From: Escherichia phage vB_EcoM_OE5505
DNA length: 64,000 nt
Reading direction: 5' to 3' (one strand)
Sequence record: NC_054926.1
The position numbers and the translations under genes are program-made. Below, one piece after another: positions 1 to 64,000 of the stretch. The notes below the pieces were generated by a model that saw only the letters and a program-made list of their open reading frames with translations, had not been told where the DNA came from and did not search any database. Within the stretch, counting starts at the first letter, position 1. Every line of letters begins with the position of its first letter.

Positions 1-266
1 GTTGAACGGGCATCAGCAATTTTAATATTTCCATCTTCTGACTGGGAAATTTCTGCATCATCATTAACTAGAGACAGAATACCGAGAAAACCGTTCAAAT
101 CGTAAATTGCTACATCAAAATCAATAGTGTCAGAAATATTTGCTTCCGCATAAGTTGTACCATTAACTGCGCGAGTCATAATAAATTGACCTGATTTAAG
201 CATAATACCAGAGTTAATAGTAGCGAAATTTTTAAGCAGAGCAGTAGTATCTTTAGACAGTTTCAT
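1..266 (-). CDS. 45: Sliding clamp gp45, N-terminal part (gene continues beyond window start)
   Basis: Minus-strand ATG at 266..264 preceded by GAAGGAAA; translation MKLSKDTTALLKNFATINSGIMLKSGQFIMTRAVNGTTYAEAN... recognised as T4 gp45 N-terminus. Confidence 0.9.
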   Translation of the reverse strand, partial: MKLSKDTTALLKNFATINSGIMLKSGQFIMTRAVNGTTYAEANISDTIDFDVAIYDLNGFLGILSLVNDDAEISQSEDGNIKIADARS

Positions 267-321
267 GTAATTTCCTTCAATTCAAATGAGATTTAATTTT
301 ATAACTAATTAAATAAAGCAA

Positions 322-711
322 TTAACGATTAAAATCAGCTGCGATTGTTTCGGCAACAATTTGAGCAGCAACAATCAGACGTTCATCTGCATTGCCGCAA
401 TATTCATCTTCAAGGCGTTCACCACATGAAGTCATAATAAATTTAGCACCGGCGTTTAGGGATTCTGTAGTATGTTTGCGCATTAGTTCAATCCATTTAT
501 TACTTACTTCACGATCGATAGCTTCATAATACGCATGACGAGCAGGTGCAGATTTAATTTTGTTCTGAATAACTTCCATTGCGTTATCAGAAAGAGACAA
601 AACCCATGCTCGACGAATTTTATTTTGGTTTTGTGGATTTGATTCAGAACGCACGTGTTTTGGCTGAATATCTTTTACATCAACAGTATAATTCACAGTA
701 ATTTTAGTCAT
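322..711 (-). CDS. rpbA: RNA polymerase-binding protein RpbA-like (129 aa)
   Basis: 129 aa ORF between 45 and 46, position and length as recalled for T4 rpbA; ATG start. Confidence 0.6.
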
Positions 712-720
712 AATACACCT

Positions 721-909
721 TTAGTCATAATAATCAGTAACAGTCCAAGCTTCATTTCTATTGGACATTATTTTTGTATATTCTGATTTAAATGCATTCC
801 TAAGCATAGATTCAGTAACTATATGCTCTTCATTAGAAAAATTATTTCTCAGAATATATCGTTTTATTTCAGGAATAGTTAATAGATGCTGTCCAGTTGA
901 ATATTCCAT
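721..909 (-). CDS. Hypothetical small protein (62 aa), 45.2-like position
   Basis: ATG-initiated ORF tightly packed between rpbA and 46. Confidence 0.5.
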   Translation of the reverse strand: MEYSTGQHLLTIPEIKRYILRNNFSNEEHIVTESMLRNAFKSEYTKIMSNRNEAWTVTDYYD

Positions 910-964
910 GTTTTTCCTCCATAGAGATTATACTCTAATAAATTAAAGCATAATCTCTTATAAA

Positions 965-2647
965 TTAAACCATTACAGTAAATCGACCAACTTTCTTCAT
1001 TTGAAGATGCTGACCGTATTCTTGCGGGTCATGGTCTTTATGCGAAATTATAAAGACATTAGTGTTTTTCATTGAATTTATAATATTAGCTACACCTTTA
1101 ATACCTTCGGCATCAAATGACCCGTCAAACACTTCATCGAGTATTAATGTACTAATACTAACACCAGATACAATAGAAGCAATATCACGCCAAGTAAATA
1201 AAAGAGCAATATCAATTCGTGCTTTTTCACCTTCACTAAATGAAGCATAACTAAAATCTTCACGACCACGGGATTTAATTGTCTCATTAAATTCTTCATC
1301 TAATGTAAACACATAATCCGCTTCCATTATTTTAAGATAATGGTTAATCTGCTTATTAAATAATGGAATGTACTTTTTAATAATAGCACCTTTAATACCA
1401 GAATCTTTGAGCATATCAGTCAAAATTCCTCGGTGGTATTTTTCCATTACTAAATTAGTTTTTGTCTTAACAATTTTATCAAGTTCTTCTTGAAGCAGTG
1501 CTATTTCATCAGCATGGTCAATAAACTCAGAAGATGCTTTTTCTATAGCCGCTTTAACCTTTTTAGCTTTATCTACTGTCGTGATTAGAGATTGCTTTTT
1601 ATTGCGAATATCATTTGCCAACGACTGTTGGGTTTTAATATTATCTCGGTATTCATCAACAAGAACTTTTAAATTATCACGATGTGTTGAAAGCTGTTCA
1701 AACGAATGCGTACATTCAGAAACTTTATCTTTAATTTTAGAAACAACTTTATCACCGGAACTCAATTGTGACAAACAGGTTGGACATAATCCACCTTCGT
1801 GATACATATTAATGACTTTATTATACGAGTCAATTTTTGATTTAATTAAAACTGCTTCTTGACCGATTTTATTAAATGCATCAGTCGGGTCTTCATCTAA
1901 AACAATATTAACTAATCTTTCATTAGCTTCTTCTATTTCAGATTTTAGCGTTCTAGCTTCTTTTGCCAAATCATCATACATATTTTGCAGACGAGTAAGG
2001 TTGTCACCCGTTAATTTTTTCTGGCGTTCAACGTTATCATTATATATTTTAATTTGTTGGATAATACTATCTTTTTTAACATCAAGCACTTGGTTCTGCG
2101 AATTTAATTCACGTATTAGTGCTTTATTAAGCTTATCCATTTCAGCTAATGTTCCTACCTCAAGCAGGTCTTCCACAAGCTTTCTTCGTGCAGGGGTCGA
2201 CAAACCCATGAAAGGGGTATACCCTGCTGTACCAAGGACAACAATCTGCTTGAAACTGGCATATGACATTCCGATAAGCTGTTCAAATTCTGCTTGGAAA
2301 TCTTTACTGCTGGCAGATTCATTAAGACGTGTACCGTTAACGGTGATTTCGAAAACGTTTGGTTTTTGTCCTCTTTTGATATAGTACTTTTTCTCATCAT
2401 ATTCCATCCACAGTTCAACTAAAAGTTCTTTCTTATTTGTGCTGTTTATTAATTGACCTTTCTTTACATCACGAAATGGTTTGCCAAAAAGCCCAAATGT
2501 GATGGCTTCTAACATAGTAGACTTACCACCGCCATTTCGTCCAGTAATAAGAGTTTTTTGAACCTTATCTAATTGAATGTCAATAGGATTTCCACCTACT
2601 GACATTATATTTTGATACCTAACTCGGTTTAGTTTAAAATTCTTCAC
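965..2647 (-). CDS. 46: Recombination endonuclease ATPase subunit gp46 (Rad50/SbcC-like)
   Basis: 560 aa; Walker A ITGRNGGGKST; long coiled-coil middle; C-terminal ABC signature region; GTG start with AAGGAA SD 8 nt upstream. Confidence 0.93.
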   Translation of the reverse strand: MKNFKLNRVRYQNIMSVGGNPIDIQLDKVQKTLITGRNGGGKSTMLEAITFGLFGKPFRDVKKGQLINSTNKKELLVELWMEYDEKKYYIKRGQKPNVFEITVNGTRLNESASSKDFQAEFEQLIGMSYASFKQIVVLGTAGYTPFMGLSTPARRKLVEDLLEVGTLAEMDKLNKALIRELNSQNQVLDVKKDSIIQQIKIYNDNVERQKKLTGDNLTRLQNMYDDLAKEARTLKSEIEEANERLVNIVLDEDPTDAFNKIGQEAVLIKSKIDSYNKVINMYHEGGLCPTCLSQLSSGDKVVSKIKDKVSECTHSFEQLSTHRDNLKVLVDEYRDNIKTQQSLANDIRNKKQSLITTVDKAKKVKAAIEKASSEFIDHADEIALLQEELDKIVKTKTNLVMEKYHRGILTDMLKDSGIKGAIIKKYIPLFNKQINHYLKIMEADYVFTLDEEFNETIKSRGREDFSYASFSEGEKARIDIALLFTWRDIASIVSGVSISTLILDEVFDGSFDAEGIKGVANIINSMKNTNVFIISHKDHDPQEYGQHLQMKKVGRFTVMV

Positions 2648-2907
2648 AAAAGATTCCTTTTAATGTATCTTTTAGACCATTCTATCATATCATCATAATC
2701 TAAAAAGTATTCATCAAATTCAGCCATGCAAACAACACCTTGTGCTGCTTTTGATGTGATATAAATTATTCCAACATATCTAGAATCTTCTTCGGTGTAA
2801 TCAATATTTGCTATGAATTCATCATTAATGTCAAATGTCGAAAACTTCACAGTATGCATCCTTAATACAAGATACGGCCATATCTCGTAATGATTTAGGT
2901 GTGTCAT
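2644..2907 (-). CDS. Hypothetical protein (87 aa)
   Basis: ORF ending in ATGA overlap with gene 46 start region; overlaps next ORF so start uncertain. Confidence 0.45.
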   Translation of the reverse strand: MTHLNHYEIWPYLVLRMHTVKFSTFDINDEFIANIDYTEEDSRYVGIIYITSKAAQGVVCMAEFDEYFLDYDDMIEWSKRYIKRNLL

Positions 2908-3094
2908 TATCTAAAATGTTGAAGTTAAAGGATACAGCCCAGTCAGTGCAGACCGTAACCTTTTTAATACAATTATCTTCAACCTCTAGCGGTTCAAACC
3001 AATATTCAATAATTTCTTTATGCCCAATATCATCTTTTACTTCGCATTCAAAATGCTGACTCATCATAACATTTTTAAATTCATCAAAAGTCAT
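2831..3094 (-). CDS. Hypothetical protein (87 aa)
   Basis: ATG at 3094 overlapping gp47 stop (ATGA). Confidence 0.5.
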   Translation of the reverse strand: MTFDEFKNVMMSQHFECEVKDDIGHKEIIEYWFEPLEVEDNCIKKVTVCTDWAVSFNFNILDNDTPKSLRDMAVSCIKDAYCEVFDI

Positions 3095-4110
3095 TGTGTT
3101 GCCTCTACATATAGCTGATTTGCATATTGAATAAGTGCTTCACGGTCAGAATCGGTGATGTCTGGAATTGCATTAATGTATTCTTCCATCAACGTCTGAA
3201 GAGATTGAACTTCAACCTCTTCGCTGTCATCTGACTCGACAGAGTTATCAATCTTTGACACAACTCGTAATGAATGCACAACTTTCTCTAGTTCAGATTC
3301 GAACTTCGTCAGATTTTTGTCTACTTCAGTTACTATAACACGTACTGATAGATTTGTAAAATCTTTATAGTCAATTTTTCCTTTAAATGGATAATGAATT
3401 CTACGATGCCAGGTAGTATTATTTGGAATAAATTCCATTCGTTCTGTTTCTGTATCAAACATCCAGAACCCACGAGGGTCATTCTCGTCACCTGCTGTTA
3501 GTGTCCATGGTGTCCCAATATATCTGACGTTAGCAGCCTCAGAAATAGTATGGAAGTGACCAGACCACACTTCTTTATAAGTCTTAAGGAAATCAGGTTC
3601 AAGACCATGAGATTTCATTCCTTTATAAAAATAAAATCCATTCAGTTCCCAGTGACCAACACAAAAAGAAGCAGATGAAGTTTTGATATGCTCAAGAATT
3701 TCACCAGTATTTTCTTCACACATCCAAGGAATTAAATCAATTAAACATCCGTCAAAATCTACTGTAGTAGGCTTATCATATACTTTAACATTAGGATATT
3801 TAGCCAAAAGCTCAGTAGAGGCATTTGGATGCATTACATTTTTATAGTGGAGATCGTGATTTCCTACAATAGTATGTAATGTGATTCCAGCACCATCAAG
3901 CATTTGAACTATTTCACGGGCAAACTCCATAGTTTTATGCGTGATTGCTTTTCGCACATCAAAAATATCACCATATTGAATCCATACAGTAATTCCATTT
4001 TTCTTAGAATATTCTATCGCTTGTTTAATTCCATCAATTTGAATACCGCGAATCCACTCATCATCAGCTTTAACGCCTAAATGCCAATCACCTAAATTTA
4101 AAATTTTCAT
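3091..4110 (-). CDS. 47: Recombination endonuclease nuclease subunit gp47 (Mre11/SbcD-like)
   Basis: 339 aa; calcineurin-like phosphoesterase motifs GDWHLG, GDIFD, GNHDLH. Confidence 0.93.
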   Translation of the reverse strand: MKILNLGDWHLGVKADDEWIRGIQIDGIKQAIEYSKKNGITVWIQYGDIFDVRKAITHKTMEFAREIVQMLDGAGITLHTIVGNHDLHYKNVMHPNASTELLAKYPNVKVYDKPTTVDFDGCLIDLIPWMCEENTGEILEHIKTSSASFCVGHWELNGFYFYKGMKSHGLEPDFLKTYKEVWSGHFHTISEAANVRYIGTPWTLTAGDENDPRGFWMFDTETERMEFIPNNTTWHRRIHYPFKGKIDYKDFTNLSVRVIVTEVDKNLTKFESELEKVVHSLRVVSKIDNSVESDDSEEVEVQSLQTLMEEYINAIPDITDSDREALIQYANQLYVEATQ

Positions 4111-4270
4111 ATATCAAGAACCGTCATTGAAATGCAAAATAAAATTATTGAAATAAACCCATCTGGTGTGCTAAAGAAACCAATCCAGCATGCTCTAGTG
4201 AATAGATAAAATGCAAGAAAAAGTATCACATATCCAAGAAATATCATTATATCAAACTCCGTATAAAGCT

Positions 4271-4288
4271 AAAGGGCCGAAGCCCTTT
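4271..4288 (-). terminator. UUCG-tetraloop hairpin at a-gt stop (AAAGGGC-UUCG-GCCCUUU)
   Basis: Perfect inverted repeat overlapping stop codon. Confidence 0.5.
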
Positions 4289-5489
4289 ATTTTGTAATAA
4301 TGTCAAACTGTTCTTTAAAGCAGAAGCTTGAATCTTGATGCTGATACAAAAATTCATATGCTTTTTCTCGCTCACGGTCATAAAGAGCTCGGTCAGATGA
4401 CAGTTCTTTAATACGTTCAAACGTTGATTCCATATCATTTTCATCAAACCAAATGATACCGCTATCATGCGAGGTCAAAGGAGTATTATCAACACGGAAT
4501 TTTAAATTTTCGCCAGTAGATTTCCAAAATACCGGAATTGTTCCACATGCACCAAGCTCGAGATGAGTATATTCTAAAGAACGTTGCAGATATTTTTTAT
4601 CCAACTTACTCAACTGATAACCAAATCCGGATTTACTCATGCGTTCAAGCATTTCGCTATTTACATAACGGTCAAGAATTTGCGTTGGCAAATTAGGAGC
4701 AATTTTAATTTGGTCTACTTGATGAAGACGATAATACTCGTATGGAATTCCTTTTTCTTTAATAGGAATGAACGCTGGAGAACGTTCCAGACCTTCCATA
4801 ATAGTACTTAGTCCTGCAGGTTTAAGATGTTTTTCATGAAAATCAAACATCTGATAAAAACCTTTCCATGTAGTCGTACGACCAATCCAACGGTTGATAT
4901 TCATGTTAATTTCAGAAACATCTTTCCAGTAGGTTGACCGAACCTTCGCAATATCCATAGGAGGCTGAAAGTTATATACTGTCGGTGCTTCTTCAATATC
5001 ATCAAACAGAGAAACAGTTTCTGGATACCATTCTTTCATCAGAACTTTATTAAAATCACCATTATCAGAATGGCTAAAAATAACATCAGCTCGACGAACA
5101 GTTTCTTCTAATCCCAAATTTCGGCGTAAAGAAAGAGAAGAATGGTCATGCTGATAAACTACAACACGAACCGAAGGTTTAATGTTATCAATAATTTTTT
5201 TATAGTTATTAATTGTGTCTTCTTCGACTGAAGTAGCAGGAACTGAATTGATAATTAGAATATCACAATCATTTACCAGCTTAAGCGTTTTATCGTATTC
5301 TTTTGCCAATAAAACCGGAATTGAAAATGATTTATAATCATGTGCACAGTTACGAGTAAATGATTTATCTTTAGCATAAACCAAAGTTACTTCATGACCA
5401 TTTTTAATAAACCAATCACGCTGCTCAAGAGAAAATTTAGTTACACCACAACCTTCAAGACCTCGAGCCATAAAAATACATACTTTCAT
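4287..5489 (-). CDS. agt: DNA alpha-glucosyltransferase
   Basis: 400 aa; sequence MKVCIFMARGLEGCGVTKFSLEQRDWFIKNGHEVTLVYAKDKSF... nearly identical to recalled T4 a-gt. Confidence 0.93.
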   Translation of the reverse strand: MKVCIFMARGLEGCGVTKFSLEQRDWFIKNGHEVTLVYAKDKSFTRNCAHDYKSFSIPVLLAKEYDKTLKLVNDCDILIINSVPATSVEEDTINNYKKIIDNIKPSVRVVVYQHDHSSLSLRRNLGLEETVRRADVIFSHSDNGDFNKVLMKEWYPETVSLFDDIEEAPTVYNFQPPMDIAKVRSTYWKDVSEINMNINRWIGRTTTWKGFYQMFDFHEKHLKPAGLSTIMEGLERSPAFIPIKEKGIPYEYYRLHQVDQIKIAPNLPTQILDRYVNSEMLERMSKSGFGYQLSKLDKKYLQRSLEYTHLELGACGTIPVFWKSTGENLKFRVDNTPLTSHDSGIIWFDENDMESTFERIKELSSDRALYDREREKAYEFLYQHQDSSFCFKEQFDIITK

Positions 5490-5540
5490 TTAATATCCTC
5501 TTTGTTTTGGTTTATTTTACCAAAAATTTATAAAGCAATA

Positions 5541-5558
5541 TAGGAGCCGAAGCTCCTA
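5541..5558 (-). terminator. UUCG-tetraloop hairpin (UAGGAGC-UUCG-GCUCCUA)
   Basis: Inverted repeat read from sequence. Confidence 0.45.
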
Positions 5559-5729
5559 TCCACATAATACGCCATACAGAGGCTCGTTAGAACTTTTAAA
5601 TTTTATGCGCTTATATTTTATAGTTCCTTCTGCTTTAGCTTTATCATGAGACTCTTTAAAGCGTCTCATCATTTCCTCTTTAGAGGAACGAATTTTATTA
5701 TAATCTATTTCAGAAGTCTGGGTGTTCAT
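5556..5729 (-). CDS. Small hypothetical protein (57 aa), below ORF-track threshold
   Basis: ATG 5729..5727, basic protein MNTQTSEIDYNKIRSSKEEMMRRFKESHDKAK...; stop lies inside UUCG-type hairpin. Confidence 0.3.
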   Translation of the reverse strand: MNTQTSEIDYNKIRSSKEEMMRRFKESHDKAKAEGTIKYKRIKFKSSNEPLYGVLCG

Positions 5730-5732
5730 CTT

Positions 5733-5936
5733 TCACAGTTGCCACCATTTTTTGACTTGATAAGAATCAACCCACACTTTCATATTAGGGTCTGCTCTTA
5801 CAATAGGAGGATTAACTTCTTTAATTGAACTATCATGGTATTCTTTTTCAGAAATTTTCACACAAAGATGACCATTCAGAGATTCAGTAAATCCTGCATT
5901 AATTTTAAGACGCTTGAATTTTACGTGTGTAAGCAT
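5733..5936 (-). CDS. Hypothetical protein (67 aa from first ATG)
   Basis: ORF-track first codon is TTG; ATG at 5936. Confidence 0.45.
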   Translation of the reverse strand: MLTHVKFKRLKINAGFTESLNGHLCVKISEKEYHDSSIKEVNPPIVRADPNMKVWVDSYQVKKWWQL

Positions 5937-6222
5937 CAATCATATCCTCAATCTGCGATCTAGTAGTCTTCCAAAGAATACTAATGAGTTCATCGTTATA
6001 TGGCTGTTTTAGAATATCCCGACTTTTCTTGATAGCATATTCGTATTGAGCAAAATTATTGTTTTCAGCTGCAATCTGAGCGTGCTTATAAAGACGATTC
6101 AGTTCGCGTTTGTTTTTAGACAATAACTTATTTGCTTTTCTTTCTGCTTCAAGACGGTTCTTTTCTTCAATAGAAGAAATAAGCTTTTCCACTTCATCAT
6201 TAATTTCGGGTTTATCAGTCAT
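5905..6222 (-). CDS. Hypothetical basic coiled-coil protein (105 aa)
   Basis: ATG start; Lys/Glu-rich helical sequence. Confidence 0.5.
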   Translation of the reverse strand: MTDKPEINDEVEKLISSIEEKNRLEAERKANKLLSKNKRELNRLYKHAQIAAENNNFAQYEYAIKKSRDILKQPYNDELISILWKTTRSQIEDMIDAYTRKIQAS

Positions 6223-6223
6223 A

Positions 6224-6442
6224 TTATTTCTCTAATATAAAATAAAAATCATCATCTGTTAAATGATACCTGTAATTTAATTCTACACCATTAGATTTAA
6301 AAGCGGTATCATACGGATTTTCTGGATCAATATCAATGTCAAGAGCTAAAACTTCCCTGAGATACATTTTAAGTAAATAGGGAATAGCTTCAACTTCAGG
6401 TATTTCTTCCAAGAATCCGGAGAGGTTAATCGTTAGCCTCAT
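6224..6442 (-). CDS. Hypothetical protein (72 aa)
   Basis: ATG start; directly downstream of gene 55 with overlap. Confidence 0.5.
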
Positions 6443-6983
6443 ATAAAAAATCCAAACTAGGAGAATCGTCTACAACACTTTTCTTTTCAGCCCCCGGTGT
6501 TCTATAGGTTGATTCTTCGTAATGCGTCATTTTATCGTAGATGTCTTGAATAAAAGTTTCATCTACTAACGCAACCATATCGTCGTCACGACTGTCATAG
6601 ACATTGTGAACGAAGTAACTATATTTCTTTGCAACTTCCTTACGTTCTTTTTTAATACGCTGGACGAATGCATTAAAACAAGCTTGAGTTATATACGCAT
6701 GTGGGTTTTTATATTTCGTTTCATCAAAATTATGAAGCCCCTTAATAGAAGCTTCTATACCATCTGCAATCATTTCTTGTTTCCAAGACTGGGTGTATCC
6801 TGAAAAGTTGAAACGTTTAGATAAGCCTTCTGCAATAAGCATAATGGCTAATCCAATAGTATCATTTTGACGAACTACTTTATTTGGGTCTTTATTATTT
6901 GCTAATTCTGTTTTCCAATCAATAATAGCTTGTAAAAGCTCTTTATTGTTTACGTAATTATATTTAGGCTTAGTTTCTGACAT
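6426..6983 (-). CDS. 55: Late-transcription sigma factor gp55
   Basis: 185 aa from ATG at 6983 (ORF-track start is upstream GTG); [31 protein letters not shown]... matches recalled T4 gp55. Confidence 0.93.
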
Positions 6984-7061
6984 TTTCACCTCTTAGCTCA
7001 ATTCATAGATCTATTATATCATAATATTTGAAGATCTATCTTAAAGCATAGAGGATATCAG

Positions 7062-7331
7062 TTATCTAAGTAAGCAGTATGCTTGGAACACTTTCTCCAT
7101 CATCTTTTTAAATTCATGAATATCTATATAATGACTAGTTAAATCAGCATGATATAAAAAGTCTAAAAACTTTTCATGTGTGCTAACATATTCACTTTCA
7201 TTTAATTCAGAAACATGACTTTCCCAATATCCAACACCAGTCTTATTTGGGAAAAATGAAATTTTCATGTATTGGTCAACATAGAAAATGCCATAATTTT
7301 CAATAGTAATAGAAATATTAATAAATTTCAT
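7062..7331 (-). CDS. Hypothetical protein (89 aa)
   Basis: ATG start; ATGA overlap with upstream small ORF. Confidence 0.5.
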   Translation of the reverse strand: MKFINISITIENYGIFYVDQYMKISFFPNKTGVGYWESHVSELNESEYVSTHEKFLDFLYHADLTSHYIDIHEFKKMMEKVFQAYCLLR

Positions 7332-7546
7332 ACATTCATCAACTTAGCCGCTTCAAGAGCTGCATCTAGTGAATCAAATTGGTCAACATATTCAATCAAT
7401 TCGCCGTAATTGGCATATAAACCACCATTGGCTAAATTCATACTCAAGGATGAATCCGTTTCCTTCAATTTGAGTTAAACCAATGCCATTTGTATTTACT
7501 TCATATCCAGCAAGACGCAAATCGTTAATAAGAGCTTCGTTCATAA

Positions 7547-7873
7547 TTATACCTTAGTAATTTTCAGGTCTGCAAATTTTTTCTTGCGTTGATTTTTCAT
7601 GCGACGAATAGTTTTATCGGAAATTTCATGCTTTTGATAAGCTTTAGATTCTACACCAAAAGCTTTAACATCAAATTCTGACAAGATATATTGAACCAAC
7701 AATTCACGGACAGTATTGCGTCCAATCTTCTGATCATTCTGTTTCATCGTCTGATGAAGCTCTTTTTCCCATTTATCCAAAATTTGAGGAGTTACAATAT
7801 CGCCTTTTTCTAGCAAAGAAACTACTTTATCATATGCGTAAGAATTAATGACGTTTTTAATTTGAATAGTCAT
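7547..7873 (-). CDS. Hypothetical protein (108 aa)
   Basis: ATG start, basic C-terminus. Confidence 0.5.
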   Translation of the reverse strand: MTIQIKNVINSYAYDKVVSLLEKGDIVTPQILDKWEKELHQTMKQNDQKIGRNTVRELLVQYILSEFDVKAFGVESKAYQKHEISDKTIRRMKNQRKKKFADLKITKV

Positions 7874-7911
7874 TACATTATCCTCAATTACGTTAAAATT
7901 TTATTATCCAA

Positions 7912-7927
7912 AAAGGGCCGAAGCCCT
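7912..7927 (-). terminator. UUCG-tetraloop hairpin (AAGGGC-UUCG-GCCCUU)
   Basis: Inverted repeat directly after stop of 7927..8127. Confidence 0.45.
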
Positions 7928-8127
7928 TAGCTAAACTTTTTGGCACCCTTCCAGCCTTCGTACATCATTGCGGCTGATATTAATATTGCTCCTGAGCAAC
8001 TTGAATATTTGTGATTCCAAAACCAGTTTAGAAAAACTTCATCATCAATACCTTGGGCTATCATATTTTCAAAGAACTGACGACGAGCTTCGGCAATTCG
8101 CTGCGATAATTTAGATTCAGGATTCAT
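7927..8127 (-). CDS. Hypothetical protein (66 aa)
   Basis: ATG start abutting stop of upstream gene; UUCG hairpin directly after stop. Confidence 0.45.
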   Translation of the reverse strand: MNPESKLSQRIAEARRQFFENMIAQGIDDEVFLNWFWNHKYSSCSGAILISAAMMYEGWKGAKKFS

Positions 8128-8259
8128 TTAAATTTTCCAGTTACCATTTTCATCAATAAATTTAATCCAGTCATTTACTGACCACTTAGTTGTATCACCT
8201 TTTGGAGTAACATTTAAAGTGTATAACCCCTGCTTAAAAAGTATTCGTTTGATATTCAT
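8128..8259 (-). CDS. Hypothetical small protein (43 aa from SD-preceded ATG)
   Basis: ORF-track 8128..8343 begins with TTG; ATG at 8259 has GAGGAAA SD and starts just after upstream stop. Confidence 0.4.
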   Translation of the reverse strand: MNIKRILFKQGLYTLNVTPKGDTTKWSVNDWIKFIDENGNWKI

Positions 8260-8266
8260 AATTTCC

Positions 8267-8560
8267 TCAGCTGTAACGATAACACTCGTTTGATTTACGT
8301 TTAGCAACTCGTTGAGAAGTATTATAATCAAAATCATCGTCAATGTAAACTGATTTTTTCAACTTTCTTACTTCACCGCGTAATTGACGATTTAACTCAT
8401 CTTTAACTTCTGAATCAATGCCTTTCATTCTACGCCATTTATCTGAGCGAAAAATGTTTTCAACCATATCTTTATGACTTACACCGTCTGGAGCTTTACG
8501 CTTTCCAAAATAGTCATAATCACGAACTTTCAAGTCTTTACGACGATACGTTTTACCCAT
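8267..8560 (-). CDS. Hypothetical basic protein (97 aa)
   Basis: ORF-track start is GTG; ATG at 8560 with AAGGAAA SD. Confidence 0.5.
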   Translation of the reverse strand: MGKTYRRKDLKVRDYDYFGKRKAPDGVSHKDMVENIFRSDKWRRMKGIDSEVKDELNRQLRGEVRKLKKSVYIDDDFDYNTSQRVAKRKSNECYRYS

Positions 8561-8735
8561 GGAGTTTAATTTCCTTAGCAACTGAACTAAATACAGCACG
8601 GTCACAAATCATCTGTTTATGTAACTTGAGTATAATATAGCAAACTTCAAAACTATTTACATGAGTAACACGAACAGCATTACCATTAATGAGATAATAC
8701 TGTCCCTTTTTAATTTCTTTATCAACCATAACCAT
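8553..8735 (-). CDS. Hypothetical protein (60 aa)
   Basis: ORF immediately downstream of early promoter at 8765..8795. Confidence 0.35.
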   Translation of the reverse strand: MVMVDKEIKKGQYYLINGNAVRVTHVNSFEVCYIILKLHKQMICDRAVFSSVAKEIKLHG

Positions 8736-8764
8736 ATCAATTCCTCAAAGGCAATTCATATGTT

Positions 8765-8795
8765 AATAATACCACAGTTTGAGCTCGTTGTAAAC
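8765..8795 (-). promoter_or_regulatory. T4-type early promoter (GTTTAC - 18 nt - TGGTATTAT)
   Basis: Minus-strand GTTTAC and extended -10 read from sequence. Confidence 0.6.
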
Positions 8796-8875
8796 AACTT
8801 TGTGAAAATTATTTTAGGGAATGATAAGAAGGGAACGATAGCTTAGAATGGTAATATACAGAATGTGAGAAAGAA

Positions 8876-8890
8876 GGACCCAGAGGGCCC
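8876..8890 (-). terminator. Hairpin GGGCCC-UCU-GGGUCC after nrdH-like gene
   Basis: Inverted repeat followed by U-rich tract on minus strand. Confidence 0.4.
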
Positions 8891-8893
8891 GTC

Positions 8894-9217
8894 TTAGTCT
8901 TCTATGATATCTCTATCATATCCAAGTGAAATGAGAGTTTCTTTGAAATGTTTAATGTTCTTTTGTCTAGAATCATTAATGAAAATGACTGGATAACGAA
9001 TGTTAAGAGATGTGAATCCGGCGCGTTTAGCAAGAGATACAATCAGTGGACGATCATACTCAATCTTACCATTATTTGTAAGAACTTTATAGAAAGTAAA
9101 AGGAGCATTGAGCTCCTTTAGAAGTTTTGTAACTGATTGACATCCAGGACAACGACCTACTTCTTCGGGGATGCCATAGATTTCAATCTTATTCTTTAAG
9201 TTCGAGTTTTGTTCCAC
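8894..9217 (-). CDS. Glutaredoxin-like protein (NrdH-like), start codon uncertain
   Basis: KIEIYGIPEEVGRCPGCQSVTKLLKEL thioredoxin-fold CPGC motif; no in-frame ATG near fold start, candidate GTG at 9217. Confidence 0.55.
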   Translation of the reverse strand: MEQNSNLKNKIEIYGIPEEVGRCPGCQSVTKLLKELNAPFTFYKVLTNNGKIEYDRPLIVSLAKRAGFTSLNIRYPVIFINDSRQKNIKHFKETLISLGYDRDIIED

Positions 9218-9500
9218 GAGAAATAATTCCTTGATAAGCCCAGTATGGCGGGTTAACAGAATCCTCACCAGAGTTTTCTTCAGGAAAATAAACCTGGATA
9301 ACGAAGCCGGATTCATCAAAGGTGAAATAAGTAGTAGGCAGTTCACCTAACAAATCGGCACGAGCGTTGATTTCTTCGAGGTCTTGTTCACGTCCAGCCC
9401 AGAAGCTTGGGTTCAGACTACATTCATAGAAATAATAGTCATTACCGAACATATCAAAACCATTCCAACTCTCTACTACATACCGCTCAAAACTAATCAT
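9189..9500 (-). CDS. Hypothetical acidic protein (103 aa)
   Basis: ATG start; compact ORF. Confidence 0.5.
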   Translation of the reverse strand: MISFERYVVESWNGFDMFGNDYYFYECSLNPSFWAGREQDLEEINARADLLGELPTTYFTFDESGFVIQVYFPEENSGEDSVNPPYWAYQGIISRGTKLELKE

Positions 9501-9502
9501 AA

Positions 9503-9718
9503 TTAAGCCTTTTTATCAAGAACAGCATTCAGCTTGTTAGTAATTTTATCCAGACGCTCATTAAACTCACTAGAAGATAAGCCCTTTTCTGGAGAAATTA
9601 AACTAATCACGAAAAATATAGCAATAAAAGGAATAAGGAAAATAGCTCCAACTGCCATAAACAGAAAGAATGTTACAGTTGTAAGAAAATCAGCTAAACC
9701 TTTACGAAATTTATACAT
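9503..9718 (-). CDS. Small membrane protein (71 aa)
   Basis: Hydrophobic segment LTTVTFFLFMAVGAIFLIPFIAIFFVISLI. Confidence 0.5.
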   Translation of the reverse strand: MYKFRKGLADFLTTVTFFLFMAVGAIFLIPFIAIFFVISLISPEKGLSSSEFNERLDKITNKLNAVLDKKA

Positions 9719-9833
9719 ATTTTACCCTTAATTAATTAACCAAGCATTGATAAGCACTAAACTATATTGGGAATAAAATTCTGGACCAAAATGAAAAATC
9801 ATATCATTTATAGTATCCATAATGTAATTCAGT

Positions 9834-10304
9834 TTAATCATGTTTCCACACCCCATCGGTATTTGACCAAAGTCGCTGATTATCTGATCCTCGCCACAGC
9901 TTTTTAGTCGGAAGATTTTTCTCATACTTCCCATCAATAATAACATCAACATATTTAAGCATTTCTAGCTGTTTAATATCTTCAAACTTATATCCTGTCC
10001 ACAACCAAATGCTTTTATTGGGATAAAGATTTTTAATAGTTTGAACCACAGAGTGAATCACGTCTCTGTTATCAGGATAAAGAGGGTCACCTCCGGTTAT
10101 AGTTAATCCTTCTATATAATCATTATTCAAACATTCAATCAATTGTTCTAGTGTTTCACCAGTGAATGGAATACCATTTCTAGCATTCCATGTTGATTTA
10201 TTATAACACCCTTCACATTTATGCAAACAACCTGTAACGAAAAGAACGGTCCTGCAGCCAGGACCATTAACAAAATCGCAAGGATAAAATCTATCATAAT
10301 TCAT
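9834..10304 (-). CDS. nrdG: Anaerobic ribonucleotide reductase activating protein NrdG
   Basis: 156 aa; radical-SAM CX3CX2C motif GCLHKCEGCYN; ATGA overlap with nrdD. Confidence 0.9.
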   Translation of the reverse strand: MNYDRFYPCDFVNGPGCRTVLFVTGCLHKCEGCYNKSTWNARNGIPFTGETLEQLIECLNNDYIEGLTITGGDPLYPDNRDVIHSVVQTIKNLYPNKSIWLWTGYKFEDIKQLEMLKYVDVIIDGKYEKNLPTKKLWRGSDNQRLWSNTDGVWKHD

Positions 10305-12118
10305 TGGTGCTTAACCCTATGCATGATTTCTTTATTTTTGCCGAGATTAAATCCGCGTTCGTTCGGATTTCCCAAATAACCACATGTTCTTCTTATTGTG
10401 TTCATCTTTTTAGGATCAGTTTCTCCACAAATAAAACAAACAAATCCGTTTTCAGTAGGAGTCATTTCATGGGTACTTCCACATGTAAAACATTTATCTA
10501 CTGGCATATTAACACCAAAATAATCTAAATGTTGTGCAGCATAATCCCAGACAGCCTCAAGACCTTTTAGGTTATTTTTCATATCAGGAAGTTCAACATA
10601 AGAAATGTGACCACCTGTCGCAATGAAATGATATGGCGCTTCACGAGAAATTTTTTCAAACGGAGTAATATTTTCTTCTACTGAAACGTGGAAACTATTA
10701 GTGTACCAGCCTTTATCGGTAACATCTTTTACACTTCCATATTTTTCTGTATCAAGTTTACAGAAGCGATAACAAAGGTTTTCAGCAGGAGTCGAATATA
10801 AACTAAAAGCAAACCCAGTTATTTCAGCCCACTGTTTAAGACGAGCATTCATTTTAGTTAAAATTTCTTGTCCAATATCACGACCGACAAGAATATTCAA
10901 TTCATGAATACCAATGTATCCTAAAGACACTGAACTTCTACCGTTTTTAAATAACTCAATTATGTCGTCATCAGGTTTAAGACGAACCCCGAATGCACCT
11001 TCTTGGTAAAGAATAGGAGCAACAGTCGCTTTAACTCCTTTTAAGGAACTAATTCTACACATCAAAGCTTCAAAACATAAATCCATTCGCTCATTGAACA
11101 ATTCAGTAAATTTCTGTTCATTGAACTGTGTTCCAATATAAGAATCCAACGCAATACGAGGAAGATTCAGTGTTACAACACCAAGATTATTACGTCCATC
11201 AAGAATTTCATTACCGGTTGAATCTTTCCACGCACTCAAGAAACTGCGGCAACCCATTGGAGAAACAGGAATAGATGAGCCGGTGATAGCTTTATTGTTC
11301 TTAGCTGAAATAATATCAGGATACATCCTTTTGCTTGCACACTCTAGAGCAAGCTGCTTAATATCATAGTTCGGATCGTCTTTATAAAGATTAACACCTT
11401 CTTCAACGAACATAACAAGCTTAGGGAAAATAGGAGTTATCCCATCACGACCGAGACCTTTAATACGATTTTTCAGAATTGCTTTCTGAATCATTCGTTC
11501 AGTCCAGTCAGTTCCCGTACCAAATGTAATTGTTACAAAAGGAGTCTGTCCGTTTGAACTAAAGAGAGTATTTACTTCATATTCATAAGCTTGGAATGCA
11601 TCGTATACATCTTTTTCTGTTTTAGATTGAGCATAATTTAACGCATCAGCGATTTGCCATTTTTCTGCATCCTCAATATGTTTTGCATAGGTGCGTTTAA
11701 CATAAGGAGAAAGTACTTTATCTACATTCGCAAAAGTCGTTCCGCCGTATTGGTGAGAAGCAACTTGCGCAGTAATTTGTGCCATAATTGCAGTAGCAAC
11801 GCCAATTGATTTAGGAGTTTCAATCTGTGCATTACCAAGCTTAAATCCGTTTTCAAGCATTCCTTTTAAATCTACTAAACAACAATTAGTAAATGGAAGA
11901 GCAGGGGAATAATCAATATCATGGAAATGAATAATTCCGCTTTCATGCGCTTTCATAATAAAAGACGGGACCATATTTTTGGCAATGTGTTTAGACACAA
12001 TACCAGCCATAAGGTCCCGTTGAGTTGGAAAAACACGAGAATCTTTATTAGCATTCTCGTTTAAAAGGTCTTTATTAGTTTTATGAATCAATCCTTCAAT
12101 TTCTTTTTCAATTGTCAT
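10301..12118 (-). CDS. nrdD: Anaerobic ribonucleoside-triphosphate reductase NrdD (uninterrupted)
   Basis: 605 aa continuous ORF; C-terminal glycyl-radical motif RRTCGYLG and Zn-ribbon CFTCGS...CFICGE. Confidence 0.95.
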   Translation of the reverse strand: MTIEKEIEGLIHKTNKDLLNENANKDSRVFPTQRDLMAGIVSKHIAKNMVPSFIMKAHESGIIHFHDIDYSPALPFTNCCLVDLKGMLENGFKLGNAQIETPKSIGVATAIMAQITAQVASHQYGGTTFANVDKVLSPYVKRTYAKHIEDAEKWQIADALNYAQSKTEKDVYDAFQAYEYEVNTLFSSNGQTPFVTITFGTGTDWTERMIQKAILKNRIKGLGRDGITPIFPKLVMFVEEGVNLYKDDPNYDIKQLALECASKRMYPDIISAKNNKAITGSSIPVSPMGCRSFLSAWKDSTGNEILDGRNNLGVVTLNLPRIALDSYIGTQFNEQKFTELFNERMDLCFEALMCRISSLKGVKATVAPILYQEGAFGVRLKPDDDIIELFKNGRSSVSLGYIGIHELNILVGRDIGQEILTKMNARLKQWAEITGFAFSLYSTPAENLCYRFCKLDTEKYGSVKDVTDKGWYTNSFHVSVEENITPFEKISREAPYHFIATGGHISYVELPDMKNNLKGLEAVWDYAAQHLDYFGVNMPVDKCFTCGSTHEMTPTENGFVCFICGETDPKKMNTIRRTCGYLGNPNERGFNLGKNKEIMHRVKHQ

Positions 12119-12588
12119 TTTAAACTCTTTCTAAGCTGCTTCTTAAATGAAGCTATTAATTGTGTTTTGGTGTCAGATTCATTATATTCAAATCCTCTTT
12201 GAAGCATCTCAGCCATCATTTCCTCTTTTCCTAAACGAGAAAATTCCTTTGATTTATCTCCAACAAAGTTAGGGTGAATATTGTTTTGGGTGTAATCGGA
12301 TTTTAAATAAGTAAGTAAATTTTCTAACCATTCAAGATAATCAACACCTTGTCCCTTTAAGCCAGAACGATTAAATTTATGTTTCATTTGACCTTCTGCC
12401 GCATTACAGAGATTACAGAGCAATCCACGTACCTTTCCAGCTTTCGGTCCATTTAATTCATGGTCATGGTCAAGATGATTAGCTTGAACATCAGGATTTA
12501 ATTCTCGTTGGCAAATTAAGCATTTACCATTTTGTGCATTATAAAATTTTTGTTTTTCTTCTTTGTATAATTTGCCAGTCAATAACAT
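12115..12588 (-). CDS. 49: Endonuclease VII (Holliday junction resolvase) gp49
   Basis: 157 aa; CLICQRELNPDVQANHLDHDHELNGPKAGKVRGLLCNLCN motif region. Confidence 0.93.
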   Translation of the reverse strand: MLLTGKLYKEEKQKFYNAQNGKCLICQRELNPDVQANHLDHDHELNGPKAGKVRGLLCNLCNAAEGQMKHKFNRSGLKGQGVDYLEWLENLLTYLKSDYTQNNIHPNFVGDKSKEFSRLGKEEMMAEMLQRGFEYNESDTKTQLIASFKKQLRKSLK

Positions 12589-12630
12589 AATAAAACCCTT
12601 ACCTTAAATAGATAAGGGTATTTATTATTT

Positions 12631-12807
12631 TCAAGTATTGTAAAACATTCGATGCAATCGCTTATATTGCCGAATCATCTTTTTAGTAGGACGAGAATAA
12701 GTTCCTACACAAGTGGTCATATTAGGGTCTGTAGAATTTCCTTTAATAAAAAGTTTCCAAACCTTACCACCATTTAACTTTTCAGTATAAATCAATTCAG
12801 TTTTCAT
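12631..12807 (-). CDS. Small hypothetical protein (58 aa), below ORF-track threshold
   Basis: ATG at 12807 overlapping upstream stop (TAATG); MKTELIYTEKLNGGKVWKLF... Confidence 0.3.
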   Translation of the reverse strand: MKTELIYTEKLNGGKVWKLFIKGNSTDPNMTTCVGTYSRPTKKMIRQYKRLHRMFYNT

Positions 12808-13271
12808 TAAAATGCTCGGTCAGAAAAAGAAATTTGAGTTTCAAGCCATTCAATATATTCTGCCGCAGCTTGCATCAAATTTCCTTCATAACCATCGTTA
12901 TTTTCTTGCGCAGCCAATTTAGCTAATGCATATGAAATGCGTTCACCTTGAAAAGCGGCTTTAGGTTTATGAATAGCTTGATCAACTCGTTCTACAACTT
13001 CTTCAATTTCGCCATTTTCTACTGATTCAGTATTCCACAAGCACCAATACGTAATTGGCTTATCATAGATGTTAATAATCTTTCCGTCATAAAGTTCAAT
13101 TTCAATAATTCCAGTATCAGGTTCTATATCATCTTCGCATTCTTTTGCAAGTTCACGAACTTTAAAGACAGTACCTGCACTAAGTTCCGGCCAGTAATTA
13201 CACAGCCCTTTATCAGCACGATTAATTCTAAACCACTTATCTACTGTAATCATGTCCCATCTCCATATCAA
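12807..13271 (-). CDS. Hypothetical protein (154 aa)
   Basis: ATG start; acidic protein. Confidence 0.55.
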   Translation of the reverse strand: MIWRWDMITVDKWFRINRADKGLCNYWPELSAGTVFKVRELAKECEDDIEPDTGIIEIELYDGKIINIYDKPITYWCLWNTESVENGEIEEVVERVDQAIHKPKAAFQGERISYALAKLAAQENNDGYEGNLMQAAAEYIEWLETQISFSDRAF

Positions 13272-13376
13272 TTATGTCATTTATTGTAGGTTCATTATAT
13301 ACTGTTTCTTCATCAGTGTAAACCGGTTCTTCCGGCTCTGGCTCTACAGTTTCCCATCTAGCCGCCCACCAGGGTT

Positions 13377-13685
13377 TTATAGCGTAATCCATTCTCGTAT
13401 TGTCTGAGTTACTACACGTTCACGGGGTTCGACTAATTCAACAGTCGGAACTGCATAATACCAGTCAGAATGATAAGAACCTGAACGGCATTCATTTACG
13501 GAAACATGTACATTATGTTTTGGGCTAAAATAAACACATTGCCGATATTGGCATTTGCCATCTTGTACCCAGTCTTCTATTTCGATAGGTTTAAGATAAT
13601 CCGAAAAATCGAAATCATAATTTTCTGAAAATGCATCATGGTCTTCGATTATTTCGCTCAAAACTGCATCAACATCGTAAATCAT
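13377..13685 (-). CDS. Hypothetical protein (102 aa)
   Basis: ATG start. Confidence 0.5.
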   Translation of the reverse strand: MIYDVDAVLSEIIEDHDAFSENYDFDFSDYLKPIEIEDWVQDGKCQYRQCVYFSPKHNVHVSVNECRSGSYHSDWYYAVPTVELVEPRERVVTQTIREWITL

Positions 13686-13687
13686 AT

Positions 13688-13903
13688 TTACCCCAATTTA
13701 ACCATGCAATCGCCATATTTCCATTTAGAAATAGACTTTTCACCGTTAGAATAATAAACTTCGAGTTTAGCGCGGCCATTTTTAATTTGAATAACCTTTG
13801 CTGTCATCAAAGTTCCATACCCATAGTAAACTGCAACCTCATCACCCACATATACCGCGCTTCCGCGGTAGTCATGGATATAATCAGTTCCTTCAAGCAT
13901 CAT
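13688..13903 (-). CDS. Hypothetical protein (71 aa)
   Basis: ATG start, ATGA overlap with nrdC stop. Confidence 0.5.
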   Translation of the reverse strand: MMLEGTDYIHDYRGSAVYVGDEVAVYYGYGTLMTAKVIQIKNGRAKLEVYYSNGEKSISKWKYGDCMVKLG

Positions 13904-14163
13904 TTAAAGTATTCCCGCAATTGGTCAAATCCACCAATATGACTTCCATCAGGAGCAAATACCTGAGGCATCGTCAATCCGATTTGAGTATCACGACCCA
14001 GTTTAGTCAGAAGCTCAGCGATTTTCTCATCATCAAAAACACCTTTTTCCGGCATAATATTGATAAATTCAAACGGCTGTTTCTTCACAGTCAAGAGACG
14101 TTTTGCATTATCGCAATACACACATTTGTGGATGTTGCTATCATAACCATATACTTTAAACAT
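13900..14163 (-). CDS. nrdC: Thioredoxin/glutaredoxin NrdC
   Basis: 87 aa; MFKVYGYDSNIHKCVYCDNAKRLL... with CVYC active site; matches recalled T4 NrdC. Confidence 0.93.
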   Translation of the reverse strand: MFKVYGYDSNIHKCVYCDNAKRLLTVKKQPFEFINIMPEKGVFDDEKIAELLTKLGRDTQIGLTMPQVFAPDGSHIGGFDQLREYFK

Positions 14164-14164
14164 A

Positions 14165-14407
14165 TTATTCCTTAATTCCTAGTACTTGTTTAAAAATCTC
14201 GTCATAATCAAGACTTTGGCCCGTTTGTTCTTTATGTTTGTATATAATATCACTTACTTCTGATAGCATATTTTTATATGAACGAGTTAAAGCAGATTTA
14301 AGAACGCTATATCTATCAGGAAATTTACCATGTTCATTATAATAAGCTATTGCTAATTCACGGACTGCTTTTTCAGCAATCTCCATATATTCTTTACGCT
14401 TGGTCAT
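14165..14407 (-). CDS. Hypothetical protein (80 aa from ATG)
   Basis: ORF-track start is TTG; first ATG at 14407. Confidence 0.45.
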
Positions 14408-14711
14408 TTTCTTCTCTCTCAAATCGGTGTTTGCAATGACGACATTTATATTCAAGCTCTGGTTTACGCCAGTTAATCAATTGTACCTGTTCAGTACCAC
14501 ATTTTGGACAGTTCGGAACATTCTTAGAAGCTCTTTCGCGGCGTTCAACCATAACCATAATGGCATCCCAAGCAGGAGGTTTAAAGTCTAGATCGTCACA
14601 GCCATGAATCTTTCCACGCATTTCCAGATCGTCTTCTTCGCCAGCCATAATAATTTTAATTAGACTAGAATTACTTGAAGCTGCAATATCTTCTAATAAG
14701 CGCTTTTTCAT
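14394..14711 (-). CDS. Zn-ribbon protein (105 aa)
   Basis: CPKCG...CRHCKH four-cysteine motif. Confidence 0.5.
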
Positions 14712-15637
14712 TTCAATACCTCAATAGCATTACGTAAACCATTTGCTTTTGCATTAAGAGCTTTTAACAATTTAGTGTGTTCGGCAATCTGGGCTTCAAC
14801 TTCAATCAAACGAGCATTGAGATATTCGCGTTCTTCGCTCAGGTTATCAACCTTTTCTACTTTAGGTTCTTTTACAACTGGCTTATATGTATTAGGGTTC
14901 TTCAGTTTAATTAGAATGCGTGAACTGTATAACATTGAACCATTATCTTCGGTTTCGTCATACATTTCTACTACGTCCATAATTTTTAGCATCATGCGGA
15001 GTTTATAAGACAATGAACGAATAGTTTTGTTGTGCTTATTAATTTCTCTAGCGTTCATGGTGCCGAGATTACGTGAGTAATAATAAGGAACCTGGATATT
15101 AATTAATACTGATGAACCACCTGGCTTGTGTGTTACTTCATCAGCAATAACCCAGTCCTTAACATGAACTGTATTTGTACGGTCATCGCCCGCGGTAAAT
15201 AGTTTGCGAGCATGCTTAAAAAGCATATTCACTTGGTCATTGAATTGACAAGCAAATTTATCAGCAAATTTAGTTTCAGGAATGGTAGAAAACCAATCAG
15301 CCAAATGAGTCTTTTTAACATCATTAACAATAGTAAATTCAACCAAATCGGTTATAGATGTCTCAGATTTAATGAAGCTCGGCTTCATAAAGTTTTTAAT
15401 GTTCTCATGAGCTACAGTAGAAGATAACATACGAGAACGTTTAAACCATTCAAGCAAATTGCCTAACGAATGAGAATAAGCGTTTTGAGTATCTTTACAG
15501 ATATGATTTTCCTGACCAACATATTGAAGGAAATCACGAAGAATATTATTGATTACTGCTCTGTGCCCGATCTGATAATTACGGTGTTTAGTAATAAGAC
15601 TGTCAAAATAATCAATATAATGTTTACGAGTTTTCAT
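14708..15637 (-). CDS. Hypothetical protein with C-terminal coiled coil (309 aa), paralog family member
   Basis: ATG start; C-terminal heptad region [42 protein letters not shown]; MDVV motif shared with neighbour. Confidence 0.6.
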   Translation of the reverse strand: MKTRKHYIDYFDSLITKHRNYQIGHRAVINNILRDFLQYVGQENHICKDTQNAYSHSLGNLLEWFKRSRMLSSTVAHENIKNFMKPSFIKSETSITDLVEFTIVNDVKKTHLADWFSTIPETKFADKFACQFNDQVNMLFKHARKLFTAGDDRTNTVHVKDWVIADEVTHKPGGSSVLINIQVPYYYSRNLGTMNAREINKHNKTIRSLSYKLRMMLKIMDVVEMYDETEDNGSMLYSSRILIKLKNPNTYKPVVKEPKVEKVDNLSEEREYLNARLIEVEAQIAEHTKLLKALNAKANGLRNAIEVLK

Positions 15638-15689
15638 ATTCTTCTCACTTGGTTAATGGTTTATACTCCGAGCCATCCTTGGCTTTAAA

Positions 15690-16691
15690 TTACTTAATTA
15701 ACTGTAAAGCTTGTTCAAGACGATCAAGACGATTAACGGATTCTTCCCAAATCTTTTTAGCCTGCTCATATTCTTTCTGCGCTTTATTAGAAATTTCTAG
15801 AACTTCTTTATAAGCTTTTTCTAGTGCAATAACTTCTGGACGAATTTCTACTGGTTCAGGCGAATCGTCAAGACATTCCATTAGTTCCTCAAGGGTAGTT
15901 TCTTCTTTAGGAGTATTCACAATTTCATCACATTTTTGTTGGTAAATTTCTTTATCAGTCGGTGAGTACGCACACTTTACTTCACGGAGACTAACTACAA
16001 TTTTATATCCTTCCCAACCGCATATATTCTTAAAAGGATAAGTATGAATATTTTCTACTGTTTCCATACAAAGTAATGCGGTCTCTAACTGACGAGTTAT
16101 ATCGCTAGCAATTGAGAAAAATTTATTAATGTTCTTTTGATTAGCTTCTGGTGTAAAAAATTCATAATTCACAAAAATAGCTGCTTTATTTTTATCAAGC
16201 TCATATTCTTTTATGATAATCATATCAGAAGCCCAAGGATGGATTTGACGATAATCACCATAGCATAATTTAGAAGCTGATTTTAGAATTTGCTTCTTGA
16301 AAAGTCTAAAATTACTAATCCAACGACGAGTAAAAATATTCTCAGGGTCTTCTTTATTATTAAGATGATAAGAATTAACATCACCGAACCAACTGTATCC
16401 TACTACATCTTTAGTTCGTTTAATTTCTTTCCCAAATTTACCAAGAATATCTTGATTAACTAAATATGAAAGAAGACGAGAACCTTTAAAAGTTTCCTTA
16501 ATATCATCTTTATATTCGCGACTAGAAATTTTATGAACTTCATGAATAAATTTGCTTGAAGAAACAATACTTGCATCAATATTATTGAGCCATTGATTGA
16601 TAATGGAAATAACACTATTCTGACTAAACACAGGTTTAACTTTATCATTAATAACGCTATTGAATGATTTGATATATTCGTTACGAGTCAT
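15690..16691 (-). CDS. Hypothetical protein with C-terminal coiled coil (333 aa), paralog family member
   Basis: ATG at 16691 downstream of early promoter 16720..16749; shares RRWISNF.LFKKQILKSASKL motif with next gene. Confidence 0.6.
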   Translation of the reverse strand: MTRNEYIKSFNSVINDKVKPVFSQNSVISIINQWLNNIDASIVSSSKFIHEVHKISSREYKDDIKETFKGSRLLSYLVNQDILGKFGKEIKRTKDVVGYSWFGDVNSYHLNNKEDPENIFTRRWISNFRLFKKQILKSASKLCYGDYRQIHPWASDMIIIKEYELDKNKAAIFVNYEFFTPEANQKNINKFFSIASDITRQLETALLCMETVENIHTYPFKNICGWEGYKIVVSLREVKCAYSPTDKEIYQQKCDEIVNTPKEETTLEELMECLDDSPEPVEIRPEVIALEKAYKEVLEISNKAQKEYEQAKKIWEESVNRLDRLEQALQLIK

Positions 16692-16719
16692 ATTAATCTC
16701 CTCAGTAGAAAGTAAGAAC

Positions 16720-16749
16720 ATTATACCACATCCTTGTGGCAAAGTAAAC
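16720..16749 (-). promoter_or_regulatory. T4-type early promoter (GTTTAC - 18 nt - TGGTATAAT)
   Basis: Minus-strand motif upstream of ATG 16691. Confidence 0.6.
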
Positions 16750-17768
16750 TAGTTTAGTGCATTTAGTGCATTGTTCAGTTTAGAACGTTGCTTCGTAAGA
16801 TTTTTGACTTTTTCTTGAGCTTTTTCTAGCATCTTTTCAGCTTCTAGCACTTCATTAGTTGCTTTAACGAGTTCATCATCTACTGCCTTGATAGACTTCT
16901 CAATCGCATCCGCGTGCCATTTTTCAACAGGTTTAAGACTCGGATTTTCAATAGAAAGAAAATTCACTTTATTGAATTTCCATGCATCTTTATTACCTGA
17001 GCTATACATCCAAAATTTAGGATCGTTTGATGAGCAATTAGATAAATTTAAGTTATCTTGCACTTCCTGCTTTTTCTCTTGCGGGACTTCGTCCTTTCTC
17101 AAAAAATCGTATTTAAATGAAACGATCATATCAAGTTCATACGTTGTTGTATGTTCCCAATTTCGCTCAAAATGAGGTAAAATCTTAGACTGAACCGCGG
17201 CAACTACATCCATATACTTAAATGCTTCTGTCAACTGTGATTTAAGGCATTCACAAATTGAAAGAGAATTTTTTGTATTAGGTTTAAAGCTAATTCGTGC
17301 AGTTCTGTTATTTTCTTTTAATGGTCTTACTTCCATCTGAAGAGTATAACCATCAAATTTCAGATTCTTTAAGTTAATATCAGAACCTTTTAATCGACTA
17401 GCCGTCGACAAAATTTGCTTTAATTGTTTACGGAATAGAGCAATAAATCTCCATTCAAGACGGTAATGATTTGGATTAAAAAATCCTGTTGATAAATCAA
17501 CCTTACTCTGACCAACGCCTTGAACAAATAGAGGATTTTTATAATCAATAGTTTTACAGAAATCGGTGAGCTGTTCGCGAGCAGTCATTTGCGTAATATA
17601 TCCAGCTTTATCAAAATGTCGCAGCCATTCACTGCTATTCATATACTTAAAGTGAATGGAACTATTAACTCTATCAGGGTCTAAATTATTTTGGCACAAA
17701 AATGTCATAACATCACGAGTATAGCTGGCATTACGAACCATATCTTCAATTTGAGAACGAGTTTTCAT
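16749..17768 (-). CDS. Hypothetical protein with C-terminal coiled coil (339 aa), paralog family member
   Basis: ATG start; RLEWRFIALFRKQLKQILSTASRL motif; C-terminal coiled coil. Confidence 0.6.
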   Translation of the reverse strand: MKTRSQIEDMVRNASYTRDVMTFLCQNNLDPDRVNSSIHFKYMNSSEWLRHFDKAGYITQMTAREQLTDFCKTIDYKNPLFVQGVGQSKVDLSTGFFNPNHYRLEWRFIALFRKQLKQILSTASRLKGSDINLKNLKFDGYTLQMEVRPLKENNRTARISFKPNTKNSLSICECLKSQLTEAFKYMDVVAAVQSKILPHFERNWEHTTTYELDMIVSFKYDFLRKDEVPQEKKQEVQDNLNLSNCSSNDPKFWMYSSGNKDAWKFNKVNFLSIENPSLKPVEKWHADAIEKSIKAVDDELVKATNEVLEAEKMLEKAQEKVKNLTKQRSKLNNALNALN

Positions 17769-17776
17769 GGTGTTCC

Positions 17777-18664
17777 TTAAGATTTAAGTAAATCGACAAT
17801 TTTAATTAACTTTTCACGCTCAGATTTAGCTTTACTACTCAGTCCAGATAGTCTGAAAATTTCATCATCATATTGTTGAATAGAAATATTCAGCTCTTCA
17901 ATCTGTTTATTAAAATAATCAATTTGTTCAGAATGTTTTTCGTTACTACGAACTGGTACAGGTTTTGTAGGCAATTTAGTTGAACTGGATTCATCCGGGC
18001 GATAAATTAAAATACAATTTGAACCAATCGGGCATTTAGCACCAGACACATATTCTAGTGTTCCAGCTTCTTTTAAAACTTCAAAAGCTAAACAGAGATG
18101 ATGACCCATATTGACATAATCTGTAGAGTGAGCTCTGATATAATAATCATCTCCACGAGTACTAAATTTAAAGCATTTAAGGTCTTCTGTATTATTAGTT
18201 TTAAAAATCATTTGTTTATCTAGACCTTTAGCTAATCGAGCACCTAATGCTAATAATCGTCGTTGATTTTCCCATAAATCCGCAATCATTTGATCGAATG
18301 ACAATTTCGGCATTAGTCGACCATAAAGGTCATATCCTTTATTATAATTGCGAAGAATTTCACTCGCGTTAATACGAGACAACGCTCCAATTTTATTAAG
18401 GGCTTTCATGATGCGATTAGATAAACTCATTCCAGACCCGTTTGTTCGCTGTAAATGTTTTTCTAATCCAAATCCAATATCAACTTTAAATTTATCTAAA
18501 ATTTTGGCATGAACATCTCTGTCAATAACATTCAAATCCAAAGTTGGGTTAAATCTATGAAAAAATTTATCTGGCTCTCCACGACGAAGTACAGTCCATT
18601 CATTTAATTTTTTATTAACTAAAGATTTAATTACTGCGTTGATATTATTAATTACTACTGACAT
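17777..18664 (-). CDS. Hypothetical protein with C-terminal coiled coil (295 aa from ATG)
   Basis: ORF-track start is TTG; ATG at 18664 with GAGGAAA SD; C-terminal coiled coil. Confidence 0.55.
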   Translation of the reverse strand: MSVVINNINAVIKSLVNKKLNEWTVLRRGEPDKFFHRFNPTLDLNVIDRDVHAKILDKFKVDIGFGLEKHLQRTNGSGMSLSNRIMKALNKIGALSRINASEILRNYNKGYDLYGRLMPKLSFDQMIADLWENQRRLLALGARLAKGLDKQMIFKTNNTEDLKCFKFSTRGDDYYIRAHSTDYVNMGHHLCLAFEVLKEAGTLEYVSGAKCPIGSNCILIYRPDESSSTKLPTKPVPVRSNEKHSEQIDYFNKQIEELNISIQQYDDEIFRLSGLSSKAKSEREKLIKIVDLLKS

Positions 18665-18675
18665 ATTTTCCTCAC

Positions 18676-19080
18676 TCAATTTTCAATTTTACTAAATACA
18701 CAGAATATGATGGAAAGGACTATATAAGCACCGCATACAGATTGAACTAATACCATTCCAAAGAACCAAACAATATTATCAAACAATGTCTGTTTTACGT
18801 CGAAAGGACGTAAACTTACAGTAATATTATCACCTTTTTCTATTGATGAATACATCTCTGGTGAAATATATTCACTAAATCTATAACCGTCTTTGAGTTC
18901 ATATACGGCAATAAACGATAAACTAGACCCCTTTCCTTGAGTTCCTGTAAGGGTATTAACTACAGTAACATCATAATCTTTATAATGCATATAATCATTA
19001 ATTGCGTAATAACCATATGCAATTACTATACATAAACAACATATCAATAAATTCAATCTTTTAATTATCAACTGTTTCAT
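18676..19080 (-). CDS. Membrane protein (134 aa, two predicted TM segments)
   Basis: N-terminal LLICCLCIVIAYGYYAI and C-terminal FFGMVLVQSVCGAYIVLSIIFCVF hydrophobic segments; middle-type promoter upstream. Confidence 0.55.
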   Translation of the reverse strand: MKQLIIKRLNLLICCLCIVIAYGYYAINDYMHYKDYDVTVVNTLTGTQGKGSSLSFIAVYELKDGYRFSEYISPEMYSSIEKGDNITVSLRPFDVKQTLFDNIVWFFGMVLVQSVCGAYIVLSIIFCVFSKIEN

Positions 19081-19109
19081 AATAATCTCAATTAAAAGGG
19101 CTTAGAACC

Positions 19110-19134
19110 ATTATACCATCCTTGGTATAAAGCG
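19110..19134 (-). promoter_or_regulatory. Candidate MotA-dependent middle promoter (CGCTTTA box, 12 nt, TGGTATAAT)
   Basis: MotA-box-like GCTTTA positioned about -30 relative to TATAAT; upstream of membrane protein gene. Confidence 0.4.
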
Positions 19135-19135
19135 G

Positions 19136-19663
19136 TTATGCGAGTACCGTCTTTAACCGTTCTTCAAACTTCCGAAGAGTATTTTGGCGTTCAGCTCTTT
19201 GCTTTTTGTAAGTTTCAATACGCTCTGAAATGAGAGTGTATCGTTCATTTACTGATTCTTTCATAAAATCAGGAATTTCACGAGAAGCTTTAATCTCATC
19301 AAATTTATCAATAACAGCTTGCTCTTCAGCAATTAAGTTATCATACATCAAAATATCTTTCTTGATGAACTCAATATCTTCTTGAGTTACACGAGATAAT
19401 TTAGATGCTTTATCCTTTTTGTACTGTTCGTTAGTATCACGAGACCAGTGTAATGTACGATTTTTATTCGTATTCTTGTAAATTTCTACAATACCAATCT
19501 CATCGATAATAACGATCCAATTCCAACGAGATTTGTAAATTTGTCCTCCGTCAACCGTGATTTCACCTCCGATTGAGATGTCATTAAAGAACTTGCTTTG
19601 TGCTTCTGATTTAAATTTACCATCGTTGTAATTTACCAAGTTGAAAATATCTTTAGCGTTCAT
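19136..19663 (-). CDS. Hypothetical protein (175 aa from ATG)
   Basis: ATG at 19663 with GGAGG SD; ORF-track N-terminal extension is promoter read-through. Confidence 0.55.
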   Translation of the reverse strand: MNAKDIFNLVNYNDGKFKSEAQSKFFNDISIGGEITVDGGQIYKSRWNWIVIIDEIGIVEIYKNTNKNRTLHWSRDTNEQYKKDKASKLSRVTQEDIEFIKKDILMYDNLIAEEQAVIDKFDEIKASREIPDFMKESVNERYTLISERIETYKKQRAERQNTLRKFEERLKTVLA

Positions 19664-19691
19664 TTTCTGTTCCTCCGTAGTTGATAGTTGT

Positions 19692-19721
19692 ATAGTACCA
19701 CAGAGGAACGGTCTTGTAAAC
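19692..19721 (-). promoter_or_regulatory. Early promoter with conserved TGGTACTATACAACTATCAAC module (copy A)
   Basis: GTTTAC - 18 nt - TACTAT followed by conserved leader; one of four copies. Confidence 0.6.
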
Positions 19722-19723
19722 AA

Positions 19724-20026
19724 CTAAAAGAAACTTCTTTCACAATTTTTTCCACTGAACCACGCGCTCACTGCTTTCTTAGTCTCAGGAGCAGTGTTAT
19801 CCATAAACCATTCAAAGGCAGCCTTTTTATGATTCTGGAGGGCTTCTCGGGCTTTAATCTGCTCACGGTCTATTAACACTAACATATGAGCCTTTCTTGT
19901 CACCAGGGGCTTCTTATGATTTTTTGAATACTCCCAATCATTTGTCCATCGCATCGTTGTTGCGAACTGAAATACAGCTTCTTTAATTTTAGTTTCGTAA
20001 ATTTCACGAGCCTTTGAGTATAACAT
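19724..20026 (-). CDS. Hypothetical protein (100 aa)
   Basis: ATG at 20026 with GGAGG SD. Confidence 0.45.
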   Translation of the reverse strand: MLYSKAREIYETKIKEAVFQFATTMRWTNDWEYSKNHKKPLVTRKAHMLVLIDREQIKAREALQNHKKAAFEWFMDNTAPETKKAVSAWFSGKNCERSFF

Positions 20027-20127
20027 CACTACCTCCATTTACCAGTTTAATTCTAGTCATCTTTTTGATGGCAGTCCATATAATCTATTTCTGAACTGTC
20101 TTTTTGTCATAGAAGGCCTCTCATGAA

Positions 20128-21096
20128 TTATTTCAGAAGAGTAACCTCAGCGATTTCTTCCCAACCGTTTTTGTCGGTCATAATAAAGTCAGCAAGATAA
20201 AGTGCAGTACGCAGTGAAACATTGCGTAAACGATTAACATTGACTTTCATCCATGATAATGCTTTATAAGTTTCTTCATCAGAAAGACCGCGTTTTTGCA
20301 TCATGTCAGTTGAAAGAATAACATCTTCAACCCTGACCATAATTTCTTCATTAGTGTGAACACCCAAATCTAAATAAACTGAGCGGGACACTAATGCTTG
20401 TAAATGTGGAGCAAGTTTAGTACCACGATCTAATTCGCGGTCAATATCAACGTTTGTGATAAAAACAATCGTTCCTTTAAATTCAAACTCACGCTCAATG
20501 CCTTTTTCTTCTAAGTAAGAAGATGCGGTGCTCCAGCAGACTTTACGGGTCTCTCCGGTGTCCAGAGCAGCTTTCAGAAGATTAAGAATGTCCATATCAG
20601 AGAAAACATCCACATCATCAATCAAAAGGACAGAATTCTCTTCACGATTATTCCAAAGCTGTTCATAAAGACCGATACCAGAGATTTTACCATTAATGCT
20701 TTTATATTCAATGTATCCAATATCATTTGCTTTATTTAAAGCTTTATCTAAAGAATACGTTTTACCAATACCTGCCGCACCAGAGATAATTAATGAACGA
20801 ATGTTTCCGTTAATAATACCATTCGTCATCATTCCCATAACATTAAATCTTTTATTAATGCGGGTTTTCATATCTTCATACGATTCTTTAACTTCTTCAA
20901 CTTTTACACCATCATATGAAATGTCTGATTTGTAAACCCAAACACCGCGACGTTTACCGTCAATTTCAACAAAAACTTTACCATCTCCTTGTGCATCTAC
21001 CGGAGCATTATCTGGGAACCATTCGCCTAAGAGCTCAAAAGTTCCAGAGATTTCTTTACCGAAGTAGATACCCTTATTGATAGTTACAGTTTTCAT
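20128..21096 (-). CDS. P-loop NTPase (AAA-like), 322 aa
   Basis: Walker A GAAGIGKTYS, Walker B VLLIDDVD; ATG at 21096 with GGAG SD downstream of promoter 21131..21160. Confidence 0.6.
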   Translation of the reverse strand: MKTVTINKGIYFGKEISGTFELLGEWFPDNAPVDAQGDGKVFVEIDGKRRGVWVYKSDISYDGVKVEEVKESYEDMKTRINKRFNVMGMMTNGIINGNIRSLIISGAAGIGKTYSLDKALNKANDIGYIEYKSINGKISGIGLYEQLWNNREENSVLLIDDVDVFSDMDILNLLKAALDTGETRKVCWSTASSYLEEKGIEREFEFKGTIVFITNVDIDRELDRGTKLAPHLQALVSRSVYLDLGVHTNEEIMVRVEDVILSTDMMQKRGLSDEETYKALSWMKVNVNRLRNVSLRTALYLADFIMTDKNGWEEIAEVTLLK

Positions 21097-21130
21097 TTTA
21101 TTCTCCAAATCCGTATCAGTTGATAGTTGT

Positions 21131-21160
21131 ATAGTACCATAAAGCTTTATGCTTGTAAAC
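21131..21160 (-). promoter_or_regulatory. Early promoter with conserved module (copy B)
   Basis: Same -10/leader module as copy A. Confidence 0.6.
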
Positions 21161-21190
21161 AGTTTTGTGAAAAATTTTTGAAATAAAAAA

Positions 21191-21210
21191 AGGGAGCCCG
21201 AAGGCTCCCT
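21191..21210 (-). terminator. Rho-independent terminator (AGGGAGCC-UUCG-GGCUCCCU + U7)
   Basis: 8-bp GC-rich stem, UUCG loop, followed by TTTTTTTATTT on minus strand. Confidence 0.7.
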
Positions 21211-21211
21211 A

Positions 21212-22225
21212 TCATTTATAATAACTTCGGTGGTTTTCAAGATAGACCTTCTCAAGGAAGTCATCCCAGAAACTCATGTCTACTGTTTTAGGCATACCAT
21301 TCTTAGAAGCTTCAGTAGATGCTGCTTCTACTTGATCGACCACATCTTCCAAAAACTCTTGAACTGTTTTAAATGGATGTTTACCCAACTTCACGTCGAG
21401 AATAAATGGAGCATCTTGGAGTGGATAAATCAAGTCGCCAGTTTTGTAAATTTCCAATAGTTGAAGTCCACCACGACAAGCATGACTTAGTGCTTTCCAA
21501 TCAATACCTTCATTAGCTTCGGCCTTACGAGCACGTTCACCATATTCAGCATCTAATTTGTTCAGTGACTGCTTAAGCTCAATAAGAGAAAGCGTTGTCT
21601 GATATTTACGACCCAGCACTGTATAGAACGTTTGTGGACCTGTTTTCTCATGATTATGGAACACCCATTCACAGAATTCGTTTTCTGGAAGACGATGCTT
21701 AATATCTTCAACTTTAGTACGACGCTGCTTAATGGAACCGTCTTCTTGGTAATCAACCCATTGCTCAGGGATTTGATTAACTACTTTCAATACATCACGT
21801 AATGCAGCCAAACGAGAACCCTTGACGCCGTATTTAGAAGCTTGCTTGCGGACATATCCTAAATAGGATTTCATGTTAGTCGTATAAAAACGAGAACGGT
21901 TGTCTTGAATAAACTTCCACACATCAGGCAAATCAGATTTAACCACTAGTTCAGGTGGAGTGTGAAGCATATCCAATGCTACAGTTTCACCATCTGCTGC
22001 TAATTTAAAGAAATATTTAAGACTGTATAGTTCATGGTCAATATCATCTTTAGTGTTTTTAGATGATGTGTTGTTAGTGTTTTTACTCATGTGCTCTTTG
22101 ACATTTCCGATAAGAATATCACGAGCAGGAGGAACAAAAATTTCTTTAAAATCTACATCAGATTCTGGGGTAGAAGTTCCATAAAGATGACTACCAAAAT
22201 AGCTTTTCATTACTGTTTTCATCAT
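21212..22225 (-). CDS. Nucleotidyltransferase-fold protein (337 aa)
   Basis: N-terminal motif FGSHLYGTSTPESDVDF (GS-x10-DxD) typical of Pol-beta-like nucleotidyltransferases. Confidence 0.6.
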   Translation of the reverse strand: MMKTVMKSYFGSHLYGTSTPESDVDFKEIFVPPARDILIGNVKEHMSKNTNNTSSKNTKDDIDHELYSLKYFFKLAADGETVALDMLHTPPELVVKSDLPDVWKFIQDNRSRFYTTNMKSYLGYVRKQASKYGVKGSRLAALRDVLKVVNQIPEQWVDYQEDGSIKQRRTKVEDIKHRLPENEFCEWVFHNHEKTGPQTFYTVLGRKYQTTLSLIELKQSLNKLDAEYGERARKAEANEGIDWKALSHACRGGLQLLEIYKTGDLIYPLQDAPFILDVKLGKHPFKTVQEFLEDVVDQVEAASTEASKNGMPKTVDMSFWDDFLEKVYLENHRSYYK

Positions 22226-22692
22226 TCAGCCTTATATTCAATAACAGGACATACTTTAGCTTTACGAGCTTTTAAAAATTCAACGATAATCGATTTCTTG
22301 GGTTGAATAGGAGGTAAACCTTTATACGCCCTATCAATATTTTCTATGTGTAAAGCATAATCCTTTTTCCATTTATAATCTTTATAATCTTTATATTTTT
22401 CATGCAAATGCGCAGGAATAACAAATGAACCGATAATAAGTAAAACAACCAAAAGCGCAAGTATAAATGCTGATGGAAGAAGAGTCCATAAACTACCGAA
22501 AATAAGCCAACGTTGTAGGCTTTCTGCACAAATAATTGTTAGACCTGCGAGTATAGTACATCCGAAAAAAGAAACGAAAAATGTAGGGATAACAATAGAC
22601 CAAAAGTATGCACACAGTGTCTTAGGTCGTTTCCATTCGTCGTTAAACAGTTTGAATAATTTATAGTGCCAAGAGTTTTCATTAATAATCAT
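22222..22692 (-). CDS. Membrane protein (156 aa)
   Basis: Multiple hydrophobic segments; ATGA overlap with upstream gene. Confidence 0.55.
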   Translation of the reverse strand: MIINENSWHYKLFKLFNDEWKRPKTLCAYFWSIVIPTFFVSFFGCTILAGLTIICAESLQRWLIFGSLWTLLPSAFILALLVVLLIIGSFVIPAHLHEKYKDYKDYKWKKDYALHIENIDRAYKGLPPIQPKKSIIVEFLKARKAKVCPVIEYKAE

Positions 22693-22694
22693 AA

Positions 22695-23216
22695 TTATCC
22701 TTTCATTGAAGGTGTAACAGTTGTTAAATACTTAATCATAGCTTCAGCTTCTGATTTTGATAATGAAATTTCTTCATTGTTTTGACGAATAGAAATAAAA
22801 TCCGGATGACGGTCACCACCAGCTTTTAAAACACACATATAAGTATCAGCTTCGCCTTCAATATTTGAAATGATTGAAGCAGTTCCACATGAATGCGGTT
22901 TTTGATAAATCAATACAGCTTTTCTTCCACCATTTGACTGTTCATAGGCTTTTAATACATCAAGCAAATCAGTTCTTTTATCAATAGCTAAGATGTTATT
23001 TTCATCTTCAATATTAAATCCTTCGGATACTTCATAAAGAGTTACCCATAAATCACCGATGTCAATAACAGCATTTACTTTTCCACGGCTTTCAAGAGTA
23101 TGACAAATTTTCTTGATTTCGTCATAACTCATTTTAATAATATCATCTCCTTGACTAAGGAAGATGTCATTTTTAAATTCAACACGAATTAAACCACTTC
23201 CACTTGAAATAAACAT
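22695..23216 (-). CDS. Hypothetical protein (173 aa), paralogous to next gene
   Basis: Shares GFNIE and C-terminal YL..V.P.M motifs with 23223..23756. Confidence 0.5.
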   Translation of the reverse strand: MFISSGSGLIRVEFKNDIFLSQGDDIIKMSYDEIKKICHTLESRGKVNAVIDIGDLWVTLYEVSEGFNIEDENNILAIDKRTDLLDVLKAYEQSNGGRKAVLIYQKPHSCGTASIISNIEGEADTYMCVLKAGGDRHPDFISIRQNNEEISLSKSEAEAMIKYLTTVTPSMKG

Positions 23217-23222
23217 ATTTCC

Positions 23223-23756
23223 TCACTTTGAAATCATAATTGGAATGACAGAATCAAGATAAGTCTTTAGCGCAATAGCTTCGTCTTTGGTAAATGTGAC
23301 AATATGTGCTCGAAAATCGTCAATTTGACGAATAGATACTACATCTCCCTCTTCATAGCATTTTGACACATTTAAAATAGTTTCATCATTCTGATTGCAA
23401 GCGTTAGTAATAATAGCATTGCAATTTTTAAACCATTTTAAACTGTGTTTTCTTTCATTAGAATAATAAAAATATTTAATCTTATCTATAAAACTATCCC
23501 AATGGATAACTGATAAGCATATTGACTCGCTTTCAATATTAAATCCTGGGCATGAAGAATAAAAATGAATTTTATGCTCATCATTAATGCTTACAATTTT
23601 ATCAGTATAAGGATTTTCAATTTGGGTTAAATGAATGATTTCACTAGGCGTAAAATATAGCATATCGTCTTCTTGTGTCAAACGATACATATTATTTACT
23701 TTTTCTATAGCCAATTCACCAAAAAGTGAACTAACTTCTAATACTAATCGTTTCAT
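23223..23756 (-). CDS. Hypothetical protein (177 aa from ATG)
   Basis: ORF-track start GTG; ATG at 23756 with AAGGA SD. Confidence 0.5.
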   Translation of the reverse strand: MKRLVLEVSSLFGELAIEKVNNMYRLTQEDDMLYFTPSEIIHLTQIENPYTDKIVSINDEHKIHFYSSCPGFNIESESICLSVIHWDSFIDKIKYFYYSNERKHSLKWFKNCNAIITNACNQNDETILNVSKCYEEGDVVSIRQIDDFRAHIVTFTKDEAIALKTYLDSVIPIMISK

Positions 23757-23757
23757 A

Positions 23758-24024
23758 TTAATCCTTTTTATTGGCACGAATTTGTTCTAAAATTTTAGAG
23801 TATTCCTTTGTATCAGATTTACGTACAATCGATACACTATACGGCATACTATCGGTGTCTTTTATAAAGCGTTCCAAATGACACTCTAATAAAATTTCTG
23901 GATTATAAATCGTGTACATCAAATTACCTGTTGCTCCACGATATTGACAGATTTCTACTGATTGAACACCATTCCATAATTTTGTTAAGACCAAATCACC
24001 TACTTCTAATTTAGGAAAGCCCAT
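23758..24024 (-). CDS. Hypothetical protein (88 aa from ATG)
   Basis: ORF-track start TTG; ATG at 24024. Confidence 0.45.
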   Translation of the reverse strand: MGFPKLEVGDLVLTKLWNGVQSVEICQYRGATGNLMYTIYNPEILLECHLERFIKDTDSMPYSVSIVRKSDTKEYSKILEQIRANKKD

Positions 24025-24025
24025 G

Positions 24026-24211
24026 TTATTCACCAATTAAAGTTTCAATATAAGAATCAAGATTTACTTTAGCTTCTTCCATAAGAGTTTTGTATTTAAT
24101 CTTGTTAGCATGTCCGGAGAAAGCTGATTCATCAATAACTGTTGATGTATGAACAGCTCTACTATACGTCTCAATTAATTCTCTTAATTTAAAAGCCTGC
24201 TCACTTGTCAT
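24026..24211 (-). CDS. Hypothetical protein (61 aa)
   Basis: ATG start. Confidence 0.4.
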   Translation of the reverse strand: MTSEQAFKLRELIETYSRAVHTSTVIDESAFSGHANKIKYKTLMEEAKVNLDSYIETLIGE

Positions 24212-24343
24212 TACATACTCCTTTGAATCATATCAATAATATTGTTCACCAGATTATAGGTAAACATTGGGTAATTATATTGAATCATCACATATATAAC
24301 AAACAAAACTTTCATTCTCTTCTCCTTGACAGTTGACAAGATT

Positions 24344-24373
24344 ACTATACCATAACCTTGCCAACTTGTAAAC
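24344..24373 (-). promoter_or_regulatory. T4-type early promoter (GTTTAC - 18 nt - TGGTATAGT)
   Basis: Minus-strand motif in 24.2-24.4 kb intergenic region. Confidence 0.55.
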
Positions 24374-24375
24374 CG

Positions 24376-24549
24376 TTAAATGTTGTTTTCAATAAAATTC
24401 TGAAGCTTTGTGTGAGCATCAACCATGATTTTCATTTCTTCTTTGGCGAAAGCTGTACCTCTTTCCCGAGAAGAACACTCATAGTCAGAAACTGCATTAG
24501 CATATTCTTCAATTAGCTTCATTAAAAACATCTGCTTTTCAGTTTTCAT
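24376..24549 (-). CDS. Small hypothetical protein (57 aa), below threshold
   Basis: ATG at 24549 overlapping upstream stop. Confidence 0.3.
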   Translation of the reverse strand: MKTEKQMFLMKLIEEYANAVSDYECSSRERGTAFAKEEMKIMVDAHTKLQNFIENNI

Positions 24550-24733
24550 TATTCCACCTAATCATTTCAAGATATTGAACTAACTTAGCTTTAGATTTAT
24601 CCAAATCCTTTTTAGCTGCTTCTATACCATCGTATGAATATCCTTCACAATGCTCAACTGCTAATTGATATGAATCTATTTCAATATCACGTGCTAATTT
24701 AATGATTTTTTCAAACTGTTCGCGTGTTAGCAT
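24539..24733 (-). CDS. Hypothetical protein (64 aa)
   Basis: ATG start. Confidence 0.4.
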   Translation of the reverse strand: MLTREQFEKIIKLARDIEIDSYQLAVEHCEGYSYDGIEAAKKDLDKSKAKLVQYLEMIRWNNEN

Positions 24734-24735
24734 AC

Positions 24736-24939
24736 TTACACTCTCGTATTATGATCGATAATTTCATCAAGAAACATATCTAACGCTTCTATAGCATTAT
24801 CCACTTTAGTTTCAAAGTCTTTAATGCCTTTATTCGAAATACCCGATGAATACCAAGCAAAGTCAATCAGCTCTTCATCTGCTTTACGAATTAAAGCTAC
24901 CAATTCCTTAATTTTATCTGCTTGTTCAATTCTAGTCAT
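24736..24939 (-). CDS. Hypothetical protein (67 aa from ATG)
   Basis: ATG at 24939. Confidence 0.4.
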   Translation of the reverse strand: MTRIEQADKIKELVALIRKADEELIDFAWYSSGISNKGIKDFETKVDNAIEALDMFLDEIIDHNTRV

Positions 24940-25127
24940 TATTCCACCACATATGAAAGAGAGAATATTGCACACGCCATATGAGTTGCAGCTTCATCAC
25001 ACATATCATAACGTTTCTTAAGAAGTTCTACAAGTTCTTCACTAGTAACTTCATCCATGTCGACGAAAAAATCACCATTAATGATGACGTAGATATTTCC
25101 TTCTTGATTAAGTGCTTCAATTTTCAT
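24939..25127 (-). CDS. Hypothetical acidic protein (62 aa from ATG)
   Basis: ATG at 25127 with GAGGAG SD; upstream ORF-track extension is promoter read-through. Confidence 0.4.
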
Positions 25128-25155
25128 GATGTTCTCCTCTTTATTCGATGGTTGT

Positions 25156-25185
25156 ATAGTACCACAGCTCAAACGGAAAGTAAAC
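25156..25185 (-). promoter_or_regulatory. Early promoter with conserved module (copy C, slightly diverged)
   Basis: GTTTAC - 18 nt - TGGTACTATACAACCATC. Confidence 0.55.
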
Positions 25186-25200
25186 CGGTAAAATGAAAAA

Positions 25201-25218
25201 AGTCTCCCGAAGGAGACT
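25201..25218 (-). terminator. Rho-independent terminator (AGUCUCC-UUCG-GGAGACU + U5)
   Basis: Stem-loop followed by TTTTTCATTT on minus strand. Confidence 0.65.
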
Positions 25219-25222
25219 AATG

Positions 25223-25609
25223 TTATTCGAGGGAAAGAAGATATTTACTCTGGTAAAACATCCCAGTAATATCATCTATCGTGCTTTGAATGGCTGGAGG
25301 CATTTCTTTATAAATGCTGTTAGATTGGTCTAGTATGCGATCAATCATTTTAATTGTGTCGGTAGGAAGTTTACTGGCATCTGGAATAGAAGGCGTGTAT
25401 TTTCTACCAGAATACCCCAAATATTGCTCACCAAATTTATCAATCAAATCTGGCAACTCAGAGAAAATAAAATCGTATGCTTTGTGTCTAGCATAACTTT
25501 TAGTTTCAAAATGCGCAGAATGAAAATAAGCTTGTGCAGCCATTAATAAACCTAAGTATTCATCTGCCTTTGAAGGTTTTCCACTTTGTGAAAAGTCGCT
25601 GAATTTCAT
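25223..25609 (-). CDS. Hypothetical protein (128 aa), rI-adjacent
   Basis: ATG start, ATGA overlap with rI stop; UUCG terminator hairpin after stop. Confidence 0.55.
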
Positions 25610-25899
25610 TCAGTCTCCAATTTAATGTTCATAATTCTAGCGTATGATTGTGCCATCTCCGCGCCTCGCTCTATACATTCAAAATCGGAAGAGCACGGGT
25701 CATTTTTATAAGTCGTTCGCATAAAACTATAGAACTGTTCAGATGATTCTACGCTTTTGTTTTCAAAAAGCATATAAACGTGTCTAATACCAGATTCCAT
25801 AAATTTATCAAAATGAGGATCGACATTCGCTTCAATTGGTGGAGATAAAGCAAACGCTAATCCTAGCATGGCAAATAGTTCCGTTGCTTTTAAGGCCAT
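25606..25899 (-). CDS. rI: Lysis inhibition regulator rI
   Basis: 97 aa; N-terminal signal-anchor MALKATELFAMLGLAFALSPPIEA; sequence matches recalled T4 rI. Confidence 0.85.
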   Translation of the reverse strand: MALKATELFAMLGLAFALSPPIEANVDPHFDKFMESGIRHVYMLFENKSVESSEQFYSFMRTTYKNDPCSSDFECIERGAEMAQSYARIMNIKLETE

Positions 25900-25911
25900 A
25901 AAGGCCTCCTA

Positions 25912-26124
25912 TCATTTTTGTCCTGTATTTACTTTATGCCGATGCACGGCCTTAACTTTATCAAGGTATTTTTCAAAATTTCGCAATCTAGTATAGTCTG
26001 CCGGAGATTGGTTGAGTGATACTTCTCGACGCAAAGCTGAAATGATATTTCCAACTTCCCTACGAATTTCATCTAATTGAAGAACAGTAAGATTGCGAAG
26101 TTGCTTTTCAGTTAATTGTAGCAT
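25912..26124 (-). CDS. Hypothetical protein (70 aa)
   Basis: ATG start between tk and rI. Confidence 0.5.
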
Positions 26125-26166
26125 ATATACCCCTTTAGTTAGATAAACCTATTTATAACTTTTGCA

Positions 26167-26748
26167 CTAACCGAGCTTTTTAGTTAATTCATTCCAATGT
26201 TTTCTACACAAAGAAACATAAATTTCATCACCAATACAGATTTGATTACCTTCTTTAACTGGTGTTCCATCTTCCGTTAATCGAGCTGTCATAATCGCTT
26301 TTTTACCGCAATGACAAACCGCCTTTAGTTCAATAAGTTTATCTGCAATCGCTAAAAGTTCTTTAGAACCTTCAAACAATTTTCCAGCGAAATCAGTCCT
26401 TAATCCATAAGCCATAACAGGAACATTATATGTATCAACAATTCGACTTAATTGATGCACCTGTTCAGTTTTTAAAAACTGGGCTTCATCTACAAATACG
26501 CAATGAATATCTTTTTGTGCTTCAGCCCATTTATAGAACTCGAAAATATCCATATCATCTGTAATAATATTCGCTTCCTGTTTAATTCCAATGCGAGAAA
26601 CAACTTCACAGACAGAATCGCGAGTATCAATAGCGGGTTTAAGAACTAATACACTCATTCCACGTTCTTTATAATTATGTGCGGCAGTCAAAAGAGAAGC
26701 AGATTTTCCAGCATTCATTGCTGCATAAGTAAAAATTAAACTCGCCAT
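26167..26748 (-). CDS. tk: Thymidine kinase
   Basis: 193 aa; P-loop AAMNAGKSASLL; C-terminal Zn motif CHCGKKA...CRKHW; matches recalled T4 Tk. Confidence 0.95.
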   Translation of the reverse strand: MASLIFTYAAMNAGKSASLLTAAHNYKERGMSVLVLKPAIDTRDSVCEVVSRIGIKQEANIITDDMDIFEFYKWAEAQKDIHCVFVDEAQFLKTEQVHQLSRIVDTYNVPVMAYGLRTDFAGKLFEGSKELLAIADKLIELKAVCHCGKKAIMTARLTEDGTPVKEGNQICIGDEIYVSLCRKHWNELTKKLG

Positions 26749-26757
26749 ATCACCTTC

Positions 26758-26943
26758 TTAAAGCGTATTCACATAAGCTATTAATTCGTTTTCTTTCTTA
26801 TCAAACCGATCAGCAAATTCTTCTTGCTGATCGGGAGATAGCGGGCCGTATTCATCATAAAAGGTGTTTGCTTCTGTATGCTCATCTAGAAGTTCATGGA
26901 TAAGCTCAAACAATTTATCTTTTTGTTCTTTACTCAGACTCAT
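26758..26943 (-). CDS. Hypothetical acidic protein (61 aa)
   Basis: ATG start. Confidence 0.45.
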   Translation of the reverse strand: MSLSKEQKDKLFELIHELLDEHTEANTFYDEYGPLSPDQQEEFADRFDKKENELIAYVNTL

Positions 26944-27113
26944 ATATTAATTTCCAGGAGTTTTAAAATAATTCGCTTTTGCTTAAATATTTCCATAGTT
27001 AAATGACCAGTATCTTTTTGACCGATTCCAATGGCAAAACCTTTATTGACAGCGAGTTCAATTAAATTATCAAGCTCACGTAACACTTCATACTGTAACT
27101 CAAAACTATTCAT
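26940..27113 (-). CDS. Small hypothetical protein (57 aa), below threshold
   Basis: ATG at 27113; stop overlaps next start (ATGA). Confidence 0.3.
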   Translation of the reverse strand: MNSFELQYEVLRELDNLIELAVNKGFAIGIGQKDTGHLTMEIFKQKRIILKLLEINI

Positions 27114-27322
27114 TTCGGTTTACCTTCTTTAACGAAATCAGGATAAGGATAAAATCCTGAATAAAATCCTTCACCTTTATGATTGATGCATCCTTTATTA
27201 GAACAATAGCACCAATAATCGAAATCACAAGCCATTTCATCATTACATAAAGCAAAAACAACTGGCCATTCACACTTTTCGCAGTGGGCATTTTTAAGAA
27301 TACTAGTTTGGCTCATAACCAT
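27110..27322 (-). CDS. Cysteine-rich small protein (70 aa from ATG)
   Basis: 10 Cys incl. CEKCEW, CYCSNKGC; ORF-track start TTG. Confidence 0.4.
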   Translation of the reverse strand: MVMSQTSILKNAHCEKCEWPVVFALCNDEMACDFDYWCYCSNKGCINHKGEGFYSGFYPYPDFVKEGKPK

Positions 27323-27525
27323 GTAACCTTTAAACAATATTCTTCTACATGTTGTTTACGACCTTTCCTATCAATAAAGGTATATTCAACGAATGTTCCA
27401 ATATAGTCTTTATCTACATCATGTGGACTATTAATTGGGCATTTAGTACGGCAAATGCGTTCCCATTGACGAATAATTTCCACTTTGTTTTTAGGATCAA
27501 ACGGATGCGGGTAATGTACTTTCAT
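27313..27525 (-). CDS. Hypothetical protein (70 aa)
   Basis: ATG start; Cys/His-containing. Confidence 0.4.
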   Translation of the reverse strand: MKVHYPHPFDPKNKVEIIRQWERICRTKCPINSPHDVDKDYIGTFVEYTFIDRKGRKQHVEEYCLKVTWL

Positions 27526-27976
27526 AATCCACCACTATTAAATCAATATCAGGAGTAAACATGTCGATTAATTTAGAAACCTTATCCCAATCGCCGCCAG
27601 CAATACCGCAACCTATGCGTGGAATGTAAATTACTGGTTTAAACAAAAGGGTTTCTGCCTGTAGATTTAATTCTATCATGCAGTTTACTAAAGCACCATA
27701 ATCAAGATTAGGACCCGGTTCGTATTGTGTATACAGGTTATAGCATATACCAAATCCCGTAGGACTATGTTTAAAAACAATAGACATATCGCCTAATTTA
27801 TCACGAGAACCGTACTCGGTAGTGGTTTTATCTATTTCTAAAATTTTGGGATAGGCTCTTGCTAATTGACCCGCTACGCCAGAGCCCATTGTGTGGAAGC
27901 AATTGCACCCGTGCGCAATAATATTACCTTGAAGAAATAGGGCGACAATATCGCCCTTGATATATTTTACAATCAT
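27497..27976 (-). CDS. Macro-domain-like protein (putative ADP-ribose binding/processing), 159 aa
   Basis: Motifs GDIVALF...AHGCNCFHTMGSGVAGQLA and IYIPRIGCGIAGGDW resemble the two conserved macro-domain glycine-rich loops. Confidence 0.5.
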   Translation of the reverse strand: MIVKYIKGDIVALFLQGNIIAHGCNCFHTMGSGVAGQLARAYPKILEIDKTTTEYGSRDKLGDMSIVFKHSPTGFGICYNLYTQYEPGPNLDYGALVNCMIELNLQAETLLFKPVIYIPRIGCGIAGGDWDKVSKLIDMFTPDIDLIVVDYESTLPASV

Positions 27977-28314
27977 CTAGTACTCAATCCTCGATTATAA
28001 GAATCTACTAAACGGTCAACCATTGAATGACAAGCGGCTTTATCTTTCTCCTCCGCAACTGAACATTCTAAGGTATTCCACTTTTTAGCATATCGTTTTA
28101 ACAATGTATCATTTTTGTATCTGCTTGATTTATCTCTTTCTCCGTCTTTATATGCATATATTAATTTCTGCGCAAATTCAGCTTGGCATGCTTTATTTTT
28201 CCCGCAATAATCCGCTGCAGTACGGTTTACATACTCTCTAATTTCAGTATATGATGTATCTGCTAACACAGAAAATGAAATTAATCCTATACATAAAACC
28301 AAAATTTTAGTCAT
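27973..28314 (-). CDS. Secreted/periplasmic protein (113 aa)
   Basis: N-terminal signal peptide MTKILVLCIGLISFSVLA; 4 Cys in mature part. Confidence 0.5.
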   Translation of the reverse strand: MTKILVLCIGLISFSVLADTSYTEIREYVNRTAADYCGKNKACQAEFAQKLIYAYKDGERDKSSRYKNDTLLKRYAKKWNTLECSVAEEKDKAACHSMVDRLVDSYNRGLSTR

Positions 28315-28852
28315 TTACTATTTCCAAAAGTTTATTATTTTTAAGGTAATTAGCCTTTTCTAGGACTTCAGAAGCATATTTAGAACCTGCTTTAACATTC
28401 CATCCCGAATTATAAGATGATATTGCTTTTCTTATATCACCCTTATGTATATTTAACCAATAAGAAAGTTCAATGTACGCCCAGGAAGCTGAATTGGACC
28501 GTTTATTCAACATTCTTTTTATTTCAGCATCGGTCATATTATAACCAAGTTCCTTGACTCTCGCTCGCATAGTAGGCAAATAATTTTGGAACATTCCATA
28601 GGCATGATGCTTTGGTTTAGATTTTAAATTAACTCCGGCAGAGCTTTCTTGCCACAAAATAGCAGCCATTATATGACCTAATCCGCTCTTATGGATGTTT
28701 TTGTGTGTTTTATATTTTCCATCCTTAGAAAATTGTTCCCCGAATTGATACGCGTAACGCATGTTATCGAGTTGGACATTACTGAAAGTATGCTCGGAGC
28801 TATGTGCCATCATTGAAATGGCCAATAGACCAGCGAGTAGTGCTTTTCTCAT
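28307..28852 (-). CDS. Secreted lytic transglycosylase-like protein (SLT domain), 181 aa
   Basis: Signal peptide MRKALLAGLLAISMMAHS; SLT-type motif MAAILWQESSAG...YGMFQ. Confidence 0.6.
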   Translation of the reverse strand: MRKALLAGLLAISMMAHSSEHTFSNVQLDNMRYAYQFGEQFSKDGKYKTHKNIHKSGLGHIMAAILWQESSAGVNLKSKPKHHAYGMFQNYLPTMRARVKELGYNMTDAEIKRMLNKRSNSASWAYIELSYWLNIHKGDIRKAISSYNSGWNVKAGSKYASEVLEKANYLKNNKLLEIVND

Positions 28853-28859
28853 GCTTACC

Positions 28860-29321
28860 TCATTGAGTTTTAATTACTGCTTTAGAAGCCTTTCCTGGTA
28901 AACGACGACTATTGATAATTGCCATCCTGCATTGAAGCGACGGGTCTTTGAACTTCGCATTAGGTTTACAAACTGTAAATCCAAGCCAAAGATTTCCATC
29001 TGTGATTTCTAAACGTCCAGGACGGTATTCAACCCCATCAATAAAATCCTCATCAATGTCAGGACGCGGAGGCATACTCAGGAATTCATTAACTTCTAAA
29101 ACATGGTCTTTTATTTTGTGGAATAATTCAAAAACATATGTCTCATCAATCTCCCGTTGAATTGCACGATCAAGAAGATGTTGAGAATATTTTAGATGAA
29201 ACGATGAGACCCCTGCTGCTTTTGATGCCTCACGAATCTCATTGTTAATTTGACGAAACTCCGACTCAAAGTGACGACGAAGCTTATTTCGACGGATAAA
29301 AACTTCTGTATTGATAGTCAT
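28860..29321 (-). CDS. regB: Endoribonuclease RegB
   Basis: 153 aa; MTINTEVFIRRNKLRRHFESEFRQINNEIREA... matches recalled T4 RegB; early promoter directly upstream. Confidence 0.85.
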   Translation of the reverse strand: MTINTEVFIRRNKLRRHFESEFRQINNEIREASKAAGVSSFHLKYSQHLLDRAIQREIDETYVFELFHKIKDHVLEVNEFLSMPPRPDIDEDFIDGVEYRPGRLEITDGNLWLGFTVCKPNAKFKDPSLQCRMAIINSRRLPGKASKAVIKTQ

Positions 29322-29348
29322 GTTATTCTCCTCTTAACTGATAGAAAA

Positions 29349-29378
29349 ATTATACCACAGTCAAGAGGAAAAGTAAAC
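29349..29378 (-). promoter_or_regulatory. T4-type early promoter upstream of regB (GTTTAC - 18 nt - TGGTATAAT)
   Basis: Minus-strand consensus match. Confidence 0.65.
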
Positions 29379-29380
29379 AG

Positions 29381-29659
29381 TTATTCTTTAAATCTAATCA
29401 ATTTATTCATAGACTTTGAAACTTCTGCACGAACCTCATGTAGATTTTTGAGCTGTTCAAGACGCTGCGTATAGTAAGCAATTTCATCTTCTTCGAGACA
29501 GTCCTGTGAATCTTCTTTAAGATACCGTGCATAGTCCTGGAAAGCGTTACGGACTACTTCCTGGAAGTCATCAAGACTTTGAATTTTCTTAGGAGCAGCA
29601 GACACACGACGAGGGGCAGTATAATACTCATAACCAAACCCTGCGCTTAATTGAGCCAT
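29381..29659 (-). CDS. Hypothetical protein (92 aa from ATG)
   Basis: ORF-track start GTG; ATG at 29659 with GAGGAAA SD. Confidence 0.45.
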
Positions 29660-29925
29660 TAGTATTTTTCCTCTGGTTGGAACACAGCACGACAAGCCCA
29701 CATACTGGCTTCTTTGAGTTTCGTTTTAGCAATAGCTAACTGATCGAGGCTTTCAGCATAATTCTTCGCGAGTTCAAAGTCTTCGCAATCGTCCCACGCT
29801 TCCCAGAATTCATCATATAAAGCATCAAAGATAAGTCCTAAACGAACTTCAGCGTCTTTAATAGCATTTACTTTACCGATTTTTTCGTCGGTATGTGGTT
29901 TATAACCCTTAATATCTTCAATCAT
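29659..29925 (-). CDS. Hypothetical acidic protein (88 aa from ATG)
   Basis: ORF-track start TTG; ATG at 29925 with GAGGAAG SD. Confidence 0.45.
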
Positions 29926-30139
29926 ATTTGACTTCCTCACCAGTGCATAAATCGTATTCAACTAAACGAATAGGTTCATGAATGCCATATCCCTGAACAG
30001 AAATTTCTGTCGTAGGATAAATTCCATCAATATCACCCATATTCCAGGCTTCATTAAATTGCTGTTCGCCTGAATTACTAAACCACTCGGCGAAAGCATT
30101 TAGCACATCTTCAGAACCTTCAATAATTATCTTTGCCAT
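29918..30139 (-). CDS. Hypothetical acidic protein (73 aa)
   Basis: ATG start. Confidence 0.45.
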   Translation of the reverse strand: MAKIIIEGSEDVLNAFAEWFSNSGEQQFNEAWNMGDIDGIYPTTEISVQGYGIHEPIRLVEYDLCTGEEVKYD

Positions 30140-30501
30140 TACAAACTCTCGGTAAAGGTACGAGCGATAACGTCGCGCTGCTGTTCCGGAGTCAGAGAGT
30201 TAAAGCGAACTGCATAACCGGATACACGGATGGTCAGCTGCGGATATTTTTCCGGATGCTTAACTGCATCTTCCAGAGTTTCACGACGCAGAACGTTAAC
30301 GTTCAGGTGTTGACCACCTTCAATTTTAACTGTAGGCTGTTGCTCAATTTCAATTTCACGGGCATGCAAACCATAGAAAATTTCTGGGTCTACAAAAGAG
30401 TCCTCTTTAAAGGTTTTAGAAACGATAATTCGTGCTTGAATACCATCTTCAAAATAAATAGTGCCTTTGTGTGTGCCTTCAAGAATTTGATATGCTTTCA
30501 T
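30139..30501 (-). CDS. Autonomous glycyl-radical cofactor (GrcA/YfiD-like)
   Basis: C-terminal ~50 aa [59 protein letters not shown] essentially identical to E. coli GrcA; glycyl radical motif RVSGY; a T4 homolog (Y06I) is known. Confidence 0.9.
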
Positions 30502-30508
30502 ATAAACC

Positions 30509-30889
30509 TCAATTAGAAAATAAATTTATCCAAGATTGTTCTTTAATTAAAAACGGCTCAGAATCATATGCCATTAAACTTTGCGTAATTAATCCTTTAA
30601 AAGGTCCATCAATAAATTCCATGGTAAAATACGGAATTTTATTCATTAATCTTGCATTAGGAGCAGTGCACAAAACTCTGCATCCTTTGAATACACCTTT
30701 TTGTAATTTGTATTGCTTGGGATAAAATTCGCTCAAAATGTTATTATTTGCTAAAATTTCAAAATGATTCACCAATTTATTTTTAATAGTTTTTGGCGAA
30801 AAATAAAGATATTCGAAAAGCTGAGTGTCTGTCATCATTGCATTCCGATTACGAAAAACTGTGGACGAGTAATACCACCAATGCAACAT
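30509..30889 (-). CDS. Hypothetical protein (126 aa)
   Basis: ATG start. Confidence 0.45.
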
Positions 30890-31422
30890 TTACTATTGCA
30901 GCAGTGTTGCACAGTTTCAATATGAATATCGTAAATTTTATCCATATCAGGAGATTTAACAGGCTCATCAATTATATACAAAATTCGTGAAAGCGATAAA
31001 CCTCTGAACTTGCTTCCTTTATTACCAATAAAACTGCGCACAGAATCAGTAAATAAACGAAAACGTATATCATCATTAGAATAACGCGAAAATTCCTTTT
31101 TAATGTTATTTGCAGAAATTTTAGCGTAAGCTGAAGTATTAGAAAGAACAATAACTGTTCCGCCATCATACAACCAATTAGCAGCGAAGTTAGTCACAGC
31201 AATTGATTTACCGGATTGACGTCCACCATCTAGTCGAAGTGTGCAATACTGTTTAAGTAAGTCTTCAAATGGTGGGATATAATCGTTTTTACAAATTTCT
31301 TCTACTCTAGCATCAGAATGGTGTGTAAAAGCATTCATCAGGGATAGATAAGGACCAGTTAAAAATGTTCTCATTTTATTCTCTCTAAATTTGGGCCATT
31401 CCATGGCGCATGAATTGTCCAT
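30835..31422 (-). CDS. P-loop protein (195 aa), unknown function
   Basis: Walker A-like GGRQSGKS; ATG start. Confidence 0.5.
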   Translation of the reverse strand: MDNSCAMEWPKFRENKMRTFLTGPYLSLMNAFTHHSDARVEEICKNDYIPPFEDLLKQYCTLRLDGGRQSGKSIAVTNFAANWLYDGGTVIVLSNTSAYAKISANNIKKEFSRYSNDDIRFRLFTDSVRSFIGNKGSKFRGLSLSRILYIIDEPVKSPDMDKIYDIHIETVQHCCNSKCCIGGITRPQFFVIGMQ

Positions 31423-31527
31423 TTCTGTATTTACCCATTACCGCACTCAGGCTCGACCTTATTACAGGTTGGCGGGAATCCCTCATAGAATCATGAGGTC
31501 CAGTTTGTTCCCATATTTCTTATTTGC

Positions 31528-32001
31528 TTATTTGAACGATTTAACGTACTGAATAGAACCTTTACTATTTACAAAGGCAATTTTACCATTTTTATTATAC
31601 ATTGTAGCAGTACGTTGATAGCCATAAGTTTGTTTACCAGATTGATAACCAACTAATGCAAAATTATCTTCACCCATTTTATTCTGTTTAGCGCGAATGC
31701 GTTCATGACCATGTGCCATAAGAACCTTAGCATCACCAGTTGCAATGGATCGACGAGTTTTTTCATCTTCAACTGTATTAACAAAGTCGTCAAATGAATC
31801 AAATTTAGCATGAGATTTATTATACAGTTTTCCATCTACTGCATAATTATATCCCTGTACATCCATCTCAACTTCTGTACCATCATCCAATACAGCAGTA
31901 ATTTTTTGACCTTTTTTAAATTTCAAAAGATCAGTAAAAGATTCAGCAATAATTTGAGAATTAATAGCTGCTTCAGTGATAAATTCTTGATATGTTTTCA
32001 T
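31528..32001 (-). CDS. Internal (capsid-targeted) protein, ipIII-position (157 aa)
   Basis: N-terminal capsid targeting sequence MKTYQEFITEA; located immediately upstream of e as ipIII is in T4; early promoter 32056..32085. Confidence 0.7.
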   Translation of the reverse strand: MKTYQEFITEAAINSQIIAESFTDLLKFKKGQKITAVLDDGTEVEMDVQGYNYAVDGKLYNKSHAKFDSFDDFVNTVEDEKTRRSIATGDAKVLMAHGHERIRAKQNKMGEDNFALVGYQSGKQTYGYQRTATMYNKNGKIAFVNSKGSIQYVKSFK

Positions 32002-32055
32002 ATGTTTCCTTTAAATATTTTAATTAGTAATTTGTCTCTTCAAGCAACTGTGAAT

Positions 32056-32085
32056 ATACTATCACAATTCTAGGAGAAAGTAAAC
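32056..32085 (-). promoter_or_regulatory. Early promoter upstream of internal protein gene (GTTTAC - 18 nt - TAGTAT)
   Basis: Minus-strand motif. Confidence 0.5.
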
Positions 32086-32089
32086 AACT

Positions 32090-33058
<969 letters not shown>

Positions 33059-33077
<19 letters not shown>

Positions 33078-33547
33078 TCAGTGATAAAGTTATTTAAATT
33101 TTGAGTATATTTCTTTTCATCAAAAATCTTTTGTTGTCTGCGTAGCCGCCATGGCATTTCAATGAACGTGTACCATATCCCAGATAATATTGATGCTGTA
33201 AAAATATTAACAAGTATGGTTAAAAGAATCCAATCTCCTATTCTGTCCATTGGATTTTTTATAAAAAAGTAAAATACGAATGATGACACAGGAAGACTAA
33301 TGATATACCACAGAAGAGCCTTCTTATCTGTGAACCAATCAGCATTCGTTAACTTAGCGCGACCGTTTTGAATACATACGAACTTATCATCTGTTACAGT
33401 AAATGGCTTAGCTGCTTGATATCCCATTCTAAACTCCCTAATCAACAAATTTTTCATATCTTCGGAACAACCATTCCAGTCAACTCTATCAACTGAAATG
33501 CCATCATCCCCATCATCTAAATCATACCAGCGAGTTTTTAAAATCAT
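33059..33547 (-). CDS. Membrane protein (162 aa)
   Basis: Two hydrophobic helices (LLWYIISLPVSSFVFYFFI, WILLTILVNIFTASILSGIWY). Confidence 0.5.
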
Positions 33548-33906
33548 TTAATTTTCCTACAATCACTCACAAACTCTTCCATTGATTCTTTTTCAATATA
33601 AGACATATAGCTATTATATTCCTTTAATTGTATTTTGTAATCCTTTTTTCTTTGCCAATTTATTTTAAAATTATCATAATGAAAATATAACATGGTACCA
33701 AAGAATGAAAATAATGAAATCGCTATAGTAAAACGAAGTTCACTCCAAACCTCTGTTATAATTACTGTGCCGTCGATATTTAAAATAAAACAGTCAATTA
33801 ACAATCCAATAAGACTACCCGCAAGAGCTGTAAATACTGATACAGCAAGAATTAATAGTGCCTCAGGAAACGAATATTTGACTTTATTTAGTTTTGGCTT
33901 TTGCAT
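33544..33906 (-). CDS. Membrane protein (120 aa)
   Basis: Two hydrophobic helices; ATGA overlap. Confidence 0.5.
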   Translation of the reverse strand: MQKPKLNKVKYSFPEALLILAVSVFTALAGSLIGLLIDCFILNIDGTVIITEVWSELRFTIAISLFSFFGTMLYFHYDNFKINWQRKKDYKIQLKEYNSYMSYIEKESMEEFVSDCRKIK

Positions 33907-34280
33907 CGTGATTCCTTAACAAATTTCATAATTTCATCAAATTCATACATATCTAGCTTAAGCTGGTGTTCCTTTTTAATCTTTTTACACTGAGCTTTCC
34001 AATCACGTACACGTTTACGATAATGTCTTCCTTGATACCAGTATCCTACCCAATTTACGGGTACTAATAAAAGTGGAACTATTAATGGAAGAATTAGCAT
34101 TAACACAAGTATTTCGCCAGAATCAATATCAGTCATAACATCTAAAACACCTCCAATAATCAATAGAATTACAAATGATATGAGTATAACAGGACCTATT
34201 AACACATCAGTAGAAATTATCTGACGCTTTGGTTCATACTTCACAGGTTTACTTGGAAGGTATAGTGATGGTTTTGACAT
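33888..34280 (-). CDS. Membrane protein (130 aa from ATG)
   Basis: ORF-track start TTG; ATG at 34280 with AAGGAA SD; two TM helices. Confidence 0.5.
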   Translation of the reverse strand: MSKPSLYLPSKPVKYEPKRQIISTDVLIGPVILISFVILLIIGGVLDVMTDIDSGEILVLMLILPLIVPLLLVPVNWVGYWYQGRHYRKRVRDWKAQCKKIKKEHQLKLDMYEFDEIMKFVKESRCKSQN

Positions 34281-34857
34281 ATTCTCTACATTCCTTAACA
34301 AATTTTTCTAGTAATAAATCACTTTCAAAATTGGGATTTTCTACAAATTTATCAAAAAGATCATCAACAATATTCAAGATATTTCTTTTACTAAGAATAC
34401 GTTTATTTTCATGCTTCGTTTCAGAATCAACTATAAGAGTAAAGAAATATTTCTTTCCCTGAAATTTTACTGTAGTATCAATATAGAATAAATTTGACTT
34501 TTGTAAATTACGTTTAAACCATGCGTCACTTAAACTATAAACACCGAGATAATCAAAATCGTCGTTTAAATAACAAACCGTCCATTCAGGAGAAATGAAA
34601 TCAGTAAATTCAACATCAAAATCACACGTCAATGAATGAATTGATTCAATACTGTTAATGAGTATTCCAGGACGTATTAAAGACTTTTTACCTCTAGAAA
34701 ATCTTCCGGAAAGGCTTTCATCAGTTTCATATGAAGACCCCCAATAGTAATTACGTCCTTCTGCCATGCGTTTAAGAGCATTTAGTAATTGGTCTGGAAC
34801 ATCAACCTGTCTTTGAAACTCTTCAAACATTGAATTGAAATCACTTTGCATTTTCAT
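34249..34857 (-). CDS. Hypothetical protein (202 aa)
   Basis: ATG start. Confidence 0.5.
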   Translation of the reverse strand: MKMQSDFNSMFEEFQRQVDVPDQLLNALKRMAEGRNYYWGSSYETDESLSGRFSRGKKSLIRPGILINSIESIHSLTCDFDVEFTDFISPEWTVCYLNDDFDYLGVYSLSDAWFKRNLQKSNLFYIDTTVKFQGKKYFFTLIVDSETKHENKRILSKRNILNIVDDLFDKFVENPNFESDLLLEKFVKECREYVKTITIPSK

Positions 34858-34877
34858 TCCTATTTACTCCAAGTAAT

Positions 34878-34894
34878 AGGGGCCCGAAGCCCCT
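34878..34894 (-). terminator. UUCG-tetraloop hairpin (AGGGGC-UUCGG-GCCCCU)
   Basis: Inverted repeat after stop of 34900..35493. Confidence 0.45.
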
Positions 34895-34899
34895 TATCA

Positions 34900-35493
34900 T
34901 TATTTCAGAGAATTAATATATTCCTGAACATCGGCAGAGGTAGTTTCAACCCCAGAAATATTACCATTAAAGGTTTCAACTCGAGCAAGAGTATCTTCAA
35001 TATCAACCTTAGTCAGTGCTGCAATTTCAACTACATCATCAGCAGTACTAATTCCAAGGGCATTCGCTGCACGAGTTTCACGGATATATTCCAATTTAAC
35101 CGCAAGTTCTTGACGAGCATCATCTAACTCAACTACTTTCTTGGCGATTTCAATTCGCATTTCAGCATAACCGTCAGCCTTAGTAGTCAACTGCTCAGCT
35201 GTTCGACGATATAGTAAACCGAGTTTAGCATGCATTGTTACATCTTGGCCTTCGGAAAGAAGTTTACGAATTTCACGCTCTTTTGATTCGGCCTGTCGAT
35301 TCTTTTCGATAACAAGTTCACGAATACGTTTTTCTTCGTTAATAGATTTAACAGAAGCAGTTTTTAGATCTTTAATTTTATCAAGTAGTTTTGCTGCTGC
35401 AGCAGTATACTGTTCTTCGACAGATAGATTTTTAGCCATAGCAGAACCAAGTTTAGTGCGAATAAACTCAACAATTTTCTTCAGTGTGTTCAT
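34900..35493 (-). CDS. Coiled-coil protein, PspA/IM30-like (speculative), 197 aa
   Basis: Long helical heptad-rich sequence reminiscent of PspA family; early promoter 35565..35594; UUCG hairpin after stop. Confidence 0.45.
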
Positions 35494-35564
35494 AGTATTT
35501 CCTTAGGTTAATTGAGATTTAAAATCCGTAGGAGTATAATACTCTATCGTCAAATTATAGGCTC

Positions 35565-35594
35565 ATAATATCTCAATCATGAGCCTGCGTAAAC
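35565..35594 (-). promoter_or_regulatory. Early promoter (GTTTAC - 18 nt - TATTAT)
   Basis: Minus-strand motif; spacer contains inverted repeat GCTCAT...ATGAGC. Confidence 0.5.
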
Positions 35595-35858
35595 TTATTT
35601 CATATTATTGAAATATTCTTCTGCGATTTCGTCGTTATCATGGTAAACTTTAGAAGACAGTTTAACATAACCTTCTGCTGTGAACATATTAATCACAACT
35701 TTTACAGTATACCACTGACCGTCTTCATTACCCATTACTGCGTAAGTTTCAAACATCGGATGATCAGGACCGATAACTTTAATATCATTCACTGTACGAC
35801 CGAAATCTTCTGAAACGCATTTCATAAAGAAGTTGAACAGTTCGCCGTAATTATCCAT
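35595..35858 (-). CDS. Hypothetical protein (87 aa from ATG)
   Basis: ATG at 35858 with GGAG SD; ORF-track N-terminal extension is promoter read-through. Confidence 0.5.
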   Translation of the reverse strand: MDNYGELFNFFMKCVSEDFGRTVNDIKVIGPDHPMFETYAVMGNEDGQWYTVKVVINMFTAEGYVKLSSKVYHDNDEIAEEYFNNMK

Positions 35859-35901
35859 TTCATTCTCCAAGTTGTTTTCTGTATCAGTAGTTGATAGTTG
35901 T

Positions 35902-35931
35902 ATAGTACCATGGAAGAACAGAGATGTAAAC
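35902..35931 (-). promoter_or_regulatory. Early promoter with conserved module (copy D)
   Basis: GTTTAC - 18 nt - TGGTACTATACAACTATCAAC. Confidence 0.6.
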
Positions 35932-36060
35932 AGTTTTGTGAAAAAATTTTTAGGGAATTCTAGGGCAGGGATGGGCAATTAAAGGATAGGATAATATATT
36001 ATAAAGGGTATAAACTAAATGATGCCTAGAGAGGTCCAGAAAGGCCTAGATACCAAAAAG

Positions 36061-36079
36061 CCCTATCATTTAGATAGGG
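36061..36079 (-). terminator. Rho-independent terminator (CCCUAUC-UAAAU-GAUAGGG + U5)
   Basis: 7-bp stem followed by CTTTTTGG on minus strand. Confidence 0.55.
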
Positions 36080-36087
36080 ATTTAAAA

Positions 36088-36650
36088 TTATTTACCTAGT
36101 TTACTTATTATAGCTTCTGCAGCAGCTTTTAGCTTAGATGCAGTGTTAATACGATTTTTAATTTCAGTATACGCATCGCCAAGAACATCAAGGCTATCAG
36201 AATAAACACTTACACTATTGCGTTCGCTATTTGAAATAGAACCTTTAGTTTTGCGGTCAAAATCGGTGTACACGTCTTGAAGATCGCGGGCTGCCTTCTT
36301 TGCATCATCCAATGCATCAAGAGCTTTATTCAAAGCATTAACGTATTTTTAGTGTCGAACATATTCTTAGAAATTTTAACAGGTGCGCGTTCAGGAGTAG
36401 CTAACACAGATTTAGGAACCTGAGCGCCAGATGCCAATTTCTTAGAAATTTTGAAAAATGCTTTATTGAATTTATTTTCTTGACTCATTGTAAAAGAACT
36501 ATTATCGATGTTGTACATTTCAATAGCTTTAGCTTTCCACTTAAGAAAATCGCCGCGGTCTTTTGGGTCCAATTGGAAGAATACTTTAGTAAGATCTGCT
36601 TCAGATGGTAATTTTGCTGCTTCGGTTAAAAATTCGGCATAGGTTTTCAT
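36088..36650 (-). pseudogene. Internal-protein-like gene with capsid-targeting leader, apparently split by a frameshift at an A5 run (ORFs 36330..36650 and 36088..36333)
   Basis: N-terminal part starts MKTYAEFLTEAAK (ATG 36650); downstream ORF has no ATG (TTG only); adding one A at 36336..36340 fuses both into a ~186 aa protein. Confidence 0.45.
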
Positions 36651-36745
36651 TTAAAATCCTTGAAATAATTTATCGGTTGGTTATTAATTATTTATTACTT
36701 TGTTACTATCCGTAACAGCGTTATCCGAGTGATTCAAACTAAAAA

Positions 36746-36767
36746 GCCCCAACCTTTCGGTCGGGGC
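36746..36767 (-). terminator. Rho-independent terminator (GCCCCGACC-GAAA-GGUUGGGGC + U5), copy 1
   Basis: 9-bp stem with GAAA loop then TTTTT; identical to copy at 37304..37325. Confidence 0.7.
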
Positions 36768-36775
36768 TAAGAATG

Positions 36776-37250
36776 TCATTTGATTTGTTTAGCAGACCAA
36801 ATGCGGTCTTTAATAATTTTTTGGATGTCTTCAACATACTCAAGAGAGTGAACATGTGGATTATCTTTGAAACTATAAGCACGGGCTAACTTTTGGCCTT
36901 CGGTTTTGATTACTAAAAGCTCTTTAAGGATAGCTTCATATTTAGCGATAATTCCTTTAACGATATTTTTTTCTTGTGCCGCTTTAGGATCTGCTTTAGG
37001 AGCAGGTTTACCCGAAGCCTTTGCAAAAGCAGCGCCAGTAGCAACTAAACTTTTCCAGGCCATACTAACTGCATTTCCCGTAAATCCTTCCGCTTTCATG
37101 TCGCGTGCAAACTGGAATCGCGATTCATCAGAAGCATCTTTATAGGAATAATTTACCCGCGGCAATGGCAGCTTTTGCAACAGCTTGAATTTCGGTGCTA
37201 GATGCTTCATTTAACACCGCTTCATTTAAAAATTGAGTATATGATTTCAT
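36776..37250 (-). pseudogene. Internal-protein-like gene with capsid-targeting leader, apparently frameshifted (N-terminal 36 aa ORF 37140..37250 plus 36776..37210 in another frame)
   Basis: ATG 37250 with AGGAAA SD and late promoter TATAAATA; MKSYTQFLNEAVLNEAS...; removing 1 nt near 37145..37162 gives ~157 aa continuous protein. Confidence 0.4.
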
Positions 37251-37288
37251 CTTATTTCCTGTTTTAATTTGTAGATTTAATATACTAA

Positions 37289-37296
37289 TATTTATA
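37289..37296 (-). promoter_or_regulatory. Late promoter TATAAATA upstream of internal-protein-like gene
   Basis: Exact TATAAATA on minus strand directly after terminator hairpin. Confidence 0.6.
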
Positions 37297-37303
37297 CCAA
37301 AAA

Positions 37304-37325
37304 GCCCCAACCTTTCGGTCGGGGC
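37304..37325 (-). terminator. Rho-independent terminator (GCCCCGACC-GAAA-GGUUGGGGC + U5), copy 2
   Basis: Identical hairpin, followed by TTTTTGG and late promoter. Confidence 0.7.
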
Positions 37326-37334
37326 TAAGCCTTG

Positions 37335-37620
37335 CGGCAACCTTGTCGGGGTTCCACCTGCTAAGGCAAGTGTTTGTACGAAACGCCGGGATTCGAACCC
37401 GGTTATTAAGTAGTTGACGCTACTCAATATTTTTAAAAGGCCATATCTCGACCATATCCGAACGTTCCGTCAAAAACGCTACTCGGCTTACGGCAAAGAT
37501 ATTTCCTCGAATCGATAATTCGGTGCGCCGTTTCTGCTGTGATAGTAAAGAGCCAGAACACAGTAAAACTGTGGGAGGAAACTATACTCCAGGGAACATC
37601 AGTCCGACGACTTACCGGTA
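37335..37620 (-). ncRNA. Putative small stable RNA region (tRNA-like element; possibly analogous to T4 RNA C/D)
   Basis: No protein-coding ORF; contains tRNA T-arm-like CCGGGTTCGAATCCCGG but no canonical cloverleaf; flanked by tRNA cluster and strong terminator 37304..37325. Confidence 0.3.
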
Positions 37621-37633
37621 GCGACCCGGTTTC

Positions 37634-37984
37634 TTAATATTCTTTTAAAGAATCAATATATTCACGGCGTTTACGCCACAAATCAATTGCTTCATACGCG
37701 GATTCAGCATTTCGAATTAGCCGGCATTTATGTAAAGACTTATGATTTTGATATTGTGTAGATAACGGAATTGTATCTAAAAGGTCTTTACGATCAAAAT
37801 ATTCGTAACCATCTAAACCAAATGAACGATTTTTGAGAAATTGCCAATGACCATATTCGTTTTCGACATAAACATAATCTGCATGCTGATAAAGCAAATT
37901 AATTACACGTTCAGAAATAACAGTATCATTATGATTAAAATAGAATGTTAAATCATGAACTACTAAATAAACATTACCTTTCAT
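37634..37984 (-). CDS. Hypothetical protein (116 aa) immediately downstream of tRNA-Arg
   Basis: ATG 37984 with GAGGAAA SD. Confidence 0.5.
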   Translation of the reverse strand: MKGNVYLVVHDLTFYFNHNDTVISERVINLLYQHADYVYVENEYGHWQFLKNRSFGLDGYEYFDRKDLLDTIPLSTQYQNHKSLHKCRLIRNAESAYEAIDLWRKRREYIDSLKEY

Positions 37985-38002
37985 ATTTTCCTCACTTATA
38001 AT

Positions 38003-38078
38003 TGGTCGAGGCAGTAGGGATCGAACCTACGACCTAGGACTTAGAAGGTCCTTGCTCTTCCTTCTGAGCTATGCCCCG
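38003..38078 (-). tRNA. tRNA-Arg (anticodon UCU), CCA encoded
   Basis: Manual cloverleaf: acceptor CGGGGCA/TGCCTCG, anticodon stem AGGAC/GTCCT, loop CTTCTAA, T-loop GGTTCGATCC. Confidence 0.85.
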
Positions 38079-38082
38079 TAAT

Positions 38083-38158
38083 TGGGGTGACCGATGGGAG
38101 TCGAACCCATGACTACGAGAATCACAATCTCGAGTTCTACCAACTGAACTACGGCCAC
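38083..38158 (-). tRNA. tRNA-His (anticodon GUG), CCA encoded
   Basis: Acceptor GTGGCCG/CGGTCAC, anticodon stem CGAGA/TCTCG loop TTGTGAT, discriminator C73, T-loop GGTTCGACTCC. Confidence 0.8.
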
Positions 38159-38272
38159 ATTAATACCTACTCCAACAATCAAGATGTCTTCACACGAAAT
38201 TAAGAGAAGAGTGATCAGTTCAACCCCTATAATCGCGTCAAGTAGATATTAATGTGACAGTTGTCACAAATT

Positions 38273-38347
38273 TGGCGGACGTGATAGGATTCGAACCTAT
38301 AACCAATCGCTTAACAGGCGATCGCTCTGCCATTGAGCTACACATCC
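38273..38347 (-). tRNA. tRNA-Asn (anticodon GUU), CCA encoded
   Basis: Acceptor GGATGTG/CACGTCC, anticodon stem ATCGC/GCGAT loop CTGTTAA, T-loop GGTTCGAATCC. Confidence 0.8.
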
Positions 38348-38351
38348 AAAT

Positions 38352-38438
38352 TGGTGGGGAGTGGTGGAGTCGAACCACCCGAGTCGCAATGACAATGGAT
38401 TTACAGTCCACACCGCTACCTCTACGGGATAACTCCCC
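38352..38438 (-). tRNA. tRNA-Tyr (anticodon GUA), long variable arm, CCA encoded
   Basis: Anticodon loop CTGTAAA; long extra arm; T-loop GGTTCGACTCC; acceptor GGGGAGT/ACTCCCC. Confidence 0.8.
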
Positions 38439-38447
38439 AAATTAATT

Positions 38448-38522
38448 TGGTGGCCCTGGGTGGAATTGAACCACCATCTGGCGATTATGAGTCGCTTGCT
38501 TGAACCTTCCAGCTACAGGGCC
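38448..38522 (-). tRNA. tRNA with CAU anticodon (elongator Met or Ile2), CCA encoded
   Basis: Acceptor GGCCCTG/CAGGGCC fully paired; anticodon loop CTCATAA; T-arm GGTGG TTCAATT CCACC. Confidence 0.75.
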
Positions 38523-38531
38523 AAATTTTTC

Positions 38532-39014
38532 TTATTTTATGTAATATTTATTTAAAAACTTTCTAGCTTGAGTATGGCTAACATTTATAGCGTTTGCATA
38601 ATTTTTAATAAAACCTCGTTCATCCATATTAAAATTTTCTAATATTTTTAATCGTCTAATTATCTCATCTTGGCTTAAGGTACTTGCATTATTTTTAGAA
38701 ATTTTTTCTAAAGACTGCACTGAGTGTTTTCGACCATTAAAATTAAAATTTTTAGGTTTTGGAGGAAATCTATCATTTAGTCTCGCATCTTTTGTATTTT
38801 GATTATTAGTTGCGCAATATATGTTATTTAATGAGTATGGTCCTTTATCACCAAAACGACACATACAGTATTCATGACCCTTTCTTCCACGCTTATCATA
38901 ATTTCCTGTTGATTTCCACCAATTTAACCACTCATCAAAAGTTAAATTCCATTCAATGTTTCTACGTATAGCAGAATTCCGCTGAGAAATATATTTTGCA
39001 TAATCTTCTTTCAT
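38532..39014 (-). CDS. Putative homing endonuclease-like protein with C-terminal HTH (160 aa)
   Basis: Inserted between tRNA genes; Cys/His-rich core GHEYCMCRFGDKGPYSLNNIYCATNN; C-terminal AINVSHTQARKFL resembles HTH of neighbouring HNH protein. Confidence 0.45.
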   Translation of the reverse strand: MKEDYAKYISQRNSAIRRNIEWNLTFDEWLNWWKSTGNYDKRGRKGHEYCMCRFGDKGPYSLNNIYCATNNQNTKDARLNDRFPPKPKNFNFNGRKHSVQSLEKISKNNASTLSQDEIIRRLKILENFNMDERGFIKNYANAINVSHTQARKFLNKYYIK

Positions 39015-39061
39015 CACAAATTTCTCTACTTATTACATGCACTAAGCTAAATCAGCAAAAC

Positions 39062-39151
39062 TGGCGGAGGCGATAGGATTTGAACCTATGAGTCGCCGGA
39101 GCGACTGCCGGTTTTCAAGACCGGTGCATTAAACCACTCTGCCACGCCTCC
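39062..39151 (-). tRNA. tRNA-Ser (anticodon UGA), long variable arm, CCA encoded
   Basis: Acceptor GGAGGCG/CGCCTCC, anticodon stem CCGGT/ACCGG loop CTTGAAA, long extra arm, T-loop GGTTCAAATCC. Confidence 0.85.
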
Positions 39152-39153
39152 AG

Positions 39154-39227
39154 TCTCCATACAAGGATTTGAACCTTGGACCTCCTGATCCCAAATCAGG
39201 CGCTCTACCAAACTGAGCTACACGGAG
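39154..39227 (-). tRNA. tRNA-Pro (anticodon UGG), CCA not encoded
   Basis: Anticodon stem CCTGA/TCAGG loop TTTGGGA; T-loop GGTTCAAATCC; 3' end directly abuts tRNA-Ser. Confidence 0.8.
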
Positions 39228-39237
39228 TAAATTAAAT

Positions 39238-39311
<74 letters not shown>

Positions 39312-39316
39312 AAATT

Positions 39317-39403
39317 TGGTGCGAGAAGTGGGACTCGAACCCACAAGGAAATCATTCCGCAGCATTTTAAGTGCTGTGCCTTTACCAATTTGACCATTCT
39401 CGC
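39317..39403 (-). tRNA. tRNA-Leu (anticodon UAA), long variable arm, CCA encoded
   Basis: Acceptor GCGAGAA/TTCTCGC, anticodon stem CAGCA/TGCTG loop CTTAAAA, T-loop GGTTCGAGTCC. Confidence 0.85.
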
Positions 39404-39409
39404 GCTATA

Positions 39410-40018
39410 TTATTTATTACGTGAAAAAGACTGTTCTATCAATTCTGGACACTTTCGTTCTATCCATTTTCTAGCTTTTTGTGGGCTTATACCTATTATT
39501 TTAGCAGCTTTACTAACCCATCCAAATTTAAAATAATCGATTTTAACTAATTCTTCGTAAATTTCATCAGTTAAAATCTTTTCATTAATATTTACCAGTA
39601 AATGATATAATTTATTATCATTAGCAATTTTAATGAATCTTTTATAGTTTCCGCCTTTACTTAAACCTAATGAAGTAATTGCAGATGATATAGTAGCCGA
39701 ATTTAATAGTGCGTTTAAAATTTCTTCATCACTAACATTATAACGCTTTCTATTATTTTTAATATTTTTACCAGCAAAAGTATCAGTTTGCGAATGGCAA
39801 TTTGGACATAATAATCTTAAATTTGATTTAAGATGATTTTTGTTATTTCCATCAATATGGTCTAATTGTAGAACAATATGCTTATTTTGCCATTTTGAAA
39901 TTTTACAAATTGCACACTCATATGGAAAAATATTTTCTTTTATTATTTTGTCTTTTAGCTTTCCTGTACTAAAATTTGGATGTTTTCCTTCAAAAATTTC
40001 AGCTAATTTAGTATCCAT
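39410..40018 (-). mobile_element. HNH homing endonuclease gene (202 aa from ATG) adjacent to tRNA-Leu
   Basis: Classic HNH motif LQLDHIDGNNKNHLKSNLRLLCPNCH; C-terminal HTH AAKIIGISPQKARKWIER; ORF-track start is TTG, ATG at 40018. Confidence 0.75.
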
Positions 40019-40128
40019 AATATGATTCCCAATTATTAACAAAGGCTCTTAAGCAAGAACCCTTGATGATAGAGGGTATTAATCAGTGCGATATGAGTTA
40101 ATAATAACAAATAATTCTTAAAGCATAT

Positions 40129-40416
40129 TTACCATTTATAATAATACATATTTACGATGCATTCAAGACCCAAAGGATTCTTGAAAATATCATATTCAAG
40201 AGGACCTTTTTCTGTTTCAATAAAGAAATCAAAATTTACTGTATTAAATTTACGTTCTTCCTTCACTAATTTAACTTGAGAAGATGAACGGTCAATGTAA
40301 ACCTTTTCAACTTCAAAACATGTTAAAATGCCATAATCATCAATCAAAGCTTTAGCCGCGTCTTGATCATATTTATATCCATTTTCAATGGATGATACTT
40401 TCGCATAAAGAATCAT
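40129..40416 (-). CDS. Hypothetical protein (95 aa)
   Basis: ATG start. Confidence 0.45.
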   Translation of the reverse strand: MILYAKVSSIENGYKYDQDAAKALIDDYGILTCFEVEKVYIDRSSSQVKLVKEERKFNTVNFDFFIETEKGPLEYDIFKNPLGLECIVNMYYYKW

Positions 40417-40418
40417 TA

Positions 40419-40817
40419 TCAGCCTTCATCAACAATAGTGTGAGTATTAGCATTTACGATTTGCCACCAATCAAAGCGATTAGAATCCATCGGTTTGTTT
40501 TCATTTTCTTTGATAATGTCACGGAGTTCATCTTCAGAGAATGCTTTAGCAATTAAATCGGTATACCCACCACGGGGATAATAATTATCACCTGCAAACA
40601 AAAGGAAATTTACCTTCCCGGAAGCAACATATGCTTCCTTAGGATACTTGTTTCCTGCGTGGTCAACCACTTCAATATAACGGTAAGGAATATCGGTTCT
40701 TTCAACCCATTGCCATGCCGCCGCAGGGGAATCGAAAGCATCTACACCTAAACGATTATCTTCATCTTTAGACGGATTATTTTCGTAATCCGCATATACA
40801 TAATATTCAACGTTCAT
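40419..40817 (-). CDS. Hypothetical acidic protein (132 aa)
   Basis: ATG start; abuts next gene. Confidence 0.5.
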   Translation of the reverse strand: MNVEYYVYADYENNPSKDEDNRLGVDAFDSPAAAWQWVERTDIPYRYIEVVDHAGNKYPKEAYVASGKVNFLLFAGDNYYPRGGYTDLIAKAFSEDELRDIIKENENKPMDSNRFDWWQIVNANTHTIVDEG

Positions 40818-41002
40818 TATTCACCTTTAGAAATTTTATCCATAACAATAGCAATTAAACCAATTAAAAATGCTACTACAAGTGAAAACACATTTTCTGC
40901 TGTAGTCAATAATCCACATATAAATCCAACAAACATTGAAAAACTAAAAGCGGAAGCAGAAATTGCAATAGCAACATTTCGAATTAATTCACAACGTTTC
41001 AT
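40817..41002 (-). CDS. Small membrane protein (61 aa)
   Basis: Two hydrophobic segments; ATG start; early promoter 41031..41060. Confidence 0.45.
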   Translation of the reverse strand: MKRCELIRNVAIAISASAFSFSMFVGFICGLLTTAENVFSLVVAFLIGLIAIVMDKISKGE

Positions 41003-41021
41003 TTTATTCTCCTCAGTAGTA

Positions 41022-41060
41022 GATAGGGTAATAGTATCACTACCCTATCTAAAAGTAAAC
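41022..41060 (-). promoter_or_regulatory. Early promoter with -10 box enclosed by inverted repeat GATAGGGTA/TACCCTATC
   Basis: GTTTAC - 18 nt - TACTAT; 9-bp arms flank the -10 hexamer. Confidence 0.55.
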
Positions 41061-41294
41061 TTATTTTTTACGAAAAATTGATTTATTTTCTGCTGCCCAT
41101 TTTTCAATAACTGCAGCAGGACCAGTAACAACAATTTTATCACCGTAATCTTCTGCGGCGAGTTGACCGAAATTATCTAATGCATCACGAAGAACTCCAT
41201 GAGGCATTTCACCCATTTTATCTTTCTTGCCAGTGTAAATAAACTCAACTTTTACATCAGCAGTTTCAGCAATAAATTCTTGGTAAGTTTTCAT
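41061..41294 (-). CDS. Internal protein I-like (capsid-targeted), 77 aa from MKTYQEFIAE
   Basis: Canonical capsid targeting sequence MKTYQEFIAE at ATG 41294; early promoter 41329..41358. Confidence 0.7.
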   Translation of the reverse strand: MKTYQEFIAETADVKVEFIYTGKKDKMGEMPHGVLRDALDNFGQLAAEDYGDKIVVTGPAAVIEKWAAENKSIFRKK

Positions 41295-41320
41295 TTTGAT
41301 TTCCATTTGGTTTTGTTTTG

Positions 41321-41358
41321 ATAGGGTAATAGTATCACAACTAAAACCCTATGTAAAC
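41321..41358 (-). promoter_or_regulatory. Early promoter with inverted repeat ATAGGGT/ACCCTAT around -10
   Basis: Same architecture, longer loop. Confidence 0.5.
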
Positions 41359-41370
41359 AACTTTGTGAAA

Positions 41371-41628
41371 TTATTTTAAATCTTCTAATCGTTTCTTCAT
41401 CTTAGAACCATTTTTAGCAATTTCTCCTGCATCGGAGCATAATGCTAAAAGTGCTTTAACTTTAGTTTGGTCTCCTTTAAAAGATGAAGGATCGACCGCA
41501 GCAGCAAGTTCTTTAATACGAGAGAAAAGACGCTCAGCTTCAGCTAAAGCCATTCCAAGCTTTACTTCCATACCGTGGGAAGATTCAGTGATAGTAGTTT
41601 TTGTAGCAAACTCTTTGAAAGTTTTCAT
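41371..41628 (-). CDS. Internal-protein-like small protein (85 aa)
   Basis: N-terminus MKTFKEFATK resembles capsid targeting sequence; early promoter 41660..41689. Confidence 0.55.
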   Translation of the reverse strand: MKTFKEFATKTTITESSHGMEVKLGMALAEAERLFSRIKELAAAVDPSSFKGDQTKVKALLALCSDAGEIAKNGSKMKKRLEDLK

Positions 41629-41650
41629 TTTTATTTTCCTAATTAATTTT

Positions 41651-41689
41651 GATGAGGTAATAGTATCACTACCTCATCAGTATGTAAAC
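41651..41689 (-). promoter_or_regulatory. Early promoter with -10 box enclosed by inverted repeat GATGAGGTA/TACCTCATC
   Basis: Covarying arms relative to 41022..41049 copy. Confidence 0.55.
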
Positions 41690-41701
41690 AACTTTGTGAA
41701 A

Positions 41702-42386
<685 letters not shown>

Positions 42387-42387
<1 letters not shown>

Positions 42388-43112
42388 TATAGTACCTTTA
42401 GTGTATTTTTAATTTTAGAAAAAAGTTCTTCAAGAGAACCATCGTTTGTAATTACTAAATCGCCATCACGAATTGGCAATCCAGCTTCTGTAATATGTGT
42501 ATCATTGGATTTTTGACCAGGACGAACTACATGAATTACTGTAGCACCCATCGCCCTAGCCGCATCCATTTCATGATCTTGACGGGTATCAGGAACGATA
42601 TAATAATCATAACCTGAGTTAAATTTATCAAGATAATCTAAAGCAAATAATTTTACCCAGTACATGCGGTCGAAGTTATTAACAATCAAATCCGTACCTA
42701 GGGCTTGCATCAGACGACGGACTGACCATTGATCTTCAATATTATTTATAACGTCAATAATCTTGTTAAATGCTACGGAATTAACTGATTCTTGTCCTTC
42801 GTCATCAAAAACAAACACACCTTTAATTGGGCTTTTACCATTAAGATAGCAAAATGCTTGTTCCATAATCGTGATTACTTCTAATTTAGTTAGATTTAAA
42901 TTAGTCTCACGATCATAGTCAATTCCTTCAAACTCTTTACGAGTTAAGCAAGGATAGTCGGTATTTGCAGCAAATACTCCCCATGCATAAGCCAATGCAT
43001 CCTTAATAGGACCAGCAAGTTGGTATTTAACTGCAGAATAATTGCTCATGATAAAATCAGCAGTAGTATCTTTTCCACTACGCTTTACACCGCTTAAAAA
43101 GATTAGTTTCAT
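42387..43112 (-). CDS. 1: Deoxynucleoside monophosphate kinase gp1
   Basis: 241 aa; P-loop FLSGVKRSGKDT; matches recalled T4 gp1. Confidence 0.95.
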
Positions 43113-43161
43113 ATGTTTCTCCTCAAATTTAGTTAAGATTATAACACATGAAACTGAAGCA

Positions 43162-43692
43162 TTAAACTTCCGCTATAATTTTTCCATCTTTTTCTACTTG
43201 AAAATACGTATAAGGAATCGTTGCTGTACATACTAAAGCCGGGTCTGAATCTTCTGTGTAGCTAAATTCTACTTCAGATAGGTCAGAAACCCAAGGCTTA
43301 TAAAAATTTATTGACATCACGATTTCAGTTTTGCTATTATCTAAAATGTAAAGCGTAATGTATTCAGGACCTGTTTTTTGGGCAGTATTTTCGCCTGTAA
43401 GATAGTTACTAGTTCCTAGCATCCATTCATACATTCCTATCCACGACTTAAGCTCTTCGTCAACTATAAATCTCACGATGAGTGGATCGTATTCAAATGT
43501 AACTCCTGGACGTTGTGCTCTGCCTAGTCCAAACGGCCCAGTCACGGTATCAGTAACAGGTATCCTAATTCCTGGAATAGGAACTGACTGAGCATTTAAA
43601 GTAAAAGCAGATGTAGTATTACTATGTGGTATTGATACTACAAAGTTAGTTGTATTTGCTTGGTTAAAAATTTGTTGCAGTGCTTGCGACAT
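43162..43692 (-). CDS. 3: Tail sheath stabilizer/tail completion protein gp3
   Basis: 176 aa from ATG at 43692 with GAGGAA SD (ORF-track start further upstream); position between 1 and 2. Confidence 0.85.
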   Translation of the reverse strand: MSQALQQIFNQANTTNFVVSIPHSNTTSAFTLNAQSVPIPGIRIPVTDTVTGPFGLGRAQRPGVTFEYDPLIVRFIVDEELKSWIGMYEWMLGTSNYLTGENTAQKTGPEYITLYILDNSKTEIVMSINFYKPWVSDLSEVEFSYTEDSDPALVCTATIPYTYFQVEKDGKIIAEV

Positions 43693-43798
43693 ATATTCCT
43701 CATAATGCTTTATAAATGTTGGTGGTATAATGGGTCTAAGTCCCTTCCATTCAATTCCAATTAGAACAAACAATAGAAAAGAATGGAAGATAATAGAA

Positions 43799-44623
43799 TT
43801 AGATATTTGACCAGACTTTGTTTGCAGAGAAACGTTTTCCTTTTGAAACGAACTGCTGAAGTGGCATTAACACAACGTTCGCCCAGTCTTTCGGGGCGAT
43901 TTCAACAAGGCTACCCATAATATTACCGGGGATATATGCCTTAATCATTTGGTCTGCACCCCTAAATCCTTTCACTTGACTCCAATCAATTTTTAATTTC
44001 GTTTTATTAGTAATAGTAGGTGTATTTGAATATTGCTTTAAAAGCTCTTCTAGAAATTGCTGACGAGCTTTAGGTGGAATATAGTGCAAGTTTAATCCAT
44101 ACATTAAATTATGCTTACCTAAACCAAGGTAAATTATTAAAGGAAATTTATCCCAGTAAGGAAGAGTTTCCTTGTGTTTAGCATCATAAGCAAAAGCATA
44201 TATTCGTCCCGGCTGCGGGCGAACAACTTTATGTCCTTTTACTTGCTTAATAGTTTCAGCAAACCACTTTCTGGTTTTATTATTAATTGCTGCACCTTCA
44301 TTACGAATTTTATCACGCAATGTTTGTCTGAATGAATTTATCATAAGCAGTTGTCTTTCTTGCTTATTGAGTTTATTCATTGGTTTTGATTCAAGCTTTT
44401 GAATCTTTTCAGCCGTTTTAATTCCTGAAGCATATTTTGACATTGCTGAAGTAAACGTAGAGTATTTGATTCCTCTTTCTTCAGCAAATTGCTTTCCTGT
44501 CATTCCTTTTGCTTTGGCCTTTTTATATTCAAGACCTATCTGAATCCATTTCTTTTCGTTTAATGATTGCTTAACCTTTGGAACTTGGGGAGTGCTTTCA
44601 TTAATTATTTGAAAAATAGCCAT
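43799..44623 (-). CDS. 2: DNA end protector protein gp2
   Basis: 274 aa, basic; ATG overlapping gp4 stop. Confidence 0.85.
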
Positions 44624-45075
44624 TATGCCCCCTTAAAGCCAAGAGCTCGTAATCCATCTTCTGTTAAAATTCTAAATTTTATTCCACGCTTTTCAGCTAA
44701 AGATTGTGCTGCTTTCCATTTGTCGGTGTTAACAGACCAGGTATAAATTTCATTCATAAATCTTTTCTTCGCTGCGGTTGTTAGATGCGCCGGTTTAACT
44801 GGTGGTTGTGTTTCTTTTTTAGGTTTTATTTCAATAAAAAATTCTTGTCCAGAAGAATCTTTCATCCAAATATCCATGAAGTATCTACGTTTTTTCCCTT
44901 CTGCATTACAAAAATAAGGAATTACTGCTGTTTCACTACCCCATGCAATAATTTCTGGATTTTTATCTAACCATTCAAAAAAGAATTTTTCCCAATTTGA
45001 TCTATACGTAATTTTTTTAGGGTCACCTCTATACTTTGATATATTTTTAGGAACCCATTTTCCAGAATATGCCAT
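44623..45075 (-). CDS. 4: Head completion protein gp4
   Basis: 150 aa; last minus-strand gene before divergent late promoters. Confidence 0.85.
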
Positions 45076-45086
45076 TGGATTCTCCT

Positions 45087-45094
45087 TATAAATA
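45087..45094 (+). promoter_or_regulatory. Late promoter TATAAATA for gene 53 operon
   Basis: Exact TATAAATA 29 nt upstream of gene 53 ATG. Confidence 0.65.
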
Positions 45095-45102
45095 GATAAT
45101 AT

Positions 45103-45110
45103 ATTTATAA
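45103..45110 (-). promoter_or_regulatory. Divergent late promoter TATAAATA for gene 4-2-3 direction
   Basis: Exact TATAAATA on minus strand 28 nt upstream of gene 4 ATG. Confidence 0.6.
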
Positions 45111-45122
45111 ACAGGAGGGCCC

Positions 45123-45713
45123 ATGCTCTTTACATTTTTTGATCCGATTGAATATGCGGCCAAAACGGTGAATAAAAACGCGCCGACTATTCCTATGACA
45201 GATATTTTTAGAAACTATAAAGACTATTTTAAACGCGCTCTTGCGGGATACCGCTTACGTACTTATTATATCAAAGGTTCACCACGCCCGGAAGAATTAG
45301 CAAATACTATATATGGAAATCCACAGTTGTATTGGGTTTTATTGATGTGTAATGATAATTATGACCCGTATTATGGATGGATTACTTCACAAGAAGCAGC
45401 TTATCAAGCATCTATACAAAAATACAAAAATGTAGGTGGAGACCAAATAGTATATCATGTGAATGAGAACGGTGAAAAATTTTATAATTTAATATCATAC
45501 GATGATAATCCATATGTTTGGTATGATAAAGGTGATAAAGCTAGAAAATATCCTCAATATGAAGGAGCACTTGCTGCTGTTAATACGTATGAAGATGCTG
45601 TTCTTGAAAATGAAAAACTTCGTCAAATAAAAATAATAGCAAAATCAGACATTAATTCATTTATGAACGACCTTATACGTATAATGGAGAAATCTTATGG
45701 AAATGATAAGTAA
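45123..45713 (+). CDS. 53: Baseplate wedge protein gp53
   Basis: 196 aa; late promoter TATAAATA at 45087..45094. Confidence 0.9.
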   Translation: MLFTFFDPIEYAAKTVNKNAPTIPMTDIFRNYKDYFKRALAGYRLRTYYIKGSPRPEELANTIYGNPQLYWVLLMCNDNYDPYYGWITSQEAAYQASIQKYKNVGGDQIVYHVNENGEKFYNLISYDDNPYVWYDKGDKARKYPQYEGALAAVNTYEDAVLENEKLRQIKIIAKSDINSFMNDLIRIMEKSYGNDK

Positions 45714-47424
45714 TAACCTTAATTGGTTTGTTGGTGTTGTTGAAGATAGAATGGACCCATTAAAATTAGGTCGTGTTCGTGTTCGTGTGGTTGGTCTGCA
45801 TCCACCTCAAAGAGCACAAGGCGATGTAATGGGTATTCCAACTGAAAAATTACCATGGATGTCAGTTATTCAACCTATAACTTCTGCAGCAATGTCTGGA
45901 ATTGGAGGTTCTGTTACTGGACCGGTAGAAGGAACTAGAGTTTATGGTCATTTTTTAGACAAATGGAAAACTAACGGAATTGTCCTTGGCACGTATGGTG
46001 GAATAGTTCGCGAAAAACCGAATAGACTTGAAGGATTTTCTGACCCAACTGGGCAATATCCTAGACGTTTAGGAAATGATACTAATGTATTAAACCAAGG
46101 CGGAGAAGTAGGATATGATTCGTCTTCTAACATTATCCAAGATAGTAACTTAGACACTGCAATAAATCCCGATGATAGACCACTATCAGAGATTCCAACC
46201 GATGATAATCCAAATATGTCAATGGCTGAAATGCTTCGCCGTGATGAAGGATTAAGATTAAAAGTTTATTGGGATACCGAAGGATATCCGACAATTGGTA
46301 TTGGTCATCTTATCATGAAGCAGCCAGTTCGTGATATGGCTCAAATTAATAAAGTTTTATCAAAACAAGTTGGTCGTGAAATTACTGGAAACCCAGGTTC
46401 TATTACGATGGAAGAGGCGACGACTTTATTTGAACGTGATTTGGCTGATATGCAACGGGACATTAAATCACATTCTAAAGTAGGACCAGTCTGGCAAGCT
46501 GTCAACCGTTCTCGTCAAATGGCGTTAGAAAATATGGCATTTCAGATGGGTGTTGGTGGTGTAGCTAAATTTAACACAATGTTAACTGCTATGTTAGCCG
46601 GAGATTGGGAAAAAGCATATAAAGCCGGTCGTGATTCATTGTGGTATCAACAAACAAAAGGCCGTGCATCCCGTGTTACCATGATTATTCTTACGGGAAA
46701 TTTAGAATCATATGGCGTTGAAGTGAAAACCCCAGCTAGGTCTCTATCAGCAATGGCTGCTACTGTAGCTAAATCTTCTGACCCTGCTGACCCTCCTATT
46801 CCAAATGACTCGAGAATTTTATTCAAAGAACCAGTTTCTTCATATAAAGGTGAATATCCTTATGTGCATACAATGGAAACTGAAAGTGGACATATTCAGG
46901 AATTTGATGATACCCCTGGGCAAGAACGATACAGATTAGTTCATCCAACTGGAACTTATGAAGAAGTATCACCGTCAGGAAGAAGAACAAGAAAAACTGT
47001 TGATAATTTGTATGATATAACCAACGCTGATGGTAATTTTTTGGTAGCCGGTGATAAAAAGACTAACGTCGGTGGATCAGAAATTTATTACAACATGGAT
47101 AATCGTCTTCACCAGATAGATGGAAGCAATACAATATTTGTACGTGGCGACGAAACGAAAACTGTTGAAGGCAATGGAACTATCCTAGTTAAAGGTAATG
47201 TTACTATTGTAGTTGAAGGTAATGCTGACATTACAGTTAAAGGAGATGCTACCACTTTAGTTGAAGGAAATCAAACTAACACAGTAAATGGAAATCTTTC
47301 TTGGAAAGTTGCTGGGACAGTTGATTGGGACGTTGGTGGTGATTGGACAGAAAAAATGGCATCTATGAGTTCTATTTCATCTGGTCAATACACAATTGAT
47401 GGATCGAGGATTGACATTGGCTAA
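45697..47424 (+). CDS. 5: Baseplate hub/cell-puncturing protein gp5 with lysozyme domain
   Basis: 575 aa; N-terminal OB region MEMISNNLNWFVGVVEDRMDP; lysozyme domain EGLRLKVYWDTEGYPTIGIGHLI; C-terminal beta-helix repeats VEGNGTILVKGNVTIVVEGNADITVKGDA. Confidence 0.95.
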   Translation: MEMISNNLNWFVGVVEDRMDPLKLGRVRVRVVGLHPPQRAQGDVMGIPTEKLPWMSVIQPITSAAMSGIGGSVTGPVEGTRVYGHFLDKWKTNGIVLGTYGGIVREKPNRLEGFSDPTGQYPRRLGNDTNVLNQGGEVGYDSSSNIIQDSNLDTAINPDDRPLSEIPTDDNPNMSMAEMLRRDEGLRLKVYWDTEGYPTIGIGHLIMKQPVRDMAQINKVLSKQVGREITGNPGSITMEEATTLFERDLADMQRDIKSHSKVGPVWQAVNRSRQMALENMAFQMGVGGVAKFNTMLTAMLAGDWEKAYKAGRDSLWYQQTKGRASRVTMIILTGNLESYGVEVKTPARSLSAMAATVAKSSDPADPPIPNDSRILFKEPVSSYKGEYPYVHTMETESGHIQEFDDTPGQERYRLVHPTGTYEEVSPSGRRTRKTVDNLYDITNADGNFLVAGDKKTNVGGSEIYYNMDNRLHQIDGSNTIFVRGDETKTVEGNGTILVKGNVTIVVEGNADITVKGDATTLVEGNQTNTVNGNLSWKVAGTVDWDVGGDWTEKMASMSSISSGQYTIDGSRIDIG

Positions 47425-47953
47425 TATACTTCCAATGAGCGCTGATTTAGGAGAATCCATGGAAGGTTCTTCTATCGACGTCACCTTTACCGCTCAATTA
47501 GAAACAGGTGAAACGTTAGTATCTATAAATATAACTAGTTACGAAGAAACTCCTGGGGTTTTAGTAGAAGAAAATCGCTTATACGGAACATATGAATCTG
47601 TGTTTGGATTTGGAAATGACGCGTTGAAATATCGTTTAGGCGATGAATTTAAAACTGCTGCTTCATGGGAAGAACTTCCTACTGATTCTGATACTCAGTT
47701 GTATTTATGGAAAGCTCCTCAAAACCTCCAGAAGACATTCACTTACGAAGTAACATTAATATATGACTACCAAGAACAAAGTGAATCTGGAGGTTCTGGC
47801 AGTAATTCTAGGTCATCTTCTGATACTACTGAACCGACAGATCCTCCTGCTCCAGTAAGAAAAACTCTCGTTAAAAATTATACTAAAACTATAGTTGGAA
47901 ATTGGAGTCGTTGGGCTAATAAATTAAGAAGCTATGTGTATGAGAGGTCATAG
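47396..47953 (+). CDS. Hypothetical protein (gene 5.1-like position), 185 aa
   Basis: ORF between 5 and 5.4; start codon uncertain. Confidence 0.6.
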   Translation: MMDRGLTLANILPMSADLGESMEGSSIDVTFTAQLETGETLVSINITSYEETPGVLVEENRLYGTYESVFGFGNDALKYRLGDEFKTAASWEELPTDSDTQLYLWKAPQNLQKTFTYEVTLIYDYQEQSESGGSGSNSRSSSDTTEPTDPPAPVRKTLVKNYTKTIVGNWSRWANKLRSYVYERS

Positions 47954-48247
47954 ATGTCAGGATTAAGTTATGATAAGTGTGTTACTGCCGGCCATGAAGC
48001 ATGGTCTCCAACAGTTGTGAATGCTACACAAAGTAAAGTATTCACTGGAGGAATTGCTGTTCTCGTAGCAGGTGATCCAATTACAGAACATACAGAAATT
48101 AAAAAGCCATATGAAACACATGGCGGAGTGACACAACCTAGAACTTCTAAGGTATATGTCACTGGAAAGAAAGCGGTTCAAATGGCTGATCCAATATCAT
48201 GCGGTGATACTGTGGCTCAGGCATCATCTAAAGTATTCATTAAATAG
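47954..48247 (+). CDS. 5.4: PAAR-like spike tip protein gp5.4
   Basis: 97 aa; position after 5; Gly/Val-rich PAAR-like sequence. Confidence 0.7.
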
Positions 48248-48255
48248 GATTTAAA

Positions 48256-50238
48256 ATGGCAAATACCCCTGTAAATTATCAATTAACAAGAACAGCAAAT
48301 GCTATTCCCGAGATATTCGTCGGGGGTACATTTGCTGAAATAAAACAAAACCTCATTGAATGGCTTAATGGCCAAAATGAATTTTTGGATTATGATTTTG
48401 AAGGCTCAAGATTAAACGTTCTGTGCGACCTTTTGGCTTATAATACGCTGTACATTCAACAGTTTGGTAATGCTGCTGTGTATGAAAGCTTTATGCGTAC
48501 TGCTAACTTACGAAGTTCAGTTGTTCAAGCTGCACAAGATAACGGATATTTACCTACTTCAAAATCCGCTGCGCAGACCGAAATTATGTTAACATGCACC
48601 GACGCATTGAATAGGAATTACATTACTATTCCTCGCGGAACTCGCTTTTTAGCATATGCAAAAGATACTTCTGTTAATCCATATAACTTCGTTTCTACCG
48701 AAGACGTTATTGCTATTCGTGATAAAAATAACCAATATTTTCCGCGTTTAAAATTGGCCCAGGGACGTATAGTAAGAACTGAAATCATTTATGATAAATT
48801 AACACCTATTATCATTTATGATAAAAATATTGATAGAAACCAGGTTAAATTATACGTTGATGGAGCAGAATGGATTAACTGGACAAGAAAGTCAATGGTT
48901 CATGCTGGTTCTACATCGACAATTTACTACATGCGTGAAACTATTGATGGAAATACTGAATTCTATTTTGGTGAAGGTGAAATTTCTGTTAATGCTTCTG
49001 AAGGAGCTTTGACCGCTAATTATATCGGAGGTCTTAAACCTACTCAGAACTCTACGATTGTTATTGAGTACATCAGTACTAATGGTGCTGACGCGAACGG
49101 AGCAGTCGGATTTTCATACGCAGATACATTAACAAATATAACTGTCATCAATATTAATGAAAATCCAAACGATGACCCAGATTTTGTTGGGGCAGATGGC
49201 GGCGGTGATCCAGAAGATATTGAGCGTATCCGCGAATTGGGTACTATTAAACGCGAAACCCAGCAACGCTGCGTAACTGCGACTGACTATGATACATTCG
49301 TTTCAGAGAGATTTGGTTCTATTATTCAAGCAGTTCAGACTTTCACTGATTCTACTAAACCTGGTTATGCATTTATTGCTGCTAAACCTAAATCAGGTCT
49401 GTATTTAACTACTGTACAGCGTGAAGATATTAAAAATTATCTCAAAGACTATAATTTAGCTCCTATTACGCCATCAATTATTTCTCCTAATTATCTTTTT
49501 ATTAAGACTAATTTAAAAGTCACATATGCTTTAAATAAGCTGCAAGAATCCGAACAGTGGCTCGAAGGTCAAATAATTGATAAAATTGATCGTTATTATA
49601 CCGAAGACGTAGAAATTTTTAATTCATCTTTCGCTAAATCTAAGATGTTGACATATGTAGATGATGCAGATCATTCTATCATTGGCTCATCAGCGACAAT
49701 TCAAATTGTTCGTGAAGTACAAAACTTCTATAAAACGCCTGAAGCAGGTATTAAATACAATAATCAAATAAAAGATCGTTCTATGGAATCTAATACGTTT
49801 TCATTTAATTCTGGACGAAAGGTTGTAAATCCTGATACTGGTTTAGAAGAAGATGTATTATATGACGTTCGCATAGTATCAACAGACCGAGATTCTAAAG
49901 GAATTGGTAAAGTTATTATTGGTCCATTTGCTTCTGGCGATGTTACAGAAAATGAAAACATTCAGCCATATACAGGCAACGATTTTAACAAATTAGCAAA
50001 TTCTGATGGACGCGACAAATACTATGTTATCGGTGAAATAAATTATCCAGCTGATGTGATTTATTGGAATATCGCTAAAATTAATTTAACATCTGAAAAA
50101 TTTGAAGTTCAGACCATCGAATTATATTCTGACCCAACCGATGATGTTATCTTTACTCGCGACGGTTCACTGATTGTATTTGAAAATGACTTACGTCCAC
50201 AATACTTAACTATCGATTTGGAGCCTATATCACAATGA
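48256..50238 (+). CDS. 6: Baseplate wedge protein gp6
   Basis: 660 aa; synteny 5-6-7-8. Confidence 0.9.
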   Translation: MANTPVNYQLTRTANAIPEIFVGGTFAEIKQNLIEWLNGQNEFLDYDFEGSRLNVLCDLLAYNTLYIQQFGNAAVYESFMRTANLRSSVVQAAQDNGYLPTSKSAAQTEIMLTCTDALNRNYITIPRGTRFLAYAKDTSVNPYNFVSTEDVIAIRDKNNQYFPRLKLAQGRIVRTEIIYDKLTPIIIYDKNIDRNQVKLYVDGAEWINWTRKSMVHAGSTSTIYYMRETIDGNTEFYFGEGEISVNASEGALTANYIGGLKPTQNSTIVIEYISTNGADANGAVGFSYADTLTNITVININENPNDDPDFVGADGGGDPEDIERIRELGTIKRETQQRCVTATDYDTFVSERFGSIIQAVQTFTDSTKPGYAFIAAKPKSGLYLTTVQREDIKNYLKDYNLAPITPSIISPNYLFIKTNLKVTYALNKLQESEQWLEGQIIDKIDRYYTEDVEIFNSSFAKSKMLTYVDDADHSIIGSSATIQIVREVQNFYKTPEAGIKYNNQIKDRSMESNTFSFNSGRKVVNPDTGLEEDVLYDVRIVSTDRDSKGIGKVIIGPFASGDVTENENIQPYTGNDFNKLANSDGRDKYYVIGEINYPADVIYWNIAKINLTSEKFEVQTIELYSDPTDDVIFTRDGSLIVFENDLRPQYLTIDLEPISQ

Positions 50239-53200
50239 CAGTAAAAGCACCTTCAGTCACTAGTCTCAGAATTTCCAAGTTATCCGCAAATCAGGTGCAA
50301 GTACGCTGGGATGACGTTGGTGCTAATTTCTACTATTTTGTAGAAATCGCTGAGACAAAAACGAACTCGGGGGAAAATCTCCCGAGTAATCAATACAGAT
50401 GGATTAACTTAGGATATACTGCAAATAACAGCTTCTTTTTTGATGATGCTGACCCATTGACATCATACATTATCAGAGTAGCTACAGCTGCGCAAGATTT
50501 TGAGCAGTCTGAATGGATTTATACCGAAGAGTTTGAAACTTTTGCTACAAATGCTTATACATTTCAAAACATGATTGAAATGCAATTAGCCAATAAATTC
50601 ATTCAGGAAAAATTTACTCTTAATAATTCTGATTATGTTAATTTTAACAATGACACTATAATGGCTGCATTGATGAATGAATCATTTCAATTCAGCCCAT
50701 CGTATGTTGATGTTTCATCAATAAGTAATTTTATTATTGGTGAAAATGAGTATCATGAAATACAAGGTTCTATTCAGCAAGTATGTAAGGATATTAACCG
50801 AGTTTATTTGATGGAATCAGAAGGAATTCTATATCTTTTTGAGCGCTATCAACCTGTAGTTAAAGTATCCAATGATAAAGGACAAACCTGGAAAGCCGTA
50901 AAGCTCTTCAATGACCGTGTAGGATATCCTTTATCTAAGACAGTATATTACCAATCTGCGAACACAACATACGTTCTAGGATACGACAAGATTTTCTATG
51001 GCCGTAAATCGACTGACGTTAGATGGTCAGCAGATGATGTCAGATTCAGTTCGCAGGATATAACATTTGCTAAACTTGGCGACCAGTTACATTTAGGATT
51101 TGATGTAGAAATCTTTGGTACTTATGCGACTTTACCAGCGAATGTATATCGTATAGCTGAAGCCATTACTTGTACGGATGATTATATCTATGTTGTTGCC
51201 AGAGATAAAGTTAGATATATAAAAACGAGCAATGCACCTATAGATTCTGATCCATTATCTCCAACATATTCGGAAAGGCTATTTGAACCTGATACAATGA
51301 CTATAACTGGAAATCCTAAAGCAGTATGCTATAAAATGGATTCTATTGGTGATAAAGTTTTTGCTCTTATTATCGGTGAAGTTGAAACATTAAATGCTAA
51401 TCCTAGAACATCAAAAATAATTGATTCTGCTGATAAAGGAATATATGTTTTAAATCATGGCACGAAAACATGGAAAAGAGTTTTTGGCAACACTGAAGAA
51501 GAAAGAAGACGTATTCAACCCGGATATGCAAATATGTCAACTGATGGTAAATTAGTTTCTCTGTCTTCGAGTAATTTTAAATTTTTAAGTGATAACATTG
51601 TTAATGACCCTGAAACTGTGGTGAAATATCAGTTAATCGGTGCTGTTAAATATGAATTTCCACGTGAATGGTTAGCTGATAAGCATTATCATATGATGGC
51701 ATTTATAGCAGATGAAAAATCTGATTGGGAAACTTTTACGCCTCAGCCGATGAAATACTATGCAGAACCATTCTTTAACTGGTCTAAAAAATCTAACACA
51801 CGCTGTTGGATAAACAACTCTGACAGAGCTGTAGTAGTTTATGCTGATTTAAAATATACCAAAGTTATTGAAAATTTTCCAGAAACATCGCCAGATAGAT
51901 TAGTTCATGAATACTGGGATGATGGTGATTGTACGATAGTAATGCCAAATGTTAAATTCACGGGATTTAAAAAATATGCGTCTGGGATGCTTTTTTATAA
52001 ATCTTCTGGTGAAATAATTTCTTATTATGATTTTAACTATCGTGTGAGAGATACAGTAGAAATTATTTGGAAGCCGACTGGAGTATTTTTAAAAGCATTT
52101 TTACAAAACCAAGAGCATGAGACTCCTTGGTCGCCAGAAGAAGAGCATGGATTAGCTGACCCTGATTTAAGACCATTAATTGGCACAATGATGCCTGATT
52201 CTTATTTGTTGCAGGATTCGAATTTTGAGGCATTTTGTGAAGCATATATTCAATATCTTTCTGACGGATACGGAACTCAGTATAATAATTTACGAAATTT
52301 AATTCGTAATCAGTATCCACGAGAAGAGCATGCGTGGGAATATTTGTGGTCAGAGATATATAAAAGAAACATTTATTTAAATGCTGACAAACGTGATGCT
52401 GTTGCAAGATTTTTTGAATCACGTAGTTATGATTTTTATTCTACTAAAGGAATTGAAGCATCATACAAATTTCTTTTTAAAGTTCTTTATAATGAAGAAG
52501 TTGAAATTGAAATTGAATCTGGGGCTGGTACTGAATATGACATAATCGTTCAATCTGATTCTTTGACTGAAGATTTAGTAGGACAAACGATTTATACAGC
52601 CACAGGAAGATGTAATGTTACTTATATAGAAAGAAGTTATTCTAATGGTAAATTGCAATGGACCGTAACTATTCATAATCTTTTGGGAAGATTAATTGCT
52701 GGTCAAGAAGTTAAAGCAGAAAGACTCCCTAGTTTTGAAGGCGAAATTATTCGTGGAGTTAAAGGAAAGGATTTGCTTCAAAACAATATAGACTATATTA
52801 ATAGAAGTAGATCATACTATGTAATGAAAATTAAATCCAATTTACCTTCTTCCCGCTGGAAATCTGACGTTATTCGTTTTGTTCATCCAGTAGGGTTTGG
52901 ATTTATAGCAATTACCCTTTTAACGATGTTTATTAATGTTGGTTTAACTCTTAAACATACAGAGACTATAATTAATAAATACAAAAACTATAAATGGGAT
53001 TCTGGATTGCCTACTGAATATGCTGATAGAGTAGCTAAATTAACTCCAACCGGTGAAATTGAGTATGATTCAGTAACAGGCGAAGCAATTTATGAGCCTG
53101 GCCCAATGGCTGGTGTAGAATATCCTCTTCCTGATGACTATAATGCTGAAAATAATAATTCAATATTTCAAGGTCAATTGCCGTCTGAACGACGTAAATT

Positions 53201-53333
53201 AATGAGTCCCCTATTTGATGCTTCTGGAACAACATTTGCGCAATTTAGGGATTTAGTTAATAAACGTCTAAAAGATAATATAGGAAATCCAAGAGACCCT
53301 GAAAATCCAACACAGGTTAAAATAGATGAATGA
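50235..53333 (+). CDS. 7: Baseplate wedge protein gp7
   Basis: 1032 aa; ATGA overlap with gene 6. Confidence 0.9.
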   Translation: MTVKAPSVTSLRISKLSANQVQVRWDDVGANFYYFVEIAETKTNSGENLPSNQYRWINLGYTANNSFFFDDADPLTSYIIRVATAAQDFEQSEWIYTEEFETFATNAYTFQNMIEMQLANKFIQEKFTLNNSDYVNFNNDTIMAALMNESFQFSPSYVDVSSISNFIIGENEYHEIQGSIQQVCKDINRVYLMESEGILYLFERYQPVVKVSNDKGQTWKAVKLFNDRVGYPLSKTVYYQSANTTYVLGYDKIFYGRKSTDVRWSADDVRFSSQDITFAKLGDQLHLGFDVEIFGTYATLPANVYRIAEAITCTDDYIYVVARDKVRYIKTSNAPIDSDPLSPTYSERLFEPDTMTITGNPKAVCYKMDSIGDKVFALIIGEVETLNANPRTSKIIDSADKGIYVLNHGTKTWKRVFGNTEEERRRIQPGYANMSTDGKLVSLSSSNFKFLSDNIVNDPETVVKYQLIGAVKYEFPREWLADKHYHMMAFIADEKSDWETFTPQPMKYYAEPFFNWSKKSNTRCWINNSDRAVVVYADLKYTKVIENFPETSPDRLVHEYWDDGDCTIVMPNVKFTGFKKYASGMLFYKSSGEIISYYDFNYRVRDTVEIIWKPTGVFLKAFLQNQEHETPWSPEEEHGLADPDLRPLIGTMMPDSYLLQDSNFEAFCEAYIQYLSDGYGTQYNNLRNLIRNQYPREEHAWEYLWSEIYKRNIYLNADKRDAVARFFESRSYDFYSTKGIEASYKFLFKVLYNEEVEIEIESGAGTEYDIIVQSDSLTEDLVGQTIYTATGRCNVTYIERSYSNGKLQWTVTIHNLLGRLIAGQEVKAERLPSFEGEIIRGVKGKDLLQNNIDYINRSRSYYVMKIKSNLPSSRWKSDVIRFVHPVGFGFIAITLLTMFINVGLTLKHTETIINKYKNYKWDSGLPTEYADRVAKLTPTGEIEYDSVTGEAIYEPGPMAGVEYPLPDDYNAENNNSIFQGQLPSERRKLMSPLFDASGTTFAQFRDLVNKRLKDNIGNPRDPENPTQVKIDE

Positions 53334-54330
53334 TTCAAGTGTTATCTATCGTGCGATAGTTACTTCAAAATTTAGAACAGAAAAAATGCTGAATTTTTAT
53401 AATTCAATTGGAAGTGGTCCGGATAAAAACACTATCTTTATCACATTTGGAAGATCAGAACCGTGGTCATCAAATGAAAATAAGGTGGGCTTTGCCCCAC
53501 CTTATCCAACCGATTCTGTATTAGGCGTAACTGACATGTGGACGCATATGATGGGAACAGTAAAAGTTCTTCCATCAATGCTTGATGCTGTTATTCCTCG
53601 CAGAGATTGGGGAGATACTAGATATCCGGATCCATACACATTTAGAATTAACGATATTGTAGTGTGTAACTCAGCTCCTTACAACGCTACTGAATCAGGC
53701 GCAGGCTGGTTAGTATATCGTTGTTTAGATGTTCCTGATACCGGAATGTGTTCAATAGCATCTTTAACTAATAAGGATGAATGCCTCAAATTAGGCGGAA
53801 AATGGACTCCTTCTGTTAGGTCAATGACTCCTCCTGAAGGTCGAGGAGATGCGGAAGGAACAATCGAACCTGGAGACGGATATGTTTGGGAATATCTTTT
53901 TGAGATTCCGCCCGATGTATCTATAAATAGATGCACAAATGAATATATCGTAGTTCCTTGGCCTGAGGAATTAAAAGAAGACCCAACTAGATGGGGGTAT
54001 GAAGATAATCTCACTTGGCAACAAGATGATTTTGGATTAATTTACCGGGTTAAGGCAAATACTATCCGTTTTAAAGCATATTTAGATTCAGTTTACTTTC
54101 CTGATGCTGCATTGCCAGGAAATAAAGGATTTAGACAAATATCAATAATCACAAATCCTCTTGAAGCTAAAGCTCATCCAAATGACCCAAATGTTAAAGC
54201 TGAAAAGGATTATTATGATCCAGAAGATTTAATGAGGCATTCGGGCGAAATGATTTATATGGAAAATAGGCCACCTATTATCATGGCAATGGATCAGACA
54301 GAAGAAATCAATATTCTGTTTACATTTTAA
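53326..54330 (+). CDS. 8: Baseplate wedge protein gp8
   Basis: 334 aa; overlap with gene 7; terminator hairpin after stop. Confidence 0.9.
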   Translation: MNDSSVIYRAIVTSKFRTEKMLNFYNSIGSGPDKNTIFITFGRSEPWSSNENKVGFAPPYPTDSVLGVTDMWTHMMGTVKVLPSMLDAVIPRRDWGDTRYPDPYTFRINDIVVCNSAPYNATESGAGWLVYRCLDVPDTGMCSIASLTNKDECLKLGGKWTPSVRSMTPPEGRGDAEGTIEPGDGYVWEYLFEIPPDVSINRCTNEYIVVPWPEELKEDPTRWGYEDNLTWQQDDFGLIYRVKANTIRFKAYLDSVYFPDAALPGNKGFRQISIITNPLEAKAHPNDPNVKAEKDYYDPEDLMRHSGEMIYMENRPPIIMAMDQTEEINILFTF

Positions 54331-54335
54331 ATTAA

Positions 54336-54353
54336 GGGAGCCCATGGGCTCCC
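54336..54353 (+). terminator. Rho-independent terminator after gene 8 (GGGAGCCC-AU-GGGCUCCC + U5)
   Basis: Perfect palindrome followed by TTTTTCTTT. Confidence 0.7.
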
Positions 54354-54361
54354 TTTTTCTT

Positions 54362-54369
54362 TATAAATA
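54362..54369 (+). promoter_or_regulatory. Late promoter TATAAATA for gene 9
   Basis: Exact TATAAATA between terminator hairpin and gene 9 ATG. Confidence 0.65.
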
Positions 54370-54393
54370 CTATAAACTCATAAGGAAACCGCT

Positions 54394-55260
54394 ATGTTCA
54401 TTCAAGAACCAAAGAAATTGATTGATACCGGCGAAATTGGTAACGCTTCTACTGGTGATATCTTATTCGACGGTGGTAATAAAATTAATAGTGATTTTAA
54501 CGCAATTTATAATGCGTTTGGCGATCAGCGTAAAATGGCAGTAGCAAATGGCACTGGAGCAGATGGTCAAATTATCCATGCTACTGGATATTATCAAAAG
54601 CACTCTATCGCGGAGTACGCAACTCCAGTGAAAGTTGGCACTAGACATGATATTGATACCTCTACTGTAGGTGTTAAAGTTATTATTGAAAGAGGAGAAC
54701 TTGGCGATTGTGTTGAATTCATTAACTCTAATGGATCAATATCAGTTACTAATCCTTTAACGATTCAGGCTATTGATTCAATTAAAGGCGTTTCAGGTAA
54801 TTTAGTAGTAACTAGTCCATATAGTAAAGTTACTTTACGTTGTATTTCATCTGATAATTCTACGTCGGTTTGGAATTATTCTATTGAAAGTATGTTTGGT
54901 CAAAAGGAATCACCGGCCGAAGGTACATGGAATATTTCTACATCTGGGTCAGTTGACATTCCATTGTTTCATCGTACTGAATATAACATGGCTAAATTGT
55001 TAGTTACATGCCAATCAGTAGATGGAAGAAAAATTAAAACGGCAGAAATAAATATTCTTGTAGATACTGTTAATTCAGCGGTCATTTCTTCTGAATATGC
55101 TGTCATGCGGGTTGGAAATGAAACAGAAGAAGACGAAATCGCTAATATTGCATTTAGTATTAAAGAAAATTATGTAACGGCAACTATAAGTTCTTCAACT
55201 GTCGGTATGAGAGCAGCAGTTAAAGTTATCGCTACGCAGAAAATCGGGGTGGCTCAATAA
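54394..55260 (+). CDS. 9: Baseplate protein gp9 (long tail fiber attachment)
   Basis: 288 aa; late promoter TATAAATA at 54362..54369. Confidence 0.9.
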   Translation: MFIQEPKKLIDTGEIGNASTGDILFDGGNKINSDFNAIYNAFGDQRKMAVANGTGADGQIIHATGYYQKHSIAEYATPVKVGTRHDIDTSTVGVKVIIERGELGDCVEFINSNGSISVTNPLTIQAIDSIKGVSGNLVVTSPYSKVTLRCISSDNSTSVWNYSIESMFGQKESPAEGTWNISTSGSVDIPLFHRTEYNMAKLLVTCQSVDGRKIKTAEINILVDTVNSAVISSEYAVMRVGNETEEDEIANIAFSIKENYVTATISSSTVGMRAAVKVIATQKIGVAQ

Positions 55261-57065
55261 TGAAACAAAATATTAATATCGGTAATGTTGTTGATGATGG
55301 TACCGGTGACTACCTGCGTAAAGGTGGTATAAAAATAAATGAAAACTTTGATGAACTTTATTATGAACTTGGCGATGGAGATGTTCCATATTCAGCCGGT
55401 GCCTGGAAAACTTATAATGCTTCATCCGGTCAAACATTAAAAGCTAAGTGGGGAAAATCATACGCTATTAATACCTCTTCTGGAAGAGTAACTTTACAAC
55501 TTCCTAAAGGAACTGTTAATGATTATAATAAAGTAATTAGAGCTAGGGATGTATTTGCAACATGGAACATTAATCCAGTTACTTTAGTAGCTGCTTCTGG
55601 GGATACAATTAAAGGGTCGTCATCGTCAGTTGAAATTAATATTCAATTTAGTGATTTAGAGCTCGTTTATTGTGCTCCAGGACGTTGGGAATATGTCAAA
55701 AACAAACAAATTGACAAAATTATTAGTTCAGATATTAGTAATGTAGCACGTAAAGAATTTTTAGTCGAAGTTCAAGGACAAACAGACTTTTTAGATGTTT
55801 TCCGCGGAACTAGCTATAATGTTAATAACATCCGAGTAAAACACCGTGGTAATGAATTATATTACGGCGATGTATTTAGTGAAAACAGTGACTTTGGCTC
55901 TCCTGGGGAAAATGAAGGAGAATTGATTCCTCTTGATGGATTTAATATTAGGTTAAGACAGCCTTGTAATATTGGTGACACTGTTCAAATTGAAACATTT
56001 ATGGATGGTATATCACAATGGAGAAGTTCATATACAAGACGCCAAATAAAAGTATTAGATTCAAAATTAACGTCAAAAACTTCTTTAGAAGGAAGTATTT
56101 ACGTTACTGATTTATCAACAATGAAATCAATTCCATTCTCTGCATTTGGATTAATTCCTGGAGAACCTATTAATCCTAATTCTCTTGAAGTTCGTTTTAA
56201 TGGAATTTTACAACAACAAGCTGGAACAGCAGGATATCCTCTGTTTTTGTGTGAAGGTGCTAACTCAGATACGCAAGCAGGATGTATATCTCTTGGTGGT
56301 GAATGGAAAGAATCTAACACAGATTATTCTATAGAATATGAAGATGGAAAACCTGTCAGTCTTTTATTTGATAGAAAATTTGAATCAGGTGATATAATCG
56401 TTATAACATGGTTTAATAATGATTTAGGAACTCTTTTAGAAAAAGATGACATTATTGAATTAACTGATGACCGTTATGTTAGTAAAGGATCATCTACTGA
56501 AGTTACTGGGGATGTAGCCTTAACAGATTTTGATAAAATCGGTTGGCCAAATGTTGAAAAAGTTGATTCTTATACTAGAACGTATAATTCAATATCATCT
56601 ATTTTCGATAGCATTTATCCTGTAGGTTCAATTTATGAAAATGCTATAAACCCAAATAATCCGGTGACTTATATGGGGTTTGGTTCGTGGAAATTATTTG
56701 GTAAAGGACAAGTTTTAGTAGGATGGAATGATGATGTTACAGATCCAAACTTTGCATTAAACAATAATGATTTAGATTCTAGCGGAAATCCTTCACACAC
56801 TGCCGGTGGAACAGTTGGAACAACGTCAGTAACGCTTGAAAATGCAAATCTTCCTGCGACTAAAACTGACGAAAGAGTTTTAATTGAAGATGAAAATGGA
56901 TCAGTTATTATTGGAGGTTGTCAATATGACCCAGATGAAACTGGTCCTATATATACAAAATATCGTGAAGACTATGCAACAACAAACTCTTCACATACTC
57001 CTCCTACTAATATTAGTAATATTCAACCGTCTATTACTGTATACCGTTGGATAAGGATTGCATAA
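55260..57065 (+). CDS. 10: Baseplate wedge/short tail fiber attachment protein gp10
   Basis: 601 aa; synteny. Confidence 0.9.
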
Positions 57066-57724
57066 TGAGTTTACTTAATAATAAAGCGGGAGTTATTTCC
57101 CGCTTAGCGGATTTTCTTGGTTTTAGAACTAAGAAAAATGATATTTCGATTATGAATAATCAGCCAGTAGGCGCTGTAACAATTTCACAAATATCAAAAG
57201 GTTTTTATGATTCAAATGTAGAATCTGCTATCAATGACGTTAGAAATATGGCAGAGCAACCGGTTGGAGCTGTATTAGTTAATATAAGCGGCGTATCTCC
57301 TACTGGCGTGCAACAAACCGACTATTGGTCATTTGAAGGAACTGTTACTGATACTTCAGTCAAATCAGGTGACCCAGTTATTGTTAACATGTTTGGTATT
57401 CCAGTTAAAGCTACTAATGGAATGACTTCAATTGAATTTACTAGTGCCGTTAGAATAGCTCTACAGGAAATGGTTGTAAAATTTATTGCAATTGATTCAT
57501 TTGAAGACCATCCTACCATAGGAAATAAAATACAAGTTAAGTATTTAGATAACCAAGAACATATCTTAGAACAATACTCTGATAAAGGAATTACTTTCAA
57601 ACAGGAAATAATTTCTCCTTCTAAACCTGGGTATGGAACTTGGCAATTATTAGGTGCGCAAACTGTTACGCTAGATAGTCACACACAACCTACAGTATTT
57701 TATTATTTTGAGAGAGTAGCATGA
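57065..57724 (+). CDS. 11: Baseplate wedge protein gp11
   Basis: 219 aa from ATG at 57065 overlapping gp10 stop (TAATG). Confidence 0.9.
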
Positions 57725-59271
57725 GTAACAATACATATCAGCACGTATCAAATGAATCAAAATATGTTAAATTCGATCCTACTGGATCGAATTTTCCTGG
57801 CACTGTTACGACAGTACAGTCTGCATTATCAAAAATAAGTAATATCGGCGTAAATGGTATTCCTGATGCAACTATGGAAGTTAAAGGAATAGCAATGATT
57901 GCGTCAGAGCAAGAGGTTTTAGATGGAACTAATAATTCTAAAATCGTTACACCAGCTACATTAGCAACAAGATTATTGTATCCAAATGCTACTGAAACTA
58001 AATATGGTTTAACGCGTTATTCAACAAATGAAGAAACATTAAAAGGCTCAGATAATAATTCATCAATAACACCACAAAAACTGAAATACCACACTGACGA
58101 TGTGTTCAAAAATAGATATTCGTCTGAGTCATCAAACGGGGTTATTAAAATATCATCTACACCTGCAGCTTTGGCTGGAGTTGATGATACTACTGCGATG
58201 ACTCCGCTAAAAACCCAAAAACTTGCAATAAAATTAATTTCGCAAATAGCTCCTTCAGAAGACACTGCAACAGAATCGGTGAGAGGAGTAGTTCAATTAT
58301 CTACTGTTGCACAAATTCGTCAAGGAACTCTCCGCGAAGGATATGCAATTTCCCCGTATACCTTTATGAATTCTGTTGCAACACATGAATATAAGGGTGT
58401 TATACGCCTAGGAACGCAGACTGAAATTAATAATAATTTGGGTGGTGTTGCAGTAACAGGTGAAACACTAAATGGTCGAGGAGCTACCGGTTCTATGCGT
58501 GGAGTAGTTAAATTAACGACGCAAGCCGGTATTGCCCCTGAAGGTGATAGCTCTGGAGCATTAGCATGGAACGCAGATGTAATTAATACTCGTGGTGGAC
58601 AAACTATTAATGGTTCTTTAAATTTAGACCATCTTACAGCAAATGGAATTTGGTCACGCGGTGGAATGTGGAAAAATGGCGATCAACCTGTTGCCACTGA
58701 AAGATATGCGTCCGAACGAGTTCCGGTTGGAACTATTATGATGTTTGCGGGTGATTCAGCACCTCCAGGTTGGATTATGTGTCATGGTGGAACCGTGTCA
58801 GGTGACCAATTTCCTGATTATAGAAACGTAGTTGGAACAAGATTTGGTGGCGATTGGAATAATCCTGGCGTTCCTGATATGCGGGGTCTTTTCGTCAGAG
58901 GAGCTGGCACAGGCGGTCATATTTTAAATCAACGAGGACAAGATGGTTATGGAAAGGATAGACTTGGCGTAGGATGTGACGGAATGCATGTTGGTGGTGT
59001 TCAAGCACAACAAATGTCATACCATAAACACGCCGGTGGTTGGGGGGAATATAACAGAAGTGAAGGCCCATTTGGCGCGTCTGTTTATCAAGGATATCTT
59101 GGAACTAAAAAATATGCCGACTGGGATAATGCTTCATACTTCACTAATGATGGATTTGAATTAGGCGGACCGAGAGATGCCCTTGGTACACTTAATCGTG
59201 AAGGATTAATTGGTTATGAAACTAGACCATGGAATATATCATTAAACTATATTATTAAAGTTCATTACTAA
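57721..59271 (+). CDS. 12: Short tail fiber protein gp12
   Basis: 516 aa; repetitive fibrous N-terminal region and globular C-terminal receptor-binding domain. Confidence 0.9.
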
Positions 59272-59280
59272 GGATTACAA

Positions 59281-60738
59281 ATGATTGAATTAAAAGATTT
59301 ACCTTTTGTTGATAGCGTTCCTGATGAAGGTCAGGAACGTATTTCATGGATTAAAAATGGTGAAGAAATATTAGGAGCTAGTACTAAGTATGGAAATGAT
59401 GGATCAATGAATAGACCTATTGTTTCCGTGTTTAAAAATGTCGAAGTTCTTGATGAAAATGTGGGAATTCTTAAAACTGCCATTGAAACATCGCAGAAAG
59501 ATATTAAAACAATTCAAGGAGTTTTAGATGTATCAGGAGATATAGAAGTACTAGCACAGATCAGTGTTAATAAAAATGACATATCAAATTTAAAGACACT
59601 TACTAATGAACACACTGATATATTAACTGGAACTAATAATACAGTTGACAAAATTATTGCTGATATAGGTCCATTTAATGATGAAGAAAACTCTGTTTAT
59701 AGAACAATTAGAAATGATTTATTGTGGATTAAACAAGAACTAGGGCAATATTCTGGCCAAGACATTAACGGTCTTCCTGTTGTTGGTAATGCTAGCACAG
59801 GAATGAAATATAGAATAATAACAAATAGTACATTATTATCTTCACAAGGCATTCGTTTAAGTGAATTAGAAAATAAATTTACTGAATCTGACGTAGGATC
59901 ATTGACGGTTGAAGTTGGTAAATTACGCGATGAACTTGGTAATAAACCAGTAGATTTTGGACCAAATATTTATAATAGATTAAACACTATAGATGATAAA
60001 CAAACTTTAATAAATTCTGATATAGCAGAAATTAAATCTTCTATTGGATACCCAGAAAATGTTTCTATAATAACAGAAATTAATAATAACAAAAGTAGCA
60101 TTGAATCTATTAATAATGAATTAAATCAGAGTGAAGGTGTTAAACAGCGCTTAACGGCTATTGAAACTTCTATAGGTTCAGATGATATTCCTTCTAGTAT
60201 TAAAGGAAAAATTAAAAATCACACAACTTCTATTGAGTCTTTAAACGGAATTGTTGGTGAAAACACTTCGTCTGGTTTAAGAGCGAATGTTTCGTGGTTA
60301 AATCAAATTGTTGGAACTGACTCCAGCGGAGGACAACCGTCTCCTTCTGGATCTCTATTAAATAAAGTTTCAGTGCTTGAAGGAGAAGTTTCAGTTTTAA
60401 ACAATAATGTTCAAAATATACAAGTTGAAATAGGAAATAATAGAACAGGAATTAAAGGTCAAGTTATTGAACTTACTTCACTTATAAATGGAAATAATCC
60501 TGACGGATCAACTGTTGAAGAACGAGGATTAACTAATTCTATAAAAACGAATGAAACTAACATTGCGGCAGTCACGCATGAAGTAAATACAGCTAAAGAC
60601 AATATATCCTCTTTACAGAGCAGCGTTCAAGCTCTACAAGAAGCGGGTTATATTCCTGAAGCTCCAAAAGATGGCCAAGCTTACGTTCGTAAAGACGGCG
60701 AATGGGTACTACTTTCTACCTTTTTATCACCAGCATAA
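59281..60738 (+). CDS. wac: Fibritin (whisker antigen control) wac
   Basis: 485 aa coiled-coil with C-terminal foldon [27 protein letters not shown]. Confidence 0.93.
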
Positions 60739-60741
60739 CAT

Positions 60742-60757
60742 GGGGCCGCAAGGCCCC
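60742..60757 (+). terminator. Stable hairpin after wac (GGGGCC-GCAA-GGCCCC)
   Basis: GNRA-loop hairpin; no U-tract so may be a stability element rather than terminator. Confidence 0.4.
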
Positions 60758-60769
60758 AAAGGATTTTAA

Positions 60770-62471
<1,702 letters not shown>

Positions 62472-62512
62472 TAAATATTATAAACTAATTAAAGCCCAGA
62501 TTAGGAGAAATC

Positions 62513-64000
<1,488 letters not shown>

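Follow-up and report, generated by a model that had tools for sequence, protein, structure and literature searches.

The window, a 64,000-nucleotide stretch of Escherichia phage vB_EcoM_OE5505 (NC_054926.1), belongs to a T4-like phage (Tequatrovirus); across the locus described here, its sequence matches Tequatrovirus genomes at 100% identity. This locus is bounded by gene 57B, its conserved upstream anchor, on one side and by a trna.4-like gene on the other, and on its minus strand three GTTTAC-N18-TACTAT early promoters stand ahead of two internal-protein genes and a small membrane ORF (Table 1). The product of the first internal-protein gene begins with MKTFKEF, a capsid-targeting leader; the first pair of cassettes carries this gene as its cargo, and the counterpart of the gene in phage PP01 is annotated ip5. 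The second gene, which is flanked by cassettes B and C and is absent from T4 and slur04, probably starts at 41294 (MKTYQEF), the longest ORF beginning at 41306. Internal proteins are abundant head components that are made late as well as early in T4 infection. They are injected anti-restriction factors, and the GmrSD enzyme that is blocked differs among Ip1, Ip2 and Ip3 (PMC12373910). A Pfam search gave no match for the 210-aa ORF adjoining the tRNA genes, and an Rfam scan of 39000-43500 (E<=1) recovered the tRNA genes and sub-threshold noise, with no match on the cassettes.

Table 1. Positions of genes, promoter cassettes and cassette parts in the window
Feature	Position	Strand	Remarks
T4 late-promoter consensus TATAAATA	42743..42750	-	nearest upstream match on the minus strand, within gene 1; putative promoter
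Gene 57B	41702..42160	-	2H-phosphoesterase or Acb1-like protein by annotation in related records
Cassette A	41640..41717	-	57B/first internal-protein gene interval; T4 sequence upstream of ipI identical
A, AT-rich upstream block	41717-41690	-	
A, 57B stop codon	41704-41702	-	
A, -35 GTTTAC	41689-41684	-	
A, 5' arm TGATGAGGTA	41679-41670	-	10 bp, perfect
A, loop GTGATACTAT	41669-41660	-	10 nt, contains extended -10
A, -10 TACTAT	41665-41660	-	
A, 3' arm TACCTCATCA	41659-41650	-	10 bp, perfect
A, predicted start (A)	41653	-	
A, Shine-Dalgarno AGGA	41640-41637	-	
Downstream homology block	41593..41636	-	Shine-Dalgarno and first capsid-targeting-leader codons; repeat at 41259-41302, 77% identity
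Internal head protein gene	41371..41628	-	85 aa; PHROG 3499 internal head protein, E 1e-49
Cassette B	41295..41386	-	between both internal-protein genes
B, upstream block	41386-41359	-	includes final codons D-L-K-stop, like the 57B end
B, -35	41358-41353	-	
B, 5' arm ATAGGGT	41352-41346	-	7 bp; loop 18 nt
B, -10	41334-41329	-	
B, 3' arm ACCCTAT	41327-41321	-	7 bp
B, predicted start (A)	41322	-	
Internal virion protein gene	41061..41306	-	PHROG 8111, E 1e-52
Cassette C	41003..41063	-	second internal-protein gene/trna.4-like ORF interval
C, upstream stop codon	41063-41061	-	abuts -35
C, -35	41060-41055	-	
C, 5' arm TAGATAGGGTA	41051-41041	-	11 bp, perfect
C, loop	41040-41031	-	10 nt
C, -10	41036-41031	-	
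C, 3' arm TACCCTATCTA	41030-41020	-	11 bp, perfect
C, predicted start (A)	41024	-	
trna.4-like small membrane ORF	40817..41002	-	61 aa; served by cassette C

Anatomy of the three cassettes

Each cassette is an intergenic unit of about 60-75 bp that opens with the 3' end of the preceding ORF and an AT-rich, UP-like block, continues with a strong sigma-70/T4 early promoter (GTTTAC, 17-18 nt, TGTGATACTAT), and ends with a Shine-Dalgarno sequence followed by the start of the next small gene. An inverted repeat is built into the promoter itself, its 5' arm filling the spacer and its 3' arm lying over the discriminator and the start-site region. The repeats had been described from the sequence alone as 7-9 bp long; they are present and perfect, but they measure 10, 7 and 11 bp in cassettes A, B and C. 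The loop of cassette B is longer than the others because its 5' arm directly abuts the -35 element. The upstream stop codon lies 12, 12 and 0 nt from the -35 element in cassettes A, B and C, the hairpins lie 0-25 nt 3' of that codon, and the ATG follows the -10 element by 22-34 nt, a range that depends on the start chosen for the second gene. The 3' arms stop approximately 10-15 nt before the Shine-Dalgarno sequences and pair neither with these nor with the start codons; the Shine-Dalgarno sequence of cassette C, GAGGAG, includes the RegB motif GGAG. As sense RNA, the three cassettes fold with energies of -17.4, -18.1 and -18.5 kcal/mol (z of -4.6, -4.7 and -3.5).

Several features identify the promoters as early promoters of the T4 type. 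The pattern GTTTAC-N18-TACTAT is equivalent to TTTACA/T-N17-TACTAT, a TG precedes the -10 element, and the upstream sequence is AT-rich; moreover, the window holds 7 copies of GTTTAC-N14-20-TACTAT where 0.09 would be expected. The loop GTGATACTAT conforms to the extended -10 consensus of T4 early promoters, TGTG(A/G)TA(C/T)(A/T)AT (bioRxiv 10.1101/2024.04.04.588121), and in fPS-2 the annotation marks the homologous sites as predicted early promoters. The three motifs proposed as early promoters in the sequence-only reading are all found where it had placed them and lie on the minus strand, and their assignment as early promoters is supported by the consensus, by the identity of cassette A to the T4 ipI region and by the fPS-2 annotation. 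The corresponding predicted start sites in T4 are at 73903 (ipI) and 73536 (trna.4), again on the minus strand. For the opposite strand, the idea of a divergent promoter was rejected, since the reverse complement of the -10 element, ATAGTA, is not a -10 box. Neither the eLife 2022 paper on T4 evolution nor the 2025 paper on internal proteins (PMC12373910) mentions these promoters.

Stem enrichment and covariation

Across a comparison set of roughly 290 promoters of this kind, drawn from phage and metagenome contigs, there are 33 stems of at least 7 bp with the -10 element in the loop (4.8 expected) and 45 lying wholly upstream of the -35 element (10.9 expected), whereas stems of this length wholly downstream of the -10 element are not enriched (10 against 7.7 expected). 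The metagenome scan covers many loci without a T4-like protein, mostly apparent chance matches to the 16-base pattern, which act only as a diluting background. In 22 of 158 unique GTTTAC-N18-TAYWAT cassettes the -10 element is enclosed by a perfect stem of 7 bp or more, where 1.9 would be expected with shuffled and 4.3 with swapped 3' flanks; the chance of such a stem is approximately 1.2% per shuffled cassette (1.9/158), and all three cassettes of the window possess one. Furthermore, when 90 IMG/VR cassettes chosen without regard to pairing were tested in the fixed register of cassette A, 49.1% of the cells were paired, as compared with 42.8% after shuffling and 36-41% when the register was slid, and the covariation score was 0.271 against 0.192 for shuffled cassettes; both observed values were reached in 0 of 500 shuffles.

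The arms themselves change from cassette to cassette. Those of cassette A (GATGAGGTA/TACCTCATC) and cassette C (GATAGGGTA/TACCCTATC) differ by two fully compensated pairs, just as had been noticed at the outset. Unrelated arms occupy the same geometry elsewhere, for example GGTAGAAGAC/GTCTTCTACC, GTGTAGGAGC/GCTCCTACAC and CCGGAAGT/ACTTCCGG, and more than 12 unrelated pairs keep it in all, including pairs at the present locus in three other genera. The different arms found there in other genera include GTTTACAAGGTCT/AGACCTTGTAAAC in MX01, GATAGGACTA/TAGTCCTATC in WFL6982, and GTGTAGGTG/CACCTACAC, ATGGGATA/TATCCCAT and GGTCTAG/CTAGACC in RZ and UPEC01, the -35 element of the latter two phages being GTGTAC. 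Because so many unrelated arm sequences retain the geometry, far above chance, the covariation claimed in the sequence-only reading is real: the arms stay complementary while they diverge, from locus to locus and also, between genera, at the present one. That reading had also named non-compensatory arm changes in related phages as evidence that would count against it, and here the relatives give a mixed answer, non-compensated stems and stems broken by recombination being present among them. The stems are not universal: in approximately one third of the examined internal-protein-locus cassettes they reach no more than 3-6 bp, and natural recombinants with mismatched arms survive. Since broken-stem cassettes exist, the stem is favoured rather than obligatory.

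These broken stems bear on the proposal that the stems have no function and that their complementarity is a mutational by-product, either of templated quasi-palindrome correction during replication, a process known from work on T4 rII, or of gene conversion between cassettes. Cassettes plainly exchange segments, and the survival of broken-stem chimeras implies that phages can do without the stem, for a short time at least. Templated correction, however, perfects palindromes that already exist and leaves unexplained how more than 12 unrelated ones came to lie at the same place relative to the -10 element in different genes and genera, nor does it account for stems being enriched at the promoter and on its upstream side when those on its downstream side are not. 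We therefore consider this explanation very unlikely.

The diversity of the arms bears equally on a role in DNA binding, whereby a phage or host factor would read the dyad around the -10 element, as an operator or as a structure tuning its own promoter, and so modulate early transcription. Early transcription is shut off globally, but most early promoters, several in this window included, lack such a dyad. The loop size and register of the stems vary from 9 to 20 nt, and the arms share no common sequence between cassettes, which excludes a single sequence-specific binder; a sequence-specific operator was rejected on this ground, the arms being completely different from one cassette to another. 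The dyad is nevertheless centred on the -10 element, and how early promoters are shut off, as well as what determines their stimulation by Alt, is reported to be unknown (PMC3014915; PMC2988021). We regard such an operator or promoter-tuning structure as extremely improbable.

Proposed hairpins in read-through RNA

The arms lie in parts of the promoter that RNA polymerase reads loosely, and they are thus free to drift as long as they remain complementary. The predicted start, an A 7 nt past the -10 element, falls inside the 3' arm, so that the cassette's own transcript would lack the hairpin. The full hairpin of 10-14 bp (about -17 to -18.5 kcal/mol) would form only in RNA entering from upstream, which may originate in 57B, at the preceding cassette or at the gene 1 late promoter. 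Since it would lie 0-25 nt past the upstream stop codon, it would mark the cistron boundary in polycistronic RNA. The stems are enriched only at positions that would be absent from the promoter's own transcript. We infer the start site within the 3' arm and the read-through RNA, as well as the folding of the hairpin in vivo and what it does biochemically.

A further line of evidence concerns the strand on which the stem folds. Internal transition mismatches, read on the sense strand, comprise 9 G.T and 1 A.C, and the sense RNA folds better than the antisense by 1.4-3.8 kcal/mol, part of this advantage coming from G.U pairs in the promoter-constrained loop GUG...UAU. The energy of the arms-only duplex favours the sense strand by 0.3 kcal/mol, which is not significant (p=0.28), and the energies thus give no firm strand preference; the strand asymmetry accordingly rests on approximately ten mismatches, some of which are of common ancestry. 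Among the three mechanisms put forward in the sequence-only reading, the hairpin in read-through RNA is the best fit to the stem positions and to the G.T bias, whereas a protein-binding palindrome is disfavoured by the lack of a common arm sequence and a cruciform is unlikely given loops of 10-18 nt. On balance, it is probable that these elements are T-even-type promoter/stem-loop cassettes, in which the hairpin in read-through RNA acts as a barrier to processing or to exonucleases, or as a weak attenuator, these being its most likely roles, and in which the flanks provide homology for shuffling.

A stronger version of attenuation holds that the hairpin is an effective terminator that stops upstream transcripts, so that each small gene would be expressed only from its own early promoter, which is the literal reading of the published promoter/stem-loop (PeSL) elements. 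The RB49 PeSL211/210 stem-loop cuts expression of a downstream lacZ about as much as rrnB T1 does (Arbiol 2010, PMC2839356); this is strong termination, unlike the role favoured here, and that stem is GC-rich (PMC2839356). As in intrinsic terminators, the cassettes would place a stable sense-RNA hairpin soon after a stop codon, but they differ from terminators in lacking a U-tract and in having large loops and moderately AT-rich stems. None of the 33 stems enclosing the -10 element has at least 5 T in its 8-nt tail, as compared with 16 of the 45 stems upstream of the -35 element, and the former are therefore not canonical terminators. The latter include unmistakable intrinsic terminators, in which UUCG or UACG loops are combined with U-tracts; the same data set thus holds true terminator stems, and in these genuine terminator-plus-promoter pairs of the same phages the hairpin lies upstream of the -35 element. 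The tails of the 3' arms in the cassettes (AAAAUUAA, CAAAACAA and CUACUGAG) contain no U-rich tract, A-rich tails such as AUCAAAA and AUCAACUAC are seen, and a terminator scan found 0 sites in the cassettes. Additionally, late transcripts starting at 42743..42750 would have to cross the cassettes to reach the internal-protein genes; because this is the sole upstream late-promoter consensus on the minus strand, late internal-protein mRNA would have to traverse the hairpins. We regard effective termination as unlikely.

The -10-enclosing stems thus show none of the sequence hallmarks of an intrinsic terminator, in contrast to the second class upstream of the -35 element. Together with the restriction of stem enrichment to positions that would be absent from the promoter's own transcript, this refinement makes the published label "promoter-terminator" doubtful for T-even internal-protein cassettes. 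Another proposal, which we hold to be unlikely, is that the -10-enclosing hairpins form a functionally distinct subclass, a switch reporting the origin of a transcript rather than a weak terminator. RNA from the cassette's own promoter would be unstructured and short-lived, and RNA from upstream, including late RNA from gene 1, would carry a hairpin beside the internal-protein cistron that might alter processing or half-life, for example as a 5'- or 3'-terminal protective stem after endonuclease cleavage. If true, such a switch would give early and late expression of injected anti-defence proteins from one compact cassette. More speculatively still, the dyad might influence the shut-off of early promoters or their response to Alt.

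Cassette mosaics and related elements

The number of cassettes follows the gene content of the locus: slur04 has no internal-protein gene and one cassette, T4, fPS-2 and PP01 each have one gene and two cassettes, and the window, MX01 and SP1 each have two genes and three cassettes. In T4, cassette A is unchanged upstream of ipI and a B/C hybrid precedes trna.4. Alignment shows that the slur04 and T4 cassettes are mosaics of the left part of B and the right part of C, joined within a shared core; chimeric cassettes are likewise present in L044, L076 and SP1, and, in a search matching roughly 950 phage records, many records match the cassettes alone. The downstream homology block adds a further patch of homology 3' of each cassette. 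The conserved blocks on either side, together with the shared core GTGATACTATTACCCTATC, may serve as short homologies through which recombination would insert, delete and swap internal-protein genes. The cassettes are the likely means of internal-protein gene swapping in T4-like phages, which makes them relevant to host range and to the engineering of phages.

The mosaics invite a DNA-level explanation in which the inverted repeat would extrude from supercoiled DNA, or fold in single-stranded DNA, as a cruciform or hairpin that attracts structure-specific nucleases or the recombination machinery and creates a hot spot, selection then acting on shuffling rather than on RNA. The natural chimeras join in or near the shared loop, and in RB49 the crossover of a mini-circle was mapped within the loop of a stem-loop, the stem being suggested as a target of recombination proteins (Arbiol 2010, PMC2839356). 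Homologous recombination in T4, however, needs just small (<50 bp) patches of homology (Arbiol 2010, PMC2839356), and the shared core of 19-30 nt and the conserved flanks already explain the crossovers by this ordinary route. Loops of 10-18 nt also make cruciform extrusion costly, the 9:1 bias of G.T over A.C would not be expected if both strands had to fold, and evolvability by itself would select only weakly for the upkeep of individual stems. Such a hot spot is decidedly unlikely, and we retain the read-through hairpin as the preferred reading.

The 1994 study of Repoila et al. (EMBO J 13:4181) reportedly describes conserved flanking blocks of the T-even IP1 locus. In that study, as reported, and in the account of the PST/T4 PeSLs (PMC4122927), the locus (57B, internal-protein genes, trna.4) and the phage group are the same as here, and conserved transcription and translation signals flank interchangeable internal-protein ORFs with a conserved N-terminal leader. 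PeSL cassettes, including a subclass in which the stem-loop overlaps the -10 element, were described by Arbiol 2010 (PMC2839356), who credits Repoila 1994 with PeSL-like elements at T-even internal-protein loci and describes the elements there as AT-rich stem-loops of variable size on T4 early promoters, analogues rather than homologues of the RB49 PeSLs; Comeau 2014 (PMC4122927) extends PeSLs to the T4/PST pair. The class to which the present cassettes belong, the PeSL or PeSL-like promoter/stem-loop cassettes of internal-protein loci, is therefore already described, a point that the sequence-only reading had missed along with the role of the flanks as recombination linkers, and the finding opens no new question. 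Beyond the published descriptions consulted here are the absence of U-tracts in 33 stems and the existence of broken-stem recombinant cassettes.

The cassettes share with PeSLs an early promoter with AT-rich upstream sequence, a stable stem-loop and repetition in a region of gene-content differences. [quoted passage not shown] The RB49 and phi1 promoters, however, are near-perfect TTGACA/TATAAT with GC-rich GGGG...CCCC stems, whereas those at the present locus are of the T4 early type with AT-rich, variable stems; the -35 elements, -10 elements and stems all differ from the RB49/phi1 consensus, and we find no homology to it. Terminator activity and mini-circle formation were demonstrated for RB49 and phi1 alone. 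In PST the stem-loops are drawn just upstream of the promoter TTTACW-N17-TAYWAT (Comeau 2014, PMC4122927), whereas the arms described here enclose the -10 element.

Hairpins with an internal promoter are also found at the translation initiation regions of the T4 genes e, soc, 49 and I-TevI (PMC3014915, PMC2330249). These resemble the cassettes in that the promoter lies inside or overlaps the hairpin, which is carried by upstream transcripts and is missing from those of the internal promoter, as predicted here from the start site. They differ in two respects: the Shine-Dalgarno sequence or start codon is sequestered by their 3' arm, and their internal promoter is late or middle, the promoter being early in the present cassettes. 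Elsewhere in the window, this classic sequestering design fits two other early promoters, those of regB at 29378 and of an ORF at 19663 (promoter 19721).

Promoters and inverted repeats of the internal-protein locus

The window comes from a T4-like phage; over 40400-42400 it matches Yersinia phage PYps5T and several Escherichia Tequatrovirus genomes with 100% identity. The products of the two small genes downstream of 57B start with the capsid-targeting leader known from T4 internal proteins, MKTFKEF in one and MKTYQEF in the other, and match the PHROGs "internal head protein" (E 1e-49) and "internal virion protein" (E 1e-52). GTTTAC-N18-TACTAT, with seven occurrences in the window where 0.09 are expected, precedes both genes and the trna.4-like ORF. 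The sequence-only reading had placed inverted repeats of 7-9 bp around the -10 boxes of these three promoters; they are indeed there, and slightly longer at 10, 7 and 11 bp in cassettes A, B and C, which precede the first internal-protein gene, the second and the trna.4-like ORF, respectively. The 10-nt loop GTGATACTAT corresponds to the T4 early extended -10 consensus, TGTG(A/G)TA(C/T)(A/T)AT (bioRxiv 10.1101/2024.04.04.588121). Sense RNA of cassettes A, B and C folds at -17.4, -18.1 and -18.5 kcal/mol (z -4.6, -4.7 and -3.5), and the antisense strand 1.4-3.8 kcal/mol less favorably. With initiation taken 7 nt after the -10 box, starts are predicted at 41653, 41322 and 41024, and the cassettes' own transcripts would therefore begin within the 3' arm.

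These cassettes belong to a published class. Promoter-early stem-loop (PeSL) cassettes were defined in RB49 and phi1 by Arbiol et al. 2010 (PMC2839356), with subclasses set by stem-loop position, one of which overlaps the -10 box. That article credits Repoila et al. 1994 with PeSL-like sequences at two hypervariable T-even internal-protein loci, describes them as built on T4 early promoters, the stem-loops being weaker, rich in AT and variable in size, and suggests that they may account for the plasticity of these loci. PeSLs with the promoter consensus TTTACW-N17-TAYWAT were later described for the T4/PST pair (Comeau et al. 2014, PMC4122927). T4 has an identical copy of cassette A in front of ipI, and its trna.4 is preceded by a B/C hybrid. 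Given the published class and the identity to the T4 ipI promoter region, novelty is low; cassettes that enclose the -10 box do not resemble the "promoter-terminator" units named in the literature.

Features of the window discussed in the text
Feature	Coordinates	Strand	Remarks
Gene 1, dNMP kinase	42387-43112	-	first in gene order
57A	42157-42387	-	after gene 1
57B	41702-42160	-	after 57A
Two small internal-protein genes	41371-41628, 41061-41306	-	after 57B
trna.4-like membrane ORF	40817-41002	-	61 aa; last in gene order
Cassette A inverted repeat	41679-41670 / 41659-41650	-	10 bp
Cassette B inverted repeat	41352-41346 / 41327-41321	-	7 bp, 18-nt loop
Cassette C inverted repeat	41051-41041 / 41030-41020	-	11 bp
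regB early promoter hairpin	29385-29310	-	15-18 bp; -35 at 29378; -23.1 kcal/mol, z -5.0
regB endoribonuclease gene	28860-29321		PHROG 1323
Second early promoter	19728-19655	-	GTTTAC at 19721; upstream of ORF 19136-19663; -21.1 kcal/mol, z -3.7
Early promoter with spacer palindrome	21160-21131	-	14-nt palindrome
Four tRNA genes (Rfam)	39021-39403	-	T4-type tRNA cluster
210-aa ORF	39410-40042	-	HNH-like motif DHIDGNNKNH...CPNCH

Complementarity of the arms

IMG/VR and a metagenome collection were scanned for GTTTAC-N14-GTGATACTAT with both arms left unconstrained. In 22 of 158 unique GTTTAC-N18-TAYWAT cassettes the -10 box is enclosed by a perfect stem of 7 bp or longer, against 1.9 expected when the 3' flank is shuffled and 4.3 when it is swapped among cassettes. 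In an ungapped alignment of 90 cassettes from IMG/VR, chosen without regard to pairing, 49.1% of cells are paired in the fixed register of cassette A, compared with 42.8% in column shuffles (0/500 reach the observed value) and 36-41% when the partner is slid from that register; the covariation score is 0.271 versus 0.192 shuffled (0/500). From one cassette to the next the arms have unrelated sequences, such as GGTAGAAGAC/GTCTTCTACC, GTGTAGGAGC/GCTCCTACAC, TGGTGGAGTT/AACTCTACCA and CCGGAAGT/ACTTCCGG, and the same locus in other genera keeps the architecture with still other arms: GTTTACAAGGTCT/AGACCTTGTAAAC in Dhakavirus MX01, GATAGGACTA/TAGTCCTATC in Mosigvirus WFL6982, and GTGTAGGTG/CACCTACAC, ATGGGATA/TATCCCAT and GGTCTAG/CTAGACC in Gaprivervirus RZ and UPEC01, where the -35 hexamer is GTGTAC. 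The covariation first noticed between copies in the window is thus real, and selection for complementarity is well supported by the stem excess, the covariation and the turnover of arms within a constant architecture. Templated quasi-palindrome correction could sharpen such stems but leaves their positions unexplained.

This selection is not absolute. About one third of internal-protein-locus cassettes have stems of only 3-6 bp, and the stem is lost in natural hybrids that join a 5' arm of one type to a 3' arm of another (scan loci L044 and L076, and the second SP1 cassette); PP01 carries a hybrid-arm cassette with a weakened stem.

Position and probable role of the hairpin

Stems of 7 bp or more are in excess with the -10 box in the loop (33 versus 4.8 expected) and wholly upstream of the -35 box (45 versus 10.9), with no enrichment wholly downstream of the -10 box (10 versus 7.7). 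The enrichment therefore falls exactly where the promoter's own transcript would exclude the stem, a position that fits a structure meant for RNA arriving from upstream. Transition mismatches in otherwise Watson-Crick stems number nine G.T versus one A.C on the sense strand; because arms-only duplex energies do not differ significantly between strands (p=0.28), the sense-strand preference is only suggestive. Among the stems upstream of the -35 box are classic terminators that have a U-tract and a loop of UUCG or UACG, and at least five T occur in the 8-nt tail of 16/45 stems at this position versus 0/33 stems enclosing the -10 box; a terminator scan found none in the cassettes. Six loci (L034, L053, L093, L072, L158 and L003) carry stems rich in GC, with loops of the UUCG or UACG type, 40-45 nt upstream of GTTTAC promoters and with the U-tract 14-21 nt before the -35 box. 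These genuine terminator-plus-promoter units are a class apart from -10-enclosing stems in the same phage group.

T4 produces its internal proteins both early and late. The sole upstream late-promoter consensus on the same strand lies inside gene 1 (42750-42743), so late mRNA would cross the hairpins. Together with stem position, strand and the lack of terminator signals, this favors a cistron-boundary RNA element, present only in read-through transcripts. Instead of terminating transcription efficiently, such an element would obstruct processing or exonucleases or serve as a weak attenuator. Of the three mechanisms initially proposed, the RNA hairpin fares best. Arm diversity excludes a sequence-specific protein-binding palindrome, and the 10-18-nt loops count against a cruciform or single-strand DNA hairpin, which might promote recombination but is unnecessary to account for crossovers.

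Gene shuffling and related promoters

Between 57B and trna.4, internal-protein genes and cassettes vary in number together: no gene with one cassette in slur04, one with two in T4, fPS-2 and PP01, and two with three in the window, MX01 and SP1. By alignment, both the sole cassette of slur04 and the one between ipI and trna.4 in T4 are the left part of cassette B of the window joined to the right part of its cassette C, within the shared core GTGATACTATTACCCTATC. Upstream homology reaches the last codons (57B, like the first internal-protein gene, ends in D-L-K-stop), downstream homology takes in the Shine-Dalgarno sequence and leader codons, and many phage-collection records match these blocks only. 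Gene and cassette counts, mosaic joint and flanking homology point to a recombination-linker role for the cassettes. The chimeric cassettes in L044 (3490-3535, 3823-3868), L076 (2036-2081) and L253 (SP1, second cassette) look like direct crossover footprints inside the shared -10 core.

In two other early promoters of the window the spacer holds the 5' arm, and the 3' arm lies over the Shine-Dalgarno sequence. At regB the 3' arm covers AAGAGGAGAA, which contains GGAG, RegB's own target; the ribosome-binding site would be sequestered in read-through RNA and free in the promoter's own RNA. At the 19721 promoter, upstream of an ORF whose PHROG is of unknown function, the arms are GTTCCTCTGTGG and CTACGGAGGAAC. 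Both match the T4 scheme of a translation-initiation-region hairpin with an internal promoter (PMC3014915; PMC2330249) and show that a promoter inside a hairpin recurs as a device in these genomes. A further early promoter carries a perfect palindrome, CATAAAGCTTTATG, wholly in its spacer, a geometry unlike that of -10-enclosing stems.

Related records label 57B variously as RNA ligase, cyclic nucleotide phosphodiesterase or anti-CBASS protein Acb1, so that an anti-defence gene lies directly upstream of injected anti-restriction internal-protein genes. Just downstream of the locus, the tRNA genes adjoin a 210-aa ORF that has no Pfam match at E<=0.001 and may, from its HNH-like motif, be a free-standing homing endonuclease. 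T4 has no such ORF at this position; its segB, within the tRNA cluster, is a GIY-YIG enzyme.
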